Notes: generated by a model from the sequence alone, not told the origin. Counted from the stretch's first letter, positions 1 through 64,000 are shown. The stretch: 64,000 nucleotides of DNA from Rebecca billardiae RCC1528 (GCA_965240325.2 OZ251238.1:186001-250000), one strand, 5' to 3'. A program made the numbers and translations.

Positions 1-1
1 C

Positions 2-526
2 GCGGCCGCTCGGGACTCGGCGCAGCACGTGGCGCGCGTGGCGCGCTTTGTGCGCGCGCTTGGACCCAAGGGCTGCGACGCGTTCGCCGGGGCGGCCTCC
101 CTGCTGGACGGCGACCGGGCGGCGTGGGACTGCGGCTACCAGCCCGCGGAGCTGAGCGCACGGCTGCGCCGGCTGCTCGAGACCTCGAACGTGCCGCGGG
201 AGCAGCCGCTGTGCGACGCCGAGCAGGAGAAGCGTGCGCTGCGCGCGCTGCTCGGCAAGGAGGGCGTGGCCTTGCACGAGTTTGAGGCCTTCGCGGCGCT
301 GCTCGCTGACGCGTACGCCAACGTGCTCGGCGCCGCGCGGCGAAACCCGTTCGCGCCCGTCCCAGCGCAGCTCAGCGCGGTCTGCGCAGCCGACTCAGTG
401 CCGGGCACCCGCGGCGCGCCGCCATCATCGTCGTCGTCGTCGCCTTCCGCATGGCCCACGCGAAACCCGTCCAGGTGCACCGCGGGGCACCTTGGCATTG
501 CGGCCAATGGGTCGAGGGTGCCCTGA
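2..526 (+). CDS. 3' part (runs off window edge) of a gene paralogous to the glycosyltransferase-like pseudogene at 18376-19591
   Basis: Frame is open from base 2. Peptide DGDRAAWDCGYQPAELSARLRRLLETSNVPREQPLCDAEQEKRALRALLGKE is nearly identical to the C-terminal part of the minus-strand copy at ~18428-18581. Confidence 0.6.
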   Translation, partial: AAARDSAQHVARVARFVRALGPKGCDAFAGAASLLDGDRAAWDCGYQPAELSARLRRLLETSNVPREQPLCDAEQEKRALRALLGKEGVALHEFEAFAALLADAYANVLGAARRNPFAPVPAQLSAVCAADSVPGTRGAPPSSSSSSPSAWPTRNPSRCTAGHLGIAANGSRVP

Positions 527-982
527 AGAGAGTATGATCACAGGCCGTCTCGCCAGCACCGATGCGCATCGGTCTCAAGAAGTTTTCAACGGACTGTGTC
601 TGTGACACTGACTGTCCGAAGACGAAGAGTGGCCGCCGCGAGGCCGGGACCCGAGACCGGTGGCCCGCACGGCGGAGTGAGCGACTGCCGCCGCGCCGGC
701 ATGAAGTTGACACGCAAGTCTGGCGTGCAGTCAGAGCCGCGCAGCCAGCCGCCTGGAAATGACGGGCGTATCCATCGCCTTAGCGCGACAATCGCCTGCC
801 GCCACGTCCGCGACGTCCGCGTGCGACGCCATTGCTATCCGATTCGGTGCCTTCGCTGCGGAAGCTCAGAAAATCTACGACTCGACGCGTTCTTGCAATC
901 TTGCAATGCAGGTGAACCCGCGTTCCGGAATCCGGACTCATCACCCGTCCAGCGCTATTCGAGCCTCTGGCGGTTGCCGGCG

Positions 983-1843
983 ATGGCTGAGGACCGCGCG
1001 CCACCCACGACGGAGGGCGAGGACGACGTCGAAGCGGAGGCCGCCTCGGTGAGCGAAGCGCTCGGCGCGCAGCTGAAGGAGCTCTCCGCCCATATCGCCG
1101 CCGATCGCGCGCTCCTCGACGGGCTGAGCGAGCTTTCCGTCTCGGCTGAGGCGTCTCGCGCCGCGAGCGCGGAGCACCGCGCTGCTGCAGAGCAGTTGCT
1201 ACGAGCCGTCGACAGCGAGCTGAGTGGGCTGCGCAGTGAGCTCGCGAGTGCGCTGAGGCGCGCGTCGGATTCGGAGGCGGACACGCAGCGGCTGGCGGAC
1301 GAGCTCGCGGCCGTGCACGCCGAGGCGGCAAGCGCAGCGGCGTCACGCGGCGAGGCGGAGCAGGCGGCGGCGGCTGAGCGACATGCGGCGCAGCAAGCCG
1401 CCGCACGCGGTGACGCGGAGCGCTCACAGCTGCGGCAGGCGCTCGCAGACGCCCGGAGAGGCTTGGAGGAGGAGCGGGCGCGGGCGAGTGCCGAGGCCGC
1501 GCGGGCATCACGCGCTGAGGCAGTGGCCGATGGCGCGCGCCGTGAGGCGGCAGCGGAGCGCGCAAGGGCGGAGCAGGCTGCCCGCGCCGCCGCCGAGGCG
1601 CAGGAAGGGGCGCAGCGGCTGAAAGCGGAGGCGAAGAGCGCAAAGAAGGCGCTCGTCGAGATCACGCGCGACGCCAAGCTCGCGCGCGACGAGTGCGAGC
1701 GCGTGCGTCGGCGCAACAGCCAGCTGGAGCAGGAGGTGGGCGCAATCCGCGCGCTGCTCGCAGACCTCGAGGGTGGCACCGGCTCCTTCGACGAGGTGAT
1801 TGACCACCTTAACGACATGGAGCGTATCGCCGTGAAGATGTGA
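983..1843 (+). CDS. Coiled-coil protein of unknown function
   Basis: ATG at 983 (MAEDRAPP...). The A/E/R/L-rich heptad pattern runs to TGA at 1843 with typical GC3-rich codon usage. The upstream part of the 596 ORF does not look coding. Confidence 0.7.
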   Translation: MAEDRAPPTTEGEDDVEAEAASVSEALGAQLKELSAHIAADRALLDGLSELSVSAEASRAASAEHRAAAEQLLRAVDSELSGLRSELASALRRASDSEADTQRLADELAAVHAEAASAAASRGEAEQAAAAERHAAQQAAARGDAERSQLRQALADARRGLEEERARASAEAARASRAEAVADGARREAAAERARAEQAARAAAEAQEGAQRLKAEAKSAKKALVEITRDAKLARDECERVRRRNSQLEQEVGAIRALLADLEGGTGSFDEVIDHLNDMERIAVKM

Positions 1844-2334
1844 CTGGGCTGGCCGGCTGCCGCGCATCCATCGCGACCCCGTCAGGCTGCGAGAGGCCGT
1901 GTGGCACTCACCTCCACATGTCGCCACAGCGGCGGGGCCCGCGGCGGGTTCTTAATGCGGTTCGGGCCGTTCGGCCGGTGGCTCGCGGTCCGCCGTCGGA
2001 CCCGCCGTCACCGCGCCGCACAGACGCAGAGTCGTCACAGTGGCTATCTACCGATCATGTGCGTCGCGGCAGGCTCCATCAGACTCGCGTCACTCCGGTA
2101 CTCGTGGCAGATATCGGACCGCTGGCGGGTCTGTCAGCATATTATTCATCACGAGACTACACGACCGATCCACCGCGTAGTACCGTATGGCGCGTAATTT
2201 GGCCGAGCTAATCGTCGTCACGGTATAGTGCAGCGGCGCAGTACGCGGGTAGGCGGCAGGCGCCGGCAGCGCGGTAGCAGTAAGTAGGCAGCTAGTACTC
2301 GGCTGTACTCGCTGCGCGGTCTCGCACTCGCCGG

Positions 2335-2375
2335 GGTGTACCCTGTGATTTTTGCAGGAATCTGTAGTGTCACGG
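2335..2375 (+). repeat. Left terminal inverted repeat of the PrimPol element
   Basis: Imperfect inverted match to 7667-7707. Confidence 0.85.
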
Positions 2376-2595
2376 CACCCTCCCCCCCTGCCCCTAGGGG
2401 GCCCATAGGGGCGACCCCCCAGATACCCAGGCTGAGCGGCTTTCTACCCCTCTGTAGGGACATGTCCCGGAAGTCACCGGCTGCCCATAGTGTGCACGAC
2501 ACTGTTTGATTATTCCTCTGTATAGTCAGCGACGGTCCGCGCGCGCGCCGCCGCGCCGCGGCGCCGCCTAAGCTGCCGCTGGCGGCGGCCGCCCG

Positions 2596-2858
2596 CCGCG
2601 CCGCGCCAAGACCCCCCCCCCACCCGACCGCCCGACCCGACCCGACTGCCCGACTGCCAGTGCCACGCCGCGCCAAGACCCCCTCCCCACCCGACCGCCC
2701 GACCCGACCCGACCGCCCGACTGCCACGCCAGTCCGGGGCTAGTCCGGGCCAGTCCGGGCCATGGCCGCCGCGCCGCCGCCGCGCCAAGGACCCCCCCCC
2801 CCACCCGACCGCCCGACCCGACCCGACTGCCCGACTGCCAGTGCCACGCCGCGCCAAG

Positions 2859-2899
<41 letters not shown>

Positions 2900-3147
2900 A
2901 CCCGACCGCCCGACCCGACCAGTCCGGGCCATGGCCGCCGCGCCGCCGCCGCGCCAACCAAGACCCCCCCCCCCACCCGACCGCCCGACCCGACCCGACT
3001 GCCCGACTGCCAGTGCCACGCCGCGCCAAGACCCCCCCCCCCACCCGACCGCCCGACCCGACCCGACCGCCCGACTGCCACGCCAGTCCGGGGCTAGTCC
3101 GGGCCAGTCCGGGCCATGGCCGCCGCGCCGCCGCCGCGCCAAGACCC
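2596..3147 (+). repeat. Left subterminal tandem array, part 1 (alternating ~65-bp and ~110-bp units with CCGACCCGACCCGAC cores and variable poly-C)
   Basis: Repeated CCACCCGACCGCCCGACCCGACCCGAC(T/C)GCCCGACTGCCA...GCGCCAAGA(C)n and AGTCCGGGGCTAGTCCGGGCCAGTCCGGGCCATGGCC. Confidence 0.9.
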
Positions 3148-4572
3148 CACCTTGAATGACCCCAGTGGGCGGAAATGGCCATATCTCCCGGAGATTGCGT
3201 TTACTGACGTACGTCAGTAAAGTTTCGTCGGGATTTTCAGCAATTTCATTGGAGGAGGGTGCCTCACTCTATTGTCCAAACTTGCATTTTCGGGATGTGA
3301 AGCTGTAAGTGTTTCGCCTTGCGGAGTAGCGCAGCCGCCAATCCGTCCAATGGGAAGCCAGCTCGGGCTTCGCTCAATGAAAAATGATCACATCGGCTCC
3401 CGCGAGCCCCGATAGGAAATAGAGCTCGCTCCGTTCCACTTCGTCGGTATCTCGCCGTCTCGTGGTGGGCGAGGGGCGGAGCTGAGTGGTTGGGTCTGCG
3501 GCGCGGACTGCGATGCTGGGCTGCTGACGTTCTCCGCGCGGGATATCTGAGGGGCACGCGAGCTGTATGTAGGGCACGCCTTGCAAACAATCTCCCCGCT
3601 GTACGTGCAGGTCATGCTAGCGTCCTCCGCGCCAAAAAAACCTGCTTGTTCTTGCGCGAGGCCCGAGTCCGCGGCACTCGGTCGCTGCTCGCCGCAAGCT
3701 GGCACGCGTCAGCGTCTACACATTCACGATTCGGTGGTCATCGTGCGCCTGAGGACGGGGGCGATCTACTGAGTGCGCTGCTAGATGAGCAGGGCCGCGT
3801 AAGGTTAGATCACCCTGCTCCTCACGCCTTGCGCGCACCTTGGGTTGCTTCCGTCACGCTTGAGGCGCTTCACGTCGCACGGGTCGGCGTAAGCTGTGTG
3901 TGTGATGCAAGCAGACGTCTTCCAAGCCTGGCTTGTACCCGATGGGAGAGCATACTTCTATCGCCTTCAGCCACCACCTTCTCCGGCGTTCGACGCCCAC
4001 ACTACATGCGACCACAGCCATACGCAGCTCGTCGGGACTCGTCTCCGTTAGCTTATCGATGTGCAAACGCCAAGGCCTGTGACACGCAGGGAAGACTGAT
4101 TCGCCATGGCATTTGTGCACTGCGTGAAGTATTGACACCAGCGCACGTTCGCCAGGTAGATTTGCGGGAGCAGAGCGTGCTTTTCTGCAAGGATTCGCAC
4201 ACGTATCACAGAAGTTCAGCAGTCGCGGGCTCGGACTGAAGATCTCTGCACCGTCGCTTGGCCGTGAGTGACAGGAACAGGCGAGGAGCTCCCACGGTGC
4301 TGGCGCACAACATGCCGTGACAGCGGGGGGCACACACATGGCGCGTGCGCTGACACAACCGCGCGGACGACCGGGCTAGGCGCCACTGATCGGCCGCCCT
4401 CGGGCAAGGCACCGGCGGACTTCGCGGCCGGAACGCCATCGGGACAGCCGTCCCTCGTTTCGGCCGCCAGATAGTCTTTCGCCTTCTTCAAAACTCTAAA
4501 CATTGACTGGCCAAGTAACTCTGAGATTCGCAATCGTGCGGCCAAAAACGGGGCTGGGGGGCAGTCAAGGTG
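3148..4572. mobile_element. Non-autonomous CAC-terminal (CMC/CACTA- or Chapaev-like) TIR element nested in a poly-C tract of the array
   Basis: Left end CACCTTGAATGACCCCAG; right end reverse complement CACCTTGACTGCCCCCCAG. The array unit AAGACCC|...|CCCCCCCCCCCACCCGAC is rebuilt on removal. TSD probably CCC (ambiguous in the homopolymer). Lower GC; no recognisable transposase ORF. Confidence 0.75.
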
Positions 4573-5200
4573 CCCCCCCCCCCACCCGACCGCGCCCGAC
4601 CCGACCCGACTGCCCGACTGCCAGTGCCACGCCGCGCCAAGACCCCCCCCTCCCACCCGACCGCCCGACCCGACCCGACTGCCCGACTGCCACGCCAGTC
4701 CGGGGCTAGTCCGGGCCAGTCCGGGCCATGGCCGCCGCGCCGCCCGGCCGCGCCAAGACCCCCCCCCCCCCGACCCGACCGCCCGACCCGACCCGACTGC
4801 CCGACTGCCAGTGCCACGCCGCGCCAAGACCCCCCCCCCCCCCACCCGACCGCCCGACCCGACCCGACCGCCCGACTGCCACGCCAGTCCGGGGCTAGTC
4901 CGGGCCAGTCCGGGCCATGGCCGCCGCGCCGCCGCCGCGCCAAGACCCCGCGGCCCCCCCCCACGGCCCACCCGACCGCCCGACCCGACCCGACTGCCCG
5001 ACTGCCAGTGCCGCGCCGCGCCAAGACCCCCCCCCCCACCCGACCGCCCGACCCGACCCGACTGCCCGACTGCCATGCCAGTCCGGGGCTGCCACGCCAG
5101 TCCGGGGCTAGTCCGGACCAGTCCGGGCCATGGCCGCCGCGCCGCGCCGCGCCAAGACCCCCCCCCCCACCCGGTCGCCCGACCCGACCCGACTGCCCGA
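4573..5200 (+). repeat. Left subterminal tandem array, part 2
   Basis: Same units as 2596-3147. Confidence 0.9.
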
Positions 5201-5239
5201 CTCGGGGCCACGCCCCGGCCGCCCGGCCGGGGCACAACG

Positions 5240-5670
5240 CGCGCGCGCCGCGCTGGGTGGACAAATGGGGGCGTGGCGCGCGCGCGCGCGCCGTCGCGCG
5301 GCCGACGACCTCGGTCGCCAGCGCGCTCGCCGCGCGACCGCGGCGCGCGTGGCCGGGTGCGCACGCCGCGGGCGGCGCAGCGCGAGGACGGACGGGTCGC
5401 CGCGCCGCGCAGCGCGCGCGCCGCGCCGGGTGGACAAATGGGGGCGTGGCGCGCGCGCGCGCGCCGTGCGGCCGACGACCTCGGTCGCCAGCGCGCTCGC
5501 CGCGCGACCGCGGCGCGCGTGGCCGGACGCGCACGCTGCGGGCGGCGCCGAGCGCGAGGAGACGGGTCGATGCGCCGCGCACGAGCGGCCCGCCCGGCTG
5601 AGCCAACCGTGACTGCCCGCCGCGCCGTGCGCGCGCCTTGTCCGGGTGGACAAATGGGGGCGTGGGGGCG
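5240..5670 (+). repeat. Second internal repeat family (~170-210 bp period, GGGTGGACAAATGGGGGCGTGG core x3)
   Basis: Core at ~5255, ~5428 and ~5644. The first two cores are followed by the identical GCGGCCGACGACCTCGGTCGCCAGCGCGCTCGCCGCGCGACCGCGGCGCGCGTGGCCGG. Confidence 0.8.
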
Positions 5671-5927
5671 CCGGCGCCGCATCATCGTGGGCACGTAGGC
5701 GTTCGACCGCTCAGCCGCGCAGCTTCTTCCAACCAACTCCGATATGTATAATTCTGAATATATAATAATGCTGACGTCGTCTGCCCGTCCGCACTGACCA
5801 CTGTGTGCTGAGGATGCATTCTGACCGATACGCGACTGTTGCAGTTATTGATTGCCGCGTCGTCGTCCTAACTCTAAACTCAGACTAACATTAACAAGTG
5901 GCGCGGCCGAGCAGCTAGCTGCAGCAG

Positions 5928-7351
5928 CTAAGTTCCGTCGAAGGCGTCGGAGCAGGGCGCCGCAAACGTCTGGCCAGGGGCGGGCAGCGCCGCGGCGGTG
6001 CCGCAGCCGGCCTCACGGGCGGGCTGCTGCGCGGGGCCGCAGCACCCGCGCGCGCACGCGCCGCTGGGCAGATGGCGGTACGGTAGCCCCCGGAGGCGAA
6101 CGGCGCGCGCGCCGCGCCGGCCGCCAGCAGCGGCGACGCACACGGGATCACCGCAGCACAGGTCCATGCCGTCGGCGTTGGCGACGTAGTAGACGGTCCT
6201 GCTCGCATGCTCGCCGCGCTTGCGCTCGCACCACCTGCTCGTGGTCGAGCACGTCGCGATGCGGCCGTGCGGCGTGCTCCCTGCGTACACCCGCTGGACG
6301 CGCGGCCAGTGCCCGGTGGCGCCTGCGCCGGCCGCGTGCGCGTCGAGCTGCGCGTTGAGCCACGCGACGAGCGCGCCGCGCCCCGCGGCGCGCGCGCAGA
6401 GCGGCGCCTGCGGGTGGGGCGGCGGGCACGGCGGCGCACGCCGCGCCGCCGCCGGCGCGCCGGGGCGGGCGCTGCCCGCCGCGGCGCTCGCGGCGAACTC
6501 GAAGCGCTCGGTGCGCAGCCGCGTCAGCGCGAGCCAACGCGCCGGCTCGCAGCGCTGCCGCAGGGCGTGCCCGGCCGGCAGCGCCGAGAGCCAGGCGCAG
6601 CGCACGACGCCCGAGCCGTCGGCAGCGACGACGGCGGCGGGCAGGTAGGGCGGGCCGCCGTCCGCCTTGGCCGTGAACGGCAAGCGCAAGCCGGAGCGGT
6701 AGATCGACCCATCGACCTCGGCCTTGGCAAAGAGGGCGCGCACAGGGCTCGCCTGCAGCCGCACGTCCAGCTCCCGCGCGACGCGCTGCGCCTCCGAGGA
6801 GCTCAGGACCGCACTGTCGCCCCAGGTGGCGTGCAGGCCCGCGCGGAACAGGCCGGCGTCGTCCGCGGCGACCCCGGGGCGCGAGGGCGTCGCCGCGCGC
6901 GCCGAGACGTGCACGGCGTGGCCGCGCGCGGGACGGGGCACGCCGTGGAACGCAGCGTCTGCCGCGTCGTAGAGGTCGACGAGCAGCGCGGCGAGGGCGT
7001 CGTACGAGGGCATGCGGGAGAAGCGCAGATCCACGTCGACGCCGAACCGCGCGCGCGCGCCGAACGTCTCGACGACCATGGGCGCGCGCGCGCCAAGCAG
7101 CGCGTACGACGACGCGACGAGCGCGTCCAGCCGCGGCAGAGAGGCGCTCGGCACGTGCAGCCGACCGCCCACCCTGTGGCCGTCGGCGTCGCGGAGGAAC
7201 ACAATCTCGTGGGTGCACGGCTCGTCGCCGCCGGCGCGCGCGCGATTTGCCCCGGCCGGTGGTAGCACGGGCGGCCGGGCGTGGCAGTCCGAGGCAGTCG
7301 GGTGGTCGGGTCGGGTCGGGGGGGGGTCTTGGCGCGGCGCCCGGCGGCCAT
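5928..7351 (-). CDS. Intronless archaeo-eukaryotic primase (AEP) of the NCLDV/herpesvirus-PrimPol clade with C-terminal UL52-type zinc finger; ATG (7351) is one base out of frame across a C9 run
   Basis: N-terminal TH...GGRLHVP...VVE; motif I RFGVDVD; motif II GLHATW; motif III VDGSIYRSGLRLPFTAK...PYLP; zinc finger SRWCERKRGEHASRTVYY...CCGDPVC (cf. PrimPol RWCENIGRAHKSNN...CHDPVC). Continuous ORF 5928-7268. Confidence 0.85.
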
Positions 7352-7490
7352 GGCCCGGGCTGGTCCGGACTAGCCCCGGACCGGCGTGGCAGTCGGGCGG
7401 TCGGGTCGGGTCGGGCGGTCGGGTGGGGGGGGGGGGTCTTGGCGCGGCGTGGCACTGGCAGTCGGGTAGTCGGGTCGGGTCGGGCGGTCA
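7278..7490 (-). repeat. Right subterminal array: inverted copy of the left array units
   Basis: GTCGGGTCGGGTCGGG(G)nTCTTGGCGCGGCG and CCATGGCCCGG...GGACTAGCCCCGGAC are reverse complements of the left units. Confidence 0.9.
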
Positions 7491-7604
7491 GGTGGCCCGC
7501 CAAGCACAGCGGCCGTGGTCGGGTGCCGCCCGCCAGCACGGCGGCCGTGGTCGGGTGGGCCCGACTGCACCGCTCAACAGCTAGGGATGACGAGGAATCG
7601 GGCG

Positions 7605-7626
7605 TGTCACGTCGGCCAATCAGAGC
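7605..7626 (-). promoter_or_regulatory. Putative promoter motifs upstream of the primase gene (CCAAT box plus ACGT/CRE-like core)
   Basis: TGTCACGTCGGCCAATCAGAG lies between the right TIR and the primase ATG. Confidence 0.35.
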
Positions 7627-7666
7627 GCGCGCGCGTGCGCGCCCACTTACAGCTTCCCGCACTCTT

Positions 7667-7707
7667 CCTGGAAACTCCAGATTCCTGCAAAAATGGCAGG
7701 ATAGACC
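7667..7707 (-). repeat. Right terminal inverted repeat of the PrimPol element
   Basis: Imperfect inverted match to 2335-2375. Confidence 0.85.
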
Positions 7708-7749
7708 CTCGCCGGCATCAGTCAGCGCATCAAGTATATCGACATCAGT

Positions 7750-8318
7750 GGCTCCGGCTTCGGTCCACCCCCCCCCGTCCGGTCACTGGAGCCGACGGTA
7801 CGGTTTAGGTTACGACATCTTGAGACTTGATAGTGACACTGCAATCGTCCCGGCGGGACGATCGCCGCCTCTGATGCCATCTACCGGATCAGCTCCTATC
7901 TCAGACCACGACCCCAGGCTGCGGTCCCTTGGACGGCATTACGCCTTTACGAATTACGGCCAGATGGATCATCAGCCACACTGCCACACCTCCAATATAG
8001 GTTCAGACTACGACTCTATTTTCTATAAGTAAATACCCAATCCGGGTGCCATTTTCGCATATGTATTCAGGTGTCCGGAACACTCTCGGACTGTGCTGAA
8101 ATATGAGTAAGGGACGGGTCGTAATTACATGGTAAAAATAGAGTCTGAACCTATTGGGAGGTCGGTCGGATGACTCGGATGCGACATTTATATTCTCGTT
8201 GAAGTCTGATCAATCGGGGGTCGGAAGGAACTCTGCCGCATAGTCCGCTTGGTTGACTTCGGCTCGGGGCCAAGACGGAACGGTCACGGAGCTGGGGGGG
8301 TGGACCGGAGCTGGAGCC
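7750..8318. mobile_element. MITE-like element (~570 bp)
   Basis: GGCTCCGGCTTCGGTCCACCCCCCC vs reverse complement of right end GGCTCCAGCTCCGGTCCACCCCCCC. Internal inverted pair ATAGGTTCAGACT (~7997) / AGTCTGAACCTAT (~8142). AT-richer; TSD not clear. Confidence 0.6.
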
Positions 8319-9336
8319 CGCAGTCTCAGGGCTCTCACTCTGACACGCTCACTGACTCACTCTCAGCAGAAATGCAGCAGATCCGAGATCATCGATACTA
8401 CTGCTTAGTATTCCTATCGTCTGATCACGTGCGGACGCGAATGCAGCCACTTCATTAAATAATAATAATGTCATTATGCGGCGGATAAGTGCGCCAGCCG
8501 TACTAGCGCGCGCGCTATGGCCCAATTGACGACTACGATGATCATGATGGGCTGCACAGCTGACTCAGGGTCCGACCTGGGTGACCCACATGCCCACAGT
8601 ACAGGGGGGTCCAGATGGTGGCGCCCACTTTGGTCGGTGGCTGGCCATATTGGTAGTGCGGCGTGCACACCGTCCGGCCTCTGGATGGGCATTGAGCGGT
8701 GGCAAGGTCGCTATATCGCGTGACGTGGTCCGAGAGAAGGTTGTTGCCAGCCCTGATCACCTTGCTAGCCATGTCGGCCGATGCTCGCCCCGCTGTTGAC
8801 AGGCGCGCACACGCCAAACGTATTTGCACGGCAGGCGTCTGTCGGCAGCCGTGTCGGACGGCGGTCGCACGACTTACCGCGCAGCCAACCTTGCTCGTCA
8901 GATCCACGGCTTATAGGGTCAGATGGACCATCGCCAGGCATGCACCGTCGCAATGCATGCCCCAGAGGCCCAGAGGGCAGTATGGCCGTCAGAACGGTGA
9001 TCCTGGCCGCTACCTGCCCATCCTTCCCATGCTGACGCAACCCCACCGGCGCGCCGGTCGTACGGGGGCGTGGACGTGGACGTGAGAGTGGTCGAAAAGT
9101 CGGAAGGAAAGCTGTCACTCACGCACACGCGCTCGTACGGCGACGCCGACCGGCGAGTGCAACGCCCCCCTATCCCAGACGTTGCACTCCCGCCTTGGAT
9201 CGCGATGGGACGGGTACAGTATTCACGCCCGCCATGGCTTCAAGCCACGGCGGGCATGAAATACTGTAGGCTTCCCATTCCGAATTACTGGGAAGCTTCA
9301 TCTTGGATCCCCCACGGTAATAGTGGAGCTGACACG

Positions 9337-9666
9337 ATGGCGGACGATGACGGCCATCATCGGGCGGCCGAGCATGGACCGAGTGTGCCCGCAATGGTGA
9401 TGATCGAGAGGGAGATTCTCGCGATGGTTCGGCGGCGAGGCCTGTCTAAGAGCTGCTGACCATCCGAAATCGCGCGCAAGTGCTATCCAGCGGACGTTTG
9501 GCGGACGAAGATGGCTGATGTCCGAGCGGTCGCAAAGCAGCTCGCGCTTGAACGCAAGATAGACATCTTGCAGCGTGGTGTCCCTGTGGCATGCTTGGAG
9601 CACATCCGTGGGCCTATTCGTCTGCGATTGGCGCACACGCCTGGCACTGGTGATGATGCGGCTTAG
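9337..9666 (+). CDS. DUF3253-family small protein with in-frame TGA (9457-9459) at the conserved Cys: candidate selenoprotein
   Basis: Read-through gives MADDD...IEREILAMVRRRGLSKSC*PSEIARKCYPADVWRTKMADVRAVAKQLALERKIDILQRGVPVACLEHIRGPIRLRL...-TAG. This matches the DUF3253 pattern (IL.LL..RG..KTICPSE.AR...WR.LM..VR..A..L...G.I.I.Q.G..V.....RGPIRLRL) on both sides of the TGA. Confidence 0.8.
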
Positions 9667-9712
9667 ATCCCTGGTCCCTCTCCATCTAAGCACGCGGACC
9701 AACCATCCAGCC
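9641..9712 (+). ncRNA. Candidate SECIS element (CC-type apical motif) overlapping the stop codon
   Basis: AUGAU (9653-57) / GGAC (9696-99) kink-turn quartet. An 11-bp helix GCG-GCTTAGAT / ATCTAAGC-A-CGC. CC at 9669-70, exactly where canonical SECIS has AA. Weak lower helix TGGT/ACCA. Confidence 0.6.
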
Positions 9713-10550
9713 AAACGACCCCAGCACGTCGGCCTGTAACACGACGACTACACACACGACCCTTGCTACACGACCCTTGCTACACGGCGACTAGACGACT
9801 GACATCATCACGCGTGCGTACATGCCCACCGCAGTCGGGGCCGGGCGCTGCAGGAAGGCCGGGCGGACGGCGACGCGCCGGCCAGACGGCGATCCGCGGT
9901 GACTATATCGCGCTGGCTGTCTGGCGATCCGCGGTGACTATATCGCGCTACTCGAGGCCCGTGGGCGTGGCATCGTCAGTTCGTCTGTCGTCATCGCGTC
10001 GTCATTACTCATTAGTCATTAGCGGCCGGCGGCGCCGCGTCGTCCTATGCGCCAGTCCGGGGGCGCGCCGCTGGCCGGGCCGGGGTCCGAGCGCGGCGCG
10101 CCTCGGCCGGCTTCATCACTAGCCCTCAAGGCGGCCGTGGTTATCCATGCATGCTGCCATGCAGGCGCGGACGTTATTATTCGTCGCACTGCTACGTCGT
10201 ACGAGTTCGTAGTCCTAGTATACTGCTTAAGTGCTTATATATTATTATAATGTCCCCACGCAGTAGTCGATCATTAGCACTACCACCGGCACCGGCCGGG
10301 GCGGCATCCGACTCCGCATCGTCGTCAGCATTGTACTCCGGCCGAGTATCTGCGTACGGCGCATACCTGAATTAATATAATTATATATATATAATAATAA
10401 TAATAAGTCGATATAGATATAGCTAGTAGGTCGGCTGGCGCCGCCCTGCTAGCTCACGAATTCTGCTCTGAACTCATCCGGACTCGGACGAGGCTGGGCA
10501 GGCTGGCCGCCGAAGGCGGGAAGGAGGGCCGGGGCCGAGTGGATATGAGC

Positions 10551-12521
10551 TCAGATCGTCGACATCTGCGTCTGGCCGGGCACGGACAGCCCGGAGGAGC
10601 TGGCTTCGTGCTGGGCCTTGCTGTTGCTCTTCGCCCACTTGCTCGGGGAGCGCATCGCGGAGAGAATCCCGGGGGACTTGGCCGGCGAGTCGCTGACCCC
10701 ACGCGTGCCGAGCGAGGCCCGCCGTGGCACCGGGTGCTTGGAACTGTCCAGCACGTGCTCCCACCGCTCGATGTTGTGGTCGACGAGCGACAGCAGCGGC
10801 TGTGCCTCGCGCGCCATGTCGGCGAGCATCGCGTACACCGGGCGGGCACTCTCCCCTGCGCGAGACGGCGCGGCGGCGGCGGCGAGATGGCGCGCGGGGG
10901 TGCGTTGTGTGTCAGAGCGAGTGGGTGCGCGCGCGCGCGCGCCCTGCGCGCCCGCGCAGGCGGTGCCACGCGCTCACTCCCAAGGGTGATCTGGCACTTG
11001 ATGGCGTTGCGGTCCGCGTTGCGGTCGCAGAATGCCGAGACTTCCGCGCCGGGCAGCTTGCGCTCGTAGTCGCCCTGGCGGTGGTGCTCCTTCATCATCT
11101 TGCACGCCCAACGCTCGTTCACAGCCGGCGGCCGCGAGGCGGTCGCGAGCACGGCGGCCTTCAGGATCACCTGGCTGACGACGAGCGAGTGGCCGGCGAG
11201 CACGAGGTTCTCCACAGTCGCGATCGGTGCGTCGGGTTCGGAGGTCGCGATAGACATCGTGGGCTTCTTGCCCTGCGCGCGAGCGGCGTACGCGCGCGCA
11301 GCACCAGCGAGGGTGCGTCGCAACGGGCTGTCAGCCAGCTGGCCTGGCCGCGCGGCGCTGACATGCGTGCGCGCGGGCGCATGCGCGCACCCCAACGGCA
11401 GGCGCAGCCGCCGCCCTCGTGCCCCCGTCCGCGGCCTGGCCGACTGCCGCGCGCGCATTCTTGAGGACGTTTTCGTGCTGCGCCGGATCGGTCGCAACAA
11501 TGAGCTCGGTGATGCGCGCGCGGATCGAGTTGGCCACCTCGAGGCCGAGGCGCGTGAGCACGTTCGTGTCGGGCGACTCGAGCAGCTTGTTCGCCACGGA
11601 GGCTTGGTGCTTCTTGAGGGCGCCGTCAGCGCCGTGCTGGTCCACGATCGCGTGCTCGACCGCAACGACGTACTCGTTGGAGAAGCCGGGGTGGTCGACG
11701 TCGTGCACGAACGCGGCGAGCAGGATGGCAAGCCGATCGTGTGGCGGCAGGTGGTCCTTCACAGACGGCTGCTCGGTGATCATGAACGCGGCCTGCAGCG
11801 CGTCGACTGACTTCTGGAAGGACGAGAAAGGGTGCGGGTACATGAGCTCGCGCGTGCGCGAGATCAGCGCGATGAGCCGGCCGTCGTGCGCGTTCACGCC
11901 GTTCAGGATGCCCGAGCGGTCGAACATGCGGTGCACGACGACGCACAGCGTCTCGATCGTGAAAGCATGCGGGTAGAAGTGCCAGCGCGTGTAGACCCGA
12001 TCGTCTTTGACCGCCTTGCCCTCAAAGTCGTCGCCGCGGTAGTGGAACGCGTCGTCCTTGATGTGCGAGTAGCCGATCGCGAGCTGCGTGTCATTGGGCA
12101 CGTCGAGATCAACCTGCAGGTCTGTGACTAGCGTGCCGACAGAGCCTCGGTGGAAGAGGTTGGTGACCGACGAGGCGCGGCGCTTGTGCGCGCCGGGCGT
12201 CTGGGCAGGCGGCGTCGACATGGCCGGCGTGACCGGCGGCGATGGCACGTTTGTGCCATCACCACCACCGCCACCGCCGCGTGAGCCGCCGCCCGAGGTA
12301 TCGCCGGGCAGCGTGAGATCGCCCAGGCCGCCTGGCTTGCGCGCGCTGCTCTTGCGGGGGAGCCCCGAGCTGTTGCCCTGCCCATCCGAGCTGGGCCGGC
12401 CGGGCTGCGAGGATGCGCGCCCCTGCTCCGCCGCGTCGCCCGCGTCGTCTGCCTCCGGGTCGGGCGCGACCGTGGCGTTGGATTTGCCCGCGCGAGCGCG
12501 AGTGGGTGCAAAGCTGACCAT
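10551..12521 (-). CDS. Class I cyclic-nucleotide phosphodiesterase-like protein, probably catalytically impaired; exons 12521-11391, 11272-10978, 10855-10551
   Basis: HDVDHPGFSNEY, LIVATD, W...KEHHRQGDYER, conserved Gln (KCQ), NIERW. GT-AG introns keep the frame. YHNxxH is replaced by FSSFQK and KxAD by KAAV. Confidence 0.85.
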
Positions 12522-12965
12522 GGTGGGACTTCGGGACCTCTGCCGCCGGCCAGCTTAAGCCAGTCGCGCCGAGCTGTGAGCTACGGCGCACTCCGTCGCG
12601 TGCGAGCGCGAAGCGACGGGCAGCTGCTTGATCTGCTGCGTAGGCCCCGCTCCCACCTGACACGGCGCGACACCGCGCGCGCCTGGTGCGGCCGGTCGTC
12701 AGCACACCCTCGTCAAGCGGCGGGGCTTTCGACGACCCCACAAGCTTGGGGAACAGACACGCCTGGCCCTCGGCGGCGGCTGCACCCCTTTAATGAGAGT
12801 CCGCAATACTCCGGCATACACGGTTCGTATGACGAATCCGTAACGACTATTTATAGCCTGATTGCGCCACCTCTATCAGTGCCGGGTAGCTCTGGTAGTA
12901 TTTCCGCTGCATCAGCGCCTGCAGACTGCACGCGTATGGCGGGGGTATTTTGTACGTCGCTACAT

Positions 12966-13664
12966 GTGGCTGAGTCAGTTTAAATTCCCCTTCGGCGAAG
13001 GGAAACTTTTTCCGCGCAAAGCCCGGTCAAAGAAAGTCGAAACCCGCTGACTCACCCGCAAGCTCAGAGTGGGCCGCCCGTGCGGTTGCCAGCATGCCTG
13101 CGGTCGGCCGTCCTGGGCGAGCCGCAGTGATCGGAGCCAACTGGATGGGCTCGGTCACAGCCGAGTCAGCAGGGAGGTGATCGTAGCGAGCAGCACCGCC
13201 GACATGCGGCATGTTCAAGGACGAGGTGCTGAGTCATGCAGCAGCTCGGCTCGCGGCACGGAGCGGCTCACGTCGGATGGCGGCGTGGAGTGATGCCGGC
13301 CTCGACAAGCGTCAGACACGCTGCCTACAGGCCTGACAGGATGCACTGAGCAAGCTGCGCCAGTGGGTGCGGCAGCGACATGCGTCTCTAGCTGCGCCGT
13401 GACCTCTTGACGCGCTGGCCGCCGCCCGGCGCCCAGCGCGCGCGCTGCCGCGCGCCGCGCGGCCTCAGGCTGGAGCCGTCTCGCGATCCAATCTGACTCA
13501 CACTTCTCAGAAATTCAAAAAAATGGACTTTCTCGCCCAATTTTGGTCCTTCGTCGACGTTCTTGGGCTCTACGTGCTCCTCTCGACGAGGCGCTTCGGG
13601 TAGGCTAGCTAACTCGGATCGCGACCCCTGCACTAAAAAGGGGATTTTAAACTGACTCAGCCAC
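12966..13664. mobile_element. Non-autonomous TIR element (~700 bp), 4-bp TSD ACAT
   Basis: GTGGCTGAGTCAGTTTAAATTCCCCTT vs reverse complement of right end GTGGCTGAGTCAGTTTAAAATCCCCTT. ACAT at 12962-65 and 13665-68. Confidence 0.8.
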
Positions 13665-13678
13665 ACATGATCGTACTT

Positions 13679-13730
13679 TAAATTCCCCTTTATAACGGGC
13701 TCCGGGTGATCAGACTGGCGGCCGAAGCCT
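13679..13730 (+). repeat. 52-bp dispersed repeat, exact inverted copy at 63859-63910 (probable TE end)
   Basis: TAAATTCCCCTTTATAACGGGCTCCGGGTGATCAGACTGGCGGCCGAAGCCT. Confidence 0.85.
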
Positions 13731-14832
13731 CCAGCCCTACCCTGGCCAGCCCCCAACCAACCACCACCCTCACCCAACCTCAAACCACTGACCGATACAC
13801 CAAGTGTACTGGTACCGTACTACTGTGCGCCTGGGTCGGGGGTCCATGATGATCATCCGCCAGCGCATCAGTTCAAGGGACGTGTAACCGTCGTTCGTTC
13901 GCGAAGTCGATCCCTCCTCGCTCCCGCGCAACGGACAGTGACTGAGTGAGACTGGCATCGGCAGAATGGCATGCACTCATGTAATCTGATCAGCTCCTGG
14001 CTGTACAGTAACAGGCGTGATTGCCGACTGATATGCATGCGAGTAATTGCAGCGAGACGTGCCATATTGCGTGCTTAATCAGTAGTAGTCTTATAGTAGC
14101 CTGGACTCATAATTAGTCGTAGTAGTTAGCAGGCGTCATAGACACTACGGGTGCGGTACTGTACCGCAGTACATACTAACATAGCTGCCCAAGCGTGCCG
14201 CGGGCGGCTAGTGGCGCGCTTCGACAGCCGCCGGTCGGAATCACCGCCGGCACTAACTACGACTACACAACAATAACCGTGTCGTAGTTATCTATAGTGA
14301 ATCGATGATCGCGTATCATCGGCGGACGATCTCATCCGCCTGACTCATCGCCATCCGGCCGCTACTATAACTACTCGGTACTATACGTGGTAACTACTCA
14401 CTGACGACGCAATGGCTAGTCTAGCTGGGCGCTGCATAGTCAGTACCTCCGTGAGTGCCGAGAGTGCCCAGTGCCTCGGGCGGCCTGCCGTCTGCCGACT
14501 ACTTGCCAGCACTTGCCACTTGGCGCGGTCTGAGTAGTGAGTCAGTCGCTGCCTGTAATCAGGTGTGACTGTGAGGCGCCGCCCGCGGCCTCGTATCGTC
14601 TCCACGGATAGATATCGCCAACCGCGGCACCGCCCGACATCGTCGTCAGGCCGACGTCAGTGCAGCCGGCTGCGGCAGAAACTGACGAAGATCGAGCCGG
14701 ACCTGGTGCTGACCTGTGCTCGCTCGGTCATACCTCCGCCAGCCCTCCACGTGCTGCAGACCTCCCTCCAGCCGGCCCTCGGCCCATCCTCAAAAAAATA
14801 GCGCAGGCGAAATCGCCCCAAACAAAGGCGGC

Positions 14833-16971
14833 CAGGCCCTCAGACAGGTTGCACGGAAAAATGACCGCCCGCGACTGACAGATGTTACATTCCCAGTGGA
14901 CGCGACCTGTCCACCCGTCTTTCGGTACATGGCGCCGTCGCCGTGCGCCCGGAAGCGGCGCGCGCTCTCGCGCGCTGCACGATGCCCGCTGTTGCGGGTG
15001 CAGCGCGCCACTCCGCGCCTCGATCGGCCTCTTCCTGCTTGAGTAGCATGTACCGAAAGTCAACCACCCTTGAGCTCCAATCGCGACATCGCGCAGCCGC
15101 GCGGCACGTTCGCGCGGCATCTGAGTCACAGAGGGCAGCAGAGCAGGCCGTCTCAGCCTGGAAGAGTCCCAGGCCCGGTGTGAAGAGACGTAGCAATGCA
15201 AGGTGGATACGTGCCGTGCACGTCGCAGTCTGGCTGCACACGACGTTCGCAGCCTACGACTCGCGCGTGCGTGCTTGCGCTCGGCCACGTCCATTCATCA
15301 GCCGTGCGTGTATTGGATGGAGCGCGCGCGCGACTGGTCTTGCACATCACGTCGCGCAGCAACAGTCGCGGGAAGAGACACGCGACACTCATAGTATGCG
15401 ACAACTTTGCAATGTTCATCCAGCGCGTGTTGGTGAGGTTCGAAAAGCTGGCGGCGGCTACCTCTCAACCGCTCGGTTGCACTTGATGGTGCATGCGCGC
15501 CGGCCGGAGCGCTGAAGTGTCAGAGTCGTGGCATGCTCGAGGCTCTTGGATGAGGAGACGGCCGCTACGCAGTCTATCTATGTCGTCAGCATGAAGAACG
15601 GCATCCACGCACGACGCCTCGCGAACGCACACCTGCTTCCGCGCTGTGACACGCATCGACAAGAACCGCTCAGCAGGCTGACGAGGCACCACGCCTCACT
15701 CACGCCCAAGAACAGCAGGGCGAGTGCTAAGAAGCGGGCGAAGGAAGCTGTCGCTCGCTGCGGCAAGGACGCTCTCACTGTATGAATGTCATTGAGCCCT
15801 ACATAGCCTTCTTTGTCTCGCGTGAGCTCAGCATCAAGGGTGAGGCGCGAGGTGTTGCGCAGACGGTCGCACAGGCTCACGTAGACAGCTCGATGGTGAT
15901 GATCGAGAGCTTCTATCAAGTGTTCAGATGCAGAGCGCGTGCGTACACCGAGCAGGAGCTGACGACCTACATGGTATCTATGCCACGCGTGGATCTCCCC
16001 GCCGGCCCACAAGTCGCTGACGACTTATTGTCGAACTCGAATGCTCGCGCGCGGCATTGCGGGCGAAGGCTGCACTCGGGCGACGAGCTCGGTCCGATCA
16101 TGACGGTTTGCCATACTGCGCGTGGTGACGGGCGTTGGGCTCGAGACGGATGGCGCGGGCGGTGTGACGCAGATAGAGCTGGGCGTGTGCGCTCGCTCCG
16201 AGACGCGTCGAAGGGAGGACTGTCTCCAGCTGCCTGATGATCCTGGACGAGAGGGTGATGCTGCCGTGGCTGTTTGCCGTCTCACGCGACGTGTGATGGG
16301 ATGATGACAGTCACTGCCGACGGCGAGGGGGTCCCGGCTGTGCTAGCTCAAGGGATGTAGCGCACGCGGACAAGTCCTGACGACACGCGCATTCAGCTAG
16401 TCATGATGCGGGGCTGCATCGACACGCGAGGCGCGCGCCACCCACGAGCGGCGAGTGGGCGGGCGCCATCCTTCAGAGGCGCCGTCTCTCAGAAATGTAA
16501 CACCAAGGACAGTTTCCTGTGCAACCTGTCCTCAAAGATCCGGTCACGGTGCTCGGTAATCGTACCGGTGCACCGGCGCCGCAGGCGCCGGTGTACCGGT
16601 ACACCGGTGCGCGCACCGCGGGGGGGTCCGGGGGGGTGTCCCCCCCGGGGCCCCGCCAGCCCGAGGCGAAGAAAATTTTTGGGCCTATTTACTGATAGAA
16701 ACAGCCCAATTATTGGACGAAATCGGCGGCGTAATTCCGCGCCTCCCCTGATGATGATCGAGTGCCAGCCAGCAGTGGTCCTCCGACCTCGGACACTGAC
16801 AAGTGACAGCTCCGCGTACTCCGTACTCGCGGGTGCTGTGGTCCGGGCGCACACGACCCCTCCCGGACTCTCACCGGTGCGCGCGGCAGTTTGTGGCGGT
16901 GCATACCGGTACGCACCGGTACGCACCGGTACGGTATTTACCGGTGTCCGGTGTACCGTCTTGGAGCCCTG
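14833..16971. mobile_element. hAT-like non-autonomous element (outer), 8-bp TSD AAGGCGGC
   Basis: Termini CAGGCC.../...GCCCTG. Exact TSD at 14825-14832 and 16972-16979. Subterminal ACCGGT-rich palindromic repeats at both ends once the inner insertion is removed. Confidence 0.8.
14845..16528. mobile_element. hAT-like element (inner) inserted into the left TIR of the outer element
   Basis: TIR CAGGTTGCAC.../...GTGCAACCTG with subterminal TGTTACATT/AATGTAACA. Degenerate 8-bp TSD CCCTCAGA / TCCTCAAA. Only broken, unrecognised ORFs inside. Confidence 0.7.
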
Positions 16972-17593
16972 AAGGCGGCCCGCCAGGAAACATGGCTCTA
17001 CTACCAGTACCTGCCGGACGGCTGGAGGCTGCGGCGAGATCGAGATCCAGTGAATCCACTGATGAAGAGTGGTGCGATAAACACCGAAGGCTGGTGGCAG
17101 CTTACTAATCAGAAGATGGCTCAAACAACCAGAGGTCACAGCACACCATGCATCGTGCCCGGACCGTGCGCGGTCCGGCAGTGCACAGACTCACAGTGGA
17201 CCGGATGTTCTTCCGGGTGAGGCGGCACTCGCCGCCGCAAGGGAAAGCGCATCAGCAGGCGGCTCCGAGTCGCAGCTGCATCGCGTGCCGACGCGGCTGC
17301 TGCCGACAGCGCAGCGCCGGTCGGCAGGATGAATGCGGGCGGAGGGGCCGTCCGTTCCTGGCAATGCCTCATCCCTCTAATCCCATGCAAGCCTCCGCTT
17401 AAGGCGGCAGGCAAGGCATAGGGTCTGCTCATCTCTATTCCATATGCTGATCATCAGCAGTTGGATAAGTGATATGGTTGATTGGCTGACAGCCACGTCA
17501 GCGGCGCCGTTGAGGCCCATTTGAGATGGGCAGCGCAGCTGACTCAGTCAGGGGACCTGGTTGACCCAGATGCCTGATTAGTGAAGCTCCACG

Positions 17594-17995
17594 ATGCCCG
17601 TCCAGCAGGTGTTCGACGTGCCCGCGACGTCAGCGTTCGACTCGACGTTGAGCGAGGCGCTCGCGCGTGCGCAGGCGAGTAACGCGACGACAGTCGTCCT
17701 CGTCACGTCCGACTCGCCCAACGGTGCCCCGTGGTGCCCGGATTGCCGCCATGCAGATCCCGTGGTGGACGCTGTGCTCGCGGCGCATCCCGGACCAATC
17801 GTGCTCGTGCGTGCCGAGTGCAAGCGCAGCGAGTACGCCGGGAACGCGTCGTATGCCTATCGGAAGCACGCACAGCTGCGCCTGACGGCGATACCCACAC
17901 TGTACAAGTGGACCGCCAAAGGGCCATCGAACAAGCTCGTCGAGGGCCAGTGCGCCAACAAGCAGCTCGTTGCCCTGCTGCTCAATGAGGGCTGA
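17594..17995 (+). CDS. TXNDC17: Thioredoxin domain-containing protein 17 (TRP14)
   Basis: WCPDC active site, YRKH..LRLTAIPTLYKW, KLVEGQC; 133 aa. Confidence 0.9.
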   Translation: MPVQQVFDVPATSAFDSTLSEALARAQASNATTVVLVTSDSPNGAPWCPDCRHADPVVDAVLAAHPGPIVLVRAECKRSEYAGNASYAYRKHAQLRLTAIPTLYKWTAKGPSNKLVEGQCANKQLVALLLNEG

Positions 17996-18375
17996 TGCAG
18001 AGGAACGGCGGGCTGGACAGCGACCGGGGTCAGCTGACGCTGATGGACGTCAAACGGGTGCATGGATATGCGTCACGACCGACTGAGTGACTCCGCAAGC
18101 ACGACCGGCCGTCGCTGGCCGATCGGACGGCGCCCGCAGCCCGCTGCCACTCCCGCGCCATCCGACGGCGGGCCGCGCAGCGCCGCAGCGGAGCAGCGCA
18201 CGCGGCGCACGGCGCGCATAACGCCGCCTATAGTTATATATCATCGGGCCGCGGACGGCGGAACAGCCTCAACAGGCTCACGACTGTGTGTGTGTGTGTG
18301 TGTATATATGTATAGCATCAGTAGCCGCATCCGCTTCAACGCCCAGAGCGCACTAGTCGGCGCGCCCAGAGCGCA

Positions 18376-19591
18376 CTACTCACTAGGCGGCGCGCTCACT
18401 CTCCAAGCGTCACGCGACACGCCCTGCTCCTTGCCGAGCAGCGCGCGCAGCGCACGCTTCTCCTGCTCGGCGTCGCACAGCGGCTGCTCCCGCGGCACGT
18501 TCGAGGTCTCGAGCGGCCGGCATAGCGCTGCGCTCAGCTCCGCGGGCTGGTAGCCGCAGTCCCACGCCGCCTGGTCGCCGTCCACGTCGCCGCCCTTCGG
18601 GCCGAACGCCAGCACGAAGCGCGCCACGAGCTCCGCGTGCGCGCTGCGATCAGCCGCGTCCCGCCCCTCGGGGCGCTCGGCGCCATCTGCCCCGGGCGGC
18701 AGCGGCGTGCGCGCACCGAGCTCGTGCACCAGCCCTGCCAGCGCTCCAGCTCGTGCAACAGCCCTACCAGCGTTCCAGCACCGCCGAGTGCTGAAACGGC
18801 CGGTGGCTGCAGGGGAAGCCTGCGCGCGCGCGCTTGTCGCCCTGCACCTCCACCGCGCCCTCGAAGTGGTTGCAGAAGTAGCGAGCCTTGGTGAGGACGA
18901 AGCGGTGCGAACCGTACTGCCGACCAATTGCGTCCGCGCGAGCCATCTGCCGCACGAGGACGCCCTGCACGGGCTGGGCCGCGAGGACGGCCGGCGCCAT
19001 CGCCTGCGCGCAGTGCGGCCGCGCGTGGTGCGCGACCGCCCAGCCGAACTGCATCGAGGCGAGCCTGCGCTGCTCCTGCACCGGCCGCCCCGCGCGCACG
19101 GCGTCCACGTGCTCCTGGATCGTCGGCCGCGAGAGCACGAGGAACTCGTTCGAGTTGATGGTCAGCACCCAGTCGCGCGCGCTGCGCGTGTACACGTGCT
19201 GGGTGAACGCCCGGTCCTGCAGCAACGCGTCGCCCTTGTCCTCCGGCGCGGCGAGGAGAAGCAGCTTGCCCGATGGGTGCGGCGCGTGCGTGTTGTTCAT
19301 CGCCGCATCCGACTGGATCGCCACGACGCGGTCGAAGCCGAGGCCGACGCACCAGTCGACAAAATGGGGCAGGATGGCGAGTCAAAGTGCAGCCGCGTCA
19401 GGACCGTGAAGCGCTCGCGTTGCTCCGGCTGCGGCGGTGGCGCCGCTGCCCCCGGCTGCTCGGAGCCGAGCGCGCCGAGAACGAGCACGGCCACCAGCGT
19501 GAAGGTCGCCGCGCTCGACCAGGAGCGCACACGGCCTCTTGTACGTGCGAGGCTCCCGACGCATGCGCTGCGCCTTGCGAGCAGCAGCCAT
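18376..19591 (-). pseudogene. Frameshifted GT-A glycosyltransferase (Glyco_tranf_2_4/GT92-like) pseudogene, inverted paralog of the gene at window start
   Basis: Signal-anchor-like TFTLVAVLVLGALG. RFTVLTRLHFDSP then a frameshift (~19374) into LPHFVDWCVGLGFDRVVAIQSD. DWVLTINSNEFLVL, where DxDE has become NSNE. Further break near 18764. The C-terminus diverges after LLGKE. Confidence 0.7.
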
Positions 19592-20832
19592 CGTGGACGG
19601 CAAGTTGGCGATCGCCGATCGGCACAGTGTACCGGCTACAGTATTCTATTCTATTGTACAAGTAGTGTACTCGCACAAGCTAGTACGTGAACATTACTGA
19701 CTTTGTACAGTCTACGATCGGCTGGTGCTCGCCCGGACGCACGGTGCCCGGATGCGAGTCCACCACCCTCAGCGCCTGCGGCGTTGCGTCAGCCGCATGA
19801 CGACGGACCTTGGACGGACGAGCCGGCGCCTCTAGCCCTAGGTGGAGTACCCCGAGTGTGGGCGCAGGCGCCGCCGGCGGGCGCGCGGTGGAGGAATGCT
19901 TGCCCTTTCTCTCGCAGGACGGGAGCACGTCGATTGAGAGGGTCGCGGCGCGCACGGCCTTCCGTGACGTTGTGAACTCTCAACTCGGTTCGTAATCGCA
20001 TCATCAGCATGCGCAGCGGCTTTGGCATGCGCTGCGCACACACGAACGAAGCGCCTGTGCTGCTGGCGGGGTGTGTGCACGGAGCAAAAGGACTGCACGG
20101 TCAGCGTGCTCATCACATACCAAGACGACGAGGTGGCGATCAAGCGTCGCGCGTCGCGATGGTCTGTAGCCGTGCCTTACTGCCTACGGCGCCAACGTGT
20201 CCTTCATTTGCTCACCACCGTTGACCCTGACGGCCTCGTGCAGCAGACGCAGTGGCGCATCCCGGCAGCGGCGCTCCAGCTTCGCGAAGGGCTCTTGTCC
20301 GCACAGGACGGCCTGGCGGAGTTGTGCCTCTGCGGCTGCAATTGCCTCTTCAGCTCGCGCCATGCGGCTGTGCAGCTGAAACTGCGGCGGGGCGTTTCTC
20401 AGGAAGTCCGTAAGTCGCTGGCGACGCCGGCTGCCCTCACGTGCGCCTGCCGAGCGACCGGTGCGGCGGCCTTCGGATTCCTTTGGTGATTCGTAGAATT
20501 GTAATTGCACGGTAATAAGTAGTGATTAATACCTGCTTTCAGATCCCTTCGGGTTGGCCGTTGGTGCGTCAAGATCCCGGCCCTCAATTCATCATTTGGT
20601 ACAGCGATATTACAATAGACTTTACTGAGTTCTTATGCAAGAGCTCGTATTCATCGCGAGCGCCCGTATTCATCGCAAGCGCCCATATTCATCCGCGTTC
20701 GGTCCGGGTCATCAGCCCCTTCAGATTCCTTCCATCACCCCAAGCGCTTCGACCCGCGCGTGCGCGTGGCCTCCTCCGCCTCCGCTCACATCGGCACGGC
20801 CTCGTTGAGAACGAGCCATCGGCGACGCCCAG

Positions 20833-21741
20833 ATGCTGCGCGGCGTAAGCTTCTCAAGCTCCCGACGTCAGAAGAACGCTCGGCCCGCCTCGACGCCACC
20901 GCCTCCGAGGTCGACCTCCGGGTCAGCTCTCGCTGGTACAACACAACGAGGAGAAGCCGACGGCCGGCAGACCAACGGCGACGCCGGCGGCAGTGCCGCG
21001 GTGGCGGACGACCCCACGTCGCGGCTTTCGGTACATACGCCCGTGGCGCTGCCGCCGGACGGGCGGCGGCAGCGCGCGCTGGCGGCGATGGAGCGGGGCG
21101 GCGCAAGTGGCAAGCGGACCCTCGAGCCGCTCGGCACGCCACTCGGCCGAGTGTTCTCCACCTGCTCGCTCGACGGCGATATCGTTCAGAGCGCTGCATC
21201 CCTGCTCCGCATGGACGAGCCCATGTCCCACGACGCGCCCACAGCAACGCGCGCGGACGTGCCGTTGCATCCAGTGGATGAGGTGGCGGCGGCGCGCTCG
21301 CACGACGAGGTCGTGTCCGCCACCGACGGGCTCCACGTGCCTCCAGCCGAGGGCAGCCGCCGACCGTCCACGGCACAGTCGGCCGGCAATGGCCGGGCGG
21401 TGCCGACAGCGGGCCGTGCTGCGCAGCCCCCTGCGCGCGCAGCTGCCCCTCCGTCGCGCCCCGCGGCCCATCCGGCGCTGCCATCGCCCACGCTGCGACC
21501 GCGCACGGCGGCGTGTCGCGCGTCGGCCATCAGCGCTCGCAGCAGCAGCAGCAGCAAGCGCGACTCGATCGCGGCGTCGAAGAGCGAGGCGCTGGCGCGG
21601 TCGTCGAGTAGCAGTGAGGCGACGCCGCTGCTCTTCGCGCGCTTCCCCCGTCAGCTCGAGGAGAGCCACTCGCTCCGCGAGGTCAGGCGCGACGCCTCGG
21701 AGTCGCCGCCACCCGTCCGCCGCTCGATGCGGCCGGCGCCG

Positions 21742-21774
<33 letters not shown>

Positions 21775-24297
21775 GGGATTCGTGGCGCGTCAGAGCCGCC
21801 CGGGCCCCTCGGCAAGCCGCTCTTTGCCAACGACTCGCTTTCGTCGAGCGAGCCGCCCGACGCCAGCGACCACGCCGGCCCGCGCGACGCAGAGCACGCG
21901 CGGGCCATCGGCCTGCTCGACCTGCTCGGCGCTGTGACGGACGCGCGCTCGGAGGCGGAGCTGCACGGCGCGCTCTGCGCACACGCGCGCGCCGCGCTGG
22001 GCTGCGACGGCGTGCGGCTGCTGCGGGTGCACGAGCGCGGATGGCGCGTGGCGGCCACGCCGTACGGCACCTCACGCGCGGAGCGCACCGCGGCGGCAGG
22101 CCCGCTCATCAACGTGCCTCCGGACGTGAGCGGCGCGGCCGTGGCGCACGGCGCCGCCGTGTTTGCGCCAAGCTGGCGCGCGGCTGGCTCGGCCATGGGC
22201 GCGCGCGGTGCGGAGCGCGCGCGCAGGGCGTCGGTTGTGTACACGGCGTACGCGGCATGCCCGCTGCGCTCCTCGGCGGGCGACGGCAGCTCGAGCTCGC
22301 CCGCGACCTGGCTGCTCGAGCTCTCGTGGCCCGCGGGGTCGGCTGGCGCCCAACCGTCTTCCGCCAGCGCCGAGCACGCCGGCGCGGATGGCACCGGGAG
22401 CGCCGGCGCGGCCTGGACGAGCACGGCGGCCGTGCGCGTGGACGTGGCCTTGCGCGTGGCGCGCGCCGTGGGCAGGCAGCTGGACGCCCGCCCGCACGAC
22501 GCGGCCGACGGCGCGATGCAGCCCGCGCAGCGCTCGCCCCCCAGCGGACTGCACGACTGGAGCGCAGCGCTGCCCGCGCTCGTGTCCGCCGCGGCGCGCG
22601 CAGTCGGCGGCGGCACGGCGGCGAGCGAGGAGAGCGCGCGTGCGGCGCTGAGCGCGCTCGCGAGCGCGGTGGCGCTGCTGCCTGGCTGTGTGCACTGCGA
22701 GATCTCTGAGCTGCACCTCGCGCCCGCATCACCCGGTCGGCACGCGGCCAGCATGCCGGCGGCGGCCGCGCTGCCGAGCGGTGCGAGCGTGCGCGCCCTG
22801 GCACTCTGGGCGCACTCCGAGTCGCACGGCGCGCCGCCGGCGCCCGAGCTTGCCGTGCTCGGCGGCGAGGGCGCGGCGGTGCCGCTGAGCTCGCTGCCCG
22901 CCGCGACGGCGCATGCCATCGCCCTGGCCATTCGGTCGTTCTCGTTCGCGCCGGCCGACGGCGCCAGCCCGAGCACGCGGCGCGCACACGGCGCAGAGTC
23001 GGAGCCTCCCCCCGCCACGCCCGACGAGCAGGGCGGGAGCGCGCCGGTCGTGAGCGCCGCGGTGCTGCCCGCCGCCAGCGGCAGCAGTGGCAGCGCGCTC
23101 GTCCTCGCGCAGCTGCGCTTTGCGCCGACGACAGCGATGGGCTCGGCCGCACAGTCCGCGGCCGCAGGTGCGCGCCGAGCGCAACGCGCCGGGCGCCCAC
23201 GCGCCCACGCCATGCGCGCCGCCGCCTTCCGGTGCGACGCCAGGCATGGCTGACCGGCTTGCGCCTGTGTGCCTCCCGCCCCGCCGCTCGGCCGCCCGCT
23301 CCGCGCGCGCCGCGCCCCTCGCCGAGCAGACGTGCTCTCTGCGAGCGCCGCCTCGCTGCTGCGCGCGCGCGAGCACGTGTGCACGCGTGCGCGCGCGCGC
23401 GCGCGATGGCAGTATGCCGCGGACCGAGTGCGGCAGCGCACCAACTTGCACAAGTACGCACCCCGCGCCGCGCCGCGCGCGTGCGATCGCGCGCGCGCGC
23501 GCGCGCCTCGACGCGCGCAGCACGCCCTTCGACGCTCAGCTGCCCACCCTCGCCCCCACCGCGCGCGCTCGCGCCCGCGCCGCAGGGTGGTGGCGCGGAT
23601 GCGGGAGGCGGCAGCGCTCGCGGACGGCACCGAGGCGATCCACAGGCGCTCGCGGCTGCTGCTCGAGGCCAGCGCCGCGCTCGCCGACGCGCAGAGCGAG
23701 ATGGCGCGGGCCGCGCGCCCGGACGACGCCGCGCCGCGCCGCGCGGCCTCGGCTGCGCACGCCTACCTCGCGCGGCTGAGCGTGCTGCTCGAGGAGTGCA
23801 TGGGCGTGGGCTCTGCGAGCGCGGTGCTGGTCGAGCCGCGGAGCAACGGGCTGCGCGCGGTGCACACCGCGGTGCGCGGGCGCGCGGGTGACGGGAGCTC
23901 GGACGCTGCCGTGCGCGCCGCCATCTCTCTGCTCTCCGCCGCGGCCGTCGGTCGCGCCGAGACGGTGCTCGTCGAGCCCGGCCGAGCGCAGCGCGGAGAC
24001 GGCGGGCTCTCGGCGGCGCGCTCGGTCGCGCTGGGCGGCAGCTCTGCGCTGGCCGTGCCGCTCGTGTGCATGGGCGACGTGGTCGCAGGCGCGCTGCAGC
24101 TCGTCGGACGGGCGGACGGGCACGAGGGCCCCGCCGGGCTCTACGCGCGGGCCGGCCAGCCGAGGCCCTTCGACGCGGAGGACGTGGCCGCGGTGAAGGC
24201 GGCCGCGAGGCAGGCCGCGTGCCTGCTCGAGCTCGCGTGTGCGCGCGCCGGCGTTGAGCACCCTGGCGAGCTCGTGGCGCTGGCCCTTGGCTCTTGA
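20833..24297 (+). CDS. GAF-domain protein without an evident output domain; introns/micro-exons between 23168 and 23585
   Basis: GAF-like segments ALCAHARAALGCDGVRLLRV and SALAVPLVCMGDVVAGALQLVGRADG...PFDAEDVAAVKAAARQAA. Donor GT at 23168; acceptors at 23329, 23412 and 23585. Confidence 0.7.
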
Positions 24298-24615
24298 CGA
24301 TAAGTGGGGTTATTGGTACAATAACTGATTGTCTAAGAGGACGACAAGAACGCCGGGCGCCAGCGCCGCTCATCAGCCACGACATCGCCCTCTACCGACC
24401 ATCGCCTCAAAGGGCGCTGCTCCCGGACAAACAGTCTGTCCGGGTTGTTCTTTCTGCCGCCCAGGAGATCGGTTTCCGGCGCCGGCCTCTGCAGCCTGCT
24501 TCGCCAGGCGCGGCGTGCGAGATGGCTCCAGCCAAGCTCGTCCTGCGTCGCCGGCGGCGGCGGCTCGCACGCGGGTGGCGCGTCGCGTGCACCGACCAAC
24601 ATCTTTCGGCTAAGG

Positions 24616-24616
<1 letters not shown>

Positions 24617-24695
<79 letters not shown>
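24617..24695. repeat. (TA)n microsatellite
   Basis: Perfect TA run of ~79 bp. Confidence 0.95.
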
Positions 24696-25221
<526 letters not shown>

Positions 25222-25250
25222 TACGTCGATCATCGTCGTCATCGTCGTCG

Positions 25251-27048
25251 TCATCCGGCTGCGGGCGGATCGGCATCATCAGCCAGCGAGCGGCCGGCGT
25301 GCGCACCGATGCACAGCCCTGCCATCAGGCGCGCCGCCTGCGCGGCGGCCTGCTGCTCGGCGTAGCCGTGCGCTCGCGCCGCCGCGCTGGCGGCGGCGTC
25401 GGCGTGCGGCGCCTCGGCCTCCTCGGCGGCGTGCGCGTGGTGCGTGTCCGCGTGCGCGCGTGCCGCCCAGCCCTCCACGTCCAACAGCAGCCCGGCGCTG
25501 CTGCCGCTGGAGGAGGGGGCGCGCGCACCGCTGAGCGCGGCGCGCAGGAGCGCGCGCGGGCACTCGACCACGGCGTGCGCGCTGCCGTCCGCGCCGAAGA
25601 GGAGCGCGCCCTCCTCCTCCTCCTCCTCCCCCTCCTCGCCCTCCGCCTCCGCCTCGCTGCCCTCCGCGTCCGCGTCCGCCGCGCCGTCTGCGCCGCCACC
25701 GTGCGCGCGCCAGACTGAGCTGAGAGGCAGCGCGACAGGCAGAGGCGCGGGCAGCGGCGCGAGCGCGCCCGCCGCGCGCGCGGCGCGGTGGCCGAGCGGG
25801 TGCAGGTGCAGCAGCGTGGGCAGGAGCACCGCCTCCTCCCCGTCGTCGCCCCGCGCGGCGGCGCGCGCCAGCGCGGCGTGCACGAGCGCGCCGCCCGCGC
25901 GCGCGCACAGCCAGCCGCCGCCTCCGCCGCCGCCGCCGCCGCCGCAGCCGCCGGCTCGCGCGCTGCCGAGGGGCAGCAGCGCGCGCACGGGCGCGGAGGG
26001 ACACGCGCAGGGCGGCGCGCGCGGCGGCTCCTCGGCCGCACCGCCGCCGCCCGGCGGCGCGGCGGCGGGCTGGGCCGCGCCCGCGCCCGCCGCCGGCTCC
26101 TCCGCGGCCGAGGGCGCGGGCAGCCACACCGGGCGCGCGCACGGCGCCAGCCTTAGCGCCGGCTCGGCCGCGCCGCCGGCCGCCGCCGCCGCGCCCGCCG
26201 CCTCGAGCGCGCGCGCCACGCGGCCGTCAAGCGCCCACGCGCACAGGAAGGCGTGGGTGGCCGTGGGCGCGCGCTCGGCCGCGCCGCCGGCCGCGCCGCC
26301 GCCCGCCGCGGGCGGCGCGCGCGGCAGGCTGCAGCTCGCAGCCGCCAGCAGCACACCGCGCCGCGCGCTCAGCGCCGTGAGCGCGCAGCGCGCGGGGCCG
26401 CGCGCGCCCGCCTCGACGGCCGCCTGCCACGCGGCCGCAGCCCAGCCGGGCGGCGGCTCGGCGGGCGGCGCGGCGTCGGCGCGCGCGCACAGCGCCAGCT
26501 CGACGCGCGGCGGCGCAGCTGCCCCGCCCGCCGCGCCGCCCTCCTCCGCCCCGGCGGGCCGCGCGGCGCGCGGTGCGTACACGCACACGGCCGCGCCCGC
26601 GGCGGCGGCGACCGCGCCCGCGCCGAGGGGCTCGAGCGCGGGGCACGGCGCCAAGGTGGGGCCTGTCGCGCCGCCGGCCGCGGCGTCGGCGGCGTGCGCC
26701 GCCGCGGGGGGCAGCGGCACGCTCGCGAGCAGCCGCAGCCCGCCAGCCTCCTCCTCCTCCTCCGCCGCCGCCGCCGCCTCCGCCCGCTGCGGCCGCCCCG
26801 CGCCGCCGCCGCCGCCGTGCGCGCGCACGCCCCAGCAGCTGAGCACGGGCGCGCCGCCGCGCGCTGGCACGCTCGCGCAGTAGCAGCCGAGCTGCGCGGC
26901 CGCCCAGCTCGGCGCGCGCCCCTCGCCGAGCGCGCCGCCGCCCGCGTGCGCCGGCGTCGCCGCCGCGAGCGCGCTGATGGCGTGCGGCGCGCCTCCGAGC
27001 ATCAGCGGCCGCCCCAGCAGCGGCCGCGCGCGCGACACACCGCGCCGC

Positions 27049-27089
<41 letters not shown>

Positions 27090-27468
27090 CGGCGCGAGCG
27101 CGAGCAACACGTCTGCGCGCGCGGCCGCGGCGGCGTCGGCGTCGGGCGCGGCCGCGTGCGCGTGCGCGCTCGGCGCGCACGCCACGACGAACGCGTCGCT
27201 GATTGGCTCGTGGCACGCGAGCAGCGGCGCGGACGGCAGCGGCGCGTTGGCCCACACCCAGCGGGCGCGCGCGCCCACGCTGCCCAGGCGCAGCGCGCCG
27301 CCGCCGTCCACCCAGACCAGCCACGCGCGCGCGGCGCGCGGCGGGGGCGGGGGCGCGGCGGTGCCGGCGGCGTGCGCCGCGCGCGCCGCGCCGTCCGCCG
27401 TGCGCGGGCGCGACACGCCGCCCGCCGCCGCAGGCAGTCTCACCACAGCCGCCGCCTGCACAGCGCAC

Positions 27469-27513
<45 letters not shown>

Positions 27514-29392
27514 AGTCCGCTCAGCCGCGCATGCTGCACGCAGCCGCGCCATGCGCCGCCGCGCGCGCGCGCGCGCGGCTCGCGCGCCGCGTCCGCGCGG
27601 AGGCGGAGCAAGTGCCCGCCGCCCGCGGGCGCGAGCACGAGCCGGCCGGCGGCGGCAGCCTCGCCCTCAGCGGCGGCGTCCGCCGCCGCGTCCGCCGCCG
27701 CGTCATCGCCGTGCGGCGCCGCCAGCGCCGCGCGCACCCACGCCACTGTCCCCGCGACCGACGAGCCCGCACCGTGCCGCGCGCCGGCCCCCGCGCCACC
27801 GCCGCCGCCGCCGCCCCCCGCGCCCGCGCGCCGCTCCCCGTGGGGCCGCAGCAGCGGCATCTCGAGCAGCGCCTCGATCGGCTCGTCAGCCAGCGCGCAC
27901 ACGGCCAGCGTGCTGCAGCGCGCGTACGGCTGCGGCGCAGCGCGCGCGGCGCGCCCGCCCTCGGCGCCGCCCTCGGCGCCGGGCGGCTCCTCGTCGCAGT
28001 AGTCGAGCGCGCACACGCCCACGCGCCCGTCCGCCAGCCCCGCCCACAGCGTGTGCGAGCCGCACCGCGCGCCGCCCGCGCGCGGCGCGCCTGCCGGGAG
28101 CAGCAGCAGCGATCGGACGGCCGCGGCCGCGCACGCGCCATCGCCGCCGCCGCCGCCGCTGCCGCCGCCATCGGCGTCGGCGTCGGCGTCGGCGTCGTCG
28201 GCCGGCGCGGTCGCGTGCAGCAGGCGCAGCCGCCAGCGCGCCGGCCGCGGCTCGGCGGGCGCCGCGCCCGCGCCCTCGACCGCCGCGCGCACCGCCGGCT
28301 GTGCCGCGGCCGGCTGCGCCGTGAGTGCGTACACGTTCAATCGCTTGCTCACCCACTCACCAAGGGCAAGCGTGCACGCGTGCGCGGCGCCGCGCGCCGT
28401 GCGCTCGTCGGGGCCGGCGCGCGCGTCGAGCGCGAGCGCGGAGGCGGGCCGCGCCATCCGCGTGCACAGCAGCAGCTCGAGCGGCGGCGGCGCGTCCGCA
28501 GCCCCCTCGCCACCCACGCCCGCGCCCGCGCCCGCCGCGCCGCCGTGCGAGCCGGCGGCCGCGGGCGCGCGCGCGCGCAGTACGCACACGCGCGCGTCCG
28601 CGAGCGCGATCGCGACGCAGTCGGCGGCGGCCGCGGCGTGCGCGATGAGCGCGGGCGCGCCGCCGTCGGGCTGCGGCGTCCACGCGTGCAGCAGCGCGTG
28701 CGGCGGCTCCGCGCCCAGCAGCCGCACCGCCCGCCTCGTCACCTGCACTAGCCTGGCGCACGCGCCCAGCGCACACACCAGCTTGGAGGCGCTGCCTCCG
28801 TCCAGTCCGTCTGCGCGCGCGGGCGCCCACGGCTGCGCGCCGCCGGGCGCGTCGGGCTCGGCCGCGCCGAGCTCGAGCAGCGCCGTCTGCTCGGGGAACG
28901 CGAAGGAGAACGCGAGGTACCGGTGGGGCAACACGGAGCGGTGCGGCGGCGCGTGCGCGCGCGGCGGCGCGCGCGCGCCGCCGCCCGGCGGCTGCGAGGG
29001 CGCGCGCCGCGCCGGGGGCGGCGCCGCACTGCCCACGGCCCAGAGCGAGACGCCGGCGGCGCCGAGGCTCGCCCCGCCCACGGTGAAGCGGCGCAGCCGG
29101 TGCGCGAACGAGCCGACGCTCAGCCAGCCGCCGCCGCCGCCGCCGGGCGCTCCGCCGAGCAGCGCGAGCGCCGCGCCGCCGCCGCCGCCGCCGCGGCGCG
29201 CGCCGAGCGCGCACGAGAGCAGGCCTGCGCACGCGCGCGCGCCGGCGCACGGGCCGTGCGCGAGCTGCGCCGGGAGCGGCGGCGGCGTCGCGCGCGCCGC
29301 GTCCGCATCCACCTCCTCCTCGCCGCCCGCCGTCGCCGCAGCCTCCCCGTCGCTCTCGTCGCCATCACCACCGCCATCGCCGCCGCCACCAG

Positions 29393-29424
<32 letters not shown>

Positions 29425-31019
29425 GCCGCGTCGGCCGCGCCGTCCGCGCTGCTCGCGGCGACCCAGCCGTCGAGCCCCGCGCTGCCGGCGGGGCGCGCGC
29501 AGCTGAGCGCGAGCGAGGCGCCGCCGTGCGCGCACAGCAGCACCACCTCGCCGCCGCGCAGCGAGAGCGCGCCCGCCAGCCCGCCGCCGCGCCGCGCATG
29601 CTCGCACACCCACGCCGCGCCGCGCGCCGCCGCGCCGCGCGCCGCCGCGGCCGCGCGCGCGCCGCCGCGCCAGCGCACGCGCGACACGGCGAGCGCGACG
29701 GCGAGCGGCGCGTCTTGCGGCGCGCGCGGCGCGCGCGGCGCGGCGCCGGCTGCGCGCGCGCCCGCCTCGCGCACGCCGAGCACGCAGAGCGAGCCGTCCG
29801 CTCCGACGAGCAGCAGCGCGGCGTCGCCCTGGCGCGCGGCCGCGGCGGCGGTGCTGCGCGCCGCGCGCGCGCCCGAGCCCGCCGCCGCGCGCGCGCCCGC
29901 GGAGGGGGCGCGCGAGGCGCCGAGCGGCGCGACGGGGCACGCGGCGATCGCGGGCGCGCCCAGCGGCAGCGCCGTGCGCGCGCCGCCGCGCAGCAGCCAC
30001 GCGTGCGCGCCGCTCACGCAGAGCGTGCCCGCGCGCGTGGGCGCAAACAGCGGCGGCGCCGGCAGCGGCAGCGCGGCCGGCGGCAGCTGCGGCGTGCCGA
30101 GCGTGGCGCGGCCGGCGCGCACGCTGAGCCCGAGCAGCGCGCACGCGCCGCCGGCGCCGCCGCCCTCGAGCGCGCACGACGGCCGCGGCCCCGCCGCCGG
30201 CCGCGCGCCGAGCAGCAGCGAGCACGCGGCCGAGCCGGCGGCGGCGCGCGCGGCGCGCGGCGCGCTCGGCTCAGCCGGCTCGGCCGCGCCGGCCGCGTCG
30301 GCGTTGGGCGCGGGCGCGTCGGCGCGCGCGGGCGGCGCGCCCGCGCGTGCGCCGCCGCCGCCCAGCGCCGCGTCCCACGCGCAGTGCAGCGCCACCACCT
30401 CGCCCACGCCGTCCGCGCCCTCGGCCGCGCCGCCCGCGCCGCCTGTGCCCAGATATGCGTGCACGCCCGCACTGCCGTGCGAGAGCGGGACGGGCGCGGC
30501 GTGGACGCGCGCGGGCGCCCACGCGCCGTCGGGCGCGCGCGGCAGCCCGCGCACGCGGAGCACGTGCAGCTCCGCCGCCGCGAGCTGGCAGTACACGTCG
30601 TACCCGCCGCGCGCGGCCGCGGCCGTGCCGAGGGCGCCCGCGCGCGCGTGCTGGAGGTGCGCGTGCGCGCGCGCGGAGAGCTCGAGCGCGCCGGCGTGCG
30701 CCTCGTGCCAGCTGGGCGAGGTGGGCGCCGAGCCGCCGCGCGCGAAGCGGTAGATCACCCAGCCCAGTGCGCCGCCCGCGCCGCGCACGACGACGAGCAG
30801 CGCGGCGTGCGCGCGCAGCGGCGCGGACAGCACGTGCGCGCCCGCGAGCGGCACGCGGCCGCAGGGGCGCAGGGCGCGGGACTCGGGGTCGAGGGCGTAC
30901 AGCTCGAGCGCGAGCGACCGGCACACCACGGCCAGCTCGGCGCCGTCCGCCTCGAGCGCGTGCGCCGCGAGCGCGTGCGCGCCGGGCAGCAGCTCGCCGA
31001 CAACGGCTCCTGGCGGCAT
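25251..31019 (-). CDS. Divergent DDB1/SF3B3/CPSF160-family beta-propeller protein with low-complexity insertions
   Basis: Ordered motifs [64 protein letters not shown]...[13 protein letters not shown] track the DDB1 BPB-BPC region. ATG at 31019 (MPPGAV). Confidence 0.7.
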
Positions 31020-31207
31020 CGCTGCGACCACAACCGGCTGCCCCACAGCGGAAGTCCGGGCCGTGCGGGTGCACAAGGGTGCAGTCCGGGTCGAGGAGTC
31101 CTCCCCTCGCGAGGCCGCCGAAGCGCCGCGCACGTGCGAAGGCGGCGCCGCCCCGCCCTTGGCCACCCGCGCGCGCGCGCGCCACCGGGCCGTCTGCGCG
31201 GCGCGCC

Positions 31208-32456
31208 ATGCCGGCGCCGTCGCTGACCCTCGTCGATCGCACCGTCGAGTCGCTCGGCGTCGACCCCGCCCTCGCGAGCGCGCTCGGCGCCGCGCTGAGC
31301 ACGAGCGTGCTCGCGGCCAACTCTGCGCTCGTGTTCGGCGCGGGGCTCGGCGCCAAGTTCCCGCTCTCGGTGCTGTTCATGCAGTCGATCGTGATGCTCG
31401 CGTGCTACGCGATCACCGCCCCCTTCAACCGCGGCGCGCCCGCCAGCCTCTCGCTCAAGATGTTCCGCGCCGCCGCGCCGCCGGCCGGTCTGTGGGTGCT
31501 GAGCGCGTGGACGGGCGCGCGCGTGCTCGCCGCGTACGGGATCACGTCGTACACGGCGACGCACGCGGCCGCGGCGATGCTCACCGTGCTCGGCGAGGGC
31601 CTCCTCTTCCGCGAGGCCGTCGCGCGCCTCGTGCTCTGCTCCACGCTCGCGCTCTTCCTCGGCGGCGTGCTCGCGGCCTCGGCCGAGCGCTCGGCGCTCG
31701 ACACCGGTGCGCGCGCGCGCGTTCGCGCGCTCGCGCGCGCGCGCGCTCGCCGTGCCGCGCGTCGCCGACGCCGCCCGCCCGTCCCCTCGCGCGCGCGCAC
31801 ACACACGCTCCCCGCCCCCGCGCCCGCCAGGCGAGTCGATGCCGCTCTCCGCGGCCGTGCACGCGCTCTCACTGAGCGGCTTCCTGCTGTGCTGCCGCGC
31901 GACGTTCCCGCCGGGCGCGCTAGCCAAGCAGCGCGCGATCCACATCACGCTGCTCGGCGCGCTGATGCTCGGGGTCGCGTGCGCCGTGGCCGAGTCGTCC
32001 GAGCTCGTCTCGCAGCCCGCGAGCGCCGCCGAGCACATCGCGCTGCCGCTGCTGAGCGGCGGCGTGCTGCGCGCGTGCGCCACTGTCGCGCTGCTCTGGT
32101 GTCTTTCACACGCGAGCGCTGGCACGTGCGGCCTCGCCGTGGCGTACGCCGCGCTGCCCGCGATCCCGGCGGCGGGGCTCGCGATCCGGCTGCTCGCGCC
32201 CGCGCTCGTGCACGCCGCGGGCGACGACGCCAGCCCCTCCGGCCTCGCCTCGCTCGGGCTGGCCGGCAGCCCACGGAGTGCCCTCAGCGCCGCAGGCGTG
32301 GGCCTGATGCTGCTGGCAGGCTGCTGCTTCGGCTACAGCAAGGAGCGCCAACGCCGCCTCGAGTTCCTGCTGCGCGGCGCGGACGACGCGGCGGAGGAGA
32401 CGGCGGGGCTCGTCGCGGACGAGGAGACCACCGGGCTCACGGCCGGTGCGGACTGA
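31208..32456 (+). CDS. Nucleotide-sugar/TPT-family (SLC35D/GONST-like) transporter; intron 31707-31830
   Basis: ~9-10 hydrophobic helices; FPLSVLFMQS, LTVLGEGLLF; GT-AG intron restores the frame. Confidence 0.75.
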
Positions 32457-32478
32457 GCCGCCGCCTTGCCCTCGGCCG

Positions 32479-32619
32479 CGTGCGTGCGCGTGCGTGCGCG
32501 TGCGTGTGCGTGCGTGCGCGTGCGTGCGCGTGCGTGCGCGTGCGTGCGCGTGCGTGCGCGTGCGTGCGCGTGCGTGCGCGTGCGTGCGCGTGCGTGCGCG
32601 TGCGTGCGCGTGCGTGCGC
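32479..32619. repeat. (GCGTGCGTGC)n 10-bp tandem repeat of alternating purine-pyrimidine
   Basis: About 14 units directly after the transporter stop codon. Confidence 0.9.
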
Positions 32620-33938
32620 GGCAGCGGCCGAGCTCGGAGGGCGGCCGCGCTGGCTGCACTCCGCGCGCGTGGTGTGTGTGCGTGTGCGTGTGCGTGTGCG
32701 TGTGCGTGTGCAGCCGCACCGCACCGACGCCGCAGGCGCAGCAGCCGGCTGCGCTGTGCGCACGCCTCGAGGGCGCGCGCGCTGCCGCGCCGCGCCGCGG
32801 GCGGGGAGAGGCCGCGGAGCGGTGGAGCGGTGGAGCCGTGGAGCCGTGTCCTCCTCACCGTCCTCACGCGCGCGCGCGCCAGAGGAGGAGGACACGGCGG
32901 CTGTGGCCCACTGGCTCCGCCGATCCGCGCGGCGCCCGGTCTCGCCGTGCGCACCCGGCCGCCGGCTGGCTCGAATCCGGTGCCTCCGCCTGTACCGCCC
33001 GGCCAACCGCCATGATTGGGCCGTCATGCGAGCCGCCGCCAGGCGCCGGCCCCTCGCCCCGTCTGCCGGCCGAGCAACCGCAAAGTCAGAGTGAGTGACT
33101 CAGAGTCGCATTGCCGCCACGGCCCGCCACTGACAGGCCTGCCCGAGACTGGCCTCAGCACGCCAGCAGTGATCTGCAGCCATGACGCCCATCACGGCTG
33201 CCACGCTGCAGCTAGGAGCAGTGCCGGGCTGCTCGGGCATTTCAGGCCGGAATTCCTCAGCACCGGACAGCCTCAGTTCGCCTGGCGGCTTGGGGAGCAA
33301 ACCCTCAGTATCGGGCGATGGCGACCAATCTGGCACGCACCACGCGCGCTGCGCAGGCTGATGCGCGGCCCTCGCGGCGCGCACGCTCGCGCGCGCTGGG
33401 CGGATGGCACCGGGAGACATGGAGGATCATCCCCGTCCCTTCTCGCCCCGCACTCTCGCCTCTCTCCGCCGCGCAGGACCTGTTGCATTACGCCCGGCCC
33501 GGCCCGGTCTGCGGCCGCGCGCTCTCGAGGCTGCGCGCGTGGCCCATCCAGGGCGAGTTTCGAGGCGCTCTCGAGCTTGGCACGTCGGGGCATATACATG
33601 GGCAACTGCCGCAAGCGCTCGCGCCCGTGCGCGTGGCGAGTCGCCGGCGCTGGGCGATCTACTGAGGGTCGTGCAGTGTCGCAACTCAGCCGTCGACAGC
33701 TGCCATCCGCGTAGGGGTGCGTGCGCGCCCACTTACGGTCACGTCGGCGCGTCGAGGTGGGCAGATTGCGGCCTATAGATGCTGCTACGATCATAGTAGG
33801 CGGCGTCGATCGCGAGCGTGCGTGCGGTAGCCTGAGCTGAGGCGCCGGTCGGTGCGCCGCGGCCGCCCGGGCGGCGCCGGGCACGACGACCGGAGTCAGA
33901 GGCGGCCGCAGACCGGGCGAGCGTGGTCGTGCGTTCGC

Positions 33939-34771
33939 TCAGGAGCTGATGGCGGCAGTCGTCGACGGCGACGGGGCGGGCGCTTGTGCGCGAGGCTCGT
34001 CGTGGCCTGCAGCTTCGGCGAGCGTGCACTTCGTGCCGACGTGCGTGAGGATCGACTGGCTGCAAGCCTTGCTACAGGTTCGGGCGACATGCGTGCCCAA
34101 CCGACGCGCCGCCGCCGCCGGCCAAAGCGAGGCGGCGGCTGCGCGCGCCTGCGCGCGCTGCTCGAGCTCATGCACCTTGGCCGGGAAGCTCGCGCCCATG
34201 CCTTACAAGGCTGCGGCGATCGCGGCGAGCTCCGGGCGCGCTCGGCGCGCAGCGCAGGCGCAGCTTGGCCGACCATCTTGCCGTGCGCGAGCAGTTGCTG
34301 CACGACGGTGAGCACGGCGTCGGCGGTCATCCATGGCACCTGCGACAGATGCTGGCGACCGGACATATGCCTGGCCACACGCTGAGCCTCGGCCAGCTGC
34401 CTGCGGTGCGTCTGGGCTTTGAGCAGCAGGTAGTGAGTCGGCGCCGTCAGTTCAGCAGCGCCGAGGCGCACGCCTTGCAGGAACCGGCCGTCCACAAAGC
34501 ACACGCGGCTGGTGAAGTTGTGCGGGAGCCACTGCGGCGCGAAGATGGCAAAGAGTAGGCGGTCAGGCGCCTGCGCATGCCACGCGCTCGGCAGTGCGGC
34601 CTCGTTGTCCGCCGTGAGCGCGAGCACGTACACGGCGAGGCCGCCGGCCGAGCCGATGACGACGAGCGCAGCGTCCCACTGTCCAGGGTCGCCGTCTTCG
34701 AGGAGGAGGTCGATCTGGGGCAGAGATGGCAGCGCGGCGCTCGCCTGGCCCTCGTCAGGCTGCGCGCTCAT
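33939..34771 (-). CDS. Hypothetical protein (3' end/splicing uncertain)
   Basis: ATG at 34771 (MSAQPDEG...) with globular-looking sequence to ~34270; the C-terminal frame is ambiguous. Confidence 0.45.
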
Positions 34772-35010
34772 CCGCGCGGCAGCTTCGAGCAGCGTACCTC
34801 CCGCCGTCAGCGCCGCAGGGCAGCGGCGGCCGCAACCACGCGAGGGCCGAAGTCCAACGGACTCGCCGAGCGGGCAGGGGTGCGCCGCGACGGGGGGGGG
34901 GGGGGGTCGCGGCGCACCTCGCTCGCCCGATCCTGAGGGTTTGCTCCCCAAGCTGGCGGTCTCGGTCTCAGATCCCGCCGTGATCGGCGGGCGGGTCCAG
35001 CGCGGGCGCG

Positions 35011-35700
35011 ATGGGCAACGCGTTGCACCACCTCGCGCGCAAGCACAGCACCCTGTCGCTGTGCGTGACGTACGACGAGGAGGAGGAGGATGCCAAGCCG
35101 CCGCCGCCCGTGTACGTGTGCATCTGCGTCAGCGTGGGCACGGAGGAGCTGCGCCCCGTGCGGCACCGCGTGTTCCTCTTCCTGCTCGTCACCGCGGTCA
35201 CGCTCAACGTGAGCAGCGCCGTGATGCTCGGGCTGCGCTCGCGCTGGGAGGCGTACCTGATCTCGGTGTTCGTCGTGTTCCCCGCCACGCTGCTCGTGCG
35301 CACGTACCTCGTGCACTACTCGCTCCGCCTCGCGCGCGCGTGCGGCGAGCCGCCGATCCGGCTGGAGGAGGGCGGGCTGCTGCTGCTGCTCGGCGCGCTG
35401 CTGGTGCACCTGCTCGGGTACGCGCGGCCGGAGGACGTGGCCGGCGCGCTGCGCGTCTCGCTCACGAGCTGGCTCATGTTCCAGCTGCTCGAGGCCGCGT
35501 TCATCCTGCTCGTGTATGAGTGCTGCGGTTGCGCGGGCGCGGTGCTGCGCATGCTCGCCGCGCCGCTGTGCTGCCTCTGCCCCGGCTGGTGCCGGCGCAG
35601 GGCGGGCGCCGACGCCGAGGCGAGCGGCCGCTCGGCGGCGCCGAGCGGCGCGGGCGCGACGACGACGCCGGAGAGGCAAGTGTCGATCGAGATGGAGTAG
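35011..35700 (+). CDS. Hypothetical 4-TM membrane protein
   Basis: 229 aa, four hydrophobic segments, Cys-rich juxtamembrane tail, strong GC3 bias. Confidence 0.7.
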   Translation: MGNALHHLARKHSTLSLCVTYDEEEEDAKPPPPVYVCICVSVGTEELRPVRHRVFLFLLVTAVTLNVSSAVMLGLRSRWEAYLISVFVVFPATLLVRTYLVHYSLRLARACGEPPIRLEEGGLLLLLGALLVHLLGYARPEDVAGALRVSLTSWLMFQLLEAAFILLVYECCGCAGAVLRMLAAPLCCLCPGWCRRRAGADAEASGRSAAPSGAGATTTPERQVSIEME

Positions 35701-36317
35701 GAGGCGCACCGCGTTGCACGGCCTCCCGCCGCCCATCACATGGCAGTAGCGTTTCGACAACCATGGTTCGACAACTCAGAGCAGACGAGCTGAGAGTGAG
35801 CCCGGCGTCGTTATACCGCGCCGTCGTCGTTATAGGCGCGCGGCGTAATATATAACCGCCAGGCCGATATGTCGCCGATGATGACGACTAGTGCCGGAGC
35901 GGTGCCGATATGATGACCGTCGGTGATGATATGTATTACTGTGTGACTATGAAGTATGAGCCTACGGCTGGCACCGGCGGATCCGTCGTCAATGATCGCG
36001 GACGCGACGACATGCGCGCAGTGTACTTTACGATTCGGACAACCGGCGGCGGACGACTAAATCCGCGCGATATACGCGTATATAGTATATGTATATATAT
36101 ATACTGCATGATGCGCGCGCTATAATATATATATATACTGCATCATGCTGTATCAATGAGGCGCTGCCGCGCGGCGGTAGTCGCGTAGATATCCGACTAC
36201 GCGACGTCGGACGACGAGTACTCGTCGCGTCGCGGCCGGCAGCGTCGGCGTCGGCGGCCAGAGCCGTGCAGCCTCGGCGCTGCGCGGGTCGGTATGGCAT
36301 CAGGCGCTGCTGCTGCC

Positions 36318-39204
36318 TCAGGAGTGCGCGCGCAGCGTGGCGGGGGACGCCGGCTCCGTGTCCCAGAGCGGCCACCCGCCCGCGCCCGCGGCAGGGCCCG
36401 CGCGGCCCGACGGGCTCTGCTGCTGCGCGCCGCTGCACCGCTGCTTGTGCGCAGCGGCCAGGCTGCCCGCGGGCGACAGGGCGAGCGCGCGCGGCGCGGG
36501 CACGAGCGGGCCGGCGGCGGCAGGCGACACCGGCGCGCCGAGCGGCGCGGGCGCGGCGGCGGGCGCGGCCGCTGGGAGCGCCGCTGCCTTTGGGCTCGGC
36601 TTGGCCGCGGGCGCCGAGCGCCGCTGCCCCGCGGGCAGCCGCAGCGAGGCGGCGCCCAGCACCTCGACGCCCGTCGGCGGCGGCGGCAGCGGGACTGCCA
36701 CGGCGCGCGCGTGCGGCGGCTTGGCGGCGCCGCCCGCCTCGGCGGCGCGGCGCGGGCTCGCGCCGCGCGCGCGCTCGCGCGACCCGGCGCGCCCGCCGCC
36801 GCCGCTGCCGGGCGAGGCCGTGCGCTCAAAGAGGCGCACCTCCCGGCGCGCGCGGCCGTGCGCCGTGCCGGGCTGTGCGGGCAGCGCGCTGCCGCCTGAC
36901 GGGCCGTTGCGCCCGGCGGCGCGCGTGGGCGAGGCGGCGCGCGCGGCATGGTGCTGCGTGTGCGTGTGCGTGTGCGTGTGCGTGTGCGCGTATGAGGCGG
37001 AGTAGGCGTACCCGTTCGCACTGCGCAGCAGCAGCAGCTCCTGCTGCTGCTGCTGCTGCCGCTGCGAGTGCGGCGGTGGCTTTGGCGAGCGCTGCGCCGG
37101 CGGTGGCGCGCCGCCGCCCTCGGCCGGAGTGCCGTCCGGCGAGCCGACGCCCTCGAGCAGCCGCGCGGCGAGCGCGCGGCCCGCCACGCGGCCGTCCCGC
37201 GCGCGCGCCCGCGCCGGCGGCGGCGACGTGTGCGCCCGCGTCGAGCCGACGGTGGCGCGCGCCGACAGCGGCGGCGGCGGCGGCGTGCGCGGCACCGAGT
37301 CGGCGCGGGCGCGCGCGGCCGCCGCGCCGCTCGCCGGCGGCGCGGTGGCCGCGAGCGCGCCGGCGCTCGGCCGAGGGCGGCGGCCGTGTGGCGAGCCGCC
37401 GGCGCCGGCGCGCGCGGCCGAGCGCGCGCGGCCCGCGCCGCCCGCCGCCGCGCCGCCCGCCGCCGGTCCGCCGCCGGGCGAGGCGGGGCGCGCGGCCGCG
37501 TCGCGCGCGGCCGCGCTCGCGCGCGCCGCGCGCTCGGCCGCCTCGCGCGCGCGCCGGTCCGCCGCCTCGGCCTCGCGCGCGGTGCGCAGCACCTCGGCGC
37601 GCACACGGCCCAGCTCGGTCGCCGCGGCGGCGCGCGCTCGCCACGCGCCAAACGCGGCGGCGCGCGCCTCGAGTGCGGCCGCGCGCGCGTGCTCGGACGG
37701 CGAGAGGCGGCGGCGGCCGCGCGGCGAGGCGCGCGGCGCGGCCGCGCCGAGCGCGGCGGCCGCGCGCTCGCTCGCCGCGACGAGGGCCGAGACGCGCGCC
37801 GCGTCGCGGCGCCAGGCGCGCAGCGCGCCGAGCAGCAGGCCGAGCCGCGCGCGCGCGCCGATCGCCGCGCCCGCGCGCCGCCGACGCCGCGCGGCGCGCG
37901 CGCGCCACTCGGCCGCGGCGGCGGCGAGCGCGCGCGCCGCGCGCGGCTCGGCCGCGGCCGCGAGCGCGCGCGCGCGCGCGCCGCGCGCCTCGCCCGCGTC
38001 CGCCGCGACGATGATGGCGCCGAGCGCGCGGCGCAGCGCGCTCGCGCTCGCGGGCGTCGCGCGGCGCCAGCGCAGCCGCCGCTGCCACCGCGGCAGCGGC
38101 GCGGACACGCGCGCGGCGCGCGTCGCCCACGCGCCGAACGCGGCGGTCGCGCGGCGCGCGAGCAGGTGGCGGCTGGCGCGCGCGCGCAGGCCGCGCAGAC
38201 GCAGCGTGGCGGCCGCGCGCTCGGCGGCGGAGGCGCGCCACGCGCCGAGCGCGCGCGCGGCCGCGGCGCGCCGCCCGCGCGCCGCCGCGGCCGCCAGCGG
38301 CCGCGCCGCCGCCGCCGCGCGCCGCAGCGCGCGCAGCGCGGCCGCGCGGCGCGCGGCGCGCGCGCGCGCGGCCGCGGCGGCAGCGGCGGCGCGCGCGCCG
38401 CCCGCGACGCGCCACGCGCGCAGCGCGTGCGCGCGCGCGCGCGCGCGCCACGCGGCCGCGGCGCTCGCGTCGAGCCCGTCGGCGCGCACGGCGCGCGCCT
38501 CGGCTTCGAGCTGCGCGCCGCGCCAAACGGCGAGCGCGCGCGCGCCGCGCCGCGCCGCCGCGCCGCGCTGCGCCGCGCCGGCGGCGTGCTGGGCGAGCGC
38601 GCGCGCGCCGCGCCGCGCGCCGCGCGCCGCGGCGTGCGCGGCCGCGTGCGCGCCGTGCGCGGCGGCGAGCCGGCGCGCCGTGCGCGCGCGCGCGAGGCTG
38701 GCGAGCGCCCACGCCATGCTAAGCGGCGCGAGCGCGCGCTCGGACGCCAGCGTCGCCGCCGCCGCCTCCGCGCCCGCGCCCTCCGCCTCCGCCTCGCCCG
38801 GCGGCGTCGCGCGCGGCCGGCGGCGCGCGCGGCGCGCGTGCGCGATCGCTGCGCCGGCCGCGCTCGCGCGCACGAGCGCGGCGGCGTGCTCGACGCGCGC
38901 GCGCGCGAGCGCGCGCTCGACCGACTCGGCGGGCGCGGCGGCGGCCGCGGCGGCACGCCGCGCCGCCGCCGCGTCGGCGCCTGGCGTGGCGGGCGCGCCG
39001 GTGTCGCGCGGCGGCGTGGCGGGTGACAGCGGCGCGGCTGCTGCCGACAGCGGCGGCGCGGGCGCGGCCAGCCGCGGCGGCGGCGAGGGCGCCGCGCCCG
39101 CGCGCGCGGGCGGCGCGAGGGCGGCGGGGGGGCTCACCGGCGGCGGCAGCCGGAAGGTGGGCGAGCTGGCGGCGCCCGCGCCGCGCGGCGGCGGCGAGAT
39201 GGCT

Positions 39205-39236
<32 letters not shown>

Positions 39237-40266
39237 GGTCGCCGCCTCCACCGCCGCGCGCGCGGCCGCGCCCACCGCCGCCGCCGAGTCCGCCTCCAGC
39301 CCGTGCGGCCGCGGCGGCTGCGGCGGCTGCGGCGGCTGCGGCGGCTGCGGCGGCTGCGGCGGCTGCGGCGGCTGCGGCGGCTGCGGCGGGGTGGGCGCTC
39401 TGTGCGCGGCCGCGCTCAGCAGCGGCACGGCGGGCGGCGGGCGATGGAGCACGGGCGCCGGGCGCGCGCCGCTCGCCGCGCCCGCGCCGGGCGCGTGCGG
39501 CGGCGGCGCGGCCGCGGGCGACACCACTTGGGGCGGCGCGGCGGGCTCGGCGGCGATGGGCGGCGGCGGCGGCGGCGGCGGCGCGGCGGCGGCGGGCGCG
39601 GCGGCGGCGGCGGCGGTAGGCGCGAGCAGCGGCGAAGGCGTCTGCGCCCACGCGTCGCGCCCGGCCGCGGCCGCCGGCTCGGCCGCCGGCCTCGGCGGCG
39701 AGTGTGCGGGCGTCGTCTGCATCGTCGCGTCGCGCGCGGGCGGCAGCCGGGCCAGGTCGAGCGTCGCACTCGGTCCGAGCGAGGGCGGCGTCTGCGTGGC
39801 CGCGGGCGTGAGCGGGGTTGGCAGCGGCGAGGGCGGCGCGGTGAGCGCGTGCGGCCGCAGCCGGGAGGCGCCGTCGGCGGGCGAGGAGGGAGGCGGGTCG
39901 GGCTGCGCGCGCGGCGCGGGGCGCACGCGCGCCGACGCCGACGCGCGCGACGGCGGCGCCAGCCGCGCGCGGCCGTCGGCGAGCGAGCCCGCCACCGCGG
40001 CCGCCGGGGCGGCCGCGGCCGTCGGCGCGGGCGCGGGCGCGGGCGCGGGCGCCGGCGCCGCGGCCGCGCCGACGGGTGCGCCCTCCGGCACGGCCTCGAG
40101 CGACGTCGCTCGGAAGAGGGCGCCGCCCGTGGGCGCGCCCTCGCCCCACGAGTGCCGCTTCGCCTCCGGGTCGAAGACGCTGCGCGAGCCGCCTCCCTCC
40201 ACGGCCGTGTCCGGAGCGTCCGGAGCCCCGGACTCGGCACTGCCGCCGTCGCCGCCGCCGCTTTCG

Positions 40267-40305
<39 letters not shown>

Positions 40306-43300
40306 AGCTCGGGCGGCGGCGATGCGGCGGCTGCCGGCGGCGCGGCGGCTGCGGGCGCGGCGGCGGGCGTGGCGGCGGCGGGCGGCGCGCGCAGCCCCAC
40401 CTCCGCAAGCGCCGCCTCCATCGCCGCCACATCCGCCGCCGCCGCCTCGCGCACGGCCGTCGGCTCGATTGCAATGGTGTGGTAGCGAGGGCGGCGCGCG
40501 CTGAACGCATCCGCCTCCGCGTCGGCGGCGGCGTCCGCCGCGGCGTCGGCCGCGTCGGCCTCGGCGCGCGGCGCGTCGGCGTGCGCGGGCGCGCCCCCCT
40601 CCGCCTCCCCCTCCGCCCTCGGCCGCACGCGCCCGTCCGGCCCCACCTCGAACGCCGCCGCCGCGAGCGCGGCCGAAGGCACCGACGCCGAGCGCGGCCG
40701 CGCGCCGCCGCCTGGCTGCTGCACTTGGAGCGCGGACGGGCGCGGCGTGACGTGCGTGCCGAGGATGGACGAGAGGCGCGGCATGTGCGCGTCGTCGGAG
40801 AAGGCGGCGAGCGCGCCGGACAGCCGCTTGTGCCCGTCGGGCGAGGCCACCGTGCGCAGCGACGACGGCGCCGCGCCCTTGCGCGCGCGATACACCGGCA
40901 CCGCAAAGCGCTCAAACCACGCGCCGTCGGAGCCGTCGGAGGCGCCGTCGTCAAACTCGTCGTCCAGCTCGGCGGCGGCGATGCTGCCGGCGGTGCCCGC
41001 GTCCGAGACGGTCGACGCGGCGGCGGAGCCGTGCGCGCCGTCCACCGAGAGCCCCGCGTGCGCCGCGCGGTCGCGCGGCGACTCCGGCACGCCCGCCTTG
41101 GGGAAGGGGCGGATGGCGTTGCCCGTGACGCCTCCCTTCTCGACGGGCGCGGAGAAGTGCGCGGCCGCGGACGCGAGCAGGTGCTCGGCGCGCGAGATGG
41201 GGGTGGCGCCGATGCCGTGGTCGTGCGGCCGGCGGCTCGGCGTGGTGGGCGAGGCGGGGCCGGGCGAGTGCGCGCCCGACGGCGCCGCCGGGCGCGCGGG
41301 GCTCCGCCGGCCGCCGGCGCCGCCCCCGGAGTCAGAGCCGCCGCGCACCGAGCCCTCGGGCGTTGGCGTCGAGACGACCACGACAGGCGGCGCGGCGCGC
41401 GGCTGCCTGGGCGGCGAGTCGGGCTCGAGCGAGGCGCTCGACGGCCTCGAGACGATGAGCTTGGGCGCGGAGGGCCGGCGGGGGGCGGGCGGCGCCGCGG
41501 CGTGCGCGCGCTCCGCGCCGTCCGCGCGCGCCGCTCCGCGCGCCCCCTCGTGCGCGTGCGCGTGCGCGTGCGGCCCCTGCGCTGCTGCTGCTGCGCGCTC
41601 GGCGGCGGTGTCAAACCTGCGCGCACCGAACACGGGCGTGGGGAGCGCGCCCAGCTGGTCGTCCAGGGTCAGGCCCTCGCTCGGCTCGAGGGGCTCGCTC
41701 GTCGGCCGCGAGGTCTGCTGCTGCTGCTCAGGCTGCTCCGGCCTCGGCCGCTGCGGCCGCGGCTGCTGCGCGGAGGAGCGCTCAGCCGCGTCCGCGCGCG
41801 CGCGCCGCCCGCGCGCGTGTCGCTGCAGCTCCGTCGCCGCCTCCGCCTCGATCGGGCCGTCGAGGTGGTGCCGCTCGCGCTGCGCGGCGGAGGCCGCGGC
41901 GGCGACCGAGGCCACGCCCGCGCGCGCGTGCCGCACCCGCTGCCAGCGCGACGGCCGCGCCGGCATGCGCATCGGCAGCGTGCCCGGCGGCAGCACGCGC
42001 TGCCCGCGCGCCGCCGCGTCCGCGGCGACGGGGTCTGCGCGCGGGTCTGCGTTGAGCAGCGCGTCGAGCTCGGCGGGGTCGAGGGGGAGGGAGCCGCGAC
42101 GCTGCGGGCTGGCGCGCTCGCTGCTGCCGCGACGCTGCGGGCTGGCGCGCTCGCTGCTGCCGCCCGGCTCGGCCGGCGCCGCCCCCGCGCCCGCGCCGCG
42201 CCTCGGCGTCGCGTCGCTCCCCCCCTCGCCCGCGCTGCCCCTGCGCCTGCCCGGCAGCGTGGACGCACCCAGCGTGGACGCGAGCGTGTCGAGCAGCGAG
42301 CTCTTGCGCCTCGCAGGGCTGCTGCTGCCGAGGCCCGGCTCGGTGGCGCCGAGCGCGGGCGAAGGGCCCGACGTGGGCGGCGACGAGCCGCGCCGCTCGC
42401 CGCCGCCCGCGCGCTGCGCCGAGCCGCCCGCCGAGCCGCGCCGCGGCTCGGTCGACGCGGCGGCCGGCTCGGCGCCGCGTGCGCCGCCGCGCCCGCCCGC
42501 GAGCCCGCGCCCGCTGCCGCTGTCGCTCTGACTGCCGCCGAGCAGTGTCGGGTCGGAGGCGGCGCGCGCAGCCTTGGACGGGCGCGAGGGGCGCTCGAGC
42601 GACGCCGCGCCGCCGCCGCCGCCCCACCTCGGCGCGCCCTCGGCCGACGGCGGCGCGCCCGCCGTCGGCCCCGCGGCGCGCGCGGGCGACGTGCCCGGCG
42701 TGCCGACGGCGCGCGGCGAGTGCGGCGGCGTGCTGCGCGGCGTCGACGTGTGCGAGGCGTGCGCGGAGGGCTGGAGGGAGGCGGCCGGCGTGGCGCCGGG
42801 CGTGGGCGGGCGGCCCTCGCCCTTGAGCGAGGCGACGAACTCGTTCAGGTCGATCTCGCCCGAGCCGTCCAGGTCCGTCGCCTCCCACATCGACCGGATC
42901 TGCTTGGGCGTGAACGGGTGGCCGTCCCGCCGCCGCATCTTGCGCAGCGTCGCCACAAAGTCGTCCGTCGAGATCAGCCCGGCCGTGCGCCGGTCGTACT
43001 CCGCAAACTGGCCGGCGAGGCGCTCGAGCTGCGAGAGCGACATGCCCTTGAGCGCGTTCACCGCCTTGTTCGGCCGCACGCGCGACATGGCGAGCGCGAG
43101 GTACGTGTTCTGCCCGTACTTGTGCCCGCAGATCACCTGCCGGTGGTACGCCTCGGCCGGGTGGCGCTCGGACCGAAAGCGCTTCGCCTTGAGGTAGTAG
43201 ACCGTCGCGCCGGACTCGCGGTCCTCGTACTCCTGCCAGCCCTTGGGCAGCGGGTCGGTGAGCAGCTCGATCACGAGCGGCAGCAGCTCGCGGTCCGCCG

Positions 43301-45168
43301 GCAGCTCCACGCCGATCCGCCGCGCGTGCACGACCAGCTCGTCTGCGGAGATGGCGCGCGCGCGCAGCATGGAGGAATCGCGCGCCGCGCGCGCGCCGCC
43401 CGCCGGGCCGTGCGCCGCGCCCGCGCCGCCGCCGCCGCCGCCGTCGTGCGACGTGTCGGCGGAGGGCGCGGGCGAGGGGCCGGCGCGCGCGTGCGCCACG
43501 CCCTCGTTGCTCGCGCGCCGCCGCCCCAGCCCGAGCCAGCCAAACCCCGAGCCGTGGCTGTCGCCGCTGCCCGGCTGCTGCGCCGCCGCGCGCCTGCGCG
43601 AGTCCGGCGAGAGCTGCGGCGGCGTGGCGCCGCCCGGCGGCGTGGGCGCGCTGGATGCGGTGGAGGCGGGGGAGGCGGGGCGGTGCTTGAGGGGCGAGGC
43701 GTCGCGCGGCGAGCCGGACGGCGCGTCCGCGTGGCTCCGCGCCGCCTCCTTCTCCCGCTCGCCGCCGCTCCACCGCTGGAAGCGCCCAAAGCCGCGACGG
43801 CTGCCGCCGCCGCCGCCGCCGCCCTCGGCCGCGCGCGCGTGCGCGTGCGCGCCCGGCGGCGCGTCCGCGCCCGGCGGCGGCGCGCGGCTCGCGCCCTTCG
43901 CGGGCGAGGCGGGCAGCGAGGGCGGCTGCACGACGACGGCGGGCGCCGCGCCCGGCGCGCGCGGCGCGGGCTGCGCCTCCTGCCCCTGCCGCCGCGCCCC
44001 CGCGCCGCCGCCCTTCCGCGCCGGCAGCGGCCGCAGCGGCTTGAGGGCCGGCAGCTCGGCCGCGTACCAGCCGGGGTCAGAGTTGCGGCGCGCGCGCTGC
44101 GGGCTGGCGGCGTGGCTGCCGTGCGTGCTCGCGGGCGTCGAGGCCGCGCCCGCGCCGCCGCCGCCGCCGGCCGCGCTCGGCTCCGCGCCGAAGCCCGCGC
44201 CGGCCGGGCGGCGGCGCGCGGGCGAGCGCGCGTCCGCACTTGCCCGCCGATCCATGGGCTCAGGGCCGCTGCGATACGCGCCGAGCCGCAGCTGCTCGCG
44301 CGCCGCCGCCTCGCCGCCGCGCCGCGGCGAGGGGCCGGCGACGGCGGCGGCGCTGGGCGCGCGCGGCGGCGCCTCCTCCGCCTCCCACGCGTCCGTCGTC
44401 GAGCGCACCTCGCGCGCGCGCTCGCCGCGCGCGCCGCCGCCGCCGCCGCCGCCGCCGCGCGTCTCGACGCTGAGCGAGCCGGCAGAGCCCGCGCTCGAGC
44501 CGCCGCGCCAGAGCCCAAAGCCGCGGCCGCTGCCGCCGCGCTGGGGCGTGGGCTGCTTGGGCGGCGGCTGGTGCTCGGGCCGCTTCGGCGCCGCGGGCGT
44601 CTCCGAGCGCTCCGCCCCGCCACCGCCCAGCTCCTCCTCCTCGCCGAGCCGCCGCCGCTGCACCGGCGTGCCCGCGCGCGCGCGCGGCTTGGGCGCGCCT
44701 CCGCCTCCCTGCCGCTCGTCGGGGTCAAAGTGCACGTGCGAGCCCCAGCTCACGTGCGGCTGCTCGGCGCCGGGCTCGCGCCGGGCGGGGCCGGCGGGCG
44801 GGTGCGCGCCGCGCTCGGCCGACGGGCGCGAGTCCCGCGCCGTGCTCGCCGCCGAGGCCGGCGGCGGCGTCTCCGCGTCGGGCGGCGCGGCGTCGTGCGC
44901 GCCGGCCGCGGGCGCGGCGCCGCGCGTCGCGTCGCGCAGCTGGCCCCACCGCCGCGCGGCCAGCGTCGGCTTGCGCGCCGGCGGCGCGTCCACCTCGTCC
45001 TGCCGGCGCGAGCCCCGCTTCGGGCGGCGGTGCGGCTCGGCGGCGTCGGCGGGCGGCGCCGGCGGCGAGAAGAGAGGCGGCGCCGAGCTCCCGCCCGAGC
45101 CCGGCGCGCGCGCGCCCGGCCGGTGCGCGCCGCCCTCGTCTGAGCTGCGCTCAGAGCCGCGCTTGCGC

Positions 45169-45210
<42 letters not shown>

Positions 45211-46349
45211 AGCTGCTGCAGCAGCTGCTGCTCCATCTGCTGCTTGAGCTGCTCCAGCGGCAGCCCGCCCTCCTTGGACTCGCGCGGCTCGCGCGAGCGG
45301 CGCGGCGCGCGGCCGTCCCTCGAGTCGCGAGAGTCGCGCGAGCGCCGCGGCTGGCGCGGCGAGGGCGCGTCCGCTGCGCCCGGCGGCGGCGTGGCCGGCC
45401 TCGGCAGCGCTCCATGCTGCACCCTGCCGTGCGTCTGCTGCTGCGGCGTCTGCTGCTGCTGCTGTTGCTGCGCCTGCTGCGGCTGCGGCGTCTGCTGCTG
45501 CTGCGGCGTCTGCTGCTGCTGCTGCGCCTGCGCCTGCTGCTGCGCCTGCGCCTGCTGCTGCGCCTGCTGCTGCTGCTGCGCCTGCTGCTGCTGCTGCGCC
45601 TGCTGCTGCTGTGCCTGCGGCTGCACCGGCGGCGGCTGCCCTCTGGCCGAGTGTCCGACCGAGTGTGCAAACTCGTTCAGGTCGATCTCGCCGGACTCGT
45701 CGAGGTCGGTGGCGGCCCACATCTGCCGCATCTGCTTGGGCGTGAACGGGCTGCCGTCCCGCCGGCGCATCTTGCGCAGCGTCGCCACGAAGTCGTCGAA
45801 GCTCACCAGCCCGTCGCGCGCTCGATCGTACTCGGCAAACTGTGAGGCGAGCAGCTGCAGCTGCGGGAGAGAGAGGCCGCGCAGCGCGTGGAGCTGCTTG
45901 TTCGGCCGGACGCGCGACATGGCGAGGGCGAGGTAGGTGCCCTCTCCGTACTTGCGCGCGGCGACCACCTCCTTGTGCCGTTGTTCCGCCGGGTGCTCGT
46001 GCTGCCGCAGCCGGCGCGCGCGGTGCATGTACACGGCGCGCCCCGTCTCGCGGTCCTCGTACTCCTGCCAGCCCTTGGGCAGCGGGTCGGTGAGCAGCTC
46101 GATCACGAGCGGCAGCAGCTCGCGGTCTGCCGGCAGCTCCAGCCCGATCCGCCGCGCGTACGCCGCCAGCTGGTCGGGCCGGATGCTCGACGCCGCCTCG
46201 GACGTGTGCGCGGGCGGCGGCGCGCTCGGCTCGGCCGCGCTCGGCCGAGCGGGGGAGGGCGAGGCGGAGCGCCCGGCGGGGGGCGGCGAGACGCCGCGCC
46301 CGCCGAACAGACGCGTGAAGGGCGAGCTGCTCCGCGCCGGAGACGCCAT
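36318..46349 (-). CDS. Giant protein: two CEP164-type WW + EF-hand-pair modules, long disordered linkers, C-terminal Sfi1-like repeats
   Basis: YARRIGLELPADRELLPLVIELLTDPLPKGWQEYEDRETG...HP x2; DLDESGEIDLNE and DLDGSGEIDLNE EF loops; repeated RAL.AWR/AFGAW motifs at ~37550-38750. Possible in-frame intron at ~39790-39970. Confidence 0.75.
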
Positions 46350-46971
46350 CAGCTCCGCGATGCGCGCCGCGCTCGCCGGCTGAGCACGAGCTGCAAGGCT
46401 ACCTGATCGATCGCCCCAGCCCTGCTTTTGCGCCCGGCTCCCGCCGAGCGAAATTTTGGGGGCGCCGATTAGGAGATTTGGAGGTTTCATCAAGCAGCCC
46501 CGTGCCCGAAACAGCCGCGCCGCCACGATTGGGCGGCGCAAACGTACGCAAACGGCTCGCTCCAAAAAGTGGACAGCTGCACCTTTTTAATCTGCTGCAG
46601 GTTTCATTTTCCGCCGCCGCATATTATTTTTCTCGCGCCGCGCCAAAGCCGAAAGGCCCGCGGAACGCGCGACGCGGTCGGTGCGGCCTCGCCAGCGGGA
46701 GCGGACGGCTCCCACGGCGCAGAGTCGCGTCGTGAATGCATGCATCGGGCCGCCCCGTGCCCCGGCGGGCAGGCCAATGCCTGCGCGTGCGCTCTTGATA
46801 CGGCCCGCCGGACGTTGAAGCGCAGAAGCGCTTGCCGCCTCGCGGCTTGCTCTTTCCTGACTGTGGTCTGTGGACGGCCGACGCCGGCGACGGCTAGCCG
46901 CGTCACCGCTGAGACCGCTGACCGCTGACGGCGCCTGCGCCGCCAGCGCCCACGTGTGCCGGTGGCACTGC

Positions 46972-48637
46972 TCACTTCTTGGCAGTGCTCACCGCGCCCT
47001 CTGGCACGTCCCACCACTCCTCGGGCTTGCGCTCGGCGTCCGGAGCCTGCGGGCGCGCGCGCGGAGCGCACAAACCGCGCTGGCTGAGCTCGCGCACGGC
47101 CGGGCGCGGGTGCGCGCGTGCGCGGCGCGGTCGCGTCGCGCGGTCGCGTCGCGCGGTCGCGCGCACGTCCTTGCCGAGCTTGCTCAGCTTGAGGAGGAAG
47201 GGGACGTAGTAGTAGACCGCCCACGGGCCGATCACGAGGAAGTTGAAGAACACGCGCCACACCACGGGCACGGTGCTCGAGAAGAAGATCCCCTTGTCGC
47301 ACGTCATGAAGTAGACGATGGCAAAGATCGTCTGCAGCGCGTACGAGGACAGCCCGAACTGGCGGTGCATGTCCCAGTCCCACGCCTTGCCCTTGTACCA
47401 GCCCCAGTAGAGCGCGTACATGAAGGGCAGGTCGAGGATCGGGTAGACCGACGTGATGAACGCGTCGTAAAAGTTGATCGTCCACCTGCGCCGCCGCGCA
47501 CACGCGGCGGCGCGGGATGGCGGGGCGCGCCGCTCGGCGCCGCGCGCCGCTCGGCGCCGCGCGCCGCAGGCCGGCCACGGCGGGGCCGCGCAGGCGCGGC
47601 CGCGCACCTAAAGTCGTGGACGTCGAGCGTGAAGAGCTGGACGACGAAGGTGCTCAGGCACACGCTCCAGCCCACGCACGAGAGCGCGTGCAGCCCCGCC
47701 ACCACCTTGGCCGGGTACACCTTGAAGATGGTCGCCTCCGCCATCCCCGAGTTGACAAAGCCGCACGCAAACGCGATCAGGAAGCCCGCGCGCGACATCT
47801 CGTGCCACGGCGAGTAGCTGCCGTTGGTGACGGACTGCCACGCCTGGCTCGGGTACAGGTTGACCGCCGGGAAGCCTGCGGGGCGGCGCGCAGCCGGAGG
47901 GCCGGTGGGCGCGGTGCGTGCCGCGCCGGCCGCGGGCGCGGCGCGCGGCCGCGCGCCGCCGCGCGCCGCCGCGCGCGCGCACCCTCGTCGGCGGCGCCGC
48001 GCAGGATGGCGAGCAGGCTGCCGGTGACGGTCATCTCCCACGGGATGGCGAGCAGCTGCGTCACCACCAGCTTCTTGAACCAGCCGTGGAAGCTCGGCCC
48101 GCCGAGCACGAACGTGGCGAACATGAGCGTGTACGAGGAGAAGGCGCCAAACACGTGCAGCAGGTCGACCACAACCTTGGCGGTCAGGTGCGGCGGCAGC
48201 ACGGCGTGGCCGATGACGAGCGAGTGCACCGGCGTGTTGACGATGTCGTCCCGGAACAGCGAGCACTCGCCCATCGGCTTGAACAGCGGGCAGCCTCCGG
48301 ACAGCGTCTGCATACAGATCTCGCTCGAGATCGCGTTGTTGTTGTGGAACGCCGCGCGGCGCAGGCCGGACATGGGCACGGTCGCCGGGTCGCCGAAGCC
48401 GCCGAGCGCGCGGATGGACTCGTAGATCGCCTCCACCAGCATCCAGATGAAGAACAGGAAGACCACGGCGATCATCCCGCCCTTGAGCGGCGAGAGCTCC
48501 TCGGCCGCCTTCTCCTTCTCGATGCGCGCCGCCACCTCCGTGTCGGTCGGGCCCTCGGCGGGCGCGGGCTCGTCGCTCTTCAGGCCGCGCTCGTCCGCGA
48601 TCGGCTGCTTCTCGGGCTGCGAGGCGCAGATCCCCAT
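46972..48637 (-). CDS. Polytopic membrane protein, DUF2306-like His pattern; exons 48637-47983, 47875-47608, 47485-47167, 47046-46972
   Basis: Three GT-AG introns give one continuous frame. ~7-8 TM helices; LLHVFG...FHGW and WDMHRQ motifs; N-terminal MGIC acylation motif. Confidence 0.75.
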
Positions 48638-49413
48638 GGCTGGCTGCGCGAGGCTGGGTAGAAGGGGCGCGCGCGCGGCGTGGGCCGGCCAACAGCTCCG
48701 ACGAGACCCGACTCACCGACCGCTCTGTGAGTGCGACCGGCTACGGCGCCAGCTGGCGGCGGCGGCTCCGCGCGTGCGCACCGCGCGCGCGCGCTTTTGT
48801 GATCAAGCCGGGCTCATTGAGCTACCCGTACGCCTATGACGGTATGCAGATTCGTCCGGCCAACGCCGAAAAGTGAGCCGCCCTTTGGCTCGGCAGCCAA
48901 TCAAGTAGTCGAACGTGTGGCGCTCATGATCCGGGGCGTGCTCATGAGGAACCGGAACGGCACGAAACTCCGCCGAGTGAATTAGCAAGGAATGTACCCG
49001 CCTTAAGTTCCCTACCCGCTTCATACATACAGAATCGATATCAAGACCATTGAATCCTACGTCAATCAATACTCATCTCTATGCGACTATCATACTTCAT
49101 CATGACTGCCCCCCGCGCCGGCGGGACAGTCCACTGAGTCGTTCACCGTTGCCGACAGTCGCGAGCCCCGCGGCCGCCGGCACGGCCTTTCGGCGACGAC
49201 TACGTCGGCCGACTACGCGCGTGGCATTGCGCGACGACTCGGCAGCGCGCGCTGCGCGGAGCCTGTCCTGCGGGCGCATCGTGCCCTGCCGCGTGCCGCG
49301 CGCCTGCCGGTCGCCAGGGCAATGCGGCGGCCGCGCTCAGAGCCCGCCGGCGCCCACCGGCCGTCGGGGCGCTCCCGACTGCTGCTCAGCACCCGCCTGC
49401 GCAGCACTCCTGC

Positions 49414-52076
49414 TCAGCCGAAGAGCGAGTCCGAGGGCGACTGCGGCGCGTCCCTCGGCGGCGTGTCGCCCAGCCCGAGCGCCGCTGAGAAGTCGACCAC
49501 CCCCGACAGCCCCATCTCGTCGAGGCAGCCGCCCAGCGTGCCCGCCGCGCTGCCGCCCGCGCCGCCCGCGTCGCTGCCAGGGCCGGTGGCGCCGGGCGAG
49601 GGCAGCGACGCGGCCGAGAGCAGCGAATGCGAGCGCTTGCGCTTGGCGGCGGGCCCGGCGGTGGTCGGGCTCGGCGGGTTCGCTGCGTGCCCGCACGGAG
49701 CGCGCGCGCACACGCACGCACGCGCACACGCGCGCGCGCACGCGCGCACGCACGCACGCACGCGAGGTGGCGGGGCGCGCGTGAGCGCCAGCGCGCGCGC
49801 TCGCACAGCGCGCGCACGCGCGCCACGCGCCGCGGCCGCGCCCACACCGAGCGCGGGCAGGCTCTCGTCGCGCGAGACCACGTAGCCCGGGTGCTTCGCC
49901 AGCCACTGCTCGAGGTTCTTCAGCATGGGCGCCGCCCGGCCCGAGAGCGAGTCCCGAGTCGCCGGGTTGTGCACGGTCACGCGCTGCCGGCCCGGGTCGT
50001 CTGGCGCGGCGGGGGCGCCGCGCGAGGCGGACTGCGAGTGGGACGCCGAGTGCGCGCCGCCGCTGCCGCCGCCGCCGGCGCACGGCGAGGGCGGCTGCGC
50101 GGCGTGGCGCGGCGCGGCGCGCGCGCGGGCGCGGGGAGGGGCGGGTGGCGTGAGGGCGCGCGCGCACGGCGGCACGCGGCTCGTTCGCGGCGGCGGCGGC
50201 GCGCGAGCCGGGCGCGCGCGGGCGCAGGGCGCACACATCCATGCGGCCTGGCGCGCCGCCGCCGCCAAAGCAGCACGCGCACGGCGGCGTCGAGCCGAGC
50301 GCGCCGCCCGTGGCGCTGAGCAGCGCGTCGTATCGGCCGCCGCCGCCCGCGCGCTGCGCCGCCGAGCCGCCGCCGAGCGGCACTCCGCCGCCGATCGCGG
50401 CCAGCCCGTGCGCGCCCGGCGCGGCGGGTGGCGCGTCCCCATGGCTGAGCTGCCTGTGCAGCGCCAGCCCGGCGCAGCCGCCCTCGGCGCCGGCAGCAGC
50501 GCCGCCCTCGGCGGCAGCGCCGCCGCCCTCGCCCCTGGGCGGCGGCTCCCCGATCCCGAGGATCGAGTCGAACAGCCCCGCGCTGCTGCCGCCCTCGCCC
50601 TCGGCGCCGCCGAGCGCGAAGACCAGCAGAGGCTCATCCAGGGCGGACGCGTCGAGACCGGCGGCGGCGGCGAGGGCGGCGCCGCCGCTCGCGAGCTCGG
50701 AGGGGCCGCCCGGCGCGCCGCCGAGCGGGTGCGCCGAGCCGGCGGCCGCCGCCGCGCCGCCCTTTGCACGCCGGCCCTTGGCGCCCTTCGGCCCGGCGGC
50801 GCCGCCCGCCCGTGCGCCGCGGCCGCGCCCGCCGCCCGCCTTGGCGCCGCCCAGCGGCACCGCCGCCACGCCCGCGGCCGGCCCGCCGTCTAGCGGCATC
50901 GCGTGCACGCCGCCGTTCGCGCAGCCGGCATGGGCGGCGCGCCCGCCGGCCGTGGCGCCGCCCGGCTCCATGGCGCACGCGGCGGCGGCGGCGGCGGCGG
51001 CCTTGGCGCGCGCGCCGCCCCGCCCGCCGCCACGCCCGCCGACGGCGGAGGCGGTGGCGACGGCCCACGGCCCGGCGCCGGCCGCGTGTCCGCCCGCCGC
51101 GTCCGCCGCGTCCGCCGCCGCCGCGAGCGCCGCCGCCGCGCTCGCCGCCCTCGACGCCGTCGCCTGCGTCGTCGCCAGCACGCCGCCCTCGCCCGCGCCG
51201 CCCGTCAGCGTCGCCGTCGCCGGCAGCCGCGCCCACCCGCCCATCCCGAGGAAGTCTCGCACGGCGGCGCGCTGCCGCGGCCGCAGCAGCGAGGCGCTGG
51301 ACAGGCGCGCGAGCTCGGTGGACGAGGCGTAGGTGTCCGCACTGGCCTGCGCGGCGGTGGAGAGCCCGCCGCCGGCGCCGCCGCCCGGCGCGGCCTTGCG
51401 CGCGCCGCCCGGCGGCGGCTGCCACGAGCCCGCCGCGCCGCCGCCGCCGCCCGCCGCCGCCGCCTCCGCCCTGCGCAGCTGCAGCGCGCGGATGCGTGCG
51501 CGCACGCGCGCGATGCCCGGCGGCGCGCCCGGCGGCGCGCCGGCCGGCGGCGCGGCGGCGCGAGCGCCGGCGCACGGCACGGCGGCGGGCGAGACGCGCG
51601 CCGCGCGCGCGCCGCCGCTGCCGCTGCCCGGGGTGCCGCCGTCGCCGCACCCGCACCCGCCGCCGCACGCGCCGCCGCACCCGCACCCGCACGCGCCGCC
51701 GCCGCTGCGCGGCGTGGCCGCGGCGGCCGCCGCGGCCGTGGCGTGGCTGCCGAGCGCTGACGGCTCGGCGCGCGGCGTGCCGAGCTGCGGCGACGCCGCC
51801 CGCGCCATCGGCGCGCTGGGTGGGCTGGGCGCGCACGGGCTCCACGCCATCGGCTCGGCGCCCTCCGCCTCCGCGCCGCCATCCGGCGCCGGCGCGCCGC
51901 CGCCGCCGCTGCCGGCGCGCGCGCCGCCCGCCGCGCCCGCGCCCGCCGCGGCGGGCGCGGCGCTGGGCGCGGCGGGCGCGCCCTCGGCAGCGGCGGCGGC
52001 GGCGGCGCGAGGGGACGCGGAGCGCACGCCCGCGCCCGCGCGCGGCAGCCCGTTCGCCGCCGCCGCCGCCGCGGGC

Positions 52077-52107
<31 letters not shown>

Positions 52108-52675
52108 TCGCGGCGGCCGCGGCGAGCAGCGTGTCGCGCGGCGTGCTCGCGGTGGCGCGGAGGCAGGCGTTGGCGAGCGCGGCGGGGTCGGCGGCGGGCG
52201 CGCAGCGCAGCGCGAGCGCGAGCGCCTCGATCAGCTGCGCGAGCACGCCGGCCAGCATCCCGACCGCGTGCTCGGACGCGAGCTCGAAGCCCGCCTCTGC
52301 GGCGAGCAGGAGGCACGCCTCGGCGAGGCCGCGCTCGGCGAGGGCGGGGCCGAGCGTGGGGCCGGCGCCGCGCGCGCGGCCGGGAGTGAGCGAGAACACC
52401 GCCGCGTCCGCGCCGGCCGGCGCGCCGGCCGGCCGCGCCGCCCCGCCGCGCGGCTCGAACGGGAGCGGCGGCGGCGGCGGCCGCGCCGCCGGCCGCGCCG
52501 CCGCGGCCGCGCCGCCGGCGGGCGGGGCGGCGGCGGGCGGCGCGCCGTGCGCGGGCGCGAGTACGAGGGCCGCGATGTCGAGCGCGGGCCCGTCCGCCGC
52601 GGGCGCGCCGTCGAGCAGCGGGAACTCCTCCGCCTCCGCGACGGCCGCGGCGCCGCCCGCGGCCCACTGCCACAT
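49414..52675 (-). CDS. Bromo_TP (TAF8/TAF3/SPT7-type histone fold) + BRK domain protein; exons 52675-50237, 50094-49848, 49682-49414
   Basis: LAEACLLLAAEAGFELASEHAVGMLAGVLAQLIEALA (BTP fold); RQRVTVHNPATRDSLSGRAAPMLKNLEQWLAKHPGYVV (BRK); KRKR NLS; splice phases consistent. Confidence 0.75.
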
Positions 52676-52808
52676 GGCGACCTGCGCCGGCTCGGCAAGC
52701 CCAAGAGGCAGGTGCCGCCCGGACTGCGCGCGCGCCGCCGCCCCGGCCGGACTGGCCTTTGCGCGGCGGGCTTAGATAGCAGGGCGGCCGTTAGCCCGTT
52801 GCGCAGCC

Positions 52809-53338
52809 ATGGCGCAGGGCTACCGCAACCAGGACGAGCGCCTCGCCGAGCTCGCGCGCCACTCCGCGCGCCTCCTCGCACACGTGCGCGAGCTCGCCGA
52901 CGAGGGCGCGCTCGGCGACGCGGACGGCGGCGGCGCCTCGTCGGCGCGCGAGCTGCTCAAGCCGCTCTACTCGCGCGCGGTGCCCGCCGCGCTTCTGGCG
53001 CACTCGCTGCGCGAGTACGCGGTGGCGCAGGCCGCGCCCGACGCCGACGACGCCGAGCTCCGCGCCGCGCGCCACCGCCACGACTCGGCGCGCAAGCTGC
53101 GCGCGCGGCTGCGCGAGTGGGGCGACGGCGGCCTCGCCGAGCGCGCCGCGGCGGACGTGACCGTGGTGCCGGAGCTGCAGCGCGAGCGCGCGGCGGGCGT
53201 GATCGGCCGCGCCGTGCGCCGCCGGTACGACGCGCGCACGCTCGCCGCGCGCCGCGGGCAGCACGCGCGCGCGCTCCTCGACGCGCGGCTCGACGAGCCA
53301 ACGCGCGCCGCGCTCGAGGCGGCGCGCGCCGCCAAGGC

Positions 53339-53374
<36 letters not shown>

Positions 53375-53480
53375 GCGCTCAATTGCGGAGCAGGACCGCG
53401 CGCGCGAGAAGGCGCGCGAGCGCGCGCGCGCGCGCGCCGTGCGCGCCGCCACCGCCGCCGTCTCGCGGCCCGCCACGCCG

Positions 53481-53511
<31 letters not shown>

Positions 53512-54822
53512 CGGCGGCCCGCGGCGCGGCGGCCGGCGGCGCGCGCGCGGGCGCGGCCGGTGCGGGCGCGGCCGGTGCGGGCACGCTCGCCGAGGCGTGC
53601 GCGCTCGCCGCGCAGGTCGAGCGCGAGGCGGCCGCGCTGGCGGCGCCTCTGGAGAAGCACCGCGTCGCCACCATCCAGCGGCAGCTGCGCGCGCGCCGCC
53701 AAGCGCGCGCCGGCTCGCCCGAGGGCCAAGCGCGCCACGCGCGCGCCGGCGGCGCGGCCGGCGCGGCGGCGGCGCCGGGCGGCACGCCGCCGCGCGCCGC
53801 CGGCGCCGCGGGCGGCGGCGCGAACGCCGCGGCGGAGGCGGAGGCGGAGGCGGAGGCGGCCTCCGCCCTCGCGCGCGACGCGTCCGCGGCCGCGCGCGCG
53901 CTGCTGCCCCGCCGCGGCCGCGAGCTCGTCGCCGCCCTCGCCTCTGACGCGTGGCCCGGCGACGGCCCGGCGCGCGGCGTGGGCGCCCTGCCGTGCGCGC
54001 GGCTCGACGCGCTGCGTGCGGCGTATGCGCGCGAGGCGGGCGGCGGCGCGCGGCTCGCGGCGGCGGTGGCGGCGGCGGCGGCGGAGGCGGGCGGCGGCGC
54101 CGAGCGCGCCTCCGCCGAGGCGGTGTTGCTCGCGCTGTGCCGCACCGACGAGCGCGGCAGCGCGCTCGACGCCGCCGCCGACGCGCTGCGCGTGCTGCGC
54201 GCGAGCGCCGCGCTCGGCGGCGGCGCCGAGGGCGGCGGCGCCGACGCGGCGGCGGCGGCCTCGGCGTGCGACGCGGCGCGCGCGCTGCGCGGCGCGGCGC
54301 GCGGCGTGCGCGCGTGCGCGCTCGAGGCGGTGCCCGCCGAGCCGAGCCTCGAGGACGAGGCGGAGGACGCGCCGCCGCCGCCGCAGCGCGCGGCCGCCGC
54401 GCGCGCGGCCGCGCAGCGCGCGCTGGTGTGCGCGCTCTGCGGCCGCTCCGATGAGCGCGTGCGCGCGTGCGCGCGCGTGCTCGGCGCGGCGGCGCGCGCG
54501 GCGCGCGGCGGCGGCGGCGGCGGCGCGGTGCTCGAGGCGGTGCTCGGCGGGATGGCGGGCGGCGCGGGCAGCGCGCTGCCCGACGCGGAGCTCGAGAAGG
54601 AGGGCACCGCGCTCATCGACGCGGCCGTGCGCGGCCTCGGGACGCCCGGCGCCGCGTGGCGCGTCGTGTGTGCGCACCGCACGCACCGCGCGGCGCGCGC
54701 GCGCGCGGACGCGGCGGCCGCGGCCAGGGGCGCGGCGGCCGCGCAGCAGCCGCCGCTGACGCCGCGCGTGTACCGCGGCATCGGCCCGCCGCCCGCGGCC
54801 GGCGCGCCGCCCGGCGCGTACC

Positions 54823-54894
<72 letters not shown>

Positions 54895-55805
54895 GCGGCG
54901 GCGGCGCGGGCGCGCTGCACGCTACGATGGCGGCGGCGGCGGACAGCGCGGCGGTGCGCGCGTGGGCGGCGGCGCAGGCGGCGCGGCTCGCGCGCGCGCT
55001 CGACGCGCTCGACGCGCTCGGCGGCGCGGCGCCCGACGCGCGCGCCCCCGACGCCGCCACGCGCGCCGCCCTCACCGCCCTCGCCGAGCGCACCCTGGTC
55101 GACGTCTTGGGCACGGCCTCGCGGCGCGAGCTGCGCGCGCTCAAGCGCGCGTATGAGGCGGCCGCGGGCGCGCGGCGCGCGGGCGCGCCGCGCCGGCTGG
55201 CGCGCGCGGTGGTGGCGGCGACGCGCGCGGAGCTGCAGACGGCGCTCGCGCACGCGGTGAAGCGCGCGCCCGGCCGCGCGGTCGGCGCCACCAGCCGCGC
55301 GCACGCCGCCTGCCTGCGCGCGGCCGCGCGCTCCGCGCTCCCGTGGGCGCGCGCGCACGCCGCCGCGCTCGTCGGCTGCGCGGCGCCGGACGCGCAGCTG
55401 CGCGGCACCGCGGCGGCGCTCGCGCGCGAGGGCGGCGGCGAGCTGGCGGCGGAGGGCGGCGGCGACGGCGCCGCCGAGCTGTGCGTCGCGCTCCTCGACG
55501 CGGTCGGCGAGCCCGCCGCGGCGCTCGGCGCGCCCTCGCCCCTCAACCTGTGCACACTGCCGCCGCTGGCAGCGCTGCTCGCGCACCGCGCGCGCACAGC
55601 ACTCGCGCCCAGCCGCACGGCGCGCGCGCCGCCGCCCGGGCTCGGCGTCACGTTCGTCGCGCCCGAGCCCGCGGCGGGCGGCGGCGGCGGCGTGCTCGCG
55701 CGCCCGCCGCCGCGCTCGAGCTCGCCCCCGCTGGGCGCATCGCTCGGCTCACCGCTCGGCGCGCGCTCGCACACGGCCAGCTGGGGCGCCGCCGCCGCAG
55801 CCACC

Positions 55806-55836
<31 letters not shown>

Positions 55837-58800
55837 GCTGGAGTGCTGCGGAGGTGGTGGCGCGCGTGCGCGAGCTGCTTGGCTGGGGCGCGGCGGGCGG
55901 CGGCGGCGAGATCGACCTCGCGTGCGCCGAGGAGCTGTGCGCGCTGCTGCTGCCCCTCTCGGCCGCGCAGCTCGATGAGTGCGCGCGCGCGCACGCCGCG
56001 CGCGCGCAGCAGCAGCAGCCGCAGCCGCAGGGCGACGCCGCGCCGCCGTTTGCCGCGGCGGTGCGGCAGCTGCTGATGCGGGAGGCGAACGACGACGAGG
56101 AGGACGCGGCGGAGGGCGAGGACGCGCGCGCGGCCGGTGCGCCCGGCGGCGGCGGCGCGGACGGCTGGGACCACCTCGAGGGCGAAGGCGGCGCGGACAG
56201 CGTCTCGGACGGCGGCAGCGGCAGCGACGGCGGCGGCGGCGGCGGCGGCGGCGGCGCGGGCGCGTCGCGCGCGCACGGCGCGGCCGCGGCGCGCGGCGGC
56301 GGCGGCGGCGCGTCGCACGCGTCGGCCGCGCGCGAGGCTGGCGCGGTCGACGAGCTGTGCCGCCTGCTGAGCCGCGCGCTCGGCCGCACGGACGACCCTG
56401 CGCACGGCTTCACCGCACACAGCCACGCGCAGCTGCTCCGGGCGGCCACCGCCGCGCTCGAGGCGGTGGACGGGCCGCACGCGCGGGGCGCCCACGGCGG
56501 CGGCGGCGGCGCGGCGGCGGCCGCGCGGCCGCACTCGGCCGCGCCGCGCCTCGGCGCCGCCGCCGCGTCGGCGCGCGGCGCGGACGCCCCCACCACGCCC
56601 GTCCGCACGCGCGCGGCGCGGCTGCGGCGCGCGTGCCGCGCGCTCGGCGCCGCGCAGGCGGCGGACCGGCTGCACCTGGAGGCGTGCGAGGCGGCGGTGC
56701 GCGCCGCGCTCGGCGAGGGCGCCGACCCCGACGCCGCGCCCGCGCCGCCGCCGCCGGCCGCGGGCCCGCGCTTCGAGACGCTGCTCGTGGGCGTCGGGCC
56801 GCGCGCGACGGCGGCGGCGGGCACGCTGCGCGCGGCCGACGCGGCGCGGCGCGCGCGCGTGCGCGCGCGCCGCGAGAAGGACGGCGGCGAGGGCGGCGCG
56901 CCGCCCACGGCGGCGAGCCGGCTGCCGCCCGCCGCGGCGGCGGCGAACGCCGCGGCGGCGGCGGCGGGCGCGGCGACCCTGCCCCCGCTCTCGGCCGCCG
57001 GGCCGCTCGCCACCGCGACCGCGCCCGCGTGGCGGCGCGGCGGCGCGGCGTTCACCCTGCGCGGCATGCGCGCGCTGTGCGCGGCGCCGCCGCCGCCGCC
57101 GCGCGCGCGCTCGGCAGCGGGCTGCGCGCGCACGCTGCGCGCGCGCACGCGGCTGCGCGGGCTGCTCCTCCTCGCGACGAGCCGCGCGCTCGCGCTGCTC
57201 GGCGCGCAGGCGCGCGCGCTGCTCGCGCACCGCGCGGTGCTGATCACGCTGATCGGCTCGGCCTCAGACGCGCAGCTGCACGGCAGCAGCCTCGCGTTCA
57301 GAGCGGCGCACGCGCGCGCCCTCAGCCTGGAGGGCGCGCTGCGCCGCGCGCTGCACCCGGCCGACCCGCTGCGCGCGGCGCTCGTCACGCGGCTGCGCGC
57401 CGCGCACTCGTGCGCCTCGCCCGCGCGCTGGGCGGCCGCGTGCGCGCGCCGCGCCGCCGCCGCGCTCGCCGCGCGCGACGTGGGCGCGCTCTGTGCGCTG
57501 CTGTGCGCCACGGCCGCGCCCGCGCTGCGCGCCGTGCGAAGGGCCTTCCGCGAGGCCGCGGCCGGCGGCGGCGGCGGCGGGCTCGGCGGCGCGCGGCCGC
57601 GCTCGCTGCGGCGTGCGCTGCTGCGCGCGCTGCCGCCTTCGGCCACGCGCGCCGCGCTGCTCGCCGCGCTGCGCCGCCGCGACGGCGGCGCGAGCGCGGC
57701 GCTGGCCGCGGCACTCGGCCGCGGCCTCGCGCCCGCGGCCGACGGCGCGGCGCGGCCGCCCGCCTCCGAGCTGTGCGCCGCGCTGTGCGGGCTCTCGGAC
57801 GAGCAGCTGCGCGCGACGTGCGCGGCGTACGCGCGCGCGGCCGGCGGCGAGTCGCTGCCGCTCGGCCTCGAGCGCGCGCTCCGCGGCGGCGCGGCCGGCG
57901 TCGACGAGGCGGCGGCGGGCGCGGCGCGCGTGCTGCGCGCGCGCCTCGCGGCCGTCTCGCGCGCGCCGCCGCTCGCGCGCGCGCTCGCCGAGGCGCGCGC
58001 GCTCTCGGCCGCAGTCGCCGCGGCGGGCGAGCGCGCCGCGCTGCGCGCGCTCGGCCTGCGGCTCGAGGGCTACGCGCCGGGCGACTACCGCCTGCTGCAC
58101 AACCGCGCGGCCAGCGTCTTCGCGCTGCACCGCGAGTTCGCCTCCCTGTACGGCCGAGGCGCCGTGCTGCCGCGGCTGCCGCCGCGCCCGCCGCCGCTCG
58201 CGCCCGCGCCCCGACGCGCCGCGCGGCCGGCGAGCGCGGGCGGCGGCGGCGGCGCGGGCGGCGGCGCGGTGGGCGCGGCCGGGGCGGCGGGCGCGCTCAC
58301 GCTCGGCGGCGTGGCGGTGGGCAGCGCGCAGGAGGAGACGCGCGTCACCATCCTCAGCGGCAACCTCTACGCTCTGCCCGAGCCACCCGGCGCGGCGGGC
58401 GCGGGCGGCGCGGCGGGCGCGGGCGGCGCGGCGGGCGCGGGCGGCGCGGCGGGCGCGGGCGGCGGCGAGCGCGGCGGCGGCGGCGCGGCGGCGCGCGCGG
58501 ACGGCGGCGGCGCGAGCGCGGCCGCCGAGCCCGCGGCGGCCGCGCCCGCCGCGGCGGCGGAGGGCGCGGAGGGCGGCGCGGCCGCGCCGAGCGCGCCCTC
58601 CGCCGACGCGCCCGCGGGCCGGCTGGTCGTGCGCTTCAGCGCCAAGGGCGGGCGCGTGCTCAGCACCGCGCTCACGGCGCGCGAGGCCGAGGCACTGCGC
58701 GCCGCGCAGCCGCGCGCGCCCGAGCACCTGCAGCCGCGCGCGGGTGCGGCGGACGGGTGCGGCGGCGGCGCGGCGCAGGCACGCGCGGAGGCGCCGCTCT

Positions 58801-61800
58801 CGGCGCTCGAGGCGATGCTCCACCCCGACGTGACGATGGCCGTGCGCGCGGGCGAGCTGAACGGCGACGACGCCGCGCTCGCGCGCGGCCGCGCGGCCGT
58901 GATGGCCCTGCTCTGGGAGACGGATGCGCACGCGCCGGGCGGCACAGCGGACGCGCTGCTCGGGCGCATGTGCCGCGTGCAGCCCGTGGTGGCGCTGCCG
59001 CCGAGGGCGCGGCCGGGCGGGGAGGAGTGGGCGCGCACGCGGCTGCACTTCTGCGGCTGGCGCAAGAGGCCCGGCGGCGCCTCCGCCCTCGCGCGCTGGG
59101 TGCGCCGCCGGCGCGCGCAGCAGGCGGCGGCGCAGCGCGCGGCCGGCGCGCCGGGCGCGCCGGGCGCGCTGCCGCAGCCGCAGCCGCAGCAGCAGCAGCA
59201 GCCGGGGGCGACGCCCGGCGCGGCCGTCGCGCCGGCGAGGGGCGCGGAGGGCGGCGGCGCGGGCGGCGACGAGGGCGGCGGCGCGCTCGCGGCGGAGCTC
59301 GCCGTCGAGCTTGTGCGCTTCGCCGACGTGATCGCGTGGTGAGCGCACGCGCGCGCGCCACGCGCCGCCGCGCGCGCCCCCACTCGCCGCGCCGCGCGCC
59401 CGCGCCGCGCCGCGACGCGCCGCGCCGCAGCCGCGCCGCAGCCGCGCCGCCCGGCTGACACGCCCCCCGCCGCCGCGCGCAGGGACGGCTGGGGCCGGGC
59501 GCGCGAGATCGTGCGCATCGTCGCGCCGCCGCCCTCGCACCGCGAGCTCGTCGAGCTGTACCGCAAGGTGAGCGCGCATGAGCGCGCATGAGCGCGCACC
59601 GCGCACCGCGCGCGCGCGCACCGCGCAGCACACGTGCGCGCCGACCCCGACGCGCGGCTGCGCACTGCGCGCGGCGCGCGGCGCACAGCCGCGGCCGCGC
59701 GCGCCCACCGCCCACCGCCCGCCCTTTGCCCTCACGCGCCCGGCGCTGCGCACGCGCGCGGCGCGCGCGCGCAGGGCGCTCACGCCGAGGTGGGCGCTCT
59801 GCTCGACGACGCCATCGCCTTTCAACCCGCGCCGTCCGCGCTCGCGCCGCCGCCGGACCCGCCCGGCCTGCGCGCGGCCGTGCTGCGCCCGCCGGCGCAC
59901 CGGCGGCCGCGGCGCGCGCTGCGCGGGCGCACGCGCGCGCTCGGCGGCGGCGGCGGCGGCGAGGGCGCGAGCCGACTGCCGGCGCACACCGCGCCGTTCC
60001 AGCTGACCGACTGGCCGCGCGACCCCGCGCCCTCCGCCGAGCCGGGCGCGGACGCGGAGGCCGCGCGCGCCGCGGTCGTCGAGGGCCGGCCGGCGGTGCG
60101 GCGCGCGCTCGGGCGGCTGCTGGACCGGCTGCGGGGGCGCGTGCTGTGCGTGAGCGCGGCCGAGCAGGCGCGCGTGTTCGTGCCCGCGCAGGGCCGGCCG
60201 ATCAGCGTGCTGCTGCCCGCCGCGGGGATGGAGTCTGCGTGCGCGCCGCGCGCCACGCCGCGGCCGCGCGCCGCGCGACGCGCGACCCGCGACCCGCGCG
60301 CCGCCCTCACCGCGCGACACGCCGCCCACCTCCCGCGTGCGCGCGCGCGGCCGTGCGTGCGCGCAGCACGCTGCTGAGCGATGAGCCGGGCGACACGGAG
60401 CTCGAGCTGCTCGAGCCAGCCGACGACCTGCGCGCGCTGCTGCACGAGGGAGCGCGCGGCGGCGGCGGCGGCGGCGGCGCGCGCGGCGGCGCGGGCGTGC
60501 GCATGCGGCTGCGCGCGCTGCCGCCGAGCTCGAGCCTGGAGGAGGGCTCAGTGGTGCTGCTGCCCGCGGCGCACGCGGCGCGGCTGCTGCGCGCGCCGCC
60601 CTCCGTCGGGCAGTGGCAGCTGCTCTCCTGCCTCGAGCTGCTCGGCGATTGGCTGCCGCTGGGCGCGCCGCCCTCAGAGCGCGGGCTGCGCACGCAGCGG
60701 CTGCGCGAGACGGTGCGCTGGGTGTTCCGCCCCGAGGCGCGGCTGGCGGCCATCGTGCACGAGCGGCTGCCGTGCGGGCCGGCGCACGAGGAGCGCGCGC
60801 GCGCCGCGCGCGGCCGCGCAGAGCGCCGGCTGCGCGCGCGCCTCCAGAGCGCGGCCACGCCCGCAGAGGCGCAGCTCGCCGCCGCCGCGCTCGGCCGCGC
60901 CGCCGCCGCCGCCGCCGGTGGCGCGACGCAGCCGCCGGGCAGCGGCGGCGGTGCCGGCGGTGCCGGCGCGGGCGTGGTGGGCTCGGGCGCGCTGCCGCCG
61001 GCGACGCCGCCCATCACGCGCACGGCCGCGCTCGCCGCCGAGCTCGCCGCCGCCACATCGGACGAGCGCGCGCTCGCACCGGGCGCGCTCGGCACCGCGC
61101 CGCCGCCGGGCACGCCGGGCGGTGGCGGCGGCGGCGGCGGCGGGCGCTTCTTCTCGCCCGCGCTGGCGCACGCGCAGCTGCTCGGGCTGTGGCGGCAGGG
61201 CGAGCGCGCGGGCATGGAGCTCGAGGCGCTGCTCGAGCCCGACGCGTGGCTCGTCGTGCGGCACGGCTCGCTCGCCGCGCCGCGCGCCGAGGCGTCCGCG
61301 CGCGGCCGCGCGGCGGTGGTGGGCTTCTTGCGAGCGTCGCGGTTTGGGTACGCGCTCGCGGCGGGGGCGGCGCGGCTGGAGGCGGAGCCACCGCACCTCG
61401 CGCGCACGACGGGCCCGCTCGAGCCGCCGCGCGTGCCCGGCGCCACCGCGTACCGCATGGTCGAGACACGCGCCACCTTCCGCGAGAAGGCGCGCCGCCA
61501 GCCGCCCGCGCGCCGCCGCGCGCTCGTGCCGCCGCTGCCGCCGTTCGGCGGCGCGAGCGGCGCGCTGCCCAAGCCGGGCACGGTGGCGGCGGCGGCGGCG
61601 GCGGCGGCGGGCGCGCGCTCGGGCGACCGGCAGGGCCACACCTTCCCCTCGCGCGAGCGCGCCGCCGCGCTCACCGCGCTCGAGCCGAGCGCCGCCGTCG
61701 GCGCGCGCGGCCGCGGCGGCGGCGCGCGCGGCCGCGGCCGCGGCCGCGCCGCGCCGCTCGACGCGCCGCCGGCCGACGCGGCCGAGCGCGGCGAGGGCAG

Positions 61801-62941
61801 CGGCGGCGGCGGCGGCGGCGGCGCGGCGGAGGCGCCGCCGTCCGGCGCCGAGTGCCTCGAGCTCGTGCGCTGGACCTCGCGCGGCACGATCGCCGCAATC
61901 ACGCGCGTGCTCGGCCCGCCGCCCACGCACCGCGCGTGGCTCGAGGCGCACGCGCGCGGCGAAGGCTCGGCGCTGCAGCTGATGCTCGCGCCGGACGTGC
62001 GGCTGCGCGTCGAGCTGCCAGAGCCGGGGGCGCGCGAGCCCGCGCCCGCGTACGCGCGGCGCGGCGGCACGCGCGAGGCGGCCGCCGCCGACGCGCTCGC
62101 GCGCACGGCGGACTGGGCGCGCGCGAGCGGCGGCGGCGCGCGCGTGGTCGAGCGCTCGGGCGCGGCCGCGGCGCTCGACGAGCTGCGCCGGCTGCTCGCG
62201 CGGTGCAAGGGGCGCGTGCACGCGCTCGGGCCAACGGCCGAGCTGGACGTGGGCGTGGCGCTCGGCCCGAGCGCGCGCACCGTCGTGCTCCGCGGCCTCG
62301 TCGGCGACGGCGTCGACGCGGACGCGCGCGCGCCCGCGGGCTGGCCGCCACACGCGCAGCCGCCACTCACGCTCGACCCCAACCTCGCCGGCGGCCCGAT
62401 CGTCCTCTGGCTCGAGGCGGGCTCGCTCTTCGACCCGGCGGGCGCGCCGCCGAGCATGCTCTTCGACCGCGCCGCGCGCGCCGCGTACGGCCTGCCCGCG
62501 CGCACCGGCCCGCTCAGCGCCGAAGACGTGGACGCGCTGCTGGCCGCGGGCGAGCTGCGCGAGGTGACGCGCGCCGCGTTCGGTGGCCGCTGGCTGCCGA
62601 TGGGCGCGCCGTGGCACGAGGGGCCGCAGACGGCGCGGGCGGCGACGGGCGGCGCGGCGCGCGCGCCCGCGGCCGAGGCGGGGCCGCGCGTCTTCATGCA
62701 GGACACCATCGAGTGGGCCGTGCGCGACGGCCCCGAGCGCGTCGCGCTGCGCATCGTGCGCACGCGGCTGCCGCCAGATGCGGTGCACGTCGACGTCGAG
62801 CGCGCGTGGGCGCGCGAGCCGATCCGGCCGGGCACCGCGGCGAGCGCCGGGCCGGTGACGCCCGGCGCTGCGCCGAGCAGCGCCATCGCGCCACGCGCCA
62901 CGCCGCGCCCGGCGTCGGCGCCGCGCCGGCGCGGCGCGTGA
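52809..62941 (+). CDS. Giant protein with IQ-like motifs, multiple annexin-like repeats and ~4 SnoaL/NTF2-like repeats; introns 59339-59482, 59568-59774, 60239-60366
   Basis: VATIQRQLRARRQAR; ERTLVDVLGTASRRELRALKRAYE, ELCAALCGLSDEQLRATCAAY, VLITLIGSASDAQL; LEAMLHPDV..RGRAAV, LEALLEPDA..RGRAAVVGFL, LQLMLAPDV. Splice phases consistent. Confidence 0.65.
54824..54881 (+). repeat. (GAC)n coding repeat (poly-Asp)
   Basis: About 19 GAC codons. Confidence 0.9.
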
Positions 62942-63858
62942 GCGCAGCGCGGCCCACGTCATGCTGCAGCAGACTCGATCGGCATGCAAGCGCACACCAC
63001 AGACGCATCTCAGCAAGGTCGAGGAGGCTGTGCTAGCGGAGCGTGTAGAGCTCGCAACGCGTGCAGCTCGTCTGTCTCCAAGGGCCGTCAACCTGTGTGC
63101 GTCGCCGTACTGGCGCAGGCGCGGCTCGTCCACCAAGGCAGAGAGCTTGCCAGACTGACGGTGTTCGCCGCGTGTCACACTCGAATGCAAGCAGCGCACA
63201 TTACGCGCGCTCAGGACTGAACTGTACTGCCTACTGCCTATGTACTGGCAATAGCCAAAATAACCAATACGCGGCGCGTGGACGTGGTACTGCGCGGTGA
63301 CTATATGATATCGACTCTCGATGCGAAACCCGCGCGGTCGTGGCTAGGCGTATACCATCTTGGCGGCTCGTTCTTCGGACACAACCGGCAGCGCCACAGG
63401 GCGAGGATATAACGCTACTACGCCCCAACCGGTGCTGCTGTCAGGCCACCCGGTCTGACACCGGCAGACACCGCGGCCAGTAGTAGTGCCGCCGCGGGCC
63501 ACCACCGACTGACCCCGTACTCCCGTGTCCCGTCCCACAGCAGGGGCGCGATCCAGATGAAGTTATTGATGGGAGTTCGGAAGGGAAGCCATGGCGGGCG
63601 CGGATGCCCGTCCCACCGCGATCCAAGGCCCAGCGCCACGGCCGGGCCACTGGGGTGTGGCGCAGGCAGGGTGGCGCGGTCGGACGAGCGCGTGAGCTTG
63701 AGTGACAGCTTCCTTCCGGACCACTCTTCACGTGGACGGCTTTTCGGCGTGGATTTCATCATCCGTTTTGGCTGTGAAAGGGGTAAACATCGAAAGCCGC
63801 TCAGAGTCATCACCGGACCGTGGTTTATCATCACATTGTTCTAAATAGTTACCAGTAC

Positions 63859-63910
63859 AGGCTTCGGCCGCCAGTCTGATCACCCGGAGCCCGTTATAAA
63901 GGGGAATTTA
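63859..63910 (-). repeat. Inverted exact copy of 13679-13730
   Basis: 52/52 identity by eye. Confidence 0.85.
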
Positions 63911-64000
63911 GAAGTACCGATTGTGTAGGTGTGTCGTCAAGTCATAGAATAAGTAGCCGGTCACGATGACTTTCAACTTTGGCCAGGCCGAGGGTTCATT

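Follow-up and report, generated by a model that had tools for sequence, protein, structure and literature searches.

A terminal-inverted-repeat transposon with a giant-virus-type primase-polymerase gene in a GC-rich eukaryotic genome

We asked why a primase-polymerase gene of the giant-virus type lies inside a short transposon, and whether it is cargo of that transposon or the element's own gene. The locus is part of a 64,000-nt stretch of Rebecca billardiae RCC1528 DNA (the window, to which all coordinates refer), and the insertion occupies positions 2335-7707 (5,373 nt) in this very GC-rich eukaryotic genome. The initial annotation had described an element with terminal inverted repeats (TIRs) and a target site duplication (TSD), and both were recovered by computation as a combination unique in the window. 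The left TIR (2335-2375, plus strand), which has a GG terminus, matches the reverse complement of the imperfect right TIR (7667-7707, minus strand) at 33 of 41 positions (26/30), and the 8-bp sequence CTCGCCGG abuts the two ends in exact copies (8/8; 2327-2334 and 7708-7715). The ends can also be read with GGG termini and a 6-bp TCGCCG direct repeat because bases 2334 and 7708 are complementary; the 8-bp TSD is the best parse. Very GC-rich, repeat-rich DNA yields many spurious repeats, and one could suppose that the TIRs and TSD are coincidental and that an ordinary host gene simply sits between minisatellites. This supposition is already disfavoured and we find it hardly credible: identity of an 8-mer at fixed positions has a chance of p ~4.5e-5 at the local composition, no inverted pair of 41-mers in the first 12 kb other than the TIRs reaches 33 matches once the arrays are set aside, the pattern of the 23-nt TIR core, which includes an AT-rich run, matches only the two element ends in 64 kb (0 matches expected from 100 shuffles), and the tandem arrays are inverted and restricted to the element interval.

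Between the TIRs and the arrays lies unique subterminal sequence, on the left at 2376-2594, where local alignment to the right subterminal part did not rise above shuffles, and on the right at 7558-7666. The left array (plus strand) is in two parts: 2595-3147, C-rich on the plus strand (GC skew -0.42) with a composite unit of ~189 nt and a 44-nt poly-C run, and 4573-5202, with 3.2 units of 189 nt (GC skew -0.37). The right array (7270-7500, minus strand, GC skew +0.34) is an inverted copy of ~1.2 of these units. The arrays are thus unequal in length (~1.2 kb on the left versus 0.23 kb on the right), both face inward, and they are strand-asymmetric, the G-rich strand running 5' to 3' toward each element end. 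The 14-mers of the right array are confined to 2598-3148 and 4573-5194 in one orientation and to 7270-7500 in the inverted one, so that the inverted subterminal arrays reported earlier are indeed specific to the element. A 32-nt tandem repeat (7495-7557, 1.9 copies) borders the right array. The inner junction of the left array (5203-5250) resembles 7232-7269 in inverted orientation (93% over 28 nt for 5223-5250 against 7259-7232), and a second tandem repeat (5239-5690, plus strand) has ~2.5 copies of a 170-nt unit with an identical 21-nt motif at 5256, 5429 and 5645. The poly-C run of one left array unit is interrupted by a nested insertion (3148-4572; 1,425 nt) with 16-nt inverted ends and no coding-like ORF, which arrived later than the element itself. 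Without it the element measures 3,948 nt, in agreement with the size of ~3.9 kb proposed beforehand.

What protein does the element's gene specify? The ORF (5928-7268, minus strand; 446 codons as listed) has an archaeo-eukaryotic primase (AEP) domain at ~6624-7214 and a zinc finger at ~6129-6251; a lower-GC spacer (5700-5927, minus strand, 52% GC) lies directly 3' of its stop codon and is presumably the 3' flank of the gene. The protein itself matched no Pfam family (E <= 1 for the whole protein, E <= 10 for each domain taken separately), and its link to a Pfam family is transitive because only its relatives match: AEP_C962R (PF23162, cut-off 23 bits) is found by P0004 with 27.8 bits and by P0007 with 88.7 bits, and in 10 of the 12 members of our alignment; Herpes_UL52 is matched by one of the 12, an NCLDV member (8.6e-5). 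In BLASTP, residues 34-382 aligned with the NCLDV protein P0015 (E = 1e-14), and hhalign joined the GC-rich clade to the NCLDV clade with a probability of 98.7% (E = 3e-16), at an identity of 23-27% between the window protein and the viral clade. In the 12-sequence alignment, motifs I (D78, D80), II (H146) and III (D186 to R195) fall in invariant or near-invariant columns, D78, D80, G144, H146, D186, Y190, G193, L194 and R195 being invariant with the NCLDV clade included. C-terminal to the AEP core, conserved columns form a UL52-like CHC2 zinc finger, C347-x6-H354-x17-C372-x4-C377, which may bind metal. The intact motifs I-III and the UL52-type zinc finger of a single AEP gene, as the initial annotation had it, therefore stand.

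The predicted structure points the same way. Its core has a pLDDT of 70-84 (mean 59, moderate overall), and the best Foldseek match was the Prim/Pol domain of AsfvPrimPol (E = 5e-6, TM ~0.57-0.61 on the target), followed by HSV UL52; no cellular PrimPol was among the 50 PDB matches listed. In a library of viral structures the matches were C962R-like AEP proteins of medusavirus, pandoravirus and Feldmannia virus. With support that is indirect, from relatives, profiles and predicted fold, we consider the ORF to represent a real AEP with a UL52-like zinc finger, and by alignment it shares homology along its entire length with a ~355-aa protein of algal-virus-like NCLDV contigs. The earlier placement in the NCLDV/herpes type and not with cellular PrimPol is borne out by the AEP_C962R and Herpes_UL52 matches of the relatives, by the ASFV/UL52 fold and by the relatives on NCLDV contigs.

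The state of the gene is relevant to its role. It is collinear with its relatives in a single frame, with 0 internal stops or frameshifts compared to them. The ORF has no in-frame ATG or other canonical start upstream of the AEP conserved core, and its first ~12 codons are the inverted array junction of the element and not AEP-homologous sequence. Because a canonical start is missing upstream of the conserved N-terminal strands, translation of this copy probably no longer yields a full-length enzyme. At 78% GC, the ORF has a host-like codon composition (GC at positions 1/2/3 of 0.77/0.64/0.92 versus 0.87/0.71/0.95 in a host-like ORF), which may be read as a sign of long residence in the host.

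Relatives of this AEP are rare, only seven being found among 1.84 billion (1.84e9) representative proteins. GC-rich contigs are the source of six of the seven, and truncations or frameshifts affect most of them; within the GC-rich group, P0002 alone runs the full length in a single frame, the others being truncated or spread over 2-3 frames. The closest relatives outside this clade are on NCLDV contigs, where the gene adjoins major capsid genes, with Capsid_NCLDV, PCNA and a capping methyltransferase in the neighbourhood. P0004 and P0003 were assembled from Logan runs ERR14847151 and ERR14847149, which belong to one accession series, and the former run also has a contig 100% identical to window positions 9163-12990; most likely, both proteins are from the same genome as the window. 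Neither TIRs nor arrays occur within their short contigs (1.3-2.6 kb), and TIRs may lie farther out.

We searched the element for the means of its own movement. In keeping with what had been noted before, no Pfam family of transposases or integrases was found in any element ORF, nor any other family besides the AEP lineage, and there was no helicase, protein-primed polymerase B, Cas1, capsid or ATPase. The element is non-autonomous at best because it encodes no transposase. Further copies, which the initial annotation had wanted sought genome-wide, were looked for in the 64-kb window and in viral and metagenome contigs: neither TIRs nor arrays recur in the window, and the TIR pattern had no match in viral contigs and one chance match in metagenome contigs. 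In the sampled ORFs around the element only host-type domains (PDEase_I, an RSE1/DDB1 propeller) or none were recognized and no NCLDV hallmark gene, which, together with the host-like codons of the AEP, differs from what defines an endogenous giant-virus region (GEVE).

The explanation that we prefer, with a probability of roughly 0.55, is that a single insertion has placed a non-autonomous class II TIR transposon of the cut-and-paste type, with the AEP as its cargo, in a eukaryotic nuclear genome. A transposase acting in trans and making 8-bp staggered cuts would have moved the element, and the arrays would be binding or structural parts of its ends. The AEP gene would have been captured almost whole between the arrays, and would belong to an AEP family of giant-virus ancestry which, in this lineage, is older, present in few copies and for the most part decayed. 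Since this copy is probably not translated in full, the AEP would be dispensable for movement, and the most likely picture is that of a non-autonomous element, now dead, with the AEP as its passenger. Taken at the sequence level, the array-derived first ~12 codons, the missing in-frame ATG, the bare P0003 and P0004 contigs and the decay of most relatives may all be read in favour of cargo over a core gene. Against this explanation, the family's mobility is only inferred, as no second TIR or array copy is in the window; Pack-type capture usually takes gene fragments, and a near-complete gene without introns is less typical of it; and an 11-nt motif is common to the right TIR, the internal repeats and the flank of a distant AEP relative.

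That motif, TGSAMAAATGG, plays a part in an alternative which we regard as unlikely, namely that an internal deletion has shortened the element, that it belongs to a transposon or virus-like family not yet described, and that the AEP is its own gene, priming or copying the element, with the inverted G-rich arrays and the repeated motif as recognition or priming sites and the integration enzyme lost from this copy. The AEP is the sole gene and its catalytic and zinc-finger residues are all in place, the polarity of the arrays recalls the terminal repeats of linear replicons, and the AEP family is patchy and decaying in the manner of mobile elements. The motif is found in the right TIR and upstream of a truncated AEP on the contigs L006, L007 and L012 (the flank of one distant relative), and the internal 170-nt repeat has three copies of it, which hints at a connection between the AEP gene and the repeats, and the AEP fragment of L012 lies between inverted 55-nt repeats. 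However, the motif was defined post hoc from the data themselves, and the longer similarity of the 170-nt unit to the L012 flank was not above that of dinucleotide shuffles (z = 1.4; reached by 33 of 300). The absence of integrase, transposase, helicase and polymerase B, the lack of a canonical start codon, the P0003 and P0004 contigs without TIR or arrays and the lack of a copy in the viral or metagenome contigs searched also count against it. In its boldest form, the idea joins the inverted G-rich arrays and the repeats beside the AEP gene to the gene itself as a minimal eukaryotic replicon that is mobile and self-priming, integrated by a lost or trans-acting enzyme, with the decayed AEPs as its fossils; we think this quite improbable. 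The self-priming or self-synthesising family considered initially thus found no positive evidence, while the other initial proposal, a non-autonomous transposon that captured and kept a viral primase, gives the best fit as to non-autonomy and capture; for 'kept', in the sense of selection on the cargo, no support emerged.

The giant-virus ancestry could also be explained without gene capture in the host. The AEP family may consist of relics of old NCLDV integrations, and the transposon may have inserted around such a relic or arrived inside a viral genome that it had colonised, so that the element would mark a virus-to-host transfer. In NCLDV contigs, the nearest relatives from outside the GC-rich clade occupy conserved positions as stand-alone AEP genes, all fold and Pfam links lead to the NCLDV/herpes clade, and the AEP copies are diverged and decayed. 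The lack of any further NCLDV hallmark gene in the sampled ORFs and the host-like codons argue against it, as does the low identity to the viral clade, because of which any transfer must be ancient; we hold this scenario to be possible, though on the improbable side.

How does the element compare to known systems? The AEP is like the NCLDV AEPs (PF23162; the ~355-aa P0007-P0018 of giant-virus contigs; the N-terminal Prim/Pol domain of ASFV C962R as the solved relative) in fold, and like their stand-alone forms in domain order (core, then C-x6-H-x17-C-x4-C), identical motif residues and full-length collinearity. It differs from them in its distant sequence, its lack of an own Pfam match, its GC content and codons, a long disordered linker and tail, and its position in a transposon of a eukaryotic chromosome instead of a viral genome; it is stand-alone, intronless and without the helicase domain that C962R and D5 have. 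Pack-MULE-type and other deletion-derivative class II elements similarly have TIRs and a TSD, no transposase and foreign coding sequence without an own start, whereas their cargo is host-gene fragments and not a near-complete intronless viral-type gene. Foldback-like elements (FB, and Galileo of Drosophila) have long inverted ends made up of subrepeats in tandem. The inverted tandem arrays near the ends and the short unique middle are shared with them, but here the arrays are very unequal and stand 109-219 nt of unrelated sequence away from the 41-nt TIRs, and the terminal bases and TSD length identify neither the FB nor the P group. An 8-bp TSD fits hAT, Merlin, MULE, P, Zisupton and Novosib elements, and GG termini do not discriminate among them; as the element has no transposase, the Merlin/IS1595 or MULE assignment suggested initially would draw on GG termini and TSD length only. 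Polintons/Mavericks, polinton-like viruses and casposons also hold a replication protein inside a TIR-bounded, TSD-flanked element, and polinton-like viruses reportedly contain AEP domains as primase-helicase fusions. In contrast to these elements of 15-40 kb (15-20 kb and a 6-bp TSD for Polintons/Mavericks and other self-synthesising transposons), the present one is 3.9 kb without the nested insert, and it lacks protein-primed PolB, retroviral-type integrase, Cas1, capsid, ATPase and helicase; the Polinton-like parse offered earlier survives as an alternative GGG/6-bp reading of the ends, with no support from proteins.

Giant-virus genes enter algal and protist genomes, and transposons colonise giant viruses. 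A primase-polymerase of giant-virus type is an unusual transposon cargo, and in the literature searched we came upon no account of a short TIR transposon with a complete NCLDV-type primase-polymerase as its sole cargo. If the AEP were the element's own gene, the eukaryotic mobile elements that replicate themselves would gain a new kind. We favour the ordinary reading as cargo, which, if true, would provide a concrete case of a transposon that carries a replication gene of viral origin from place to place within its host's genome and would define a small, previously unannotated AEP clade.

We found that the element at 2335-7707 is bracketed by terminal inverted repeats (TIRs; left 2335-2375, right 7667-7707) that agree at 33 of 41 positions. 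A 23-nt core of the TIR occurs at both element ends and nowhere else in the window (0 matches in 100 shuffles), and the element is flanked by an 8-bp target-site duplication (TSD; left copy CTCGCCGG at 2327-2334, right copy at 7708-7715) with a chance probability of ~4.5e-5. Inside the left TIR, unique subterminal sequence (2376-2594) is followed by a C-rich tandem array with a composite unit of ~189 nt, which consists of two halves (2595-3147 and 4573-5202). Between them sits a nested insertion of 1,425 nt (3148-4572), bounded by 16-nt inverted ends of its own and located in a poly-C run. The inner junction of this array (~50 nt, after 5202), a second tandem repeat with a 170-nt unit (5239-5690) and a spacer of 52% GC (5700-5927) lead to the ORF of an archaeo-eukaryotic primase-polymerase (AEP; 5928-7268, minus strand). 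On the right side there are ~1.2 units of the left array in inverted copy (7270-7500), a 32-nt repeat (7495-7557) and unique subterminal sequence (7558-7666). Inverted similarity also links the inner junctions of the arrays (5223-5250 versus 7259-7232). The array halves flanking the nested insert and the host flanks were compared as separate pieces and never joined; a likeness between the two unique subterminal regions was not above shuffles and was discarded. The element is 5,373 nt long, or 3,948 nt after subtraction of the nested insert. The TIRs, the TSD and the nested insertion show that it is a class II transposon insertion. A transposase is absent and the element is therefore non-autonomous.

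Several further features of the element were recorded. The arrays are strand-asymmetric (GC skew -0.42 at 2595-3147, -0.37 at 4573-5202 and +0.34 at 7270-7500), with the G-run-rich strand running 5' to 3' toward each element end, and a 44-nt poly-C run lies at 2860-2903. The nested element has CAC...GTG termini and 60% GC; it contained no ORF with coding-like periodicity and no Pfam match, and no second copy was present in the window. As its insertion site is a poly-C run of the array unit, the length of its TSD is unreadable. The host flanks 2306-2334 and 7708-7736 are partly inverted-complementary, so that inverted pairing runs 29 nt past each TIR, which may be due to chance or to a preference for palindromic targets.

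The surrounding window is nuclear DNA of an extremely GC-rich eukaryote, with a GC content of 60-88% in 2-kb windows. It encodes an RSE1/DDB1-type propeller ORF and a 3',5'-cyclic nucleotide phosphodiesterase domain (10454-12521, minus strand) whose parts are read in different frames by two overlapping ORFs, as an intron within a host gene would produce. The stretches 24583-25253 and 32437-32656 comprise two long (TA)n microsatellites, ~400 nt apart and beside coding-like DNA of 80-88% GC, and an array of ~17 copies of a 10-nt unit; GCG/GCC triplet runs are pervasive from 26 to 62 kb. An Rfam search had no matches.

The protein of the AEP ORF had no match in Pfam, PHROGs or PDB sequences, including when its two domains were scanned apart against Pfam, and a word-indexed protein search, in which low-complexity words dominated the matches, gave no result. 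A collection of 15 billion proteins likewise contained neither this protein nor those of ten further ORFs from the element. When 1.84 billion representative proteins were scanned exhaustively with HMMER, only seven relatives emerged, six of them on short GC-rich (57-73%) contigs. The seventh is P0007; like the ~355-aa proteins of a tight clade, it is encoded in contigs of giant viruses (NCLDV) that also encode Capsid_NCLDV, PCNA, a capping methyltransferase and phycodnavirus-type DUF families. P0007 and the GC-rich relative P0004 matched Pfam AEP_C962R above the curated cut-off, and in a 12-sequence AEP alignment that includes the NCLDV clade, 10 members matched AEP_C962R, 9 matched PPL4 and 1 matched Herpes_UL52. 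Residues 34-382 of the window protein aligned to the NCLDV protein P0015 (E = 1e-14), and a profile of the GC-rich clade aligned to that of the NCLDV clade over 281 columns (probability 98.7%, E = 3e-16). The AEP motifs (D78, D80; H146; D186...R195) are among the invariant columns, as is the zinc-finger pattern C-x6-H-x17-C-x4-C. Of the PDB structures, an AlphaFold model of moderate quality (mean pLDDT 59, core 70-84) matched the Prim/Pol domain of ASFV PrimPol best, followed by the herpes UL52 primase; cellular PrimPol was not among the 50 PDB matches listed. Against a viral structure library, the model matched C962R-like AEP proteins of several giant viruses. Thus the initial label of a giant-virus-type primase-polymerase with a UL52-type finger stands on transitive sequence evidence and on the fold.

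The gene order before the ~355-aa stand-alone AEP is constant across the giant-virus contigs, with a NUDIX gene, then an ORF of ~75-78 aa and then the AEP (for example L002 9153-11077 and L010 7224-9068; also L003, L004, L005 and L011), and major capsid protein genes lie within a few kb. The synteny is conserved, and the gene is unnamed in the sources used.

The AEP ORF is free of stops and frameshifts over its 446 codons when compared with P0002, a full-length relative. Its GC content at codon positions 1, 2 and 3 (0.77, 0.64 and 0.92) resembles that of host ORFs, which argues for a long residence of the gene in the host genome. The open frame itself is weak evidence of selection, because the DNA is so GC-rich that other frames are also open: two further frames across the same stretch stay open for 350-500 codons. 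The sole defect is that a canonical in-frame start codon is absent upstream of the conserved N-terminal strands. Since the inner array junctions are inverted-similar, the opening ~12 codons of the listed ORF belong to the repeat structure of the element, and AEP homology starts a few codons after them.

Most of the related AEP copies are frameshifted. One locus (L001) carries a full-length AEP in a single frame, one locus found in three samples (L006, L007, L012) only the C-terminal half, L008 the AEP domain only, and in L013, L014 and L015 the AEP is read in two or three frames. With protein identities of only 29-46%, synonymous sites among copies are saturated. Neither IMG/VR nor 185,579 prokaryotic species genomes yielded relatives of the GC-rich clade in protein-guided locus searches. 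P0004 (on L008; ~29% identical to the window protein) came from run ERR14847151, and P0003 (on L013; 46-59% identical) from run ERR14847149 of the same accession series. Window positions 9163-12990 are matched at 100% identity by a Logan contig (L016) of run ERR14847151, so this run sequenced the organism of the window or an identical strain; the reads of both runs come from that organism or from a strain that does not differ from it over 3.8 kb. Given this match and the shared accession series, P0004 and P0003 are most likely paralogues in the window's own genome, which points to three or more diverged AEP loci in a single genome. The TIR and array sequence were looked for in the contigs of both proteins and none was seen.

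Two of the loci have features of their own. P0002, the only intact full-length relative, lies on near-equal contigs of 1,822-1,825 nt with the same gene coordinates in three samples (L001 and two further assemblies), and its contig may represent a transcript or a unit bounded by repeats. In L012, the contig of a distant relative, copies of a ~50-nt unit (468-605 and 1410-1468) lie on both sides of the AEP fragment, which is truncated at its 5' end: two upstream and, immediately past the stop codon, one in inverted orientation (55 nt, 75% complementary). A fourth copy is at 1785-1830.

The TIR pattern found no genuine second copy of the element in metagenome contigs; its single match (L009) was discarded as a chance match in AT-rich bacterial intergenic DNA. 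In viral contigs there were zero matches to the TIR, the array unit or the motif of the 170-nt repeat. An 11-nt motif, TGSAMAAATGG, has exactly four occurrences in the window, all within the element: three in the 170-nt repeat (5258, 5431, 5647) and one in the right TIR (7686). Outside the window, it is found upstream of the truncated AEP copy of P0001/P0020 (L006 333-343, L007 67-77, L012 487-497).

Is the AEP the element's own gene, as possible for a self-priming transposon family? The strand-asymmetric arrays, with a G-rich strand pointing to each end, are a weak hint of this, as is the 11-nt motif common to the right TIR, the internal repeat and one distant AEP locus. However, this motif was defined post hoc, from data already seen, and the longer likeness between the 170-nt repeat and the AEP flank of L006/L012 (blastn E = 6.7e-5) did not rise above dinucleotide shuffles and was discarded as non-coding homology. 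On the sequence evidence, the AEP is instead best read as cargo, because the gene, lacking a start codon of its own, starts at the margin of the repeat structure, because its family is older and mostly decayed, and because the relatives attributed to the window's genome are not flanked by these ends. Of the two initial proposals, that of a non-autonomous element carrying a captured viral-type primase fits best, the primase itself being probable cargo.
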